Positions 1 to 64,000 of a DNA stretch of 64,000 nucleotides are shown piece by piece; the first letter of the stretch is position 1, and each line of letters opens with the position of its first letter. Under the pieces are notes generated by a model that saw only the letters and a list, made by a program, of their open reading frames with translations, made no database searches and was not told the origin of the DNA. Both the position numbers and the translations under genes were made by a program. This DNA comes from Lepidodermella squamata (lineage: Eukaryota > Animalia > Gastrotricha), in contig JBLDXI010000026.1 of the NCBI GenBank assembly GCA_047495785.1, positions 1,054,001 through 1,118,000 of the forward strand, read 5' to 3'.

Positions 1-230
1 TTTTTTATCTGGAGCCACTATAAGAATTCAATTTCTGAAGCTCAGCTATAAAATCAGGAAGTTGTCGGAATATTACAAAAATAAATATTAAGAATATTTC
101 AATATCGAGAATAATCGTAAATAAAAAATAAAATCGAAATTATTATCAGTTTTTAAATTATTTTTTGTTTTATTGGTTCTAATTTTCATTTTTCACAAAA
201 TTCTACTGATTTCTTGAAATTAAAACATAG

Positions 231-973
231 GGCCGAAGGCGCAGTAAAGCTGTTGCTCATCGTCAAAGTCTTAGCTCGAATCGAATCGAAGAAATTATAA
301 CGTCCAATTCATCTCAATCAGACCTCTCAGCCGAACTGGCCCAGAGCCTCATTCACAAATCAGCCTCCCTACCACTCGGTCATTTCACCAAATTTCGAAG
401 ATCACCTTACAGCGTTCACTTCGATCTTGAGTCTATAAGCATCAAACACGCCCGATTAGCAGCGATCGCTCAAGAGGTCGATTCAAATTCTACGATCGTC
501 ATATTTTCCGCATTTTTCACCGGATTTTTCTTAATTTTGGTGGTTGCCTATCTTCACGTTATGAGCATCGGCGATACAGGAACAAACATACTTTGCGCTG
601 CTTGGCTTTCGATTGGAGTTTTGTTGTTATCGATTCACTTAATATCTTCGATCGTTCTCGATTCAGCGGCAGATTCAGTTAAAAGTGCTATCAATTCTTC
701 ATTAATAAGGCGATTCAAGGCAGTAAAATCGAACCCCGACATGTTTAGCATCATCTCGGCTCGAATCCAATCGCAGCAAATTTGTCTAACCCTGTTAAGA
801 CTTTGCCGGCTGCGAAAGGAAGCTGTGATTACGGTAAAAATTTTCAAAAATGCCCCGCAATTATATCACCGTTTTTGTTTTTATAGATTATCGCATTTCT
901 TTTGACCTACTTTTTAGTTTTGGTCGATTACTCATCAGCAGAACGCGAACGGCATGAAGCTATGATTGTTTAA
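231..973 (+). CDS. Gustatory receptor-like (GRL/7tm_7) gene, 3' part; 5' end probably upstream of the window
   Basis: Exons 231-833 and 887-973 (53-nt GT-AG intron). The C-terminus LLTYFLVLVDY matches the GR/GRL TY-hydrophobic TM7 motif. Paralog of 3344-5966 (HKSASLP vs RKSISLP). Confidence 0.75.
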
Positions 974-2732
974 ATTACGTCATGCGCGCGGGAAAAATTG
1001 CCATATCCATACCCGGCCGTAAATACCGGCCAATAATTTGAAAAATACCGCTTTCAAAATTCCTTAGAGGTCAAATGAGCGATTATCCACTGGGGTCGTC
1101 GTTTTGCCAGGACATCTTTTCGACGGGTCAAGTTCACAGCATGAAGCCAAGTCCACACACAAAACTGAATGCATCGTGAAAATTATTGGCGACCATTTTT
1201 TACAGTGGCTCATATCAATATTCATATAGCTAATAATGAGATAAGCACGGCTTTATACCATTAGTTAACGGCCTTGGCACTTCACGAATAAGCTCAAAAT
1301 TTGCGAATGGGATCGTCAGGCTCTCTAATGATTAAATAAACAATACAAATTGAAAATGTGTGAGTGGCACAGAATCGAACCCAGCAAATCATGTTTTCAC
1401 GCGAAAACCAGTAAAACCTGCAGTGCAAAAAGTAAAAATTAAACAAGGGAACAGATTGCGGCTTTCGAAAGAGCGCGGTCGATTACCCCTCCGCTGTAGC
1501 ATTGGTGGGTGGCATTTTATACAGGTAATTTCGATATTCCGAGATAATATCTCAAAGTTGGAAAAATACGTTTTATCTTCGTTTATCTCGAAAAGTCGTT
1601 TTGTTGACGTAGCACTTTTTTCTGCGCGCATGACGAAATACCATCGATTAAAACTCAGTCATAATTCGGCTAAACTATCATCGATATTTGTGTACCACGG
1701 AAATGAAAATATTAATAAAATGAAAAAAAAACAGATTTTTGACCCCGTTTCACCTCGAGCGTCCCATATCACTCACATTTTCATATCAGAATTCGCACAA
1801 TTTATGATTTTTCTCGAGAAATCGCTCATCTTTCATCGGTCGACTACAACATAGGTAACAGGTTTGCGGAGAGTTTTTTGGGGTTCCATAGGAAATATAT
1901 GCGTTATAAGAAAACTATAATGTGGATAATGTTACCATTTGCTGTCCATTAATCACCATTATCGCTTCTGATTTGCGAAAAATTGCTCAATGATCGTCGT
2001 AAAAAATTGGCGTATTCTCCCAATGATTTTAATCATTATCTTTGATTGTTTATACTCTCATGCGATGTGTTATGTATAAATTTGTTTTACCAGTACGCGG
2101 TATTCGCTGCCCAGGTACACGTGAAAAAGCGCGTGAGAAGACTCGGCATCCGAGTAAATGTTAGCTATTTGATCGATGGCAGTCAGTTTTATAGCATTTC
2201 GCAATATGTAAATGCCGTGCCGAGCTGTAAAAGCCGGTCGGATATCGTATCAAGACCATCATAGCTGCGATCGCTTCAAACTTGTTGGCTTCGATAGTTA
2301 TATCCATAGAAACGGGTTTAAAAACTTGAAAGCTCTTCAAATTTCCAATAAAAACTCGAGTTGGTCGATAAATAAATTTTATGAGAAAATGTCGGCCTGA
2401 TTTTTCAACCCAAAGATAAATTCTCTGTATTTTTTCCATGATTTTTTCATTTATAGGATAGATGTATATTAGGACTAAAAATTAATACAAATTTGGAAAT
2501 AATTCAAAGTTTTTAAATATTTTTTTAATTATTCGAAAAATTTGAAATTTACTTGGAACAAAAATTATTCGAAGTTGAATTTGAATGAGTCCGCATTTTT
2601 TTATAATCGTACTTCAACGGCTTTCCTATTATGTAAAATATGAAATATTCTAATTTTGGGAAAATCTTTCATTTTCATTTCAATTTCAATTAATTCAATA
2701 CCTAACCATTTTATTCGTTTTTTAACTGGTTG

Positions 2733-2788
2733 GGGTTAGGGTTAGGGTTAGGGTTATGTTAGGGTTAGGTTAGGGTTAGGTTAGGGTT
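2733..2788 (+). repeat. Interstitial telomere-like repeat (mixed TTAGGG/TTAGG)
   Basis: gggttagggttagggttagggttatgttagggttaggttagggttaggttagggtt read directly. Confidence 0.85.
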
Positions 2789-2919
2789 GAAGACTGGGTC
2801 TTCGAATTGGGGATTTGGAACTGTTTGGAATAATTTGGTACGGAATTCAATAATTTGGTAATGATTTCACTATATCCCTCTACTTTTCAGAATTAGTAGG
2901 AATATCTCTACGAGAAGAC

Positions 2920-3210
2920 AACATGGCCTTCAAAAATTTGCTGGCAAATCCAGGAGTCTTCCCATATTTTCATATAAAGTTCGATCTAAGGTTCGGGACC
3001 TTCTAGGTTTCCTGAGCTTTCCAACCCCAATTTCATGTTTTTGCCCTCAAGTTTGATTAGTCCAAAATCTCTCGGCCTTAAGATATGATTCCTACTCAGT
3101 TTGAAAAGCAGAATGTTGTAACCAAAAAATTTCGAATTTTACGAAAATCGGAAAGCCGTTCAAGTATGAATATAAAACAACGCGTCCTTAATCAAGTAAT
3201 ATCCACTCCG
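2920..3210. mobile_element. Partial copy of the palindromic MITE family best seen at 47273-47748
   Basis: Shares gatctaaggttc..gacct..taggtttcctgagctttccaaccc..atttcatgttttt and the atatccactcc terminus. Confidence 0.7.
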
Positions 3211-3343
3211 TATTTTAAATCGCCTGAAGTAAGATAAAAAAGACATCTGTCCAATAAATAAACAATTCATGCGTAAAATTAGCTGTACAAGTATCAATAT
3301 TTTATTAGGTTCATTATAATTTATTAGCCATACATATATAAAA

Positions 3344-5966
3344 ATGGCCGGCTCTTTTGCCCCTCTCACATTTTCCCTCAAGCTATGCGGGCTTTACCCT
3401 AACACTTTGGCTTCAACATCAGCCAAGACGGTGGATTCGATCGATGTAGAGCGAGCCCATGTTCATCGCCTCAAGACAGACCCGTATTTTCCGGCTCAAT
3501 CAAAGCCATTTATTCCCCCAAGTACAAAATCATTGCTGGGAATCCTCTACGCAACAAGTCTGCTGATTCTGTCATGGTTCAACGCCCTTCGATATTTCAC
3601 AATTTTCACTGCCCTTCGATCGACAAAGCCTGATTATCGGTTCACCGATGTCGTCTACTGCCTGGTTATCTGCTTCTTCTACACCCAAGCTGCCGTAGTT
3701 AGGACGGTCCTATTTTCCGGCTGTTTGACAGGCAAGTGGCAAAAGATTGTCGCAGCCATCAGCCGGATAAATGATCGGCACAATGCGGAAAAAACTACGA
3801 GAAAAATTCGCGTTATAACGGCTATTTGCTGGCTGCTTTATGTGAATAATACGACGGTGTTACTGCTTGGGGTTTATTTCATGAAGGAAACATTCGGTTA
3901 CATGGCCACTCCGCTTCACATGCCGAGCGCGAATTTCGACGATCTTTGGCTCCTAGCTGCATTCATGGTCTACTTTCTCTGTAAGTTTGAATAAGGGTTT
4001 AATAATTTTTGACAAAACCATTTTTTCGAGATTTAATAAAATTAAAAAATTAACTCAGAAATACTCAAGATAAAAGTGTGTCGAGCGATCCCCCATTCAT
4101 CTCTAAATTTGGGTGGTTTTACGAATTTTACCTGATTTTTGGTGATCAACAATATTTTTGAATGAATTTGACAATTAGCGAGTAATTTGGAATTTTGAAC
4201 GCTCATTTGCTTGTTCAGACGGGATGGTATTTTGAGTTTTCAGTTTTAATCGACGTTTGGGTCGAATTTTGAAAAAAATCGTGAACAGATGGCGCACAAA
4301 AATTGAGAAAAAAACTTCTTTGCGTAGCGCATCGCGCCCTAAATTCGGCCACCTTTTGGGTTTCCCTACTTTGCCAGTCAGGTGAATTGGCAAATACCGA
4401 ATTACAGAGGAGCTCTTGGGCTATCGAATGGCGGTTGCTCAATTCCGGGCCCATCGTAGTTTCGTCCGGCCCGCGCTCGTCGGTTGCGCAATTGCGCAAT
4501 TTTCATCAAATTCAGAGCCGCGCGCGCTAATGTCAAAAGCCTAGTTTAGATTTTTTAGGCGGTTTTTATACCAAAAAATAATTCAGTCAATTCTCTATCG
4601 ATTGAATATGGGGTTCTCGCGCGAAAAAATTAAAATAAAAAAGTTTTACGCGCACCTTAGATTTTGAGCTCAATTTTATGAGCGCGCGCACTCGCTTCTC
4701 AAAATTAAAGGCGCGCGGAAACCTTCTTTGTTTAATTTTTCGCGCAAGAAACCAATATTCAATCGATAGAGAATTGTCTGAATTATTTTTCGGTATAGAA
4801 ACCGCCGAGATATTCAAAATTAGCCCTTTGACATCAGCGCGCGCGGCTCTGAATTTGATGAAAATTTCGACTTGGCGTTTTGCGCCAAGTCCACTTTTAC
4901 CCTCCAATTGCGAAACCGACGAGCGCGGGCCGGACGAAACTACGATGGGCCCGGAATTGAGCATGGCGGTTTCCGCAAGTCCGGACGATTTTACCTTGAT
5001 TTATAGCTAATTTTGTTGTCAAATTTTGTTCAAATTTTGTTTTGAATTTTCTTTATTTTCCGTCAGCCCTAATTTCCGACGCCGCCTCAGTTTTTGGTCA
5101 TCTTTTCCTGATTTCTCTCACCGTTGTTCACGCGGGTAATTTTCGCCGATTAGTCGCGAATGACCACGGAACAGACAAATTCGATCAAGTCGTGAAATCA
5201 CTCGAAGATGAGGAAGACGAAGCCCACAAACCACTTCAAGGAAATCGAATCAAATTGCATGATGATACCGATGAAAATAACTCACTTCTGAATGGAAAGC
5301 CGCCGTCTCATCGCATTCGAAAATCAATTTCCCTACCTGAAAACGGCGTCGCTGATTTGAAAGCCCGGATCGACATTCCAGATGACATTCAAGCGCCGCC
5401 TTTCAACGCTGAAAAGTTCCGATCTAGCCACCTTAAACTAGTCGTAATAGCTCGCGAGTTGGATAAAGCCGCGATGTTGGCTGTTTTCGCGGCAACTTCC
5501 TGCGGGTTCCTCTGCGTTCTCATCATCGCCTATCAGGTCACCCTTGGACAAGGCGACATGGCGTCCAAGATCATCTGGGTTGTTTGGGTGGTATTCGGCT
5601 TCTACCTCCTGCTAGCCCATTTAGTCACATCGGCAATTCTTGGCGCAGCTTCGGAGAGTGTTGAAACTGAACTGTATCACCTGCTGCCGAAACAAGTGCC
5701 GTGTTTCAAGCCGAGTGCCATGCAGTTGACGGTGTTGCTGAGCCAGGTTTCGACGCAGAAAGTTCATCTCACCCTGCTTGGCCTCATGAACCTGAGCCGG
5801 GAATGCATAATTGCGGTGAGATGATTTTTCATTAAATTTTGTGATTTTAATTCAGTATTTTTATCATCAGCTCTTTGCCGCGCTGTTGACTTATTTCCTA
5901 ATTCTTGTCGATTATACAGCGGGGGAGAATCAGCGAAATGCTACAATGACGACTGCGAAGTATTAG
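3344..5966 (+). CDS. Gustatory receptor-like (GRL/7tm_7) gene, complete
   Basis: Exons 3344-3980, 5067-5815 and 5871-5966 join in frame (phases 1 and 0). Multiple TM segments, a long hydrophilic loop and the C-terminal LLTYFLILVDY motif. Confidence 0.8.
4437..4962. mobile_element. Foldback/Mutator-like MITE in GRL intron 1
   Basis: Near-palindromic over its whole length (GCTCAATTCCGGGCCC...GGGCCCGGAATTGAGC), with an exact 9-bp TSD ATGGCGGTT at 4428-4436 and 4963-4971. Confidence 0.9.
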
Positions 5967-6037
5967 CCTATTTTTGATGGTGAACATATTGTCTAGCGTG
6001 ATGTATTTCTGTTGAAAAATAAACACAATTTATGATG

Positions 6038-6446
6038 CCGTACTGCCCGAAATATTGGGCCTGTCCATTATTTTTTTCAAAACAAGTCGAAACCCCGTCT
6101 TATATTTGAGACCGCCCTTTATTTGAGGCCTGACCTTTATTATTTCGAACCCTTCTCAACTCATCACATGTCGCTATACAACGCTTGCAGTCCCTATGAA
6201 TTGACCTCTGCTCGGTTTTTTCCCCAAGGAGAAGGCGATCATGATGCGATGGATGGATGGAATCCGAATTCCATTAAACTATTTCGAAATTTATTGGAAA
6301 TTTACCAAAATATATCATAAAATGATGATACCCGCGTGGGCGGCCTGACCATTATTTGAGGCCTGACCTTTATTATTTCGAATGACCCTTGGATCCCGTC
6401 TTATATAATTCAGCTAGAAAAAATCCGCCGGCTTATTTCCGGCAGC
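6038..6446. mobile_element. Degenerate MITE with internal direct repeats
   Basis: Imperfect inverted ends (ctgcccgaaata / tatttccggcag) and a duplicated atttgaggcctgacctttattatttcgaa. Confidence 0.4.
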
Positions 6447-7069
6447 CTCCAACTACAGAGAATTCAATCGACCTTGACAGTTTTTAAACTTTAATATTTT
6501 AGTGAGAATAGCACTGAACTGCGTTGAGAGCACCAGTTCGCTATCGGGGGTTCAAATCCCTCAACATGCAATTTATTGTTTAATTTTTTAAATATGCTCA
6601 CAAATTTTATCTCGCTTTGATGTGAACTTTGACCCCAATCTGAATATTCACACTGAGCTGTCCGAAATTAGCCGGGTCAGTTACCCGTGAATACCTGTGC
6701 AGGGGAAGGTATATTTTTACCATGATTAACTCTAGGATATGCAGTTTTTCAAGGCGCATCTTTTGGCGCAAAGCGCGTCGCAAAATTCGTTCACCTCTCA
6801 AAATGAAGTCCGAAAAACAGGTTTTTGTCCGAAATAAGACCTCGTTACAGCAGTGTCTTTTATTGCCAAATAATTGAAAAACAAAATCATGATGAATTAG
6901 AATGCGAGCGAAGCGGGGCAATTTTTTCCCGTTATGCCTATGAAATCACGAAAATGAAAATTATTTCAGCTGCTATTTTGTTTTAAAGGGTTTGTTGTTG
7001 TATTGTATGTTGCCATTTGACATTTCAAATTGACAATGACAATGATCGAATTTTAACCTCATTTTCACC

Positions 7070-8425
7070 GATTTATTCCCGCGCCCCCGAAAAATTTTCC
7101 CCGAAAACGGATTAGCTGAAATATTTTCCCCGAAAAGAGTTGACCCGAAACAGTTTCCCCGAAAACAGTGAGGGCGACTGAGTTGTGTTGAAACAGCGGT
7201 TGAGTATAGCTTTTTCCGGAAACAGCGATGACACACGGCTTGTCCTTACAGACTATCGGTTGAAATCTTAGATGTTAACAGAAGGCGCGACGCACTTTAA
7301 CTCGCCACTTACTACTACATCGCTATTTGATATCAGTTAATAATTTGATACTAAGTTTTTGACTAACATGAAGACGACAAGGTCGAAAAAGCAGTCTCCT
7401 TTGGTAAGCCTTATACAACCCAAAGCTACAACCCAAAGGGCGCAAGCCTGCGAAGGCTAAGAAACATGTGGCTGCTACTCAACCTATTACGCCGCATTCG
7501 CCCGGTAATTGTAGCTGTTTAACGCATTTATATTAGCTTATTATTATATAACAGCGCCCGCAAAGAAATCAACGATGGTTAAACCAGCTAAGAAGTGCGA
7601 ACTTGATGTTGAAGAAGGCATCTTCAATGATGTCGCCGATAATCGGCGCGCAAGGTGGTCTTGAACTGTCTCACGCTTCGTTTGTAGATTAATATGTAAT
7701 AAAGATGAGGCTGTACGCAGCTTATTGAAAACCGATGTTTCGAACCACTTGAGCGGTCGGCGCGCAGCTTAAACAAGCTGATCGATAGCATCGGCCTTTA
7801 CTTACCCAAAATTAGCAAGGGAACACTTGAATAACTTTGATCATGATTTTTTAGCGTTAATAAAGATTTCTGTTGAAGCGATTTCAATTTATGATGCCAA
7901 TAAGAATAATACAAGAAAAATAGTATGTGATTGGTTTTCAATTTTCAAGTGTAGGTAGTAGGTAGGTCGTTCAAACATTCAAGATTAGGGTAAAAAATTA
8001 AAGCAATTACTCCAAATGTGTTAAAAATCAAGGTGAGCTCGGAAAATTCCAGGTAAAATCCTGGGGCTTCATATTTTTATCAAACGGCTACCTGTATTTT
8101 TTATTGCTTTATGAGCTCACCTTGAATTTCTAGAAATTCCGCAAAACAGGCCTGAACTTGACGCATGTTATGCGGGTGACCTTTGGACCCATAATTTGAG
8201 CTAATAACAGGGTAAATGACATTTAACGAAAATTAATGTCAACACAGGCCAAGTGTAACCTGTTTGTTCATTTTGCACAAAGAAGTGAGTTTTTGGCTTG
8301 CTCAGGCGCGTTTTGGGGAAACTTGTTTTTCGGGGAAACGTGTTTCGGTCACACAGCAATTTCGGGGAAATTATTTCGGCTAATCCGTTTTCGGGGAAAA
8401 CTTTTCGGGGAGATGGGAACGCACC
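7070..8425. mobile_element. Non-autonomous TIR element with TTCCCCGAAA subterminal repeats and gene-like cargo
   Basis: 7076-7170 is the reverse complement of ~8310-8420; TTTTCACC is duplicated on both flanks. Confidence 0.7.
7368..7772 (+). pseudogene. Lys-rich spliced gene fragment inside the TIR element
   Basis: Reads MKTTRSKKQSPLVSLIQPK/GRKPAKAKKH...APAKKSTMVKPAKK with GT-AG introns; the frame is broken by a 13-nt tandem duplication. Confidence 0.4.
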
Positions 8426-8674
8426 TTTTCACCGGAATTAGTAACGCGGGAAGGAAATCCTGCAAAAAATCAGCACGAGCGTGGCGCGTAAAAAAGAAAT
8501 GGCACGCGTGTTTCCCTATAAATATCCCGTCAGAGGCAAGAGCCATCGCATGCTAAAATTACTATAAATTATTACCGCAGTTTTATCAAGTAATTCATTT
8601 TAAAATTTACCAATGCCATTTCAGTCTTGAAAGCTTTCAACTTGAATTTTTCGCAAATTTCGCCTAAATCAGCG

Positions 8675-11600
8675 ATGAAAGTACCGTTCACGATATTTGT
8701 CACGTTGTTTACGGTCGTTGATGTGGTGCGATGTAGCGAATGGGCTCGTTGCTTCTCGCAATTTGATGACAGATTTATTGATTGCCGCGAATTGCCTGAT
8801 GGCTGTCAGCGGTTACGCGAATATCAGGTGAGTCAATAAACTCATTTTAAATAGCATTATATTATCCTCCTGAATTGTTTCTCAGCTTGGAACATACTGG
8901 CCTGGCCAAACTGCCTGCTTGAAAGCGGTGGGTTTTATTAGGAGTTTTTTCAATTAATTTTAATTTTTAGAATGTTTTTCACAGACTGCTAGGCTGTGCT
9001 ACAGATTCGATAGTTATGCAGCGACTTGCCGACCGGGTAGCCCTGGCTGTGAAGATACTACAGAAATCATGGTTAGTGGGCATATCGGATTTTATTCCGA
9101 TTTAATAATCCGTCTGAAATTTGAATATCGGATTTTATTTAGTAGATATTTCAGGATTTACTGTGCTTATTCATCCAAAACTGCAAATGAGAAAATGGTA
9201 AAATTAGGACACTTCAAATAAGATTCAAACCCGGCATAATTCAGAAAAAGTTACCATCGGGTATTTCCGCGTTTTTTCATGTAAATTTAAAATTTCTTTG
9301 GCGAACCGAGCAATATGGAGATAAATTATTTTTTATTGGAATTCGTTTAATTTAATTTAATTATATATGAGCAATTTTATGTCTTCTTTTGTTTAGGTTT
9401 CCATTAGATTAAAATAATTCGGAATCCTTTTTACGCTTCAGATTGGCAACTCCTACAACGGTGTTTTCCCGTTTCGGACGAATTTGGCGAGTTGCAATAC
9501 TGAGCGAAATTCATTCCTGGTAAAATTGAAAATTGACTCACATATATTTTTACTTCAGGTTGAATACCATTCTTCGTATAACAGGCTCGCAAATTCGATG
9601 CCTGCTTTGATGCCACCAACAAATTTGTCACGTGCACTCCAAGCGAAGCATCGTGTCCAAGTAATTCGGTGAGAATTTAATGGTATTTATAATGTTGAAT
9701 ATTAATTTGCTGTTATTCCAGCTGAAACCCGCATCGGCATTTTCGTTTCCCAGCTTGGATGCATGCCTCGGAAATATTAGCAGTGAGCCAATGATTGATA
9801 GTTCGTTAACAAATATTTATCCTATTTTTCTCCAGCTGACCATGGTATCAATTATCATCTTGACTTCTTTTATTTCAGGCTTTTATGCCGACGCTGTCAA
9901 GCCACAAATCCGTTGCTTCAATGCCGCTACCCGGGAATTCAACGATTGCCGACCGAGCAGCTCTCGCTGTTTCGCCAATGAAACCGAGGAATACTCCACA
10001 GGGGTCTATCGAAATAGGGCCAACTGCTTATCTTGGGTAATTCAATGTTTTTCTCTCCAGCGGCGAGTTATGGGGTAAATTTGGACACCTCATTAGCATA
10101 TTCTTAATTGTCGGGATGCGTGCTGAACTTGAAACTTTTATGTCATCCAAACTCGATTCAAATTTTTTTCCTGCTATTTTTAGCTCAACGCATTTATTAT
10201 GTCTGAAATTGCCTCACGTGAGGCCCAAACTTTGAGGTCACCTGTACCGCGAATTCCCGTCGACAAAGGTCAAATTTTGTTTTGCCAGTCGAGAGCTCAT
10301 GGTGTCAGTTGCTCCTTGTAAAAATTTCAAGTTCAAGTCGAGATATATTCAGATTGACTGGGAATTAGAGAATTAGAGGGTCCCAAATTGACGTTTAGAG
10401 ACATCCTACCTTTTCAATTTTTGTTGAAGACGGGTAATTTTCATAATACCTCGTATTTGGTACCCTTGGAAAGCCCAAATCTCAAGGAATCTCGGGGGTT
10501 TTTTTCGATATTTTTATTAACCTTCCTGATCGAGCACAATTCAGCTGATAAGGCGTAGTGTCCAAAATTAACCAGCTTTACGGTAACCATATAATTCTCG
10601 TTTTTCAGCATGCAGTTATGTGCCAGATTCAGAATAGCAAAGGATGTTACAACATCTGCCCAGTAGGCTCAGCAATGGTTAGCAACAATAGCAAGAAATA
10701 TGGAAAAATTCTTATTTTTTCAATTGCTTCCAATATAGGTGAAGATGTATTCGAACTCGACGAAATTCGCCGAAAATTACGAAAGCTGCCTCGCTGATAC
10801 GAGTCCTTATTTTCTATCAAACCTGAGAGAAGGCGATTTCTTTGAGCAGTTGCAGCAGTGCAAAACTGAGGGCGGGCGGCTGGCGACATTTTCCTCGCTA
10901 GCTGATCTAACTTTGGCTTGGATCGGAATAAAAAATAAAATCAAAGGCCTCTCTCCATATATATTGGTTTATTCGCTGATTTCACATGGGAGGATGGAAG
11001 TTTCTATGACGTTAATTCAGTGGTGGGAACCGCAACCTTGCCCATAATCCTGATGGAAGCCAAAGGCGAATGTGAGTTATGGATACTTTTTTGCTTGGTA
11101 TAAGTATTCACGATAGGTTTGAGCGTATGCATGATTATGATTATGATTATGATTATGATTATGATTATGATTATGATGCTCTATTATGATTTTGGGCACC
11201 AGGTCAACAAAATACAGGGGAATGTGACAAACAAGGTACAACTTTGTAAAAAATTCCAGAAAATCAATTAAGGTGAATCTTTTGAAAATTTTTACACCGT
11301 TGGAATTTCCTTGTCCTGGGCATAATTTTCGTATTTTTTCCACTGCCTGATTCAGGCAATTTACCTGAGAAAAAGTCAGGTCTGCTGGGGGACAAGAAGA
11401 CAAAAAAAAACAAATTGTAAAAATCGCAGGTTTTTCACTGAATTTTTCAGAGTTTTCAGGGTCATTTGACCTTGACATCTATTAATTTTTTTATTTTAAA
11501 ATTTGTTTTAAAATTACCTGCATATCACAGTTCACCGTCTACCTGTTGGCATGCAGAAATTAATTAATTTTTGCCGCAATTAAACGCTAATGAATTTGAT

Positions 11601-12409
11601 GAGTTTTCAGTCACGTGACCGGTTTTAACGTCAAATAATATCAACTTTACCTAATTTCGTACCCATTACCTGAGCGTTTCGTCACACCTGGATTTTTTCT
11701 ATGGCATATAAAATTAGTAGAATTAAAATTAAATTCATTAAATTAAATTCAGCAGTGTGTTTTATTTCGAAATAGTAATATAAATTAACGCCGGCCACGG
11801 GTGGGCTCAGGGCGCATCCAAGAGAGAAAATTAGGATAAAGTCATCACTTGTTTTAGTCCCATGTTACTGTACATTCGCTTATAGGTATGAGTCTGTATC
11901 TTGGCCGGTATCAATATAGAAATTGTGGGGATGCGATCAATGGTCTTTGCGCCAATAATCAGGTAATCAGCATTGTTTCGAAAACATAATTCAATCGAAA
12001 CATATTTGTTCATAGTCAAGTGGCATACAAATGTCCACAGCTCTAGGTAACAGAACGACGCAGGCTAAAGCGTGCCGGAGTCTCGGAAAGACGCTGATTA
12101 AAATCGTTACTAAAGCAACATACGACGCGGCCACTTCGACTCTTGCACGTAATCCTGGGTATATCGGCGCAATGCGTCGAGATTTGGCCGCCTATCGCTG
12201 GGTATCAGGCGTGCCATTCAACAACTCGCAGTTTGATTTTCAAACAGCACCTAACAATACCATGCACTGTAAGGCGTAGACACTCGGCTTAACCTCGGAT
12301 CATTTCCTAATACTTTTCGCGTTTTTCAGGTGTCTATTTACGTGATGCCAAGATTATCCGCAGCGATTGTGGGAACTCTCGTAACGCCATTTGCGAGAAG
12401 GTTAAATAA
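8675..12409 (+). pseudogene. Cys-repeat + two C-type lectin-like domain secreted protein, copy A (disrupted)
   Basis: Exons are colinear with copies B and C. Indels in the first CTL exon (ccatatatattggt) lead to TAA at 11045-11047. Confidence 0.7.
11131..11177 (+). repeat. (ATGATT)n microsatellite in an intron
   Basis: About 8 hexamer units; explains the HNHN run in ORF 11077-11478. Confidence 0.95.
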
Positions 12410-13245
12410 CGATACATGAATCGCCGCGGTTTCACGCTGTCAATAACAATGATAACTTTTATCTTCAGTCGATTCTGTTGAAATGCTTCAGAAAACAAAC
12501 TTTGACTCTAATCACATGAACTATTCAAAGCTTTCTTAACAAAACTGTGGTAAATACATATTTTTCTTGATCAACGTTAAATCGGATGTTTTATTTTCTA
12601 CCTGCCCTGTTGAAGCCTAGGCACTATCAGGTGACAGGCCTGTTAGGCTTATTGGTCACAATAAAATGACTAATGCCAGGTTGAAACTCGTCTTAAAAAC
12701 CGCCAAAGCCTATCATTTTGAACTTGAAGGAAAAACAGCCACCTATTATGCACCTGGTTTCTAATCGAAGCAACAGGTCAGACATATTTTGTTAATAAAT
12801 GGCGAATTTTGATCGCATCGATCTGTAATAAAATGTCCCATCATTTTCATTTTATTAGCGATATGCTCACATTGGATGGCTAGTTTGATGGCTATTGCGT
12901 TCTGGGTTTGCGTCCGAATTAAAAAACCCGAATCAGCCAAACAGCGGTGAGCTCGAAGTCGAATCGAAAAAGCCGCGTAAAGTTTGGCCTAAAATGCACC
13001 TCGAAACAGGAAGCAGGAGCGAAGCGATGACATTTGCGGTTGAAACCATGTGACGTAGATGTTGGCGGACGCAGCACCACCCCGATTTTTCGCCTGAAAA
13101 CATCGCGAAAGCCACATTGTCTCGTTTGATTTATCATTTATTTGATGCAGAGATCGGGCTGAATTTCTGTTAGGTGGCTCATTTTTGGCCATTTTGTACT
13201 CCTGGGGTATTTTTTTTAATTTTCGCAGTGATGAACAAATCAGCG

Positions 13246-13370
13246 ATGAAAGTGCCTTTCACGATTCACGATATTTGCCAGGTTTTTAGCGGCCGCTGAT
13301 GTGGTTCGCAGTGACGAATATGGGCTCGTTGCTTCTCACAATTCGATGACATATTTCACTGATTGCCGCG
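13246..13370 (+). pseudogene. Orphan frameshifted exon 1 of the lectin family
   Basis: aaatcagcgATGaaagtgcctttcacg...cgttgcttctcacaattcgatgac matches exon 1 of the paralogs, with indels and no downstream exons. Confidence 0.75.
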
Positions 13371-13871
13371 AAAAAATTCCTGAAATAGAAGCAATAAGTT
13401 CATGTCAGATTTTACGCCAGGATTATCGATTCAATAGTAATTTGTTATTGATTGCTTTTTCAAATTTTATCGATTTTCCAGTGATTTTCACGATCGGGAA
13501 CTAATGGAAATGAAAAGAATCAGCCTACAACATTTGCATGAATTTTTAACTGCCGACTCTGCTTTATAGTTGCTAGTTTCAAATATCGATAGCGCGAATA
13601 TACCCATCTCAAAACTCTGAATTTCAATGGATTTCACCGTCTATCTAATGAGCCGAGTGACGTTTTAATAGAACATTGAATTAACCTAATTTTATTGTAA
13701 TTCGAAACCATTGATAAATAAAAAAAATTTAAATTTAAATAAAATTTAAATAATTTTTATTTATCTATGGGGCGATTTGTAGAGTGCGGGCAAGCTGGGT
13801 AGATAAAAAAAATGTGTTCGGGCGGTCTGGGTAGAATAAATGAACATGTCGAATAAAAAAAAACACCCCCA

Positions 13872-14789
13872 AGGTGTATTTTTATATTCAGCCCGGCCTG
13901 CCCGAACGCAAAAAAGCAGGGCACTGCCCATGCACATTTTTTTATTCTGCCCGCAAAGCCCGACTCGCCCGTATCGTCCGCAGAGCATTCAGCAATTTTC
14001 TCTGGTTTCCCGCACTTCCCACCCAGCCCGTAACGCCCGGCCTTTTGAGACCGGGCGAAGCCGGGCGAAGAAGCAAAAAATTGACCAGGCACGCGATTTG
14101 ACAGCAAAAAATCATAAGAATGACTTATTTTTACTTAAATAACTTGAATACGCGATTAATCATCTCAGCCTACCTAAACCTAAACCATAACCTAAACTGT
14201 GATCGCTTTATACCGATTTTCCAATTACGGGAGCGATTTTCCGAATTTTCCTGGGGTTACGAAAGTATCGCTGTGAACGACCATGGCGGGCGCGAGGGAG
14301 ATCAAGTAGTCCATGAAAAACTCATCGTAACCGAAAACAAACGATTTCAAATTACAAAATTGGCATTTGACAGAGCTAATTAGTGTCAACAATCAGAATT
14401 ATCAATAGAGTAAAACGATGTGCATTAAAGTATCATCTTTTTCAATTCACTATAAAATTGCTGATTAACATGAATCACAACGCCAAAAACACGCTCAGGC
14501 GAAGTTATTTCCGGATCTGCCCGATAACATTCAATAATTTTTCCGCGTTTCCCTGCTTTCCCGCGGGAGAGTTGGGCTGTATTGCTGAATGCATTCGGGC
14601 GCCCGCATTTCCCGGATTTTTTTATTGCTTTTTCCCCGCGATTCCCAGAAAATCCTAGCTCATCCGCAGAAAAACTCGGGCAAATAAAAAAATGTGCTAA
14701 TTGCCGGCCCAGCCCGGATTTTTTTATTGTTTTCCCGTGACATCCGGCGGGCTTCCCCGGGCAAGGCGGGGAATAAAAAAATACACCCT
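13872..14789. mobile_element. TIR element with CCCG/CGGG-rich subterminal repeats; the end of a second copy abuts at ~13770-13870
   Basis: Inverted ends aggtgtattttttatatt and aataaaaaaatacaccct, with repeated cccg motifs inside. Confidence 0.6.
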
Positions 14790-15153
14790 TGGCGCCCGCA
14801 AAAGAAAAGCGATCGTTTAAGCCAATTTTTTTACACGCGTTTGGTTTAGCTCGCGCTCATATCAGAGATCCGATTAACCTGCAAAGGGCGGCCTCACATT
14901 CAGTGTACGTGTACTTGATTCAATGTAGTGCATCCATCTGGCCTTCAATCTCTCGGACGGCAAGAACCGTCATCCAAAATACGGGAAAAAGGCGCGTGGC
15001 GTGTAAAACAGATTGCGCAATCACGACACGGGTTTTAAAAAAAGTTCTCAATAAATACCGTGACGATAGGCACGAATAACCTGACATTAGATATTACGAA
15101 AACATTTAAATTCAACTTTTCTAAGAACTCCGGGCAACTTTCCCCACAAATCA

Positions 15154-18100
15154 ATGATGAATTTCGCGATATTTGTCGCGGTGTTAGCGGCTGCTGATGT
15201 GGTGCGATGTGGCGAGTGGGTTCGCTGCTTCTCGCAATTCGATGACAAATTCACCGATTGCCGCGAATTGCCTGATGGCTGTCAGCGACAACGCGAATAC
15301 CAGGTGAGTCAATAAACTCATTTTCATGAGCAATAAATTATTACATATAACGAATGTTTTTCAGCTTGGAAGCAGCGTGTCTGATCAAAGTGTCTGTTTG
15401 AAAGCGGTGGGTTTTATTAGGATTTTCTTTTAACTAATTTTAGTTTCCTAATTTTATTCGCAGACTGCTAGGCTGTGCTATCGATTCGATAGTTATGCAG
15501 CTACTTGCCGACCGGGAAGCCCTGGCTGTAGAAAAACAACCGAGGTCATGGTTCGTGGCCATCGTATTTCAGTTTTTATTTCACCACTGTCCCGATAAAT
15601 AAAAACAAAAAAATGATTTTTCGAAAAGTGACTAAAACTTAGTTTTTTAAACCAGCCTTTGATGATTTTCTAATTTTTATAAAAGGAGAGCCCTACAATT
15701 TCGGATAATATCATTATTTTCTTCATTTCATCTCAGATTGGCAATTCCTACAACAGCGCTTTCCCGTTCAGAACAAATTTGGCGAGTTGTACAACAGAGC
15801 AAAACTCATTTGCGGTAAAATTGATCTGGATAGAGATTTTTTATTGAAAAATGAATAATATCATTATTGGAAACACAGGCCCGCAAATTCGATGCGTGTC
15901 TCAATGCCGCTAACAAATTTGTAACCTGCGTTCCAAATGACCAATCGTGTCCTACTAATTCAGTAATAATTCAGTAATATCCGATATGCTATCTGTTATC
16001 CTGTTGTGATTCCAGTCTAAAAATTCAACGGGATCTTCGTTCAACGGCATGGACGCTTGCCTTCAAAGCATCGGCAGTGAGTTCGATCGATGGAAATTTT
16101 GCATAATTTTTCCTACTTTTTCCCTGGCTATAAAACCTGAGAAATAAATGTTGGAACTTGTTTTAGGCGATTACGCCGACGCTGTCAAGCCGCATATTCG
16201 CTGCTTTCATTCTCTTACACGGGAATTCACTGGTTGCCGGCCGAGCAGTTCTCGCTGTCTACCTACTGAAACCGAGGAATTCTCCACTGGTGTCTACAGA
16301 AACAAGGCCAACTGCCTATCTTGGGTAATTTTTTCGATTTTCAGTTTTCCATTATTATTAGCTTCACAGCAATAATATAGAAAATAGCGAAATTAAGAAT
16401 GTTGAAAAAATCCGAAATTTTTCATTCAAGAGAATTGAAATCCTAATTAAATTATGATAAAAATTTAATATTTTGGCTAAAATTCCTAGGGGTTTGTCAA
16501 TTTTAATTCGATGCTGGGAGGGCGTAAAATAGTCGCCGACCATAGACATAATTTAGGCTTTGTTTACTTTCCCACCGAAATTTTGAGCGTTTTTCATGAT
16601 TCAGCTGAACATCTGCGACCCATGGTGTTCCACCCTTTTCTCGTGAGTAGGCAGTCTATCCTAAATTATGTCTATGTCGCCGACTTATTCAGTGATCACC
16701 AGATGTTTGGAACTCTCTGGAATTATTCTGGAATTTCCTACTTGTTTCCGACAATTGAGGAGAAGAGCCAATACCGTGGGAAATATGGTTTTTTGAACCT
16801 CTTATGTCTCCGTTAACTTGTTTCGCTTTAAATTTTATGCCAACAAAATCCCCGTTCCATTCTCGATCGATTGGTCTAAACCCGGTCGACGACGCTATTT
16901 CACTCGGCGATGACCCATCTGGCAGAAACTAGGTCGATGATTCATCGCGCCCTCTCATGTCTAGGTCAAATTTTAGTGCGCATTTCGCACGTTAAAAATC
17001 GGCCAAGTTACCTCACAAAATTCAGGTAATTACCGCTCGCGATTGCGACATCAGTTTTCTGAGTTCAAGGCGTCATTTGTAAGATATCACTAAGAGGAAT
17101 CTTGCTGTGAAAACGGCGCTTTCATCTGATCCCAGAATTTCTTGTTATAAATGCTCAAAATCTCAGCGGCTAAAATGAACGAGTTGGTTCTGACCTGCTT
17201 CCATGTCATTTAAAAAAACGATTTTCGGATTCAGTAAAAAGTAAAAAGTGAGTTGTAGCTCAGGTGGCAAGGAATGTTCCCATGTATAGATAGAGCCCTA
17301 GAGGAGGCCAGTTTCGAGGAAAAACTCACATAGGAAGAGTAATTTCACGAAAATAAAAAATCCATCTTAAAACTAAAAAGCTGAAAATGTGCAATTTAGT
17401 TATTCTGAACCGCTTTGCGCGTTGCTAAAAGCACAAGTTTTCGGAGTTTCTCATCCAGTTTCTGTGTCTGGAATATAAATAATGAGCGAATGTTTGAGAA
17501 TCATTCGCTTCAACTCATCTAAGGAGGGATTTCAATTATTTTGATGATTTCGAAAACTGCACTTTCTATAAGATTTCCAAATAGAAATTGAGGTGACTTC
17601 TCGTGATTGCAAGGTGTTGACCTTGAAGTAAACATTATCAATCTAGCTTTGCTCTACCGAAATAATCGGGCGATAGGGCGTTCGACTGTCGCAGCGCAAT
17701 ATTTCAATGGTTTTTCTCGCTCCGCTCGAAAAATTAAAGTTCGATAGCACACTGCCTTCTCGCTACGCTCGACTCATCTCGCTTTGCTCGATCGAAAACC
17801 TTCCCCGTGATGCTCGCTTTGCTCGCGTTTCACGGCGGGGCAAGGTTTTCGGTCGCTGAAATGCATTGCTCGCTTCGCTCGCGTCTTTTAAAAAATCCAA
17901 CTTAAAAGTGTTATTATGCAAAATTACTATGTTTACTATGTTTACTATGTAGCTTCCTCTAGAGTACTATGTGAAAGAAGTTTTTCTCGATGTGAAATCG
18001 ACCAGAAGGCCAAGTTACCCCACGCCGCGGTACTAAAAGCCCTCTCTTGCGAGTTGTCATCTTTTAATCGAGTTTTTTCTTGGTGTTTTTCAGTATGTTG

Positions 18101-20155
18101 CTCAGTGCGAGACCCAGAATGGCAAAAGGTGTTACAGCACCTGTCCGACTGGCTCAACAATGGTAAGCAAAATTACTAAGAACGCAACGCCTGATTTTCT
18201 AATTGCTTTCAAAATAGTTGAAGATGTTTTCTAATTCGTCGACATTCGCCGAAAATCACGAAAGCTGCATGGCTGACTTGAGTCCTTATTTTCTATCCAG
18301 CCTAAGATATGGCAATTTCCGTAAGCAGTGGCAGCAGTGCAAAACTGACGGCGGGCGGCTGGCGACATTTGCCTCGAAAGCTGATCTATATTTGGGCTGG
18401 GTCGGAGTGAAAGATAAACTCGGCGGTGATAATCCATATGTTGGGTTATTCGCTGATTTCACGTGGGAAGATGGCAGCCCCGTTGACGTTAATTTGCCGT
18501 TTTGGAACGAAGGTGGCTTGAACAACAATGGCGAATGTGAGTATTAAACTTTAAACTCTATCCTAAACACAATTTGCCACAGTTTATTTTAATTTAACGC
18601 TATGTATAAATAGCTGAATTCATTTCCCATGAAATTGCTGTAAATGACGAATTATTAGGCGGTTTGGGGAACTATTCATTGATAAGTTCCATAAGTAATG
18701 ATAGCAAAGAAAATACCTGGAAAATGGTACAGCCAATCTAAAATGAGAGACACATGTCACATCTCATGGCCAGAAATTTATTTGGAAAAAATAAAAAATC
18801 AAAGAGAATAGATATCAAGTATATGTTACTTGTCAATGGGATTAAAAATGTCCGGAGAAATTTGGTCGAATCGGGTAAAATTACCGAAAATTACCGAACC
18901 AGTTTCCATCCCCGAACGGAAATTTATACATTATTTTCCGGGTGTTTTTGCCATTAATTTGAAATATCCCACAAATCCCTGAACAATTCATAAAATTCAA
19001 TTAATTTTTTTGTTAAACATACAGCTTGTCCCATAAGTAATGCAAGCAAGGAAAATACACGGAAAAGGGTTTTGAAACTCTAATAATGAGCGGCGAAGTT
19101 GCATTTCATGACCAGAAATATTTAGAAAAACTGAAAATCCTCGAGAATAGTAATAAAGTATGTCAATTGTTAGTGGGATTGAAAAAATTCTGGAGAAATT
19201 TAGTTCAACGGATTAAAATACCGAAAATTACAGTACCAGTTACCATCAGGATTTTTCGGGTTTTCTTCGGTAAATTCTTCATTTCTTCGGTTTACTCGCT
19301 GATAAAAGATGCGAATATAATTTCAAAAATAAGTTACAAATTTCCTACAAAAAATTGCCAAATCAAAAAAAATAGTTGCGCAACTACTGGGACATGCTGT
19401 AACTTATTAGCAGAGATGAAATTTTATTATTTAAAATAGCTTATTCGATCACTACACCCGCTGTATTTCTCATAATTCAAAATAAATCGTAATTACGTCG
19501 TGTTCTTGAGGTGATGACAAGGCCTGACACAGATAATTACTGCCTTTTAGTTTGATTTGTGTGATTCCTTGAAAAAACCTTTTTTTAGCAATTTGATAAT
19601 TTTGCTATAATTATTATTTTAATTTATTATTGCCTAGGTTTGGCTAACACTAATTACGGATTATCCGATAGAGACTGTTCGTCCCAGATGGGCGGTCAAT
19701 GCGCCGACAGTCAGGTTTGTATCGGACATAATCCAAACGTGGTTTCAATCGATTTGTTTTTTTGTAGTCAAAGAACTTGGCACTGACCGCAGTCGCTAAC
19801 AGAAGTACAACATCTCAAGCCTGCCAGGACGCCGGAAAGACGCTGATAAAAATCGCGGATCAGGCAACACATGATGCGTCTGTTGCTCAGGCGCGTTCGT
19901 CTGGTCAATGGTATGTCGGCGGAATGCGTAGAGACCTGTCGGCTTATCGATGGGTAACAGGCGTGCCATTCAACAACTCGCAGTTCAACATACTAAATGG
20001 ACCTTACAAAATCTACCACTGTAAGGCGTTGGCGCACATTACGCAGTGAATGCTTGAATTCGTTTTTTACAGGTGTCGTTTTAACGGGTGCCGATTTAAG
20101 CCACTTCGGTTGCAGTTACCGTCGTAACGCCCTTTGCGAGAAGGCTGGACCGTGA
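15154..20155 (+). CDS. Secreted Cys-repeat + two C-type lectin-like domain protein, copy B
   Basis: Signal peptide, five 4-Cys repeats, CTL motifs (QCKTDGGRLATF, YVGL, FTWEDG; second domain C..GKTLIKI, YRWVTG, ALCEK). No lesion seen in the exons I translated. Confidence 0.8.
16541..16676. mobile_element. Small P-element-like MITE
   Basis: Perfect 17-bp TIR CATAGACATAATTTAGG and 8-bp TSD TCGCCGAC. Confidence 0.85.
17690..17885. repeat. Array of CGCT(N2)GCTCG motifs
   Basis: cgctccgctcg, cgctacgctcg, cgctttgctcg (twice) and cgcttcgctcg with variable spacers. Confidence 0.6.
19022..19399. mobile_element. Tc1/mariner-type MITE; a degenerate tandem copy lies at ~18685-19015
   Basis: TA|CAGCTTGTCCCATAAGT ... 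ACTACTGGGACATGCTG|TA. Confidence 0.8.
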
Positions 20156-20539
20156 TACTCGTTGCAACTGCCGAGAACAACCAGCTTGGCAATTTTTCCA
20201 GCACAGATTCTGTTAAAACAATATTTTTAAAGATATTTTAATTTTCAATTATTTTATGAGTTTTCTCGCACACTCTATACAAAACTGTGGTAGATAACCT
20301 ATTTATTTTTCTCTTGATTTGACTTGATACAAAAATATTTATTTTATTCGCGATCATAATAACCGCAATTACACTTATAATGCATGCTTATACACTTGAA
20401 CGTGGTTATGCTTGACTGCATTTTAGAATAAATTTTAAATTTTTCAAAGAGTTTCGAACATAGTAGCTTCAATGGCTGAAATAATGACCGAACAGCGTTC
20501 GGCAGTATAATAAGTACGAATCGAGTTTTACAGTTTTAG

Positions 20540-21040
20540 ATCCAAATGAAATTCAACCTCACAGTAGACAATATGTTTCTCGAAACCACTCCGGTGAGAA
20601 GTAGAAAATTATTTTTTCCTGGCTTCAAAAGTCCATCGATCACCAATCGCGAAAATTAAATCGATAGCCTGGAAACGGTCGCTGATTTTTCTGGAATATC
20701 TTGCCTGAATATTCCCTCGGCAAATGCCCGCGTAACCCGTAAAGTGGGAAGTGGGATGATTATTACGAACTGAAAATGAGTTGACGGTGGTGGTGAAAAT
20801 GACCAATCAGCACGAATCTAATTTTACGGTTTTTTAACTATTCCAAAGACTGGAAATTTGAGCTTTATTATAAAATCCGACCTCAAAATCATTGTAGAAA
20901 ATGTGTTTCTCGAAACCACTCTGGTGAGAAGATTATAATGATTTTTTTTCTGCCTTCAAAACTCATCGATCAGCAATCGAATCGAATTCGAGAAAATAAA
21001 AATCGATAGACTGGAAACGGTTGCTGATTTGAATTCTGGA
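20540..21040 (+). repeat. Local direct duplication of ~160-bp units
   Basis: tgtttctcgaaaccactc.ggtgagaag...ctggaaacggt.gctgattt occurs at ~20574 and ~20904. Confidence 0.7.
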
Positions 21041-21603
21041 TTTTTTTAGAGAGATTTCTGTAGAATTTGGTTTGAGAAGGAACAGGATTGTTTGGTTATG
21101 TGTTTCAAGTTTATTTACAATAAAGGTTCGAAAAATCTCGTGTTAGCCGACCCGTTAAATCCTTTGTGCGATGTAGAGCTCTATCTATTAACTTATGGAT
21201 TCACATGGCCTGTTTTCTTCTGGATTCTGGACACCTTGTTATTGCCCCATTCGAAAATTAAAAAAAAAGACTGCTCGTGCCTCATCAATTTTGTTTGTTT
21301 TTTTCTCATTTAAAAAGACGCGTCCAATCACACAAAAATACCGGTTCATACGCATGTGTCACGTGATGGAAAAGTTCAGGTTTGTTGATCCACGCTCTCG
21401 AAACAACACGTCTGGATGGGCGCCTTAAAAATCCACGCGAGTGAAACGGTGGGTTTTTATTTTCTAAAAGATAATTTACTCATATTTTTATATTCTTGCG
21501 AAAAATCAGCCCATTTGAAATCGATAAATGATCTATATTTTTAGAAAATTGCGTTCGAATCCGAGATAAAATTCGGATAATTTTTGATATTATTTTTTTC
21601 AAG

Positions 21604-24600
21604 ATGCGGCCATTTTTGTCGATCCTTATTTCGCTGTTTACAGCGGGCGAAGTGGTGCAATGTGAGTGGGTTCGTTGCTTCTCGCAATTCGATGACAAAT
21701 TCGCCGATTGCCGCGAATTGCCGAATGGCTGCCAGAAGCTGCGTGAGTATCAAGTAAGTCAACAAACTAGTTTCTATAGTAGCTAACAAATCCTGATTTT
21801 TTTAAAGCTTGGAAGCAGCGTGTCTGATCAAACTTCCTGCTTGAGAGCGGTGAATTTTATTAGGAATTTCTTTTATTTAATTTAAATTTCTGAATTTTAT
21901 TCGCAGACCGCTAGGCTGTGCTACAGATTCGATAGTTATGCAGCGACTTGCCGACCGGGAAGCCCCGGCTGTGGAAAAACAACCGAGATTATGGTCATTA
22001 TAATATTTCAAAAATAATATACCATTACTTTTTTGCTTTTTTTTAGATCGGCAGCTCCTACAATGGTGCTTATCCTTTCAGAACCAATTTGGCGGGCTGT
22101 ACCACAGATCAAAACTCATTCCCGGTAGAAAAAAAAGCGGATTTTCGGACTAATTATGTAAAAATTTGGTATAACAGGCTCGCAAATTCGATCCCTGTTT
22201 TGATATCTATACCGATTTTGTCACCTGCGTTCCAAGCGATTTGCCGTGCCCAACTGATTCGGTGATAATTCTATAATATTTGATATGACATCTGTTATCC
22301 TGTTGTGAATCTAGTCGAAAAATTCATCTGGATCTTCGTTCGCCAGCTTGGACGCTTGCCTTCAAAGTATTGGCAGTGAGTTGATTCGCTGGAATTTTTC
22401 CTGATTTTTCCCTGGCTAATCTGAGAAATAAATTTCATACGTTGGTCATTCTTTTGTTTCAGGCGATTATGCCGACGCTGTCAAGCCGCAAATCCGCTGC
22501 TTCAATGCCGCTACCCGGGAATTCAATGATTGCCGACCGAGCAGCTCTCGCTGTCTACCCACTGAAACCGAGGAATTTTCAACAGGGGTCTACCGAAACA
22601 GAGCCAACTGCCTATCTTGGGTAAGCCAGTCTTCTTGTTGAAATTCCAATATGATTTTACAGCGTGTCCCATAAGTAAAGCACGCAAAGAAAATACACGG
22701 AAAAGGGTTAAGAAACTGTGAAATGAAGTCACACCTCATTGCCAGAAAAAATTTAGAATAAAAAAATTTAGAATTCAGAAAAAATCACGAGAATAGTAAT
22801 CAAGTATGTAAAATGTTGATGGGATTAAAAAAGTCCCGAGAAATTTGGTCGAATTGGGTAAAATACCGAAAATTTCCGAACCAATTGGAGTTTTCCGGGC
22901 TTTCTTGAGTAAATTCTTGATTTTTTCGGTTAAATCGTGGATAAAAGAAGAAAAACGTTCTCTCGGTGTGCTTAATTTAATAAAAAAATTAGTTAAATTT
23001 CCTACAAAAATTTGACAAATTATAAAATCGTGGCGCAACCTCTGGGACACGCTATGAGTCATGCAAACCCTTACCGCAAATAATTCTGATAATATTTTGC
23101 TTGGATGTTTCAGTATGCTGTTCAGTGCGAGACTCAGAATGGCAAACGGTGCTACAACAACTGCCCAAGTGGCTCAACAATGGCAAGTAACAATTATAAT
23201 TAAGAACCACGGGAAAAATCTCATTTTTTCGAATGCTTCCGAAATAGGTCAAGATATTTTCTAACTCGACGAAATTCGACGACAATTACTACAGCTGCAC
23301 GGCTGACTTGAGTCGATATTTTGCATCCAGCCGATTCTTAGGCAATTTCTACCAGCAGTTGCAGCAGTGCAAAACTGACGGCGGGCGACTGGCGACATTT
23401 TCATCGCAAGCTGAACTAGACGCGGCCTGGATCGTAACAAAAAGGAAAGTCGCAAGCTACCCTCCATTCATCGGCCTGTTCGGTGATTTCACATGGGAGG
23501 ATGGCAGTCTTGTGGATGTTAATTTGCCATTTTGGAACCCCCTGGCAACTGGAGTCAATGGTGAATGTGAGTTCTGAGTATTTTTTCAAAAAACGTAAGG
23601 ATCATAATATCTCATCTATAGGAAGCTGAGATAACTTGGCTTTATCAAATTTGCTGGCAAAATAACATGAAATTAGGGTTGGAAAGCTCCTAAAATGTTC
23701 TGAACCTTAGATCGAACTTGATGATAATAGTGAAATACAGCAAATTTGATACGGCCAAGTTATCCCAGCTTCCTATAGATGAGATATGATCCTTAATAAG
23801 ATTTGCGGAATATTATGATCAAAAATCTTCGAATATAACGGAACGGAAAGCCCTTCAAGTAAGATAATAAAGACGTAATTTTTATTTCTAGAAATGTGTA
23901 AGTTTGCATTTTCGCCTCGCCTCGCTGGTACAAATTATAAGGTGAACCAAATTAAACATAGGACGCCGCGGCTTCGAAACTCCCATTACTTGACCGCTCG
24001 GTGTTGCCGCCCATCCGTGAATAATTATTCCGTGCATAAGATTATATTTGATGTCCGGAAATTTAAAATATTTTAATTTAAAATTGTTTAATTATTTCAA
24101 AACCTGAACTTGTTCTTAGCGCCTTTCATCCGCCTTTAGTCCACCGACTTATAATAGAAACTTGACAGCTATATCCTTGCTATATCCTCCTTAAAACAGT
24201 TCTGTGTAGCTATCATTTTTTACGTCACAGGTTTGGTTCTAACTCGATCAGGATACATAGATAAACAGTGCTATCCTCAAAAGAAAGGACTCTGCGCTGA
24301 TAGTCAGGTTGGCAAAGCATTTTTTTGAATAAATACATACTTGAATGTTTCCCTAGTCTTCAGCCCTGCAACTGACGTCATCTGACGCTGACAGGACGGC
24401 GACGGCTGAAGCCTGCCAGGGCTTCGGAAAGACGCTGATAAAAATCGTGGACGAGGCAACATATAACGCGTCTCTTGCCGTGGATCCGCTACTTGCTGAA
24501 TTTTACATCGGCGGAATGCGTAGAGACCTATCCGCCTATCACTGGGTATCAGGCGTGCCATTCAACAAGTCGCAGTTCATCGATTTTCCAGAAGACCCTT

Positions 24601-24753
24601 CCGGAAACTTGCACTGTAAGGCGTAAACATAACCGTCATCTACCGATCAATTGTCAGACTTTGTTTTCAGGTGTCTATATATATCGCGGTGAGATGCACC
24701 GAACCGGCTGCTCCATCCTTCGTTCCGCCATTTGCGAGAAAATACAAGGATGA
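21604..24753 (+). CDS. Secreted Cys-repeat + two C-type lectin-like domain protein, copy C
   Basis: Same exon structure as A and B; the terminal exon ends ...AICEKIQG* at 24753. Confidence 0.8.
22660..23053. mobile_element. Tc1/mariner-type MITE, same family as 19022-19399
   Basis: TA|CAGCGTGTCCCATAAGT ... CTGGGACACGCT, with homologous internal sequence. Confidence 0.75.
23600..23865. mobile_element. Copy of the 47273-type palindromic MITE
   Basis: Inverted arms atatctcatctataggaagctg / cagcttcctatagatgagatat; the core is the reverse complement of ~47480-47540. Confidence 0.65.
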
Positions 24754-24929
24754 AACTCGGAGCGGTTCGATGCGCGTTTTCTGCCATGCCTCGGTCGATT
24801 TGCGATTTGCCGGAAAATATTTATTTTTCGATTCAACTTCATACATGCATTTCTTTTCGTCGTTGATAAGTGATGAAAATGTAAATAAATAAGGTTCAGT
24901 ATATTCGCTTTTGAATAAGTTCGCATTTT

Positions 24930-25650
24930 AGACTATTCGTACTTGAAAGGGATTCCGCCAATAATTGAACATTTGTTGCTCAAAATAGTTTACCTTCATT
25001 GTAGGCCGGGTTTGCAGGGTCAAAGTACAATTCTAAAAATAGCGCGTGACGTTTAAAAATAGCACTATTCTGTAACGTTATATGCGTAGCCTTATTTTTC
25101 AAATTTTTCAAACTATTTTAGAAATTCCAGTATCAAAATAACCCTGCATTCTCAAGATACATTTCAATAATCTGGAGAATTTGAAGAATTTGAAAAAAAA
25201 TTCTAACAACTAACTGCATGATCTCAATAGCGTGAATCATGCTTTGGACTTTGACCTTACGAAACCCGGCCTACAATGCTTCGAAACTGAGTAAAACTCA
25301 TACTTCACCTGGTCGGATAAATGATCTGGCCTGTGATTTCAGTCCACTAGAAAAATCCAAAAGGGTTCCGGTGAAAGGAATGAATCAGACTGTTTTTACA
25401 TCAGACCCAGCTTTTATTTTTGTTTGATTTCATTATTACAACTGAACCTTGAGCTTCCTGACCTTTCTGAAAGGTTCCATTGCGAAATCACCTAAAATGC
25501 ATCCACTGAAATAGGTGTATCCAACCAGGTGAAGTATGAGTTTTACTCAGCTTCAAACGTAAAATACTTTGAGAAATAAATTCAAAATGTAATGCTGGAA
25601 TACCTTCCAAGTACGAAGTAGTTAAAAATCGCCTACATATCCACTCTTAT
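24930..25650. mobile_element. Composite MITE with TTCGTACTT end motifs; related copy at ~49090-49430
   Basis: Internal inverted repeat ctgagtaaaactcatacttcacctgg / ccaggtgaagtatgagttttactcag, shared with ~49140-49360. Confidence 0.55.
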
Positions 25651-26692
25651 TAAATAAAGAGGACTGTTGTCTTTTATATGGCAAATTTGAGCTGGGAAAC
25701 TGAAGGAAAATGGCAAAGGCTAGTGACGAAAATAAAATTTCAGCAATAAGTTAACAATTCCAAAAATGTTTGCCCAATTTATTGCGGACCCAAATACTAC
25801 TGAAAGTGGAACAAAATATTGAATAATTAATTCGCGCCGGAAACGCATATTCCCTGGAATTTACCAATAATTTCGAAAAAAATTCATAAAAATGACAATA
25901 AAATTTGCATTAACTTTCGGCTGAAAGGAATATTTTGTCCAAATTTTCCAAGTCCAAATTTTTAGCCGCCGTTATATGACGATGCCGTTTGTCGCCTATG
26001 TTTTGAGAGCAAACTCTCCGTTGGAAATGTATCCCGACCGCGGTAGTTAACTAGAGATAACCGCCCGTCTTTCCAGCGTCATTATACACAACTGTTTTTA
26101 TCTCAATTCATAGCACGCATTTATAATGACGTCTGGCCGGGCATTGTTTTCGTTCCCATAGACCAAATAACGTTTTGTTTGCATAACAAACTGCGCCATA
26201 TTTATATCTACCAGGAAGTTAATCAAAAAGCTGGCTTATTTTTGAACTAAAAAACATCGAGATAAGAACCAGCACCTAATTTACACCCTGCGTCATTAAG
26301 TTTTCCAACACCTCTTTTTTCCCACAGGGTGCAAAATACCTCATTAAATGATTATAAATTCAGAAATTTTGGCGGGTTAAACCACATTTCGCGATTTGTT
26401 ACCTAAAGCAAATAAAAGTTCGCATATTGGCTAAAACTGGTGCACTTTGCACAACAACGCCAGACGTGATGATGTATCACCTTGTTATAACCACATGTCT
26501 ATTCACGTAGTCATCAACTTATTCAATTACATTCTCGCGTATTATTCGTGCTAGTTCAATAGCAGCGTGACCTCAACGGATGAAAAATGCCGTAGTACTA
26601 CGGCGCGGCGTCGTCATCATCGCCAGAAAAAAATCGTGATATTTAACTCACAGGTAAAACGCTAGCTTATTATTTTGTTGCGTTTAATTACA

Positions 26693-27652
26693 ATGACTGC
26701 TACCCAACTCAGCTTCTACCTGTGCCTAGCGATTTCGAGCTGCCTGGCTGCTGTTCAACAACAACAACAGTCAACATCTGGCAATTCTTGGAGCCAAGTC
26801 GCGGCCCGGAGCAATCGAACTTGGTCTGGATGGGGTAATAATAACAACTATAATTACAACACAACAGCGAGTCGTAGTTACTCATCAACCCGAGGACAAT
26901 GGACGTCGACCTACAGGGGGTCTACAAGCAATATGACAACTGGATATTCATCGAATATGACAACAGGATTATCAAACTCGAAGAACGCAGATAGCAGGTC
27001 GTCGTCGAATGAAACCTCCCTTGCTGGGACAACGAATGCGGCTTGCATTTTCGTGAAAACCTACCCGTTTGAGACGTATCGAGATTTGAGTGTCTTCATG
27101 AGGCTGAATACAACGGGCAGGTACAAGCGTGACGTTTTACTGGCTCGTGAGCGCAGGGCAACCATGCGCGACTTTATCGATCGCCATTGGATACCGACTT
27201 CGCAGATTCCGAAGAGTCGAGGCCGCTATTCCGACTGGACGCCGGTTATGAGCCTTCGCGGCCTCAATTTGGCTTATCGCAAACAGGTAATTTTTCAAAA
27301 TATTAAAAATTTCAAATTTTAAAATAAAAAATCCACCTTAATTTGTTTTAATTTAAAATTTCTCAAAAATTAATTTGTCTTTATTTTGCAGGTTGGTAGG
27401 CACACGTTCATCAATTTTGACCAGAAATCGCCGCGTTGGAATTACCGCAATACAAAATGCGTGCACATGCGTGACGTAGTCGAGACTGAAGATGCGTTCA
27501 TGACTTTCCAACTGCGCTACAACGGCACGCATTGGTACGAAGATAGGTGCAACATAGCGCCCGTTCGTGTTGCCCTCGACTTCTCAGGCGGACCTGTCCA
27601 CATGGATGGGCCAACTCGCAATTCGAGTGCAATCGTCAAACCGCAGTGCTGA
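26693..27652 (+). CDS. Unassigned secreted protein with Ser/Thr/Asn-rich N-terminus and 'PVHMDGP' domain
   Basis: Exons 26693-27286 and 27392-27652 are in frame; signal peptide; aligns with the downstream paralog. Confidence 0.85.
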
Positions 27653-27806
27653 AAAATTCGCAATATACCAGAATAAACTCCTCTCGTTTTAGTTCAATTT
27701 TTTTGAATTTTTGAGAAGATAACTTTGTCTCATGTACACCCCGGTGTTGTTGCTAGAATAAAAAAATTAATTTTAATTTTTAATTATTTTTTAGAGCAAT
27801 TTTATC

Positions 27807-28735
27807 ATGCAAATTTCGTCAATTTTGACGCCCTTGATGCACGCTCTCGCGGCGATCGGGATTATTCAGGACCCGACTAAGCCCGTTGGAGACGACTGCA
27901 TTGTCATCAATCACTACCCATTCGATGGTTCGTTTTATTTCTATAAATTTGCCAATCATAATTTTGAAAATTTTAAAAATTTAAAAAAATTTAAATATGA
28001 ATTTGAATTTATTGAAATTTTAAAATCGAATTTTCAATCCTTCAAATTCTCTAATCGAGATTTATAAATATTAAGAAACTTCAAAAAAATTGAAATCAAA
28101 TTTCAAAAATTAAAAATTCCCAAATTAGAGGAAACATTGCTTTTTTTTATTATTTTTTTTTATGAATTTTTACTCATGCGTGACCTGTGGTTTTTTCAGG
28201 TATGGTCAATGGAACTCACCGCTTGACCCCGCCAGCTCAAGTTCCCCGCCCCGTCGATTTCGAAGACAAACTGGTCGTCCTAGCCCGGTCGGCTCTTAAG
28301 GAAATCCCCCTCGAACCCAATCTCGGCTCGGACAAGGAAGACTTCCTCAACCGCCACTACATTCCGATGAATCAAACAGCCAAGGGCGGCAACGGCGGCC
28401 CCGGCACTGACTGGACGGCTGTCATGAACATGCGCCACCTGAACATCCCATCCCGCCGTAAAACTGGCAAGCACACGTTTGTCAACTTCGGCTCTCGCGA
28501 CCCTGAATGGGACTACACTGATAGCTGCGTTCACACTCGCGAAATCGTCACGACCACGAACCAGTTCCACACGTGGGAGTTGACCTACGACCACGATAAG
28601 AACTTGTGGCTCGAGCAGTTCTGCGCCTGGACGCCGATTAAGATCGCCGTCGACGAAACCGGCTGCCCGGTTCACATGGATGGCCCGATTACGGACCCGA
28701 GCCAGCAAAAGCCTTGCACGCCTGCTTCGGCGTGA
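27807..28735 (+). CDS. Unassigned, probably secreted protein, 'PVHMDGP' domain paralog
   Basis: Exons 27807-27927 and 28200-28735 (phase 1); shared motifs YPF, RH.IP, DWT.VM, HTF.NF, CVH.R, PVHMDGP. Confidence 0.85.
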
Positions 28736-29429
28736 AAAACAATCACGTGACAATTGTTGGTTTTTTTTCATCGCCTCTCGCTTTAAAACTTCGCTAAAAT
28801 TTAGCGAGTGATTATTGTTATGATTGTCTGTGATGATGATGATTATGACTTCCATCGGAAATTAGTTGTTATCATACGGCGGTGTTTCGATTATTACTCG
28901 GCTATGATTTTCGCGATTTATACTTATATAAGTCATTTTTAATCGTTTGAATATAACGAAGCGTGCTTTCCATAATTTCACGTTTTATCACGTTTGCTTG
29001 CTGTTTTTATTAATAAAAATTCCAAGAAAAATTTATTCCGGTATTTCGACTTTCGTCTCGGGACAGCCCTAGCTTTTTCGGTGTGAATATTCAAATTAAG
29101 GTCAAAGTTCAAATTTGACCTAGATAAATTAGCGGTGTCTTGTGGGGCAGCTTAGGATGCGTATAATACGCGCAATTATATATTTGCCGCTTGGATAAAA
29201 AATTATTTGGCTGAGTCATGACCACGTTTGCGAATGAATCTGCCTTGCGAAAAATGAAATGTCGTGTGCAATAAATGAGCTCTTTTTTCCCGCCAAAGCA
29301 CGTATGTTTTCGAAGTTGCGTGATTTCTTCAGGACGACCTACGCAAGATTTATTTAGAACTCGTTAAAAGGCATTGCGAGATTTCACGTGCGCGAGCTAA
29401 TTATCAGGATTATGTCTTTCGCTCTGAAA

Positions 29430-31805
29430 TCATCGCTTCAAAACCTTTGCAATAGCTGGCCAGAAAATGATCGCCCCTGTTGAAAATGAAGTGACACAAG
29501 CCACTGTTGCAACAGTAATTGGCATAGCTTGACCCGAATTTCGCCAAGTCGTCGAGTTATTGATAATCGCAACTAAAACGACCCCAGATACGGAAATACC
29601 TAAAACGTTGATTATCGCCAAAACGAATAATCGAAATTCCATAATCCAGCTACGCCGTAGCTCCTTTGTCTCGCGATTTTTCGGAATCCGCCCAGCTCGA
29701 ACGGTGACGTCATAAGCAAAGAAAGAGCCAATGATTAGGAGTAGTAGATTCGCTCCTACAAGACCGACCGCCCAAGCCATCTCAAAGTTAGCCAGCGATT
29801 GACACTGCCGAGAGACATTGATGAAATACGCATCTAAATCTTCATCGTAAGTAGGCTTCGGGTACATTTCGATCAATGAAACCTTGTAGGGCCCAATAGC
29901 TAGCATTATGGCTACAACAACCGTTTGAATGAAGAACGACACAAGTGCAGATGTAATGATAGTAGTGACATTGCCCATTTTCATGGCATCAAATAGTCGA
30001 TTATGACGATTATCAGATATCTCCTCAATTTTCATTCCACGCGAACTTTCAGCTCGGAATTTATCTAAAAACATTGTAGAGCCTATATTTCCCATAGATA
30101 CCAGATTCGATCTAAAATGATGGATGAATCCAAACAGAGAGCCATTCAGTAAGCTGAATCCTGTCACTAAGAAAATTCTCTGGGCGTAACATAATCCTGG
30201 CCTTACTTCAGGATACACTGAGAAAATTGCAGTCATGTTCAGGCAAATCAATCCTGCATTCATGAGCCTTTTCCCAATGACCAGCTTTTGCTTCGAAGAG
30301 CTCGCACGATCGCTCCGCCCAACAAGAACTTTAGTTGTGTTGAGCAGGGTTATTTCCATAACGGACAGTAACGAGGCAAAAACAGTTGTTACGACGAATA
30401 CCCAAAACGGAACGTGGTCCATCACCCTGAAGACATTAGGCTGATCTTTCAAATCCGACCAAACTGAAACATCATCCAGAAGCGTCAAATTGTGATTATC
30501 TGGATCATCAGGACTCCCATGCCCGGTGAAAATCGTTTTCCCAAATGGTTTGAACGTCCTATCTCGATCGTTGTATTGGAAAAACCATTGAGGTTCAAAA
30601 TCGAATTCTATCCTTTCGGAATATTTGACTTCCCCAGTTCGAAGGGAGGTGAAACGAATGTTTTCGGCGGCTTGTTTCACCGAGGCTAGGACAGCTTCAG
30701 GATTACGGCCGAAATCTCTCAAAGACATGTTTTTCCGTTGGAGCAGCTTCTCCCCTTCATGAAGGGACAAAATGCCCTGAAGAGCTTCGTCGAAATTTCG
30801 ATGTCGGTTTTCGTAGTCGGGTAAGCGTGACTTGTTGGTTCGACGATCGAACTCCTTCTCAAACGAGTCAAGATCGTAACCAACTGCCGTTGGGCCAAAG
30901 TTCATCAGAGCTTCCTGGGCAAACCCAACCCAAATAGACTGAGTAGCTTGTTCAGTGGCCATAGAAACCGAGCAACCTAGGGGTAGTAATGACTGATCGA
31001 TCAGTCCTATCGTCCCTGACTGGAGAATGAACAAGTATTTCGGGCCTCGAAACCCGAAGTTGTATAACGCGCATAAGTGGCGGTAAATGACAACAATTCC
31101 AGAGGTTACAATGACAAATATTCTTGCATTGGTTTTGGCTAGCAACGGAGCTGTTTCTGAATCAATAGGGTTGATGTCGTACCATAACACATTTATCCCG
31201 ACCTTAATGCTTCTGGCGTAGAAGTCATTCGCGAGATCGTAGTTTGCCGCAAGATTATTCGATAAAATTGCGATATTTTGCCATTTACCGACATTTTTTA
31301 TGAATTTTACCTGGGCAACGTTGATCATTTCAGCGGGTATCATTGTGCGAAAAATTGTTGGAAATTGCCGACGATTCCCGGTCATTAGCTGATGTGTGCA
31401 GGCATTCGTCACGTGAATCATGTTGAAACGAGCTATCAGAGGTGAGACTTTTAAGCAACCTGGTATGTAATACGGCCCTAAGACTAACGGAGCTACGTTT
31501 GACATAGACTTTTCGTTCCTTCGTAGAAATTCGAAAAATCGAGTAACGACTTGATCGCCGTTGATAGCTTCTTCGATGAATTCGAGTTGGAGTTGATAGC
31601 CGGGCAGGATATCTGGTCTGCTGTTGACTGCGTCGACAACCATTTGCATCGTAACTCGAGTGAATCGGCTGTTCCGTGGCGGTTGCAGGAAAGAACGGAG
31701 GACAGCTATGGTCAAATTATGACTTTTTGTTACATGTTGGCTCTCGGCAAAAGAAAAAACTGTTATCAAGAAAGGAAGCAAAGCTTTCAACATGCAGCGT
31801 GACAT
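29430..31805 (-). CDS. Class C GPCR, GABA-B receptor-like, intronless, 791 aa
   Basis: Signal peptide, Venus-flytrap motifs (VNSRPDILPGYQLQL, FPTIFRT, NARIFV), seven TM segments and no Cys-rich linker. Confidence 0.85.
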   Translation of the reverse strand: MSRCMLKALLPFLITVFSFAESQHVTKSHNLTIAVLRSFLQPPRNSRFTRVTMQMVVDAVNSRPDILPGYQLQLEFIEEAINGDQVVTRFFEFLRRNEKSMSNVAPLVLGPYYIPGCLKVSPLIARFNMIHVTNACTHQLMTGNRRQFPTIFRTMIPAEMINVAQVKFIKNVGKWQNIAILSNNLAANYDLANDFYARSIKVGINVLWYDINPIDSETAPLLAKTNARIFVIVTSGIVVIYRHLCALYNFGFRGPKYLFILQSGTIGLIDQSLLPLGCSVSMATEQATQSIWVGFAQEALMNFGPTAVGYDLDSFEKEFDRRTNKSRLPDYENRHRNFDEALQGILSLHEGEKLLQRKNMSLRDFGRNPEAVLASVKQAAENIRFTSLRTGEVKYSERIEFDFEPQWFFQYNDRDRTFKPFGKTIFTGHGSPDDPDNHNLTLLDDVSVWSDLKDQPNVFRVMDHVPFWVFVVTTVFASLLSVMEITLLNTTKVLVGRSDRASSSKQKLVIGKRLMNAGLICLNMTAIFSVYPEVRPGLCYAQRIFLVTGFSLLNGSLFGFIHHFRSNLVSMGNIGSTMFLDKFRAESSRGMKIEEISDNRHNRLFDAMKMGNVTTIITSALVSFFIQTVVVAIMLAIGPYKVSLIEMYPKPTYDEDLDAYFINVSRQCQSLANFEMAWAVGLVGANLLLLIIGSFFAYDVTVRAGRIPKNRETKELRRSWIMEFRLFVLAIINVLGISVSGVVLVAIINNSTTWRNSGQAMPITVATVACVTSFSTGAIIFWPAIAKVLKR

Positions 31806-32197
31806 GAGAAGAGATTTATTTAGTAAGAATCGTTTTGAACTATATCATCTTAGGGATTGAATAGCCAGCATGTTCACCTCCTTCACAAAATTGTGAAACA
31901 GATACGGTGCTCAGTCACGTAATGAAAAGATAGATGGCTTATTTTCAATTTAAATGTTTGTAGGTTTTTTATAATAGCATAAAGAAAATCGGTTTATTTT
32001 TTTTGTCTTGTACGCGTTAAATGATTCATGATTTCTTTTTCGCCCTATGAAGAGCAGTTAGAAGTTATATACCAAAGGAAAATACACATCCGACAAGAGA
32101 GGGAAAATAAATTAAAGCAAAGCAGAATTCTGATTTGGACTCTCCGAGACTAAACTGCCATCCTCTGAGTGAATGAATGGTCTTCAGAGCATCAATC

Positions 32198-34778
32198 CTA
32201 ACTGTTGATTGCTGCAGCCGTGTAGATATGAATGATCGTGAATCCAGAGAGAGCAACTGCTACGGCGAACACGTCCATCACTCGAATGAAGCTCATACGA
32301 TTCTTCTTAGTATTGGTTCTCGTTTGATTCTCGTTTGATGAACTGTCCGTTGGAGAAACCTGGTTTACAGGTAAGAGGTAACTTGATCGGATGCTCGACA
32401 TTCGATCACTGATTTTATCGCTTGAATCTTCCTCACGAGCTGAGTCAGGTTTATGCCTCTCCTCGGGTGATTCTTTCGTATTCACCCATGTATCGCTGAC
32501 CCAAACAGCTACGATTTGGTAGATCAAAGTTGCCGTGCAGAGCCATGATAAGGAATTAACGTAATCAGCCATGAGAACACTATCAGATGTAACCGGTATC
32601 TGTCCAGCTGTCCCGGACTGAGCGACAGTCATAGCGACCAGAATCGTCACTGAAAACGCAGGCCGGTCTGTCACAGTCGGTGGCATGAGGAAAGTTGCTA
32701 TTTCAATGACTGTCAGGAGAATCGTAGGCAGGGCGTAGTTCAAAACATGGTAAGACGGATTTCGCCGCAATGTTACAACAAAATGGACTGCGCTTACGTT
32801 GGAGCCACCATATCGCAACACACTGCTAGAAACACGTCTATCAACGTAATGCCATTGATCACTTTTCCTTTCGCTTGAAACAGCTGGCCAGTAAAAGGCC
32901 GCATCCTTGAACATGACTACATCCACCGAGCGAATCAACGAAAAAGTGAACAAACACGTCTGAGAGTCGAAGGGATATTTTCTCAGATCCAAGGAACATG
33001 ACGACGAGAAAGATCCGCCCATAATCCAGTAAAAGGTCATGGTGCGATTTGGGGAATTTGGGTCAGTGTAAATTGTAGCCGTAATATCCTCACCGAAATC
33101 CTTGTTATCCCTCATATAAATATCCGCAAATTGTGCTGTCTCCAGAAACATGTAAAGCGGTGCCCAGACTTGATCACTTTGGGTAATGTAAAGCCTTTCC
33201 AATGACGGCCGAGCTGATAACAAAGCATCAGTTGTGTTTTTAGGGCAGGTTGTTATTTCCCAAGTTAGAAGCATTTGCCCCGAAACGGTGATTGTTTCAT
33301 CCACCGTCGAAATTCCTTTCATAGCTTTGACGTTGAAAGCTGGTCGGATGTAAGTCACAGCTGAGGTGCTCGAAGGCGGAGGGGCGGCTTGATTACTCGA
33401 AAAGTCGCTGCATTCACTGAGAACTCCCGAGCTGGTAGCTACATCCTTGCCGCCTGTATCAGCTAGAGTTGTAGGGAAGAAGTCCTGTTGCATTTGCTGT
33501 GACGAAGAATGTTGTAGAGATGTGATTTGCTGAGATCCTGCCGTTGAAGGCGCGGCTGTCGTAGTCGCTGTCTTTCAGGGGTTAAACAAGCGTTTAATCT
33601 AAACTCTCCGCTGAAACTCAACTTACCTGGGTAGTCGTGGTAGCAACAACTGGCGGTGGAGTTGTAGTCGTCGTAGTAGGTGGCGGGGCTGTCGTAGTAG
33701 TCGTAGTTGCGACAGTGGTATTTACTTTCACCGTAGTCGCTGCTTTAGTCGTGGGTGTTGTCAGCATCGTTGAACAATCTACGCCAGTGAACGATGAAGT
33801 GCAAGTGCATGTATTCGGTGCAACGCATGTCCCGCCGTTCTTGCAAGGCACTGAACAATCTGGGATCGAGCAATCACTACCTATCCATCCTGATGCGCAA
33901 GTACAAACATTTGTAGACCAGCAGCTGCCGCCGTTTTTACACGACGGCGAGCAATAGCAAGATGATCCTATTGACGAATTGATATCTCCCGTGCAATTAT
34001 TCGAGCATCCACTAGGGCATGTTATATTCCCGAAATTCGAACACATATACCAGTAATCCCACATTTGGTTGACTGATAGAGGTACTCCAAAGACGGCAGG
34101 GCAGGCTAAACTCGCATTACTCCACACGCTATCTCCTGGACTCCAGAACAAGTTAAGTGACGCATCACTGAACGCCGACCCGCCTGTTAACGTTTTGTTC
34201 AATTTCAGATCGTTGTTGCAAAATAAAGACATCATCTGTGACGTAGCGTTCCAAGTCACCACGACAGATGTCCATGAATTACCATTATAAGGGTGACATG
34301 TCATATTCGCAAATAGAACAGCAGTAGTAGCATCTGAACGGAAGGAAAATAGCATCGCTGAGTTAGTTACTCCCGTTCTGAGCACTTGCACTGAGCCAGT
34401 GGAGTTGGCGAACCCGATTGCGGTTCCCCAATTGTTGTTTATAGTTTTGACAAATACTGCCAACGACCATGAATCTGTTGAATTGAATCGGAGCTTATTA
34501 GAGTCATATTTGATGTAATTTCCGCTAGCTCCCGGCAACATATAAGCTGAGCTCGGTAACATATCAGGTCCCGCAACCCAATATCCAGGATTAGCCGAGT
34601 CACTCACAACAGTCGCATTAAATTTGTTCGGCGAAACATCAGTAAATCCGAAAACGTTGGATAGGGGAGCGAAAAATGTCATATTTGGCGCAAGTGAATC
34701 ATATTTCAGCCGAAAGTCCTGTCCATTTATCAATCCGAGAGAGCCAACTATTAGCACGAAGATGGTTTCCAAATCCAT
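32198..34778 (-). CDS. Cys-loop ligand-gated ion channel subunit with N-terminal LamG/ConA-like domain, EGF repeats and Thr-rich stalk (~841 aa)
   Basis: Exon 34778-33627, 55-nt phase-0 intron 33626-33572 (GTAAGT...AAG), exon 33571-32198 in frame. Cys-loop CSLDLRKYPFDSQTC, pre-M1 LRRNPSY, four TMs; EGF motifs CKNGGSC and CKNGGTC. Confidence 0.8.
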
Positions 34779-36190
34779 TTCAAATATTGCTCAGACGTGA
34801 GCTTCATCCATCGTTTATGATCAGCTACTTCTATTTTGCATCGCTCTCTGCTTATCTTTTATTTAATACAGAGTCGCGGTTCCATGGGACCGCAAAAAAC
34901 AAAGCGGGAGCAGAGGAGCGAAGTATTCAATAGGAAAAACAGCTGTTCAATGTTCGATCAAGGCTTTAGGACCGATAGTGCGATTTTCTCGAGGTGTTAA
35001 TAATTGATGAAACTGCTGGCTACCAGCGTTGATCGATCGCAGCTTACCATCCAGACAAAAATGTCTAAAAATGACAATGCAGGCATATTCTCTGAACATG
35101 CTTTCTGCAAAATAAAGCTGAGAAGAGACCGAACTACAGTCAACTTCGCTCTTGAGAATTTCCGCCTTATTGTTGGATCGTTTCTGAATTTCCGAGCATA
35201 AAAAGTTGATTTTACAAATTAAAGAGGTAGGACGTCAAAACAGCGAATGCGCAGAACAGCGAAACCGACATAACAGCGAAAGCGACAAAACAACGAAAAA
35301 TCCTCCCCAAAATGATGTGTAATGTGCGATATTAAAATCGCTGTTATATGTCGCAAATTAGATTTTTCGCTGTTTTGCCGCGTTCGCTGTTTCGGGTATT
35401 CGCTGTCATGGCGGTCTCCATTAAAGAAGCAGAGGAGTAAAAATAGATTCTTTAATTTAGCTAGGAAACTATTGTGCATTCAAGTGAAACGGGTCTTTGA
35501 ATGTTCCTGTATCCTCAGTCCTCAGGCAACTGAAGCCGCTTCTGCTACTAATCATATTCCCATTCTTGAAGTTTCCAGCAAACGTGGCCTCGAGATGAAG
35601 CCGGGTGATTTTAGTCGTACATTTTTGGCTGTCGAATGAAATTAGTCACTGCCTGACTATTTCTCACCCGTTTTGGTGGTCTCAGGTTCCCATTTCATCA
35701 GAAAGTACTTCGAGTTCCTCCATGCTCTTCGAGAACCGTCAGAGAATAAAAAGTCGCGAAAACCTCACATAGCGAACAGATGAGTTCGATTATCTCAAAT
35801 TTCATTTACCCAGGCAAGCGTGGAAACATGTCTGTTATAAACCTCACTAGGCCACGTATATCCGATCTGAAAGTAGAAATGCACTTTGTAGTGAGATTAT
35901 TACACCCATGGGCGCGAAAATAAGTCAATATTATACGGTGATTAACGACTTTCCTACGCTATTGTGACCCATATACTTTCCAAATAAAAAAATAAAGCTT
36001 GTATTAGGTATGCCCCGACAACAACTTGACGAAATAATCGATGGGTGGTAATCAACTCAAGCGGGAATATCATCAACTAATTTGTATTTTTATCGCGCAC
36101 TGCTTCCGCAAATTACGTTAGTCCTGGCGACTTTCGCGCTAAGGGTATTCAGTAAAGAATATAGCAAGGTTGAAAGTACATAAAACCACC

Positions 36191-37332
36191 ATGAATTCAA
36201 CAAGCAACAATTCACTTTCAAGCCAATGCCCTATTGAAATTCCGGATTACTCAGAGGTTGTAGTAGCGACATTCGGATACATCCTACCAGCTCTCAATGT
36301 CATCGCAGCTTCTGGCAATGCTATCAGTGTCGTCATTCTTCGCGATACGCAGACTTTCAAATCGCCGACATACGTTTACTTGACATTTCTAGCTGTGATG
36401 CAAGGTCTAGCACTGCTCGGTACGGGTATCTTCTTCTTCCTACGAGTCGCCTTGAAGAACAGTGCCTGGGCACCGCGCCTCATAGCTTATTTCGTGTGGC
36501 CAGTCTTCAATTTGGCATGCACTCAATCTGTTGTATTCACCCTAGCTTTCAGCATAGAGCGATTCATTTTCATTACCAGGAATAAGCTGCCTTCAAGGAA
36601 GGGATCCTTAATGACTGAACTCCGCCACAAAACATTGAGGAATTGTGTTATTCTAATGATGATTGTTACAGTACTCAATTTCCCGCGAATGATGGCATAT
36701 GGAAGCCCAACGAACAAGTGTCGGCAAATTGACGCCTACTCGAATGACAATCATTATTCTTTTCATTATGCGTTTTTCATCTATTCCATCGTTCGATTCT
36801 TTGTCTACAACGTTGGTAAGCTTATATTTTTCGTATTGCATGCCAGTTTTCGAGTTTCTACGTCTAATTAGGATGTAACTTCCTGTTAATTGTTACCAAT
36901 GCCCTGCTATCCTATACTGTTTATCGATCGAAAAAACGAAGTCAGGATAACGGCCAACCTAATCTGAGACAAAGTCATGCTCTGACGTTAACACTCATTG
37001 CAGCAACATCGGCTACACTCTTCGGAGAAATTCCAGTATGTCATTGCTTGATTGGAGTAAATTCAACTTCATTATGCTTTCAGGTGTCGATGTTCAACCC
37101 GATCACAGATCATTTGATTTGGGATAGATTCGGTTTGATGAGTACCGAATCTTTTGAGATGGCAGAGCGTGCAGCTAATATTGCTTGCTTCATCGAATAT
37201 AGCTCGAATTTCTGCATTTACTTCATAGGCGACCGCAATTTTCGCCGCAAGTGCTGCGCCATGTTTATGACTAAAAAATCTCAGGAAGAATCAAAGTTCA
37301 TTGAAAAAGTTGACTTGTCCGCTAGTATCTAG
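36191..37332 (+). CDS. Class A (rhodopsin-family) GPCR, peptide-receptor-like
   Basis: Exons 36191-36815, 36872-37035 and 37084-37332; GN in TM1, YLTFLA, SIERF, NFCIY..G..NFR. Confidence 0.85.
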
Positions 37333-37403
37333 TTACGTAATCAAATATTGTGCATATGGCTGAAAATAATTCGGTATTTTACGTCAATTTTATTGATTAA
37401 TTT

Positions 37404-38160
37404 TCAACCCGATGCTTTTGTTGAATCATCCGGGGTTTTAAGAGTTTTAGCCTCCGTCTTTTCAATTTCGGCATCGTCAACTGGCACGCGGATTTTCGAG
37501 ACGTCTTCAACGGTTATCTCTCGCACCAGTTTGCCGTTATCCATGTCGTACCTAGATTTCACAGTTGTCACTCGGTTTTGATCTGGTAAATTCCATGCGA
37601 TTTTCTCCGACCGGCTGCTTAATGCTGTGCCGATTGTAACGAGAGCAAGCATCATGATTACTCTAATTGTGCTGTGAACTAAGAGACCGACTGATGCTCC
37701 GAACAAGTTGCCGTGTCTTATTCCCTGATTGACTAGATAGCCAACTGATAAAGACGTAAAAACAATGGCGAAAAGCCCTAAAACTGGAGTTACATACAGC
37801 AGCACGGCACCTGCTGTAACTGAAATTAGGACTTTGAAAGGAATGTGATGATATATTACCGTTTTTCATGTCTCCATCCTCATCTACCATGCATATGTAA
37901 ACAGCAGCAATAACTCCGACCATAAGTTCGATGAGGTAGCAAGTAACTGCGATTCCGAGAAATGCTTGAACAAAATAGTGAAGAGCTACTGTGAGATGAG
38001 GAGGTTCGCCGGGTTGGCTGGTTACTAGAGCTGAGATTGCGAACACCGTTAATGCGGCGGCTAGAGCCCAGTCGACTGATTTCACGCATACTATGCAGCA
38101 TCTCAAGGAAGCCGCTGCGACATTGATAGGGTCTCGCTTTTTCTTCTCTTTCTTCGCCAT
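37404..38160 (-). CDS. Four-TM protein, unassigned family, copy 1
   Basis: Exons 38160-37860 and 37819-37404 (phase 1); four hydrophobic segments. Confidence 0.7.
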
Positions 38161-38660
38161 AGAAGTTTGAGAGCTTCAAGCTTCAACCAACAATCGCATC
38201 GTAAGAATTTTTATGGTGGAGTTTTTATTTTTGTATGAACTCTTTTTAAAACCGTCATTGAGGTGACTGAGCGGCGGAGAGGCGTTGGTTTTTGTTGACA
38301 AGTGTCCACATGTTTATTTTTACAACTAGCACAGTACAACTAGCAACTAGTTGTAGCAGGTCATGGGCAACATGGGCAGCAACACAAAATGGAACAATCT
38401 CTGCATGGGCCAACAGACATCGGTTCGAGACGATAAACATGAAGGCCAGTATTTTTTTTTTCAATTTAGCTGAGAAGCCATTCAAACTCACCTCTCTTTA
38501 CCTACAACCCACAAGCTTTCCTGAGCTATAGTTTGAATTATGATTTACTATTTTACACCAATGCAAAATGCACTTAGAAGCTGTTTTTCATCCTCTGTTA
38601 ATTGCTTGTAGTGTAAAGGTTTAGTTGGATGACTTCAGGTTGAAACAACTCAGTATTTTG

Positions 38661-40105
38661 ATGATCAATACCGTTGTTATACTCTTGCTGAAATCCTTCA
38701 TCATAAAACCAGTGTTTGCCTGCTTTTCAGCCAGTGAGCTCAAGTAGGTCACATTTTTCGTTGTAGCAGGATTTGATTTAATTTTACCGCCTATTATCAG
38801 TTCGGCTATCGCCTATGCTAACAATGCTGGTCCGGCTAGGCGCGTTGTAACTACTACCACTACTACAACACCAAAACCTACGGTAGGCTGGCCGGTTCCA
38901 CATGCGCCAGATGCTCGGATTGCAACGTGTGGCCATTCGCGCTACTATCACAAAAACAATCGCCCAGGAGCTGGAATAGTGGGAGGCCACAATGCTGGGA
39001 TAAATCAGTAAACGAGCCAATGTTGTAGGAGTATCAAGCAATCTGTTCTCCCAACAGGTTCCCATGGATGGTCCGCTTATCGGTTCCTGTTGGAGCAGCA
39101 AAAGGTGGTGATGCTATTTACCCTACCGATGCATCGACATGCGGAGGAGTACTCATCAGTGAAAAGCACATACTCACAGCCGCAAGATGCTTACCGTAAG
39201 TTTGACTTTAAGATAAACCAGGCCTCAAGTAATTCCGAAAATTTTCTAGAGATTCCGTGTCGCCTGAGTAAGATTTTATCAGTGAAGCTTATCAGCTCGT
39301 AATGAGTCATTTTAAGATCTATAACTGCTTTCCTTGGCGATTACGATTCGGAAGCCATTGATGAAGGAGAGCTGATTCTTAGTATCGGTGCAGTTCTAAA
39401 ACATCCAAGTTACGACCCAGCAACGTTCCAACACGACATCGCCGTGCTTACTTTGTCTCGTAAGCAATATCGGGCTAAAATATTCGGCAAGAATTAAATT
39501 GACTGCTATCACAGAAAGTCTCAACTTCTCAACCTGGCAAGTCCAAAAAATCTGCCTACCTTACTCTTGCAACGACGGATGTGCTGCTGGGACCGACGCT
39601 TACATAGCTGGTTGGGGGATGAGCTCGACAAGTTGGTTAAATTATTTCCTCAAAGAAGACGTTACAAGATAATCTTTGATTATAGTTAACATATCCGAGC
39701 CATTGCCTCGAATTATGAAGGCTGCGGTAACGAAAATAGGATCGCATTTGGAATGCGAGTATCAGTACATGTTCAACAATCCGAGGATCACTCCGCAAAT
39801 GATTTGCGCTGGTTAGATTTTTCATCACCTTTAATTTATCTTGAAGAACCTCCTAATTTGTCAGGCACCCAGATAGGAGGTGTTGGATTCTGTGTATCTG
39901 ATTACGGTATTTGGTCTCGATTTTAATCCAATAACTTGACAACTTTTTTAAAGGAGGTCCATTGATGACTAATGAAAATGGATACTTCAAGCTATGTGGC
40001 ATTGCCAGCACCTCGAATGGATGCGGACTGCCGAACTTTTTCGGAATTTTCACTCGGGTCTGTACCGAGTTGGAATGGATTAGAACAGTGGCAAATGTTC
40101 AGTGA
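38661..40105 (+). CDS. Non-catalytic trypsin-fold (S1) serine protease homolog 1
   Basis: Signal peptide, Thr-rich linker, IVGG, QFPW, CGGVLI, TAARC (His to Arg), HDIAVL, CVSDYGGP (Ser to Tyr); multi-exon. Confidence 0.85.
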
Positions 40106-40318
40106 CAATCATTGATGAAAACTGAATAAAAGAATAACTAAGAGCCTGGGCTTTTCTCACTAATTTCATAAACGGATTAGCGGCAAATACTTGGATTTGT
40201 ACGGAAAAACTAGTCATAACAATACACTCTGTGTTATGTCAACAAATTATTTGTTGTTTTTTTATTGTAACAGTGAAGGTGAAAAATTTCAACACGTGTA
40301 TTATATTTTATATCAACT

Positions 40319-41764
40319 ATGAAAGTTATATTCGTTGCCATTATTCATTGTGTACTTTTCTACGAAGAGATATCTGCATGTCTGTCATCGTCAACAAGCG
40401 CAGTGTTAGCTTAAAGTGACCTCGAATGACCATCATTTTTAGCGGCTTTTTTCCATGAAAATAGATCGAATCCTCGGCCTTTGGTGCCGGCGCCGAGTCC
40501 TCGAACACGCAAGACGACAACTTTGGCCCCGGCAACTGAAGCAACAACACTTGCAAGCGTTAATTTCGATTCTACTCCTTTAGCCCCATCAGCCATTGTA
40601 TCTACCTGTGGCCATTCGAAGTACTACAACACAAACAGTACTCCAGGAGCTGGAATAATTAACGGCGTAGCAGCAATTCCTAATCAGTTTCGTTGCAATT
40701 TTCCTTATGAAATCATGAGAATCTCAATTCTTGACAATTCTTGACAGGTATCCATGGCTTGTTCGATTGAAGATCCCGATCGACTATTATGGCTCAAGTT
40801 ATAACAACTGCGTTGCTACCGTGATTGGAGATCGTTGGTTGCTAACAGCTGCTCAATGCTTAGTGTAAGACTTATCGCAATTTTGATCTATGACCATTCT
40901 CTTATTCTCAATACTTCAAGCGACGGCTCTAATGTGACGTAAGTTCTGCATTGGATCAAAATAGGGTGTGAATTGAGGTGGACTGACAGAAATATAACTG
41001 CTGTCTTTGGGGATTTGGACCAAACTTCGCCGGACTCTGGTGAATTTTCTATGGTCGTTGATGCGGTCGCAAAGCATCCGAATTACGATGCACGGACGTA
41101 TAACAATGACATCGCAATCATTCGCCTAAGAGGTCTGATGTCACATTTTGTGCGAATAATCAAAAAATATTCCAAACGGCAGATAAATTGGACTTCAGTC
41201 AGAGCTGGGTCGTCCAACCGCTCTGCTTACCTTACTCCTGCAGTGATGGTTGTGCGGTTGGACAAGCAGCCTACATCGCAGGCTGGGGATTGCAAAATCA
41301 GAGTAAGAACTCTAATTTCGAATATACTAGCATAAATTCAGGTTTTTAGATATTACCACCTATCCGAGTTATTTGTACACCGCCATCGTCACAATACAAT
41401 CAACGACAGATTGTCAGGCACAATATTCATCAATCGGTCCTGTGATAACCTCATTAAAACTATGTGCAGGTAATTTTAAATTTCAAACCCCAAAATCGAT
41501 TGCTTACCCCAAAATAAGGTCCAGCAAGCGGCGGTAAAGGATTCTGCACAGGAGACACAGGTGAGTGGTCAATATGTAATCTTAATGCAGTCTTAATGCA
41601 GGAGTAATGCAGGTGGACCGCTTATGGTGAATGAGAATGGGTTCTACAAGTTGTGTGGAATGGTCAGTCACAGTTTTGGATGTGCAACGGCGGGTTATTT
41701 CGGGGTGTATTCTAGAATTTGTGCAGCCGTACCTTGGATTAAAGTAGTCACCGGCATTTCTTAG
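40319..41764 (+). CDS. Non-catalytic trypsin-fold (S1) serine protease homolog 2
   Basis: IING, QYPW, TAAQC (His to Gln), NDIAII, CTGDTGGP (Ser to Thr); intron positions match homolog 1. The first splice junction is uncertain. Confidence 0.85.
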
Positions 41765-41866
41765 TGAAACTGTCGCACTGAGAGCCGTCTACCTCATATA
41801 GAACAATTTTCAATAATTGCAACAACACTATTTAATTCGTGAACAAATCATTACAAAATAAAACGA

Positions 41867-44800
41867 TCAGAAAAAATGTTCTTCGCATTCAAAAACGTAG
41901 AAAGATTGAACAAGGGATTTACAAGGAACTTCTGATGGTAAGCAGCCATTCGATGACGCGGTATTTCTTTTGATATGATGATTGTGATGGCCACTGCATT
42001 CGATTGGGACGCTGCAGTTGCGAGTAAAGCTAGTTGCGCTGATTGCAGAATCGGGCGAGGAAGTGTTGTCAGTTGCGATAAAAACACTATCTACGTCACC
42101 GGCTGAGCAATCACGTGATCTAACGCGAAAATTCCCAATATCTAATCAGCTGCTTAAATCAAATGTAAACTTACGTGAGAACTGACGAAGTTCCCGATTC
42201 TGATACCCCACTTTCGTTGGATAAAGATGACCTCTTGCTGCCTAGAGTTTTCGCAGCTTGAAAATCTGTCGCGACTTCAGAACCAGTGCAGCTGTAACTT
42301 GAATGGGACAAATCAAAAGAAACCGGGGCTGGAGCTTGGGAAGATTTTGGGCCATTCTGGTCGTAAGAGTCAGCTGCCGCTTCTAATTGCTGCGGATCGT
42401 TATACTGATCGGTATCCTGGCGATATAAAAAATCAAACTGAAAGATAAAGAACAGCAGTCGATTGTACCCCTTCATTAGCGTCCATCAATCGCTCCTGAT
42501 TGGCTAATAGGGCTTCAGTTAGAACAACCAACTCTGAAAACAGTGGTCTGACAGATGAATGCTCGTCCCAGCACGATTGCATTAGATTGTAAGCGCATTC
42601 TGGGATTGACGGCCATTTCGGAAGACGCTGTCTGTCTTCGCATACGAGACGTTTCAAAGTCATTCCATCGATTCCAGGATAAGGCCTCGCACCTTTTGTG
42701 AACAGTTCCCACATCACCACACCGTATGCCCACTATTATAAAGAGTAGATTGCGGAATAATTGCTAAAAATTCATAAAACATACCACGTCAGACTTTTCC
42801 GAGTAGGTGCTGAAGAGCAGGCTCTCAGGAGCCATCCAACCTATAGGCATAGGCCTACCATGAGTTGTGACTATATAACTCGGCATTTCATAAACTTCAT
42901 CGCGACCCTGAGAAAGCCGTGATAGTCCAAAATCTGCAACTTTTACGATGTTCTGCCTGTTAAGTCTAAAAAATCAAAGTTAAATGGACTGCCATTATAG
43001 CAAATGACCGAACTTACAAGCAGTTACGAGCCGCCAAATCTCTGTGGATAATTTCTTTTGAGGCTAAATACGCCATGCCCCGAGCGATTTGACAAGCAAA
43101 ATCCATAAGTCGAACATTGTCAAGACTTATAGCTTCGTTTTGAACGAATTTCTTCAAATCACCAGCATCCATTAGTGGTAGTACTACAGCTGGCAAGCCC
43201 TCCAGGTTGGTAACGCCGAAAGAAAACAACACGTTTGCATGATCGAACGACAGCATTAGGACCGCTTCTTGGAAGAAGTCTTTAACGTGTTCCTCGGACT
43301 TTGTCCCGCCATCCTGCATCAATTTAATGGCAACTGGTTCTATTTTCGCCTCGTTGCCTTTCTTTTTACATCCTGGAGTAATCAGGGCGCCGATTCGAAC
43401 GACTCCGAAGAATCCATTTCCAAGCTCCAACCCTTGGCTGATTCGTCCAGGGTCTATCATATTGTTCTTCACAACCTCCCTTGTGTCTCTGGGTAGAAGC
43501 GAGATAATCTGGGAGAATTCGTCCAATTTAGGACTCGGCGGGCTGAGATTCACGTTTTCCTGGCGTTTGGGGATGATACATTTCAGACCAGGAAAAGCTT
43601 TTTGCAAGTATGTTGATGCTCGATAAGCGCATGGCGATGAGTGGTATCGTAAGCAGCAAGAAAACACACTAGCTGCAATTGCCACAATGAAAACGATGCA
43701 AATCGGGACAACAATGGCCGCAATGACTTCTGCCGAACTCCCGGAGCTGGAAAATGAGGCCGGATTCTGCGTTACACCGCTTAAACGATTCGGATCGATA
43801 AGAGGGTAAGAAACAGTGCCATTATACCGCCAGTTGCCGTTGATTACAGTTACGTCGACGGATATGTCTTTCTGAGCTAGTAACTTTGATTTTCCGTGAA
43901 CTTCTTCCAGGACATTCAGCAGAGTATAATTGTCGAAATCGCAGAATAGTTGAGTGTCATTGTTCTCCATATGATTCCGACCCGCGAACGAACTACTGAG
44001 TGCAGTCAGAAAACAGTTCACTCGACCGTCAACTAATGAGAAACGGTAAGCATGCGCCAGCTGCATTAACTCCCCATTGAGACCGCGGCCCTACAATCAA
44101 ATAGAGTTACCTTAACTGGAACTAATATAGAACAGAAGCGGAAAGGAAAGGAAAGGAAAGGAAAGGAAAGGAAAGGAAAGGAAAGGAAAGGAAAGGAAAG
44201 GAAAGGAAAGGAAAGGAAAGGAAAGGAAAGGAAAGGAAAGGAAAGGAAAGGAAAGGAAAGGAAAGGAAAATTTAACAAACCGAGAACTTCAGCCGCTGTG
44301 CAGAGTGGATTGAGATTCCTCGAATAAACGGATCTGGATAGTAGATGGCCGACTGAGCAGTCCTCAACATGGTAAGTGCCTCATAGCTGCGCAGAAATTC
44401 CTGGGTTTCGTCAGCTATCCTGCAAAAGCCAAGCCGTTCTTCATCGCCTTCCACCGTGTAACAAACACGGCTGTTACCCCAAGAGTATTTACACCCCTCG
44501 ATCAAAGGCTCAACTTGAAGTGGCGACTTGATCATGTCAGTCGAAGAATTCGGGAAAAATTGGGAAATATCTGGGAAAGGACAATTTATCAACTCTCGCT
44601 TTACAATGCATTGCTGGTCGATGACTTGATCTGCAATGAACGGAGAGCCATTGGTTTCTTCAAAGTAATGAAACAGCAGTTTTGCAGAGTTGAAGACGTA
44701 GTCGGAGCTCCTGCAGAGCCGAATTTGCATCTCGCTGCCTCCACTGAAGAACGAATTCTTCGCTTCGATGTAAACAATAGCAGGTCGTGAAGTAGATCTC

Positions 44801-44886
44801 GTGTCGATTTGGTCTTTCATCCTAGTTGGTTTCAGCCCGCTCGCGCCGAGGGAAATTCCGAACACGAGCGCCCACACAAACAACAT
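41867..44886 (-). CDS. MET/RON-like receptor tyrosine kinase with short IPT-type ectodomain
   Basis: Signal peptide at 44886, IPT-like PAIVYIEAKNSFFSGGS, one TM, GNGFFG, VAIK, HRDLAARNC, DFGLSR, WMAPES, SDVW; six exons with consistent phases where checked. Confidence 0.8.
44140..44269 (+). repeat. (GGAAA)26 microsatellite in RTK intron 1
   Basis: Perfect pentamer run. Confidence 0.97.
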
Positions 44887-45129
44887 TTCGATGCTCAATT
44901 ACTCCATTAGACAGTATAAGGACCTAATAGCAGCATGTCTAAAGATGAAATAATGACGATAATGATAATCTGCAGTGATGACTCGCTATAAGCTGAAGTA
45001 AACACATCAGCACTTGAAACGCCGCGAAACAGGATTGGCTCATGTTAGCAACCGCTCACGTGAACAAATACTCTCAGCCAAACTACCATGTTTTATTTGA
45101 AATTGTGTTTTTTGTCATGAAAAAGTAGT

Positions 45130-45706
45130 TCAGCTTCGTAAGGACTCCTTATCATGTTCTCCTTTTTCAATTTCCCTGCTGTAATTGAAACGCCCTCCAA
45201 GGGCATATCTACAGACCACGAAATGGATCACTCCTGTGGTGAATCGGAAGCAGCTTACTGCAAGAACGTAGAAAGTAGCCTTCTTCGGGAGAATTAATTC
45301 TAAAGGAATTTCACTATGTTCATTGATTTTGCTCGTGGTTGTTATAGAAACCACTGAGATGATAGCTGACCCGAACAGTATTATCAGAATAGCGATTCCC
45401 ATTACTGAAAAATACAAAGCGGACGCGTGATGATAACTGGGTTCTATATGAAGTTTTACCATGTTTTACAGAAAACTTGAACAGGACGCAGATCCATATC
45501 AAAATTATATTCAAAATTGAGACAACTATGGTACAGCTGAAAGTTATGCGGAAGTCTTCAATCAGACTCGAGATATGCCTGGTTTGAGAATGTCTAGACA
45601 CTCCGTCGATGCGAATGAGTCCCAGGACAGCATTGCTAAGCAGAAATCCAACGAATAGGAAATCGATCAGAATTGAAGAGCTGACGAGTTTGTGTAACTC
45701 TGACAT
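45130..45706 (-). CDS. Four-TM protein, copy 2
   Basis: Exons 45706-45460 and 45404-45130; 55-nt phase-1 intron after TM2. Confidence 0.7.
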
Positions 45707-45773
45707 TTCCCACTAAATTCGAATCATGAAATACCTTTTTAAAACAAATTTGAGGAGGACTTTTTACTCAATC

Positions 45774-46303
45774 TCAGAAAAAGCTGCTCAGAAGTATTGC
45801 TAACATTAAAAGGGACAATTTGGTTTGTTTAGCGTGTGAAGTCGGTTCCACAGCTCCATTACAGTTGTCCTTGTCTGAACAACAATAAATGTCGACGGTT
45901 TTTCCTTCAGCTTTCAAGTTCATTGGCATGCAGTTTGTTTCGCAGGCTAGAATGATAATCTGTCCACCGCTGTTCAAAGCAGATGGCGGTACTGTTGTGA
46001 CAGATTTCTAAGTTTCGAACACACGTAAATTTCGAAGAAAAATGAAATTTTTTCAACTCACAGAACAAGCTCCATCGGTAACGCAGGAGGTATTTTCGAT
46101 TTTCATGTCCAAAACAGGCGGCAGAGTAACTGTGGTTCCATTTACAACGGCATAACCGGATACAACGCAAGTCAGCGCATCTGAAAGATGAATGATGAGC
46201 AAACTGGAATTTTACACGTTGCTATACCATGTCACTTACTTGAATGGTTAAACCAGTAGGTAGCAAATACTAAAACCAGGCCGTAAAAACCGAGGCACCT
46301 CAT
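45774..46303 (-). CDS. Ly6/uPAR (three-finger) GPI-anchored protein 1
   Basis: Three exons; signal peptide, ALTC, YCCSDKDNCN, hydrophobic tail. Confidence 0.85.
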
Positions 46304-46589
46304 GTTATTTTGCAATGGCGTAAATAGCGTATAGAAATCTGCATTTTATTCTCAGCTCTCTCATTTCTTTTCTTTTCACAGCAACCATCAAATTTATGCA
46401 CGGGGCGAGAACTCAGTGCAACTTCTACTGCTGAATGAATAGTCGTGCTTTCAAAAAAGCTAGGTTGACATACCTGAGCAAATAAAACACGTGGCCTATC
46501 TGAAAGTTCAGCAACATATTTTAATAGTTTGATGATTCGAGGCACGATCAAAAGTAAATTCAATTGATTGAATCTGAGCCCGAAATTTT

Positions 46590-47083
46590 TCACCATAATA
46601 AGCGAATTTGACCAGCGTAAATCGGGATTTGGGTCGCGATGAAAAAGGGCGAAGCCGCATTGCAGTAGTCTTTGTCCTTGCAGCAGTAGACCTCAACTTT
46701 GACAATTCCAACGTAGACAGAAGTCGCAGCGCATTCGCTGGCAGCCGCGGATGATCTCCTGGCCGCCGCCGCCATTTGGCAAGGAAAAAGTTCCTATTCT
46801 TTCCTATTATAAGAAGATGAAAATTTATTATTTTGGTCTTCGGTCACTATCAAAGTGGTTTTACCGAGCAGACACCGCTTGTGACGCATGTTCCATTTGT
46901 AATAGTTATAGGCTTTTTAGTCTTAGTAATTGGCCCGGTCGTAACTTGATAGGCTTTGCAAATAATGGCATCTGAAAAAAAGCAAATGAACCGTTGTTTC
47001 CCGGTAACATTTTTGTGAATAATACCAGAGGAGGCATCGAAAATCACGACTAGCATAACGCCGATGACAACGATTGATTTCAT
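46590..47083 (-). pseudogene. Ly6/three-finger protein 2, frameshifted
   Basis: YCCKDKDYCN is present but the frame shifts near 46737, between IIRGCQ and ECAATSV. Confidence 0.65.
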
Positions 47084-47272
47084 TAAACACCCCCCAAAGA
47101 AATCCTGAAAGTGTCCTCCGGTTACAAATTTTCTGCGTACCATCAACTTTAAACGCATTCTAAGGCTATTTTCAGCTTGAAAATGCCCGAAAAAGCGTCA
47201 GCGCCTCGCAAATAGGCTTTCTAGGTGTTTTTAGACCCCGAAATTTTCGAAGCCACAGGTAGAAAAAATTAC

Positions 47273-47748
47273 GGAGTGGATATTCGTACTTAAATAAGTA
47301 CGCATTTTTTGATATTCGTACTTAAACGGCTTTCCGCTTACGTAATGTTCGAAATTTTTCGACCATAATATTCAGCTTTTAAAACTGAGTAAGAATCATA
47401 TCTCACCCAGAAAGTTGAGATAGCTTGGACTTGTCAAATTTGATGGCAAAATCTGGAGTTTCTCCCTATTTTCATCAAGTTGGATCTAAGGTTCAGGACC
47501 TTTTAGGTTTCCTGAGCTTTCCAACCCTAATTTCATGTTTTTGGATGCAAATTTGACAAGTCCAAGTTATCTCAGCCTCCTGGGTGAGATATGATTCTTA
47601 CTCAGTTTTAAAAGCTGAATATTATGGTCGAAAAATTTCGAACATTACGTAAGCGGAAAGCTGCTTAAGTACGAATATCAAATAACGCATACTTATTTAA
47701 GTATGAATATAATAAACGCGTACTTATTTAAGCAGGAATATAACGACC
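47273..47748. mobile_element. Palindromic MITE with long inverted arms
   Basis: ~47280-47445 is a near-exact reverse complement of ~47545-47710; repeated TATTCGTACTTAAA subterminal motif. Confidence 0.8.
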
Positions 47749-48230
47749 CAAAAAATTATCAGTCAGTTTTTGTCAATAAAATTTAAATTTCACCATCAAA
47801 TTGGGGCTTTAATTGATTTTCTCTCCAACAAATCAGAAATACCTGCTAAATTAGTCGAATGCTGTTCGAATAATAGCCAAATGGCGCGCCATACCTTTAG
47901 CGTAGGAGATAAAAGCCTGTCCATGTCCTCTGTGAAATGCAGCTAAATTCGAAATCTGAACATCTGAAAGACATTGTTTCATTTGCATCTTTTGAAGAGC
48001 CATTATTCGTAGGGCGATGTCTCAGTGAATTTTCCACTGCAAATTATAGTGGGCGTGCTGTATAGTATAAAAGCTACATACCTGATAACGCATAATAATA
48101 AAAAACGCGAGACCGATCAGAATTTTCAGTGACAGAGTTTAATATCAAGTGCAATCACGGTGGGATCAAAAATAAATTGATATGAGACTAAGATTCGTTT
48201 TTCTTTATACATCTATATGTGTTAGGATGT

Positions 48231-48741
48231 TCACCATAATAAGCGAACCAGTGCAGCGAGAAGCGGGATTTGGCTCGCGGTTAGCAAGAGTGAATCAGCC
48301 GCATTGCAGTAGTCTTTATCCTTGCAGCAGTAGACGTCAATGGAAAGAAATCCAGCGTCGACAGAACCCGCAGTACAGTTGTTGGGGGCCTCACACGCGC
48401 GGGTGATTATTTGGCCGCTGCCACCTTTCGGCGTTAACACGGTTTTCTATCATGTAACAGTAGCTATAGAATGCTAACAAATTGATCAGTTTCACAAAGG
48501 TTTTACCGAGCATGAACCGCTCGTGGTGCATGTCCCATTTGTTGTCACGCCCGTTGGTAGAGGTGTCGTAATGTTAGTAGCAAATAAGCCGCTCGTGGTC
48601 ACCGTGATATTGCAAACAAGGGCATCTGCAAAAATGAAATCATATGAACCTTCTATTCCCCTCGTAAATTCCAGCGAAAATAATACCAGTAGAGGCAGCG
48701 AAAATCGCGACCAGCATAATGCTAACGAAAATTGATTCCAT
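48231..48741 (-). CDS. Ly6/three-finger protein 3
   Basis: Three exons; ALVC, YCCKDKDYCN, GPI-type tail ending RLLW. Confidence 0.85.
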
Positions 48742-50040
48742 TTTTTTGCTTCAAATTATTTTGATAGAGCAAATGCTTCTGAGAAAAATATCCAGGTAAC
48801 TGAGTAAATCGCGACTAGACGGACGGTCTAAAAGGAGCTGTCATATCAATCTAAATAGCTACAATTCATTGCGACCTCAATAGGACTTGCGAGCACTGAA
48901 AAGGCGCTTCAAAAAGGCTTTTGTATGAGCATGAAATATATCTATAACTTGTAAGTCATTTTTTTCAGTTTTTTCAATATTTACGCAGTCCATTGAGATG
49001 AGGCTAATTTTGGAAAACGTTAACGATGCAATTTTTTCGCTTCATAGGCAGGATGACAAGGTGCCTAGAAAAGTTTATTTTTATCATACTAGTATTGGAC
49101 TTAAATGAGTACTCGTTTTTGACCATTCGTAATAAGTTTGAAACTAAGTCTTATACTTCACCTGGATGGAAAAACGATCTGGCCCTATCTTACTTGCTGT
49201 GAAAAACCTTATTTTATTTTTGTTTGTTTTATTTTATCATTACAACTTAATCTTGAGCTAGCTGACCTTTCCGAAAGGTTCCATTGACTTCATCACCTAA
49301 AATTCATCCACCTGAATCGCTTATTCCAACCAGGTGAAGTATGAGTTTTACTCTGTTTCACTTGTGGATTACTTTGAGCAAAATATTTTCAATTATCCCG
49401 CTACTGCTGGAACCCCTTCCAATTACGAAGTGCAAACATACAGACCCTAAAATTAATATCAATCATCAGAATGGTAATTAGTAGATACTGAAACTTGGCA
49501 ACAAGGCGAGAAAAATACGGATAATTTCTACGCAATCGGCTTAATTACCGAACCACTTACCATCGTTCGCAAAAATGCGATTTCCATCTTTTGAACTTCA
49601 CACATTTTTAATACCGTATTTCATTAAATGATTCATGTTTGTGGCTGTGATTGTCATAAGTTTCATAGGCTGATTTTAATAGCTGGTGTTAGTTTGCTTC
49701 TCGCCGTCGGCCTCTCCGCATTCACCAGATGGGCCAGATGGGAAGTAATTTTTCCTGCTTCTCATACATGATAAAGAGATTACGCGATAAATTTGAATTC
49801 GAAATTCGGCAAAAAATTGATGCGAGCAGTAAAATTTATTTTTCGAAAAATCATGAGCTGTATTTACAATGATCTATACAGATTCATGCAGATCGACGAA
49901 ATTTTATTTTTGTTGCCAGTTTCATGCACCTTTTCCCAGTTTGAGGCATTTAGAAGAGCCCGCATTTAAGGTTTTCCAGAGTTCAGATAAAAGATAACCA
50001 GCTTTATCCAGCTTGATTATATAGTGAGTCGGTGATTTGT

Positions 50041-50550
50041 TTACCATAGCAACCGAATTAGCCCGGCGAATACCGGGATTTGGCCGGCGATGAAGAGGGT
50101 TGAAACAGCTGCATTACAGTAGTCTTTATCCTTGCAGCAGTAGATGTCAACATAGCCTATCCCTACGTCGACAGAATTCGTAGTGCAGTTGGCGCGTTCG
50201 CAGCCGCGGCTGGTCACTTGGCCGCCGCCGAATTTCGACGACAGCGTTGTTATGGTTTTCTTTCAAATAACAGCAGAACAATTAGTAAATTTATCCGTTA
50301 TTGTAACCACCAGTTTTTACTGAGCAAGAACCGCTTGTAATGCATGTTCCGTTTGAAGTCATGTTCATGCTCATAGTTGAAGGCGTTGTCAAACCTGTCA
50401 GCTGGCCGGTCGAGGTTATGGTGACGTTGCAAACGATGGCATCTGGAAAATAATCAAATGAACTGTCTTTCCTTGACAAATTTAAGCAAATATACCTGAG
50501 GCGACAGCGAAAATCGCGACCAGAATAATTCTAACGAAAATTGAATCCAT
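50041..50550 (-). CDS. Ly6/three-finger protein 4
   Basis: Three exons; AIVC, YCCKDKDYCN, RLLW stop. Confidence 0.8.
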
Positions 50551-52056
50551 TTTTTGTGTTAACGCGTAACTTTTTGATGGAGCAAAAGAAAAATAACTGA
50601 ACAGGTATAACTGAGAAAATTCCGACCAGACGGTCGCTTTAAAAGGAGTCGTCAAATAAAATTGGAACTAATACCATTCATTGCATCTCAATGGAACTTG
50701 CGCTGAAAAAGCTGTTGTATAAACATACTTACAGTTTAAACTTCAGGCCGTGAGTTTTTTCAATATTTGCGAAGTCCACTGAGGTGAAGCTAATTTTGGC
50801 AAACGCTTTAACGATGCCAGCTTCCATCGCCTGCTCGAAAGCCAGACGTGGAAGATGTGATTTAAAATCAAATGTGGAAGAATATAATAAATCTAAATTG
50901 ATATGAGGATGAAAAGTGCGAGTAATAATCAATTACTAGGTCATTAATGCGAATTATTCAAAATTGGATAAAAAAATGAATATTTCCGAACATTTGAAAA
51001 GCTTATATGCCATCAATTCCATAAAATTTTGGTCGATGTGGCTTTCCAACCGTTTCAAATAAGACGATTTCTCTATCGATTTTCGGCCTTTTTCCAGAAG
51101 GTTCCTCCCCTCTCAAAAATCCAAAAACCGGTATGAATCAGGTGTGAAATCGGGTCGTTTTGGACTTTTGGCCGAGCCGCCGAGTTTCACAAGACGAATT
51201 GACCCAAACTTTGGACTTTCTTTTCATTTTATAGATATCTTCACGCATTTTCAAGCATTATTGGCCGTTCTAGCAGTATCGGACATTTCTTTATCCAAGC
51301 TACTTAGTGGCCTACGTTGAGCCACGGAATCCACAAAATAGCTATTTTCTGGGCTAAAAATTGATGATGTCGCGATTAGGTAGATTTTCCAAGATGTTAT
51401 TAGCATGTTAAATATTTCTTAAAAAGAAGAACAATTCTGAACTTGTGTTAGATTCACGTTGACCGAGCGTCGTTTTTCACTTTTCAAGAAATGAAAAGTT
51501 GGACTACAAAAAAGTTACCCGATTCTAACAATTTTTAGCCAAATCAATGGCGATTAATTTTGTGGATTAGTCGGTTCCACTAAGTATATGACAGGTGTCG
51601 ATTCTATAGTTTGACTGTTGCGATGGAAACATTTCTGGAAACTATTTCATTTTCTTCTTTTTTTAAATTACTAACCCACCGACATTTGCGCAGAAGACAA
51701 TTGAGCAGATATCAGCTACTGGGGGGCTTTTGTTCTGTTTCATTATTAGCAAAAATGCTCAAGAAATGCTTTTGGGAATCAATGTCAAATAGCATACTGA
51801 ATCTACTAAAGTGAGTTTGTCAATAACTATCCCTTTTTCCGTTATGATTCGCTCCTAGCATGATAGCAATAAAAATTCCAAACCAAATTCTTTCACTAAA
51901 AAATCTCTCATCACCTTGACATATGTACTATGTACTTGGATACTGTTTTATTCAGCAAAATGCATCGAAAGTTATTTTTTCAAAAATTCGAGGTCTCTCT
52001 CAAAGCGAGATCTTGATCTCGTTATCAACATAAGACTTGGATGGGGGTGGCCGTTT

Positions 52057-52527
52057 TTACCACAAAAGACGCGCGATTAAAGCCAAGCCGAGCAGGATTT
52101 GACCGGCCATAATCGAAGAGGCCGCGTTGCAGTTGTCGCTCTGGCAGCAATAGACTTCGGTTGCGAATCCAGCATCGGATCTTGAAGACCGTGTACAACT
52201 CGTCTCACAGCTTTTAACCGTTGAAAAAACGCCAGCTCCAATGGTGGAGGAAACAACTTTGGTCTGAAAAAACCGCAAAATTAAAAAAATAATACCGATT
52301 TATTTATAATTGAGACTCCCACCTGGCAGTAACCGCCGCTTGCAGTGGAGCAAGTCGAGTTGCTGGAGAACACACCAGAGAGAGCTGACGAGCCCGAGTA
52401 GCATGTCAAGGCATCTGTGTTAAAAATATTTCATGAAAACCCGAAAATCAGGTATTTTTCATTAATTACCCAAAGGCTGGTAATAAACAACAGCCAACAG
52501 CAAAACGCAGGCGAGGAACGATTTCAT
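52057..52527 (-). CDS. Ly6/three-finger protein 5
   Basis: MKSFLACVLLLAVV, ALTCY, YCCQSDNCN, GPI-type tail. Confidence 0.85.
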
Positions 52528-53696
52528 TTTTTTACCTTGAGTAAAATTGCGATGTATGTATTATTATGATGGCGGTTTTATGCAGTGTGGGTCGTAAAAA
52601 TATAACGGCTCAGCAAACATGATGGCCTGAGGTGTGTGCGTCACGGCTTTGTTGCCAAGCGACTCCTGAATAAGACGGCGAAAATTTACTTTCTCTTACT
52701 CTCAATTCTCAATAAACAATTTTTTCCATCATAGGTAAAACGTAGCAATCTCAATGAAATCGTGTGATTCATATGCTTAATCATGATAGTTCATCTTCCC
52801 GGAATTTCGGAATTTAAATGATCCTACACCAATCCTATACGAGGTAAATCACCTTTTTCAAAGGAAATTTCACAAAAATTGTCATCAAGATGAATTTGGA
52901 TGTAAATTGGGAACAGAGACCAAGATCGGTCAAAAGGTGGAAATTAGCTTTGAAAAATCATTCTTTCTTGTTAATAGTCAGTACCCGCCGCTTTGTGATC
53001 CCAACTATCCCGTTCCTTAAAAATTTTGGCAGCCTTTCCAGCTTAATCTCAGGATTTACAAAGTTAATGAAGTTCAAGTCCGCTTCAATCAGCGAATAAC
53101 TTATGAACAACGCAGCTCATTAGCGTATTCAAGCGATACACCGAATAGCCCCTCAAATTCGCCTTTTAATGGGACTTTTCGGACGCAATCAGACAAAAGT
53201 ATGAGTCGGATCGGGGCGTCTTCAATTTTCATGGGCGCCCTAGCGTCTGTAGAAAAATTAGACGCAAGTCAAGCGAAATTACTTTCGGCTCAAGGTAATT
53301 CAGCGTTTAAAGCAGTGTTTAAACTGAGTTAAACTTGGACTTGAAATGTGAATCCGTGTATTCCTAACCACTTGTGTCAGGTCATGACATTTTTACGGTA
53401 TGTGGTTCGTCTTTCAAATGCAAAATTTTATTGCCAACGGTAACTTTTTTGAGCTCATTCTTATGCTTGCATGAACTTGTCCGATTAGCCCCAATGACCC
53501 AAATAACCCCAAATGACGGCACATCTAAGCGGAAATAAAAAATTCCAAAACTATCTCGTCACCTCAATCGATATTCTTGGATACTGCTTCATTCAGCAAA
53601 ATGCATGAAAGTATTTTTTTCGAAAATTGGAGGTATATCGCAAAGCGAGATCAGATAAATATCAAGATATCAAAAATAAGGCTCGTGTCGCAGTTT

Positions 53697-54156
53697 TCAC
53701 CACAAAAGACGCGTCAGTACAGCCAAACCGATCAGGATTTGACCGGCCATAACCGACGAGGCCGCGTTACAATTATCGGTCTGGCAGCAATACGTTTCAT
53801 ATGCAACCCCAAGAACGGTGCTTGAAGAACGCGAGCAAGAAGATTCGCAGCTTTTAGCAGTCGACAAAACGCCAGCTCCAATGGTTGACGTGGAAACTTT
53901 GGTCTAAAAAACGCGGAATTTTACTGAAAAATGTGTATTTGTGAGACTCCTACCTGGCAGTAACCGCCTGAAATAGTGCAGGTCGAGTTGCTGGAAAACA
54001 CGCTGAGAGTTGACGAGCCTGAGTAGCAGGTCAGAGCATCTGTGTGAAAAAATTACTCCTGAAAATCCAAAAATCCGAAAATAATTTTCATTAATTACCC
54101 AAAGGCTGGCAATAAACAACAGCCAACAGCAGTACGCAGGCGAGGAACGATTTCAT
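53697..54156 (-). CDS. Ly6/three-finger protein 6
   Basis: Three in-frame exons; YCCQTDNCN. Confidence 0.85.
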
Positions 54157-54610
54157 TTTATTACCTTGAGTAAAATTGCGACGTATTACTACGATGACCT
54201 TTTTATGCCGAGTTTGGATCGTAAAATTATAACGGCTCAGCAAACATGATGACCCGATTTGTGTGCGTCGCGGCTTCGTTGCCAAGCGACTCCTGAATAA
54301 GACGGCGAAAATTAAAATTTACTTTCTCTTACTCTCAATTCTCAATAAAAAATAGTTCTCAATTAGAGTAAAAAATTTGCGATCTAAATAAAATCGTGAT
54401 TCGTGATTCATAGGCTTAATGCTTAATCATGAGAATCAGTTCATCTTCCCGATTACTAATCTCAGGATTTTTCATCGGAATTTAAATGATCCTAGACTTT
54501 AAATATCCTATTCAAGGTAAAGCACGAGGCCTGACATTTTTCAAAGGTAACTTCGCAAAAATGTTCATCAAGGTGAATTTTGGGTGTAAAATGGCAACAG
54601 AGACCAAGAT

Positions 54611-55285
54611 CAGTTTAGCCGAGCTACTGGCGAGCAAAGCGATTACATCACCGCTGCTATCGATCTTCCCGAGCTCTTGGCACTACCCCGATCTATAAAT
54701 GGCGTCTGCGACTTGCAGACATGCTGAAAATTCGTCTCGTTTCGAGCGACAAATCTGCTCTGTAAGAAGTTGGCATCGAACGGGGCCAACGTCATTCCGC
54801 TACGACCGGCAAAATACCGAATCGTTCTGACCAACTGTGATGCAAATTGCGTCACGACGTCCCATATCGAGGCGACAAGCATGCCGCGAACTCGAGGAAA
54901 TGACCTCGCCGCCAGCCATCTGCGGTCTAGCTGATGCAAAGAGCATCTGGGAAAGTGTGATTTTGAAAGAAACTGCATTTTCAAGACGGGACGAGTGGTA
55001 ACTGGGATTTCTAACGAGATCCTAGTTGCCAACTGCTCAAAAGTTGGGGAAATTGTTAAGTGGGTCCCACTTGGCATACGTGATGATCCCGCCGGTCCGC
55101 CCGTGATCTTCCATAACGCATGGCGCTGTAGGGTCCGTTTTGATTTGTCCGAGCGGCGTGGCTCCTGAGCCAAATTCCCCAGTAGGTGAGGGGGATTCGC
55201 GCAACCCCCTCGTCTCGAGCCACGTTTTCCGCAACCCCCTTCCCCCCTCGGCAGCGTGACGTTCTTTGTGTATGCCCCCAAGCGG
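54611..55285. other. GC-rich insertion of unknown origin in the Ly6 repeat unit
   Basis: Interrupts the conserved spacer right after gagaccaagatc; composition differs from the flanks. Confidence 0.5.
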
Positions 55286-55289
55286 AATT

Positions 55290-55415
55290 CGAAAATTCCA
55301 AAAATATCTCGTCAATCAATATACTTGGATACTGTTTTATTCAGCAAAATGCATCAAAAAGTATTTTTTCAAAAATTGGAGGTAAATCTATTAAAACGAT
55401 ATCAGATATTGAGAT
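55290..55415 (-). pseudogene. Remnant 3' flank of a further Ly6 unit
   Basis: Carries the cttggatactgttttattcagcaaaatgcatc block found downstream of Ly6 genes 5-8, but no coding exons follow. Confidence 0.55.
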
Positions 55416-56054
55416 CTCGTGACTTGCGCGCCATAACAAAGTGCCCGAAATAGAAACAAATGGCGTAAAACTAAATTTTTGCATCTTCGCCAAGTCAGTC
55501 GCGTGGCTGATCGCTAGAAAAAAGCTGAAAACACGTTTACGCCATCTAAACCACCTGCTCGAAGGAGTTTGGGGCTGAACTGGAAGAGGCTTACCGCATA
55601 TTCCGTAATAGCTTCATATACCCGTTATTACCGCCCGTCCCGTTTACAACCCCCCTTTTTAAGCCCTTTGAAAAATAGAGCCTCATACTCGCAATAGCTA
55701 CCCGGGACCTAAATTCAAATTCAAACTTTGAAAATCGCATTTTAAAATAATAGCGCCTAACTTTTTGAAATTCCATATTTGAGGCGTTTGATGGGCATGT
55801 TTGATAGAAAATGGCGAAACATAGCCGAGTGAGAGAAGTTCAGCAACGAAAATTGCCTAAGTAGCTGTCGATTTCCTAGCATTCATGATTTGAAGAAAAC
55901 TAACATTTTAAAATTTCAATAATTTGCTTAAAAATGGCTGAAAACTCGCAATCGAAGGATAAAGTTCTCGATTTTGATGAAAAGCTGTTTACTTTACAAG
56001 CTGTAGTTCAAAAATTATCAATTTATTCTCAATTTTAACTCAATTTTAACGGGT

Positions 56055-57115
56055 CACATTTTATTCAACATATCAAATATACTTTTTTCAACATCAAATT
56101 ACTTTTTCTATCATTAAACTCTTTTTTCAACAGCAAATTTCGATATGTTAATTTTTGCGATCCACACTCATTAAAGCCCTTGATAATGACCAGTCCGGAA
56201 AAATAACAGAAAATTTGGGCGAACGATGTAGTTTGTTGCTGTCGAACCCGTTTATAAAAATATGGAAAATTGAGTTAGCAGCAATTTTGCAAAGTTACGG
56301 ACAAGTATTTGATTTTTGGCCGAAAAACATTGAATTGTTAAATATTTTTCCGAATAATTTTACGATTTTCATTTTTGCGAGGATTATGATTCAAATGAGT
56401 GAAATTAGCCAGGGCCCTTCAAGGTTAAGCCGCCGGAACGTCTTATACCGTTGCGCTGCACTGAATAGCCGCATGCGCTCCCTGTCTTGAGGGCCAATAA
56501 TCGATTAGCGCAGACCACTGATTGTTGATAGCGTCCCTTCATCTACGCGTTCTACTCAGAACTTTTCGCGGGAGTCTCACAGCCGCGTTAAATTCGCTAT
56601 ATCGTTAACGGCGCGCCAAAACAACCACTTAGATGATTCATTCGATCGTACTTGAAGTCGCCGAACGTAATGATAAAGTACGATAGGCCATTTGAGCACT
56701 GATTTTTTCTACTCTCGATCGTACTATCCATATAAAATCTATAAATAGTAAAGTGGTTGTTTTGGCGCGCCGCTAACGATATGTTTTGCTTTCATGCCAC
56801 AAAGCCCAGTTTACCGGTCAACCGGCTAGAAATTTGTCGACCCATACCCAACCGGCAACCGGTCAGCTTACCGGCCGGTTAACCCGACCTGTTTCCACCT
56901 CTGGATATGATCACCTTAGCTCTTTGGCATGAGTCTGGGCCCCGCTATCATCACCCGAGGCCATAAGCACTTGAAATCCACAACTTTATTATGAAAGCAT
57001 ATTCTTCCCTATCAAATAATAATTTCTGAAGTTTGCTGTTGAAAAAAGAGTTTGATGATAGAAAAAGTAATTTGATGTTGAAAAAAGTAAATTTGATGTT
57101 AAATAAAATATTTTC
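56055..57115. mobile_element. Inverted-repeat element with nested MITEs
   Basis: ~56060-56140 is the reverse complement of ~57028-57110; nested ~30-bp TIR pair at 56600-56630 and 56750-56781. Confidence 0.6.
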
Positions 57116-57680
57116 CATTTTAACACTTGAAAACTTGCTTTGAAACAATAAAGTCGCATGATCGCAATTGTAACACGTCCCGTTTACAACCCCCCTTTTT
57201 CGAGGCTTTGAAATTACAATGCCCCCTGAAGCTATTACGGAAAATACGGTATTTAAAATCAGATGTGGAAGATTCTGAAAGAAAAAGCGAGTAATAATCA
57301 ATTATAGGCCAGCAATATTACGAATGTTTTAAAATTGAATAAAAAAAAATATATTTTCGAATATTTGAAAAGCTCATATGCGATCAATTACAGAAAAATT
57401 ACGTCCTTCTTGCTTACCAGCGGCTTCAAATACGAAACTTATCAATTTTTATTCGATTTTAGTTATTCTTCTAATGACTCATCTTCAATCATTTCAAGCT
57501 ATCAGTTTTTCTTAGCTACTACTAAGTGGAACCATTATATCCACAAAATCGCTATTGGTTGAGCTAAAAATCCATCATCTTGGCATGTTATTTCTTGAAA
57601 AAAAGACAATTTTGAATTTCCCGTGTTTGCCTCGCGGTGGTCGAGTATAGAAAAAGAGTTAAACTCATTGTTAACTATTC

Positions 57681-58517
57681 CAGTGGTGCGCAAACTTAGT
57701 TTACTACCGGCAATTTTGGCGGCCGGAAATGTCCCTAACCGGCCGCAACACTCTCGGCGTCTTAAACCGGCCGCACTGCCGGAATAATTTTACATGTCAT
57801 CGGCCAAATCAACTGATTTTCGTTGTAAAATTTTTCTCTAAACCAAGATTTCGACGACAAAATTGAAAATTTCCAATTTTCTACGGTGAATGATGCAGAA
57901 CATTTTATGAGACAACCCAGAAGCCACAAATGCAACCCAGCCTTCTCAGGTTAAATCATTGATCCCCTGCCTTGGTACCAGTCTCAAATTCCAGATTCAT
58001 CTGAAATCCAAAAATCGCATACCACGTTCCAATCCATGGTTCCAAAAATTTCAAGTCAAAGTTCAGTCCAAGATGAAGTCAAAAGGCAAAGGTTAAAAAG
58101 GTTTCAAAACGCAATTTTTAATGGATGTTCCAGATAGAAAACAGGTCCAAGGTTTATGAAATCTCTCCGTTTTATCAACTTGAAAGCGGCTAAGACAAAG
58201 TGGAAAAGCTCGTGGCATCTCATTCGAGGAGGAACAAACCGCCAAAATTAGCAAGATAGTCCATCGATCAGTCCATCGATAGTCGCAAATTTCAGCCATT
58301 ATTTGACCATGAAAAATTACAAAAATTACCCCATTAAATTAAGGTGGCTGGACCTATCGATTGCTCAACAAAATTTTGGAGCAGGGTGCCTTCTGTCCCC
58401 CTACGATACCAAATCACCGACTGCACAAGCTTCGACCGGCCGCACGTAATGTTACTGAGCCGAAAGGCCAGCCGGCCGCCAAAAATGCCTCGGAAAAACC
58501 GAGTTTGCGCACCACTG
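57681..58517. mobile_element. hAT-type non-autonomous element
   Basis: TIR CAGTGGTGCGCAAACT / AGTTTGCGCACCACTG, 8-bp TSD AACTATTC, CCGGC subterminal motifs. Confidence 0.9.
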
Positions 58518-58814
58518 AACTATTCCGTTTTCCGTTTTGAAGCGAACTCCTCTTCACGTTAGAAATCAACGTTAGAGCACTGCTTCTAATTTTACAATGC
58601 AAATCGCACGATTTCTAATTTAGCGTTTTTTCACTTAGAACGCGTGCGTTTTTCTAATTCGCATTTCTAATTCACTTAGAACACGTGCGTTGTTCTAATT
58701 AGCGAATTAGAACACGCACGTTTTTTCATTGCGCGTAATTACTCATTCATAAAACAGCAACGCATTTTTACGCACAGCAATAATTTCTCATTTTTATTGC
58801 ACACACAAAACGCT

Positions 58815-59535
58815 GTTAATAACCGAGGCGATAGCCGAGGTTACCAAAGGCGAGCGCAGCGATGCCTTTAAAATAAAACGAGGCGAAGCCGAGTCTAGTA
58901 GTGAAAGGCGAGTGAAGCGAGCCTAGATGAGACGTTGAAACGAGTCGAAGCAAGAGGGGAACGAGGCGCAGCCGAGTGTAACGAGTGCGGAGACGAGTTT
59001 CAACGTTTTCCACTTTTTTAAGCCACTTTTCTGCCTGCTGTTTATTGAACGTGGTATCGCCAAGCGAGTGACTCATTCTTCGTGCGGCGAGTGCAAAATT
59101 ATTACCCTCAATAAAACGCACATACCAGTGTTAGCAATAATGCTAGCGTTGCAAAACTGGCACAAATTTCGCATTGCTAGGCGCAGCGATATCAGTAAAT
59201 TGGCTTCGCTCTCAAAGGTGGTCATAATTTCGATGAGCTGGGCTTGTTCGGCGAGGTACTAGTCGATGCTCACTTTAAATGGAAATGTGAATAAAATGAG
59301 GTGAAAAAACTCGCGTAACTCAGTCCCTGAAAATTAGACGCCGTGCTCTAATAATGTTAGATCACTCGTTTTGATCCTAATCGTAAACTTCGACTCGTGA
59401 AAAACTCGCGCTCCACTCGGCTGCGCCTCGTTCCGCTTGCTCGTTTTTCACTCCTCTTCGTTTACTCGAGATTATAAAAAAATCCGCCTCTAATTACGCG
59501 TTTTCTCGATTAGAATCAAAACTCGGTGTTCTAAC
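58815..59535. repeat. Repeat with arrays of CGAGGCGAAGCCGAG-like motifs
   Basis: About seven variants at 58820-59000 and reverse-complement variants at 59400-59470. Confidence 0.6.
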
Positions 59536-59702
59536 ATATATTAGAAATAGAATTCAAACCAAAAAATGTCAATGAAAAATTCCCTATCACCTTAATATAT
59601 TTGGATATTGTTTTATTCAGCAAAATGCATCTAAAGGTATTTTTTCAATTCGAGGTTTCTCTCAATAAAGCGAGATCAACAATACGACTTGTGTCGCAGT
59701 TT

Positions 59703-60171
59703 TCACCACAAAAGACGCGCGAGTACAGCCAAACCGATCAGGATTTGCCCGGCCATAATCAACGAGGCCGCGTTGCAGTTGTCGGTCTGGCAGCAATAGA
59801 CTTCAGTTCCGACTCCAACATCGGATGTGTGAGACGGTGTACAATTCGTCGCACAGCTTTTAGTAGTTAACCAAACGCTAGTGCCAATGGTGGTGCTAAC
59901 AATTGTGGTCTAAAAACGGCGCAATTTGCAAAAAACTATACTGTTTTTCTGTTTTTTTTATATTTTTGAGACCTGGCAGTAACCGCTTGAAATGGAGCAA
60001 GTCGTGTTACTGGTAAACCCTTTGATAGTTGACGAGCCCGAGTTGCATGTCAAAGCATCTGATAAACAAAATTACTGAAAATCTGAAAATCGCAGGTCAT
60101 TTTCATAAATTACCTAAAGGCTGGTAATAAACAACGGCCAACAGCAAAGCGCTGGCAAGGAAGGATTTCAT
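59703..60171 (-). CDS. Ly6/three-finger protein 7
   Basis: Three in-frame exons; ALTCN, YCCQTDNCN. Confidence 0.85.
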
Positions 60172-60892
60172 TTTTTTTTACCTTGAGTAAAATTGCGACG
60201 TGTTATTACGATGACCTTTTTATGCAGAGTTTGGGTCGTAAAATTATAACGGCTCAGCAAACATGATGACCCGATTTGTGTGCGCCACGGCTTCGTTGCC
60301 AAGCGACTCATGAAAAAGACGGTGAAAATTTACTTTCTCTTACTCTCAATTCTCAATAAAAAATATTTCTCAATTAGGTGAAAACTTTGCGATATCAATG
60401 AAATCATGATTCATAAGCTTAATCATGCGTTCATCCTCTTCCTGATTATTAATCTCGGGATTTTTCACAGGGCGACATCGGAATTTAAATGATCATATAC
60501 CACCTATCCTATACAAGCTAAATCACGAGGCCTTACATTTTTTAATCAAAATTGTCATCAAGATAATGAATTTGGGTGGACAATGGGAACAGAGACCAAG
60601 ATCGGTCAAAAGGTGGAAATTAGCTTCGAAAATCGGTATTTCTTGTTAAATGTCAAAACCCGCTGCTACCATACGAATATCAGCCACTAATAGCCCCAAT
60701 GACCCAAATAATCCCAAATGACTGTACAATCGAAATCGAAAATTACAAAACGATATAGTCACCTCAGTCAATATACTTGGATACTGTTTTATTCAGCAAG
60801 ATGCATCAAAAGGTATTTTTCCAAAATTGGAGGTCTCTCTCAAAGCGAGATCAGATATCGAGATATCAAAAATAAGGCTGGTGTCGCAGTTT

Positions 60893-61342
60893 TCACCTCA
60901 ACAGACGCGCGAGTAACGGCAAACCGATCAGGATTTGACCGGCCATAACCGACGACGCAGCGTTGCAGTTGTCGGTCTGGCAGCAATAGTATACATTTTC
61001 GATTCCAAGGAAGTAGCTTGAAGACTGTGTACAATTCGTCTCGCAGCTTTTAAAAGTCAAAACGCGCGTTTCATTAGTGGTGAAAGAAACAAGTGTTTTC
61101 TAAAAAAAACGCGGAATTTTACTAAAAATGGATTTTTTGAGACTCCTACCTTGCAGTAACCGCCACTTTCAATGGAGCAAGTCGTGTAGCTGAGAGTTGG
61201 CGTGCCTGAGTAGCATGTCAGGGCATCTGTCGAAGAAAAATTCCTGAAAATCCAAAACAAAATCAGGTAATTTTCTATAATTACCCAAAGGCTGGTAATA
61301 AACAACAGCCAACAGCAAAACGCAGGCGAGGAACGATTTCAT
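60893..61342 (-). CDS. Ly6/three-finger protein 8
   Basis: Three in-frame exons; ALTCY, YYCCQTDNCN. Confidence 0.85.
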
Positions 61343-61796
61343 TTTTTATACCTTTTGAGTAAAATGGGACGTATTGATGGCGGTTTTATGCTGAGTGTGG
61401 GTCGTAAAAATATAACATGATGACCCAATCGTTTTTTTTTTGACCAATTGGTGCATCACGGCCTCGTTGCCAGTCTACGCATGAAAAAGAAGGATTTTCT
61501 TTGAGCGAACTTTCTCTTCCTTTCAATAAAAAATATTCTCAATTAGGACAGAAATCTTGCGATCTCAATGAAATCGTGATTCATAGGCTTAATCATTAGA
61601 CTAATCCATCTTGCGATTTTCCACCGAGTGATATCGGATTTTTATTGATCCTATACCAGGTAAATCCCGAGGCGCGACATTTTTTGAAGGCAATTTCGCC
61701 AAAAATATTTTTTTAGTTACTTACATTTCCGAAGTGTAAAGTATTTTGGGTGTATAATAGGAACAGAGGCCAAAAGTTTGAAATTAGCTTTGAAAA

Positions 61797-62530
61797 TCAT
61801 TCTTTATTGTTAATAATCTCGGGCGTCTCCTCTTTAGCCGAGTTACTGTTACAGCTTGCATCATTCTTATCCAATTTAGGCTTCCGAAGACAGAGGCAGC
61901 TCAGGAGAATTAGAATGACGGCTACAACGAAGCGGAAAGCGAAAATTCCCAACAGAATGAGACTTGAGTAGAAGGCGAAACCATCCGAACCTTTCGTGTA
62001 CAGCTTGTAGGCAGCGACGATTAACCATGAAGAAAGGCAGACCGAGCCCACAATTGCAACGGCAGCCATGATCATGGTGACTATTAGCAAAAAAAATATG
62101 AAAAAAAAATAAAAAATTAGAGGAATTTGATTGTACCTGTTCTCGGCGAAAAACAGCAAGCTATGATAGATACAATCGTGATATCGAAAACTATAATGGT
62201 TATCGTAAAGCCAAAACCGAATTCTAGGAAATACTTCATGTTTTTCGCATCATGATCCGGCTCCAAAGTAGTTGAAATACCGCTGGAATCAATCGATGAG
62301 AAATTACTCGAAGGCATTAGGGTCGATGTTCCGACTACTGCACTTGGTTTACTCGTGAAAACTGCGAAAAAATTGAGCAGGTACAAGTTGTAACAGGCAA
62401 TTCCTAAAACGATGGCAAGCAGGAAAATGTCCAGAGATTTGACGATGATAGCCATTTTTCGGAACGTTGAAATGTGAGGATCGCAGCTCGACGACTTGCG
62501 GCAACAAAAAGCGCAACATTTCGGCGCCAT
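61797..62530 (-). CDS. Four-TM protein, copy 3, with Cys-rich N-terminus
   Basis: Exons 62530-62137 and 62080-61797; 56-nt phase-1 intron. Confidence 0.7.
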
Positions 62531-63511
62531 AATGCGATGGCCTCGAGAAAAAAATTCATTTTCATTACGCGAATTTGTTAAGGAGGATTTTTTCATTTTT
62601 TAAATTTCCCGTTATTTTTGTTTTTTGTTTACGTCCGTTATTTTATATAGGGCGATCTAATTTATTTCATTCGATCAGCGTTGGTTATTGTTATTATAGG
62701 ATATAGAATGATGCAACGCACTGGAAGCGCGTGATTTTTTTCGTAACTGAAGAATTATTACGGCAGCAATCATCTAATATCCGCTGAGGGCGAAACGTAT
62801 ACAAAAGGTGTTTTCAATTTGATACGAGGTGAATCACGAGTGCTCACCAATATGGGAGTTATTGCTCGCTTATAAATCCCCAGCCAAAGTTCTTATTCGT
62901 CGGTAAAAATCATAAAAAATGCAGAATTTCGTAAGTTTTCAAAAATCATTTGACTATGATTTTAAAAAGTTAGCTTTTTTAGACCGGTGACTGCAAAGCT
63001 GTGAATGAGTTATCGGACCCCATCGAACAGTGTTTATTCATCCACGTGAGCTGTAAAAAATTTAAATAAGAAATATTCAAAAAATTTCACAAATTGAAGA
63101 AAAATCTCGCCTGTGCGCTTTCCAGCGGCTTTTTCAACTACTCTGCTTGGCTCTATTGCGGTTTCCAAGGAACTGGTCTTCGGCTGTTCGGCATAATGCT
63201 ATTCGTAAATCCATATTACAGCAATTTTACGTGATTTTTCTTATTTTTCGCAGATTTTTCTACTTTGCTTCCTGCTGATGTGTCTCGCAATAACTTCGGA
63301 TCAAATGTAAGCAAATTATCCTGTGTTATTTTCAGAATTTTACTTGAATATTTCCAGACTAACTCCAAACTTATCGGCCATTGCTCAAACTCTTCAACTC
63401 AGGTTAAAGAAATATTTTCAAACTTAATTCGATTTTTAATTACTCGAAATTTTTCAGTGAAAACATTGCGGTAAAATCTGGCGTTAAAATTTTCCTCCTT
63501 TTCGATTATCA

Positions 63512-63760
63512 GACTATACTGCTATTAGGGCGAAACTTTGCTACCATTCGGCTCAGGAGCCGGTGATATTTTCACGTCGATAGCAGCTGTTACAGCGCTT
63601 CGAGACGGCGATCTCAGCTTGCTCTACGGCATGCAACTCGGTTCGGGAGCATTTGCTACAACTGTGATGATAGGTTCAATTGTGGCCATTCGACCTTTCA
63701 GAACCATGCACAGGCCTTTATTGCGAGTCATCATTTTCTACATGATCGCAATTTATTGGG
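63512..63760 (+). CDS. Exon of a divergent NCLX/SLC8B1-like cation/Ca2+ exchanger; partial and possibly a pseudogene
   Basis: PFGSGAGDIFTS...GSGAFATTVMIGSIVAIRPF...RPLLRVIIFYMIA resembles the NCLX alpha-1 repeat region. Confidence 0.7.
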
Positions 63761-64000
63761 GTAATAAAATTACTCCCTACTTTCTATAAGTAGGTCATCT
63801 CATGCGCCAAGATTATTTTAGTATATTTTTTCTCGAAATTCCGATAAAATTCACGATTGATCGTTTTCAGCTTATTTGCTGAACCTTTTCAGCATTTTTA
63901 GGAACCTAAGTAGAACTAAGTAGAACTTTCTCAAATAAATTGTAATTCTCGCAAATTTATATTTTCGCGATTTTCAGCTTTCTTTGTAATTTGGGATGGC

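Follow-up and report, generated by a model that had tools for sequence, protein, structure and literature searches.

The minus strand of a 64,000-nt stretch of Lepidodermella squamata DNA (contig JBLDXI010000026.1, positions 1,054,001 to 1,118,000; hereafter the window) carries two intact open reading frames, ORF1 (34778-33618, 386 aa) and ORF2 (33493-32198, 431 aa), with only 125 nt between the stop codon of the first and the ATG of the second. Joined in frame, the two encode a product of 841 aa whose only stop is the terminal one, in which a signal peptide, a Laminin_G_3 domain, two EGF_2 repeats and a Thr/Pro stalk are followed by a pre-LBD element, a Cys-loop ligand-binding domain (LBD) and the helices M1-M4 (Table 1). 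Apart from the pre-LBD element, this layout, its coordinates and the in-frame join to about 841 aa had been put forward in a preliminary description of the DNA and were reproduced without change. Hydropathy analysis agreed with the same description that ORF1 has a signal peptide and is unanchored and that the channel frame has no signal peptide. One N-terminal hydrophobic segment and no later anchor were found in ORF1, and four transmembrane helices in ORF2. The fused residues 385-500 contained no hydrophobic segment (maximum KD 0.54), and thus ORF2 has no signal peptide of its own. Correct entry of ORF2 into the membrane requires an upstream signal peptide, which supports its fusion with ORF1.

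Table 1. Features of the putative two-exon gene. Positions are those of the window; aa numbers refer to the fused product and helix numbers to the AF2 model of the exon-2 product.
Feature	Position	Strand	Comment
Start codon and signal peptide, aa 1-20, MDLETIFVLIVGSLGLINGQ	34719-34778	-	Sole hydrophobic segment of ORF1; KD 1.51 over residues 1-19
Laminin_G_3 / concanavalin-A-like domain (putative), aa 86-237	34068-34523	-	Pfam PF13385
Cys-rich segment, then two tandem compact EGF_2, aa 246-335	33774-34043	-	EGFs at 276-303 and 308-335
Mucin-like Thr/Pro stalk, exon-1 part, aa 337-384	33627-33770	-	S+T+P 0.50-0.77 per 30-residue block
Putative phase-0 intron, 55 nt	33572-33626	-	Donor GTAAGT, acceptor AAAG; in-frame TGA inside
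Stalk, exon-2 part, aa 385-403, TATTTAAPSTAGSQQITSL	33515-33571	-	Thr-rich in the ORF2 frame, upstream of the first ATG of ORF2
Clade-specific pre-LBD element, aa 404-448	33380-33514	-	Helices; conserved Cys438 in C-x-D-F...APP
Cys-loop ligand-binding domain	32759-33379	-	Pfam Neur_chan_LBD, E 6e-9, 36 bits against a cutoff of 26
Cys-loop, aa 576-590, CSLDLRKYPFDSQTC	32954-32998	-	Two Cys 13 apart and the invariant Pro in [FY]PFD
M1-M3	32480-32758	-	Alpha7 alignment; model helices 272-295, 302-324, 333-364
M2	32600-32668	-	-1' Asp, 0' Arg, 6' Thr, 9' Val; IPVTSDSV after M2
Cytoplasmic M3-M4 loop, ~57 aa	32309-32479	-	Low pLDDT, one short helix; longest in the clade
M4 helix and C terminus, stop codon 32198-32200	32198-32308	-	KD 2.02 for VMDVFAVAVALSGFTIIHI; helix 422-456, pLDDT 94-98
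Candidate polyadenylation signal AATAAA	31993-31998	-	~200 nt past the stop; read from the sequence

The putative laminin-G domain was assigned from a single Pfam match just above threshold (E 1.2e-6, 29.2 bits against a cutoff of 27.6, profile positions 4-148 of 151). The ESM-Atlas clusters nearest to this part of the head were all Laminin_G_3 (at 0.89), which is taken as a lead only, and a single-sequence AF2 model of the head reached a pLDDT of 32 and was unusable, leaving the jelly-roll fold unconfirmed. The head had no match in the PDB (phmmer) or in NCBIfam. A protein search with the whole head returned two matches only, both EGF, a search with the LamG part alone returned none, and a local phmmer comparison of the head with all fetched relatives matched the EGF alone. 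Each of the two EGF repeats has the six-cysteine pattern C-x3-C-x5-C-x5-C-x-C-x8-C. Pfam EGF_2 matched in two stretches (27 bits against a cutoff of 22.1), EGF_TEN matched with E 3.5e-7, and the repeats were 40-43% identical to the EGF of the metagenomic relative P0004.

The C-terminal part has the features of the Cys-loop (pLGIC) superfamily, namely a beta-sandwich LBD, a Cys-loop and four transmembrane helices. The LBD aligned to the human alpha7 nicotinic receptor (nAChR; E 6e-14) and was folded as a beta-sandwich with pLDDT >90 in an AF2 model of the exon-2 product (46-sequence alignment, pLDDT 85, pTM 0.78); C192, P200 and C206 of this product were invariant in the alignment. The best Foldseek matches were alpha7, 5-HT3A and ACR-23, with the alpha7 nAChR at E 1e-19. 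Among the domains that the preliminary description had expected, Laminin_G_3, EGF_2 and Neur_chan_LBD scored above their Pfam cutoffs, whereas Neur_chan_memb fell below (21 bits against 28.1); M1-M4 were seen in the model, and hydropathy agreed.

The same fold and topology occur in nAChR alpha7, 5-HT3A and the Caenorhabditis elegans receptors ACR-23 and DEG-3/DES-2, which share with the query C-x13-C with YPFD, M1-M4, an acidic residue at M2 -1', a basic residue at 0' and P-x-TSD-SV after M2. Compared with these cation-selective animal Cys-loop receptors, however, the query is only 16-25% identical and is without the loop-B Trp and the loop-C vicinal Cys. Loop B of alpha7 (FGSWSYGG) aligned to TFSLIRSVD, which has no Trp, and loop C (YECCKEPYPDV) aligned to Y--GGSNVSAV, which has no vicinal Cys pair. 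Because both are absent, the channel is probably not cholinergic, and it should not be filed as an acetylcholine receptor. The -1' Asp suggests that it is probably cation-selective in the manner of alpha7 and 5-HT3; its clade keeps Asp or Glu at -1', Arg at 0' and the P-x-TS motif after M2. The plain N-terminal helix of the animal receptors is replaced in the query by the pre-LBD element with its conserved Cys pair, and about 400 extra N-terminal residues (LamG_3, EGF, stalk), absent from the animal receptors compared, stand before the channel.

The Thr/Pro stalk comprises ~65 residues and crosses the exon junction. Within its exon-1 part an 18-nt unit recurs at 33-nt spacing. A 17-nt repeat, ACTACGACAGCC(C/G)CGCC, lies on both sides of the intron in identical codon phase, the exon-2 copy (33549-33565) matching an exon-1 copy (33682-33698). 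For 26 codons 5' of the first ATG, the ORF2 frame has no stop and is rich in Thr, and the predicted junction reads ...ATTTTQ/TATTTAAPS.... The junction sequence and the in-phase repeat bear out the earlier observation that Thr-rich coding continues across the junction.

In the AF2 model the exon-2 part of the stalk was disordered (pLDDT <50, residues 1-19), order began at about residue 20, and pLDDT rose from 78 to 96 across the pre-LBD element. A model helix (residues 21-31) spans the ATG at 33493, and translation from that Met would therefore truncate a structured, clade-conserved element. The motif of this element was kept in all 17 of the 17 aligned clade members, as was a second Cys (493, 'TTC'). 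The element is probably disulfide-stapled and would sit on top of the LBD. Between it and the head lie ~70 disordered Ser/Thr/Pro-rich residues.

The donor GTAAGT at 33626 directly follows a complete codon, the AG at 33572 closes the putative intron, and the in-frame TGA within it (33620-33618) is the end of ORF1. Candidate short introns in the window (n=12) were 40-73 nt long with a median of 55 nt, and the size described previously as typical of the region is thus equal to the local median. The in-frame acceptor AAG was the sole AAG among the 12, the other 11 being TAG (7), CAG (2) and GAG (2). Use of a CAG at 33568, 4 nt downstream, with the same donor would define a 59-nt intron and shift the frame, with a stop 34 codons on, at residue 418. 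The pairing of GTTGAG at 33622 with this CAG would also restore the frame with a 55-nt intron, but GTTGAG deviates from the GTRAG form seen in all other window donors. In another window intron TTTAAC lies 13 nt before the AG, and it stands at the same spacing before the CAG at 33568. An ATTAAA is present within the putative intron. In-frame splices with introns of 97 nt or 130 nt were considered less likely, as they would excise coding sequence of stalk type and be longer than is usual for introns here. Two scans of metagenome contigs for orthologues, in which the head and the channel served in turn as query and which were aimed at conservation of the intron, were blank.

Two sequencing runs, X1 and X2, were placed on the locus, neither of them on record as RNA. 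X1 was the sole candidate RNA run, its kind being a guess; its cover was patchy and its joints were described only as 'opposite strand'. A 55-nt skip was not seen in this patchy cover of guessed RNA nature, and cover was about tenfold lower upstream of 33710, that is, over most of exon 1. Two X1 joints straddling the intron were 55-59 nt wider than six others; the nature of these joints is ambiguous and they were not used. X2 gave DNA-like, contiguous cover.

The locus might instead give two products. If the intron were kept, or the CAG at 33568 used, ORF1 would yield a LamG-EGF-mucin glycoprotein (386 or 418 aa) that is secreted and has no anchor, and the channel would be untranslated or expressed via an unrecognised exon. 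The atypical AAG acceptor (1 of 12 candidates), the CAG 4 nt downstream with its TTTAAC, the ATTAAA, the lack of a skip joint in the possible RNA run X1 and the low cover of that run over most of exon 1 are all consistent with this. However, the channel ORF is intact and has every clade-conserved residue, yet it has neither a signal peptide nor, within 125 nt, room for one. Upstream of the ORF2 ATG there is coding sequence of stalk type as well as a structured helix, and in eight relatives of the clade a single ORF covers both head and channel. Separate products are, in our estimate, improbable. Alternatively, the AAAG and ACAG acceptors could both be used, giving the full-length subunit and a frame-shifted, secreted, head-only protein, a possible soluble competitor or decoy. 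The donor is followed by two AGs only 4 nt apart, of which just one preserves the frame, and this would permit such a choice. Against this, transcript evidence was found for neither form, and the frame-shifted isoform, whose premature stop has only the last exon behind it, could equally well be splicing noise; dual use of the acceptors is therefore rated as slightly less likely again.

A decaying duplicate (a frame-losing paralogue) or misjoined contigs could also have placed the two ORFs side by side. An independent DNA run assembled into one 2074-nt contig (31706-33779) in which the channel exon, intron and stalk showed no difference from the window. In a second haplotype or copy, the head exon stays in frame, has no stops and retains all Cys; it differs by 12 synonymous and 14 non-synonymous codon changes, read as a surplus of synonymous ones, and also counts in favour of the fusion. 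Both ORFs are long and undamaged, and an artefact or decay of this kind is highly improbable.

The main support for the fusion is comparative and comes from metagenomic relatives whose head and channel share one ORF. Among 1.84 billion representative proteins searched, the nearest relatives were 27-42% identical and often had the channel at the C-terminal end behind 200-766 extra residues. The query fell within a 15-member clade (SH-aLRT 98) in which the relatives are known from metagenomes only. Eight members of this clade have a signal peptide, a head of 259-766 aa and the channel in one uninterrupted ORF. Single uninterrupted ORFs were checked on the contigs of P0004 (743 aa, EGF in the head), P0019 (1099 aa, two Laminin_G_3, E 6e-16) and P0010 (760 aa). 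No LamG/EGF head ORF was found immediately upstream of P0003, the closest relative (42% identity), and in P0007, of the same clade, the signal peptide directly precedes the channel, so that headless members exist.

Like the query, the head-bearing relatives (P0004, P0006, P0009, P0010, P0014, P0018, P0019) have a signal peptide, a long head, an S/T/P-rich linker and the pre-LBD motif; Laminin_G_3 occurs twice in P0019 and EGF_2 in P0004, and the channel cores are 27-36% identical. Unlike the query, they have no intron between head and channel, and their heads are unalignable with that of the query outside the EGF; all are uncharacterised. Heads vary among clade members and the channel core is conserved. 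Long named matches from molluscs, Macrostomum and fish were considered as head fusions and rejected as merged tandem models with two to four ligand-binding domains. A search with the 457-aa exon-2 product returned no match at E <=1e-20; the Thr-rich linker probably dominated word sampling, and this blank is uninformative. The earlier proposal of one gene with a LamG/EGF/mucin-stalk head on a Cys-loop subunit is supported by the head-bearing relatives and by the sequence upstream of the ORF2 ATG, and is unproven for this copy. The gene most likely encodes a nicotinic-receptor-type channel subunit with a long, glycosylated stalk topped by a head of lectin-like and EGF domains.

Neurexin-type ectodomains and agrin combine LNS/LamG and EGF domains, an O-glycosylated stalk and a membrane anchor, and organise or cluster synaptic receptors. 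Their module order (LamG-type, EGF, glycosylated stalk, membrane) is that of the predicted query product, and receptor clustering is also a role proposed here for the head. The likeness is one of layout only, and no sequence similarity of the query to neurexin or agrin was detected. Compared with neurexin, the query matched Laminin_G_3 alone and not Laminin_G_1/2, and has a four-helix channel in place of a single helix with a PDZ-binding tail.

Among channels, the preliminary description was accurate in stating that animal subunits normally start at the LBD and that N-terminal modules are described mainly for prokaryotic channels, as in DeCLIC. Channel papers place N-terminal accessory domains of pLGICs in prokaryotes only, DeCLIC and other prokaryotic pLGICs being the only precedent named there (PMC9897478), and no paper describing a head-plus-stalk channel layout in eukaryotes was found in the literature. 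DeCLIC resembles the query, if the intron is spliced as proposed, in having extra beta-rich, jelly-roll-type extracellular domains at the N terminus of the same polypeptide. DeCLIC, however, is a bacterial channel with a Pro-loop that lacks the Cys pair, and its two lobes pack on the extracellular domain and modulate gating (PMC9897478), whereas the query has a Cys-loop and a LamG_3 and EGF head with a long disordered stalk between. No sequence relationship was found between the two heads; the query is analogous to DeCLIC and is not a member of its group. The amino-terminal domains of ionotropic glutamate receptors (iGluRs) have been paralleled with the N-terminal domains of pLGICs (PMC9897478). 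As in the query, a distal extracellular domain is built into a ligand-gated channel, and in iGluRs it mediates assembly, modulation and trans-synaptic contacts. The iGluRs belong to another superfamily with an unrelated domain fold, and their amino-terminal domains pack on the ligand-binding layer, with no mucin stalk.

We consider it fairly probable that positions 34778-32198 of the minus strand form a single gene of two exons, the 841-aa product of which is a head-bearing Cys-loop subunit whose heads bind a partner and position the channel, with gating left to the channel's own binding site. The signal peptide would be followed by a Laminin_G_3 (concanavalin-A-like) domain, predicted to be heavily N-glycosylated, and the Thr/Pro-rich stalk would presumably be O-glycosylated. 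Variable N-terminal heads, swapped by domain shuffling, would be the rule in this lineage-specific nicotinic/5-HT3-like clade. Five subunits would assemble into a pentamer displaying five heads, held on flexible stalks perhaps 15-20 nm above the pore module. The heads may recognise a partner outside the cell (a glycan, the matrix or the surface of another cell) and thereby place, cluster or hold the channel, and gating would occur at its own divergent, non-cholinergic site.

For the head itself, anchoring or recognition is favoured over direct gating, because ~70 disordered residues separate it from the structured part of the channel. The roles suggested earlier for it (self-clustering, contact sensing, tether gating) are speculative. 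The fusion could nevertheless be real and the head a sensor, with a glycan or surface ligand, or a mechanical pull via the stalk, gating the channel. With no Trp in loop B and no Cys pair in loop C, the orthosteric site is unlikely to take a classical transmitter, the stalk ends in a conserved, structured pre-LBD element atop the LBD, and the heads vary on a conserved channel core, a pattern to be expected if specificity lies in the heads. The long disordered segment, however, speaks against a rigid allosteric link like that of DeCLIC (PMC9897478), and headless clade members exist; a gating head is accordingly rated as unlikely. Equally unlikely is the broader view that in this whole clade of animal Cys-loop channels transmitter sensing has given way to interchangeable heads of lectin or adhesion type on mucin stalks. 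Its members would then be ionotropic receptors for surfaces, glycans and matrix, gated by contact, particles or force, and this gene would be the variant with LamG_3 and EGF.

If the head-bearing gene is real, it would be an animal Cys-loop receptor with a large adhesion- or lectin-type ectodomain, within a clade of varied heads. This copy would have a distinct head type (LamG_3 and EGF) and an intron at the boundary of head and channel, consistent with exon shuffling. The pLGIC superfamily would then have been modularly elaborated as the glutamate receptors were, and such subunits would provide natural constructs for how distal domains localise or modulate channels. They would also point to a class of receptors as yet unexplored, in an invertebrate lineage that has received little study.

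The preliminary description had proposed that two minus-strand ORFs are joinable through a 55-nt phase-0 GT-AG intron, and the sequence bore this out. A GTAAGT donor lies directly behind codon 384 of the upstream head ORF (ORF1), and excision of the 55 nt fuses ORF1 to the Cys-loop channel ORF (ORF2) in phase 0 as 841 codons with one terminal stop, the intron falling exactly at the head/channel boundary. The N-terminus of ORF1 is a hydrophobic, signal-peptide-like segment and the sole hydrophobic stretch in that ORF, and a scan of the first 90 residues of ORF2 for such a stretch found none (maximum KD 0.54). Hydropathy thus agreed with the earlier view that ORF1 has a signal peptide without an anchor and ORF2 no signal peptide; without an N-terminal hydrophobic stretch, ORF2 alone could not place its ligand-binding domain (LBD) outside the cell.

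Positions of the features discussed, in window coordinates unless another sequence is named
Feature	Position	Strand	Details
ORF1 (head exon)	34778-33618	minus	386 codons
Laminin_G_3	ORF1 residues 86-237		Pfam E 1.2e-6; 29.2 bits against a cutoff of 27.6; nearly full profile
Two EGF_2 domains	ORF1 residues 276-335		Pfam
Predicted head/channel intron	33626-33572	minus	55 nt; donor at 33626, AG ending at 33572
TGA closing the ORF2 frame	33577-33575	minus	inside the intron; frame open from 33574
Stalk repeat unit, exon 1	33682-33698		17 nt
Stalk repeat unit, exon 2	33549-33565		17 nt
ORF2 (channel)	33493-32198	minus	431 codons
Cys438 (fused protein)	33410-33412	minus	pre-LBD motif C-x-D-F...APP; outside the Cys-loop; 17/17 clade members
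Cys493 (fused protein)	33245-33247	minus	in 'TTC'; outside the Cys-loop; 17/17 clade members
X2-divergent head-exon patches	33780-33866, 34012-34079, 34617-34706
High-copy repeat	35184-35451		about 400 nt 5' of the start codon of the gene
ANF_receptor gene	29430-31805	minus	791 codons, single exon; 392 nt downstream of the channel, same strand
Rhodopsin-type GPCR exon	36170-36871	plus	7tm_1, E 6e-6; then a candidate 56-nt intron, 36816-36871
Gustatory-receptor-like ORF	5042-5824	plus	7tm_7, E 1.5e-7
P0003 (closest relative, 42% identity)	L003 5838-7055; L002 5270-6475		on two DNA stretches

From the acceptor to its first ATG, the frame of ORF2 runs for 26 codons, TATTTAAPSTAGSQQITSLQHSSSQQ. 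The 17-nt unit within them is a repeat of one in the exon-1 stalk (16 of 17 positions identical) in the same codon phase, and Thr-rich sequence stands on both sides of the junction. Because of this repeat and the frame there, stalk-type coding sequence lies upstream of the first Met of ORF2 and is reachable only by translation of exon 1. The 457-aa exon-2 product, modelled with AlphaFold2 on a 46-sequence alignment (pLDDT 85, pTM 0.78), was disordered at residues 1-19 (stalk) and ordered from about residue 20, with a beta-sandwich followed by M1 to M4. A helix at 21-31 spans the first Met (position 27), and an alignment of 17 clade members revealed a conserved pre-LBD element, ...FP...T..LxxC-x-D/H-F...APP...P.I...; a start at that Met would truncate this structured, conserved element, which also speaks for coding that begins further upstream.

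To count as a candidate short intron in the window, a stretch needed a GTRAG donor, a length of 40-74 nt and a long open frame on either side, the two being joined in frame by its removal. A single solution existed for twelve donors; these introns run from 40 to 73 nt (median 55 nt), so that 55 nt had rightly been called the typical size. Their acceptors were TAG (7), CAG (2), GAG (2) and AAG (1), the last being that of the head/channel intron. A competing CAG ends 4 nt downstream (33568); used with the GTAAGT donor, it would lengthen the intron to 59 nt and shift the frame, which would then end at residue 418. If donor and acceptor both move by 4 nt, this CAG pairs in frame with GTTGAG at 33622 and only two junction residues change; this donor deviates from the GTRAG form common to all others. 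The lone AAG acceptor, the nearby CAG and the alternative in-frame pair make the exact junction the least secure part of the gene model. A fused head-channel architecture through some predicted in-frame splice, including the case in which both forms occur, is nevertheless probable.

Only two public sequencing runs, neither on record as RNA, contained the gene region. Run X2 was DNA-like; one 2074-nt contig (31706-33779) was identical to the window over channel exon, intron and stalk, which confirms the assembly and is uninformative on splicing. Run X1, whose RNA type is only guessed, covered 31846-33709 at a depth of 5-24 and 33710-34513 at 0-1.5, with zero further upstream, and a search of its reads for the 55-nt skip found none. 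This pattern fits equally a 3'-biased transcript running through the junction into exon 1 and uneven DNA cover. All eight X1 joints at 31949-34481 were of the 'opposite strands' type, with spacings of 84-116 nt for all but two; those two, at 158 and 159 nt, straddle the putative intron and could reflect a spliced template.

X2 also held a second haplotype or copy, differing by 12-15% from the window in three short head-exon patches. Their 33 substitutions change 12 codons synonymously and 14 non-synonymously, introduce no stops and keep the Cys residues; over 31706-33779 (channel exon, intron and stalk) this copy matches the window exactly. The head may be diversifying in patches, or paralogues may have undergone gene conversion. 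Further upstream, a high-copy repeat was recognised by an X2 depth of 3000-3900 against about 120 in the flanks, with many loose ends and an 85-nt replaced segment. Receptor genes are abundant in the window, among them one whose product has an ANF_receptor ligand-binding domain (class-C GPCR type) followed by hydrophobic helices.

Among the domains expected from the preliminary description, Laminin_G_3, EGF_2 and Neur_chan_LBD were found above the Pfam threshold and Neur_chan_memb stayed below it. The Cys-loop of ORF2, CSLDLRKYPFDSQTC, is canonical, and its hydropathy profile peaks at M1, M3 and M4. The channel's best matches by both Foldseek and phmmer were alpha7 nAChR, 5-HT3A, muscle nAChR and ACR-23. 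Aligned to alpha7, M2 has T(-2') D(-1') R(0') ... T(6') ... V(9'), then IPVTSDSV, and D/E at -1' is kept across the clade. Cation channels of the superfamily have Glu or Asp at -1' and no Pro at -2', a -2' Pro being typical of anion channels; by this established rule M2 carries a cation-channel signature. Unlike alpha7 nAChR, the channel lacks the loop-B Trp and the loop-C Cys pair in the alignment, and acetylcholine is therefore an unlikely agonist. The conservation of Cys438 and Cys493 suggests a clade-specific staple disulfide, which may fix the end of the stalk onto the LBD.

The channel ORF was searched against 1.84 billion representative proteins; 19 of them matched at E 1e-30 or better, and the best match is 42% identical. 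Many of the nearest are long, the channel match being confined to their C-terminal end: P0004 (743 aa), P0005 (592), P0006 (702), P0009 (914), P0010 (760), P0014 (916), P0018 (797) and P0019 (1099), all unnamed and from ENA metagenome assemblies. Six of these eight heads (P0004, P0006, P0009, P0010, P0014 and P0019) have a signal-peptide-like start, and several of the proteins an S/T/P-rich linker ahead of the LBD. By Pfam, the head of P0004 has an EGF_2 and P0019 has two Laminin_G_3 domains (E 6e-16); P0009 and P0010 score weakly for Laminin_G_3. On their own contigs, P0004, P0019 and P0010 are each encoded by one continuous ORF (744, 1100 and 761 codons, respectively). Longer named matches from bivalves, Macrostomum and a fish were rejected as head fusions, being merged tandem channel models with several LBDs. 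A maximum-likelihood tree built from 61 channel cores placed the window's protein within a 15-member clade (SH-aLRT 98) with eight other members bearing heads of 259-766 residues; the remainder were mostly N-terminally cut ORFs, and one (P0007) was clearly headless. P0003 has no signal peptide, and no recognisable head ORF or N-terminal exon was found in the AT-rich 600 nt upstream of it. Head and channel in one polypeptide are thus demonstrated for the clade, not for the window's copy. None of the relatives' heads could be aligned to the window's head apart from EGF, which suggests that domains were shuffled repeatedly onto a channel core that stayed conserved.

The head contains 11 of the 16 N-glycosylation sequons of the fused protein, and its EGF_2 domains are followed by a Thr/Pro-rich run (S+T+P up to 77% per 30 residues). 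Some 70 disordered residues rich in Thr, Pro and Ser separate the last EGF Cys (335) from the ordered structure (beginning at about 404). Judged by what is generally known of mucin domains, this stalk, if O-glycosylated in a mucin-like way, would act as a semi-rigid spacer some 15-20 nm long, and a pentamer would bear five heads. In DeCLIC, a bacterial pentameric ligand-gated channel (pLGIC), coupling is rigid, the lobes being packed onto the extracellular domain (PMC9897478), whereas the link between head and channel is long and flexible here, which argues against such coupling and leads us to favour a putative role in recognition, anchoring or clustering; neurexins have LamG-EGF-stalk ectodomains, and the same type of role is proposed by analogy. 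A rival view, that the head is the channel's actual sensor, would accord with the degenerate orthosteric site and with head types that vary on a conserved channel core.

Full-text literature searches found no paper describing a eukaryotic Cys-loop receptor with a LamG, lectin or EGF head. A superfamily inventory from 2016 cut away 'extraneous domains' ahead of its analysis, and by its account associations with other domains are known at genome level only (PMC4795631). A 2026 preprint on DeCLIC describes an N-terminal domain as possible in prokaryotic pLGICs and an intracellular domain as added in eukaryotic ones. The channel literature knows such N-terminal heads from bacteria only; the window's gene is probably an animal Cys-loop receptor with a predicted N-terminal accessory module, a LamG_3 and EGF head.
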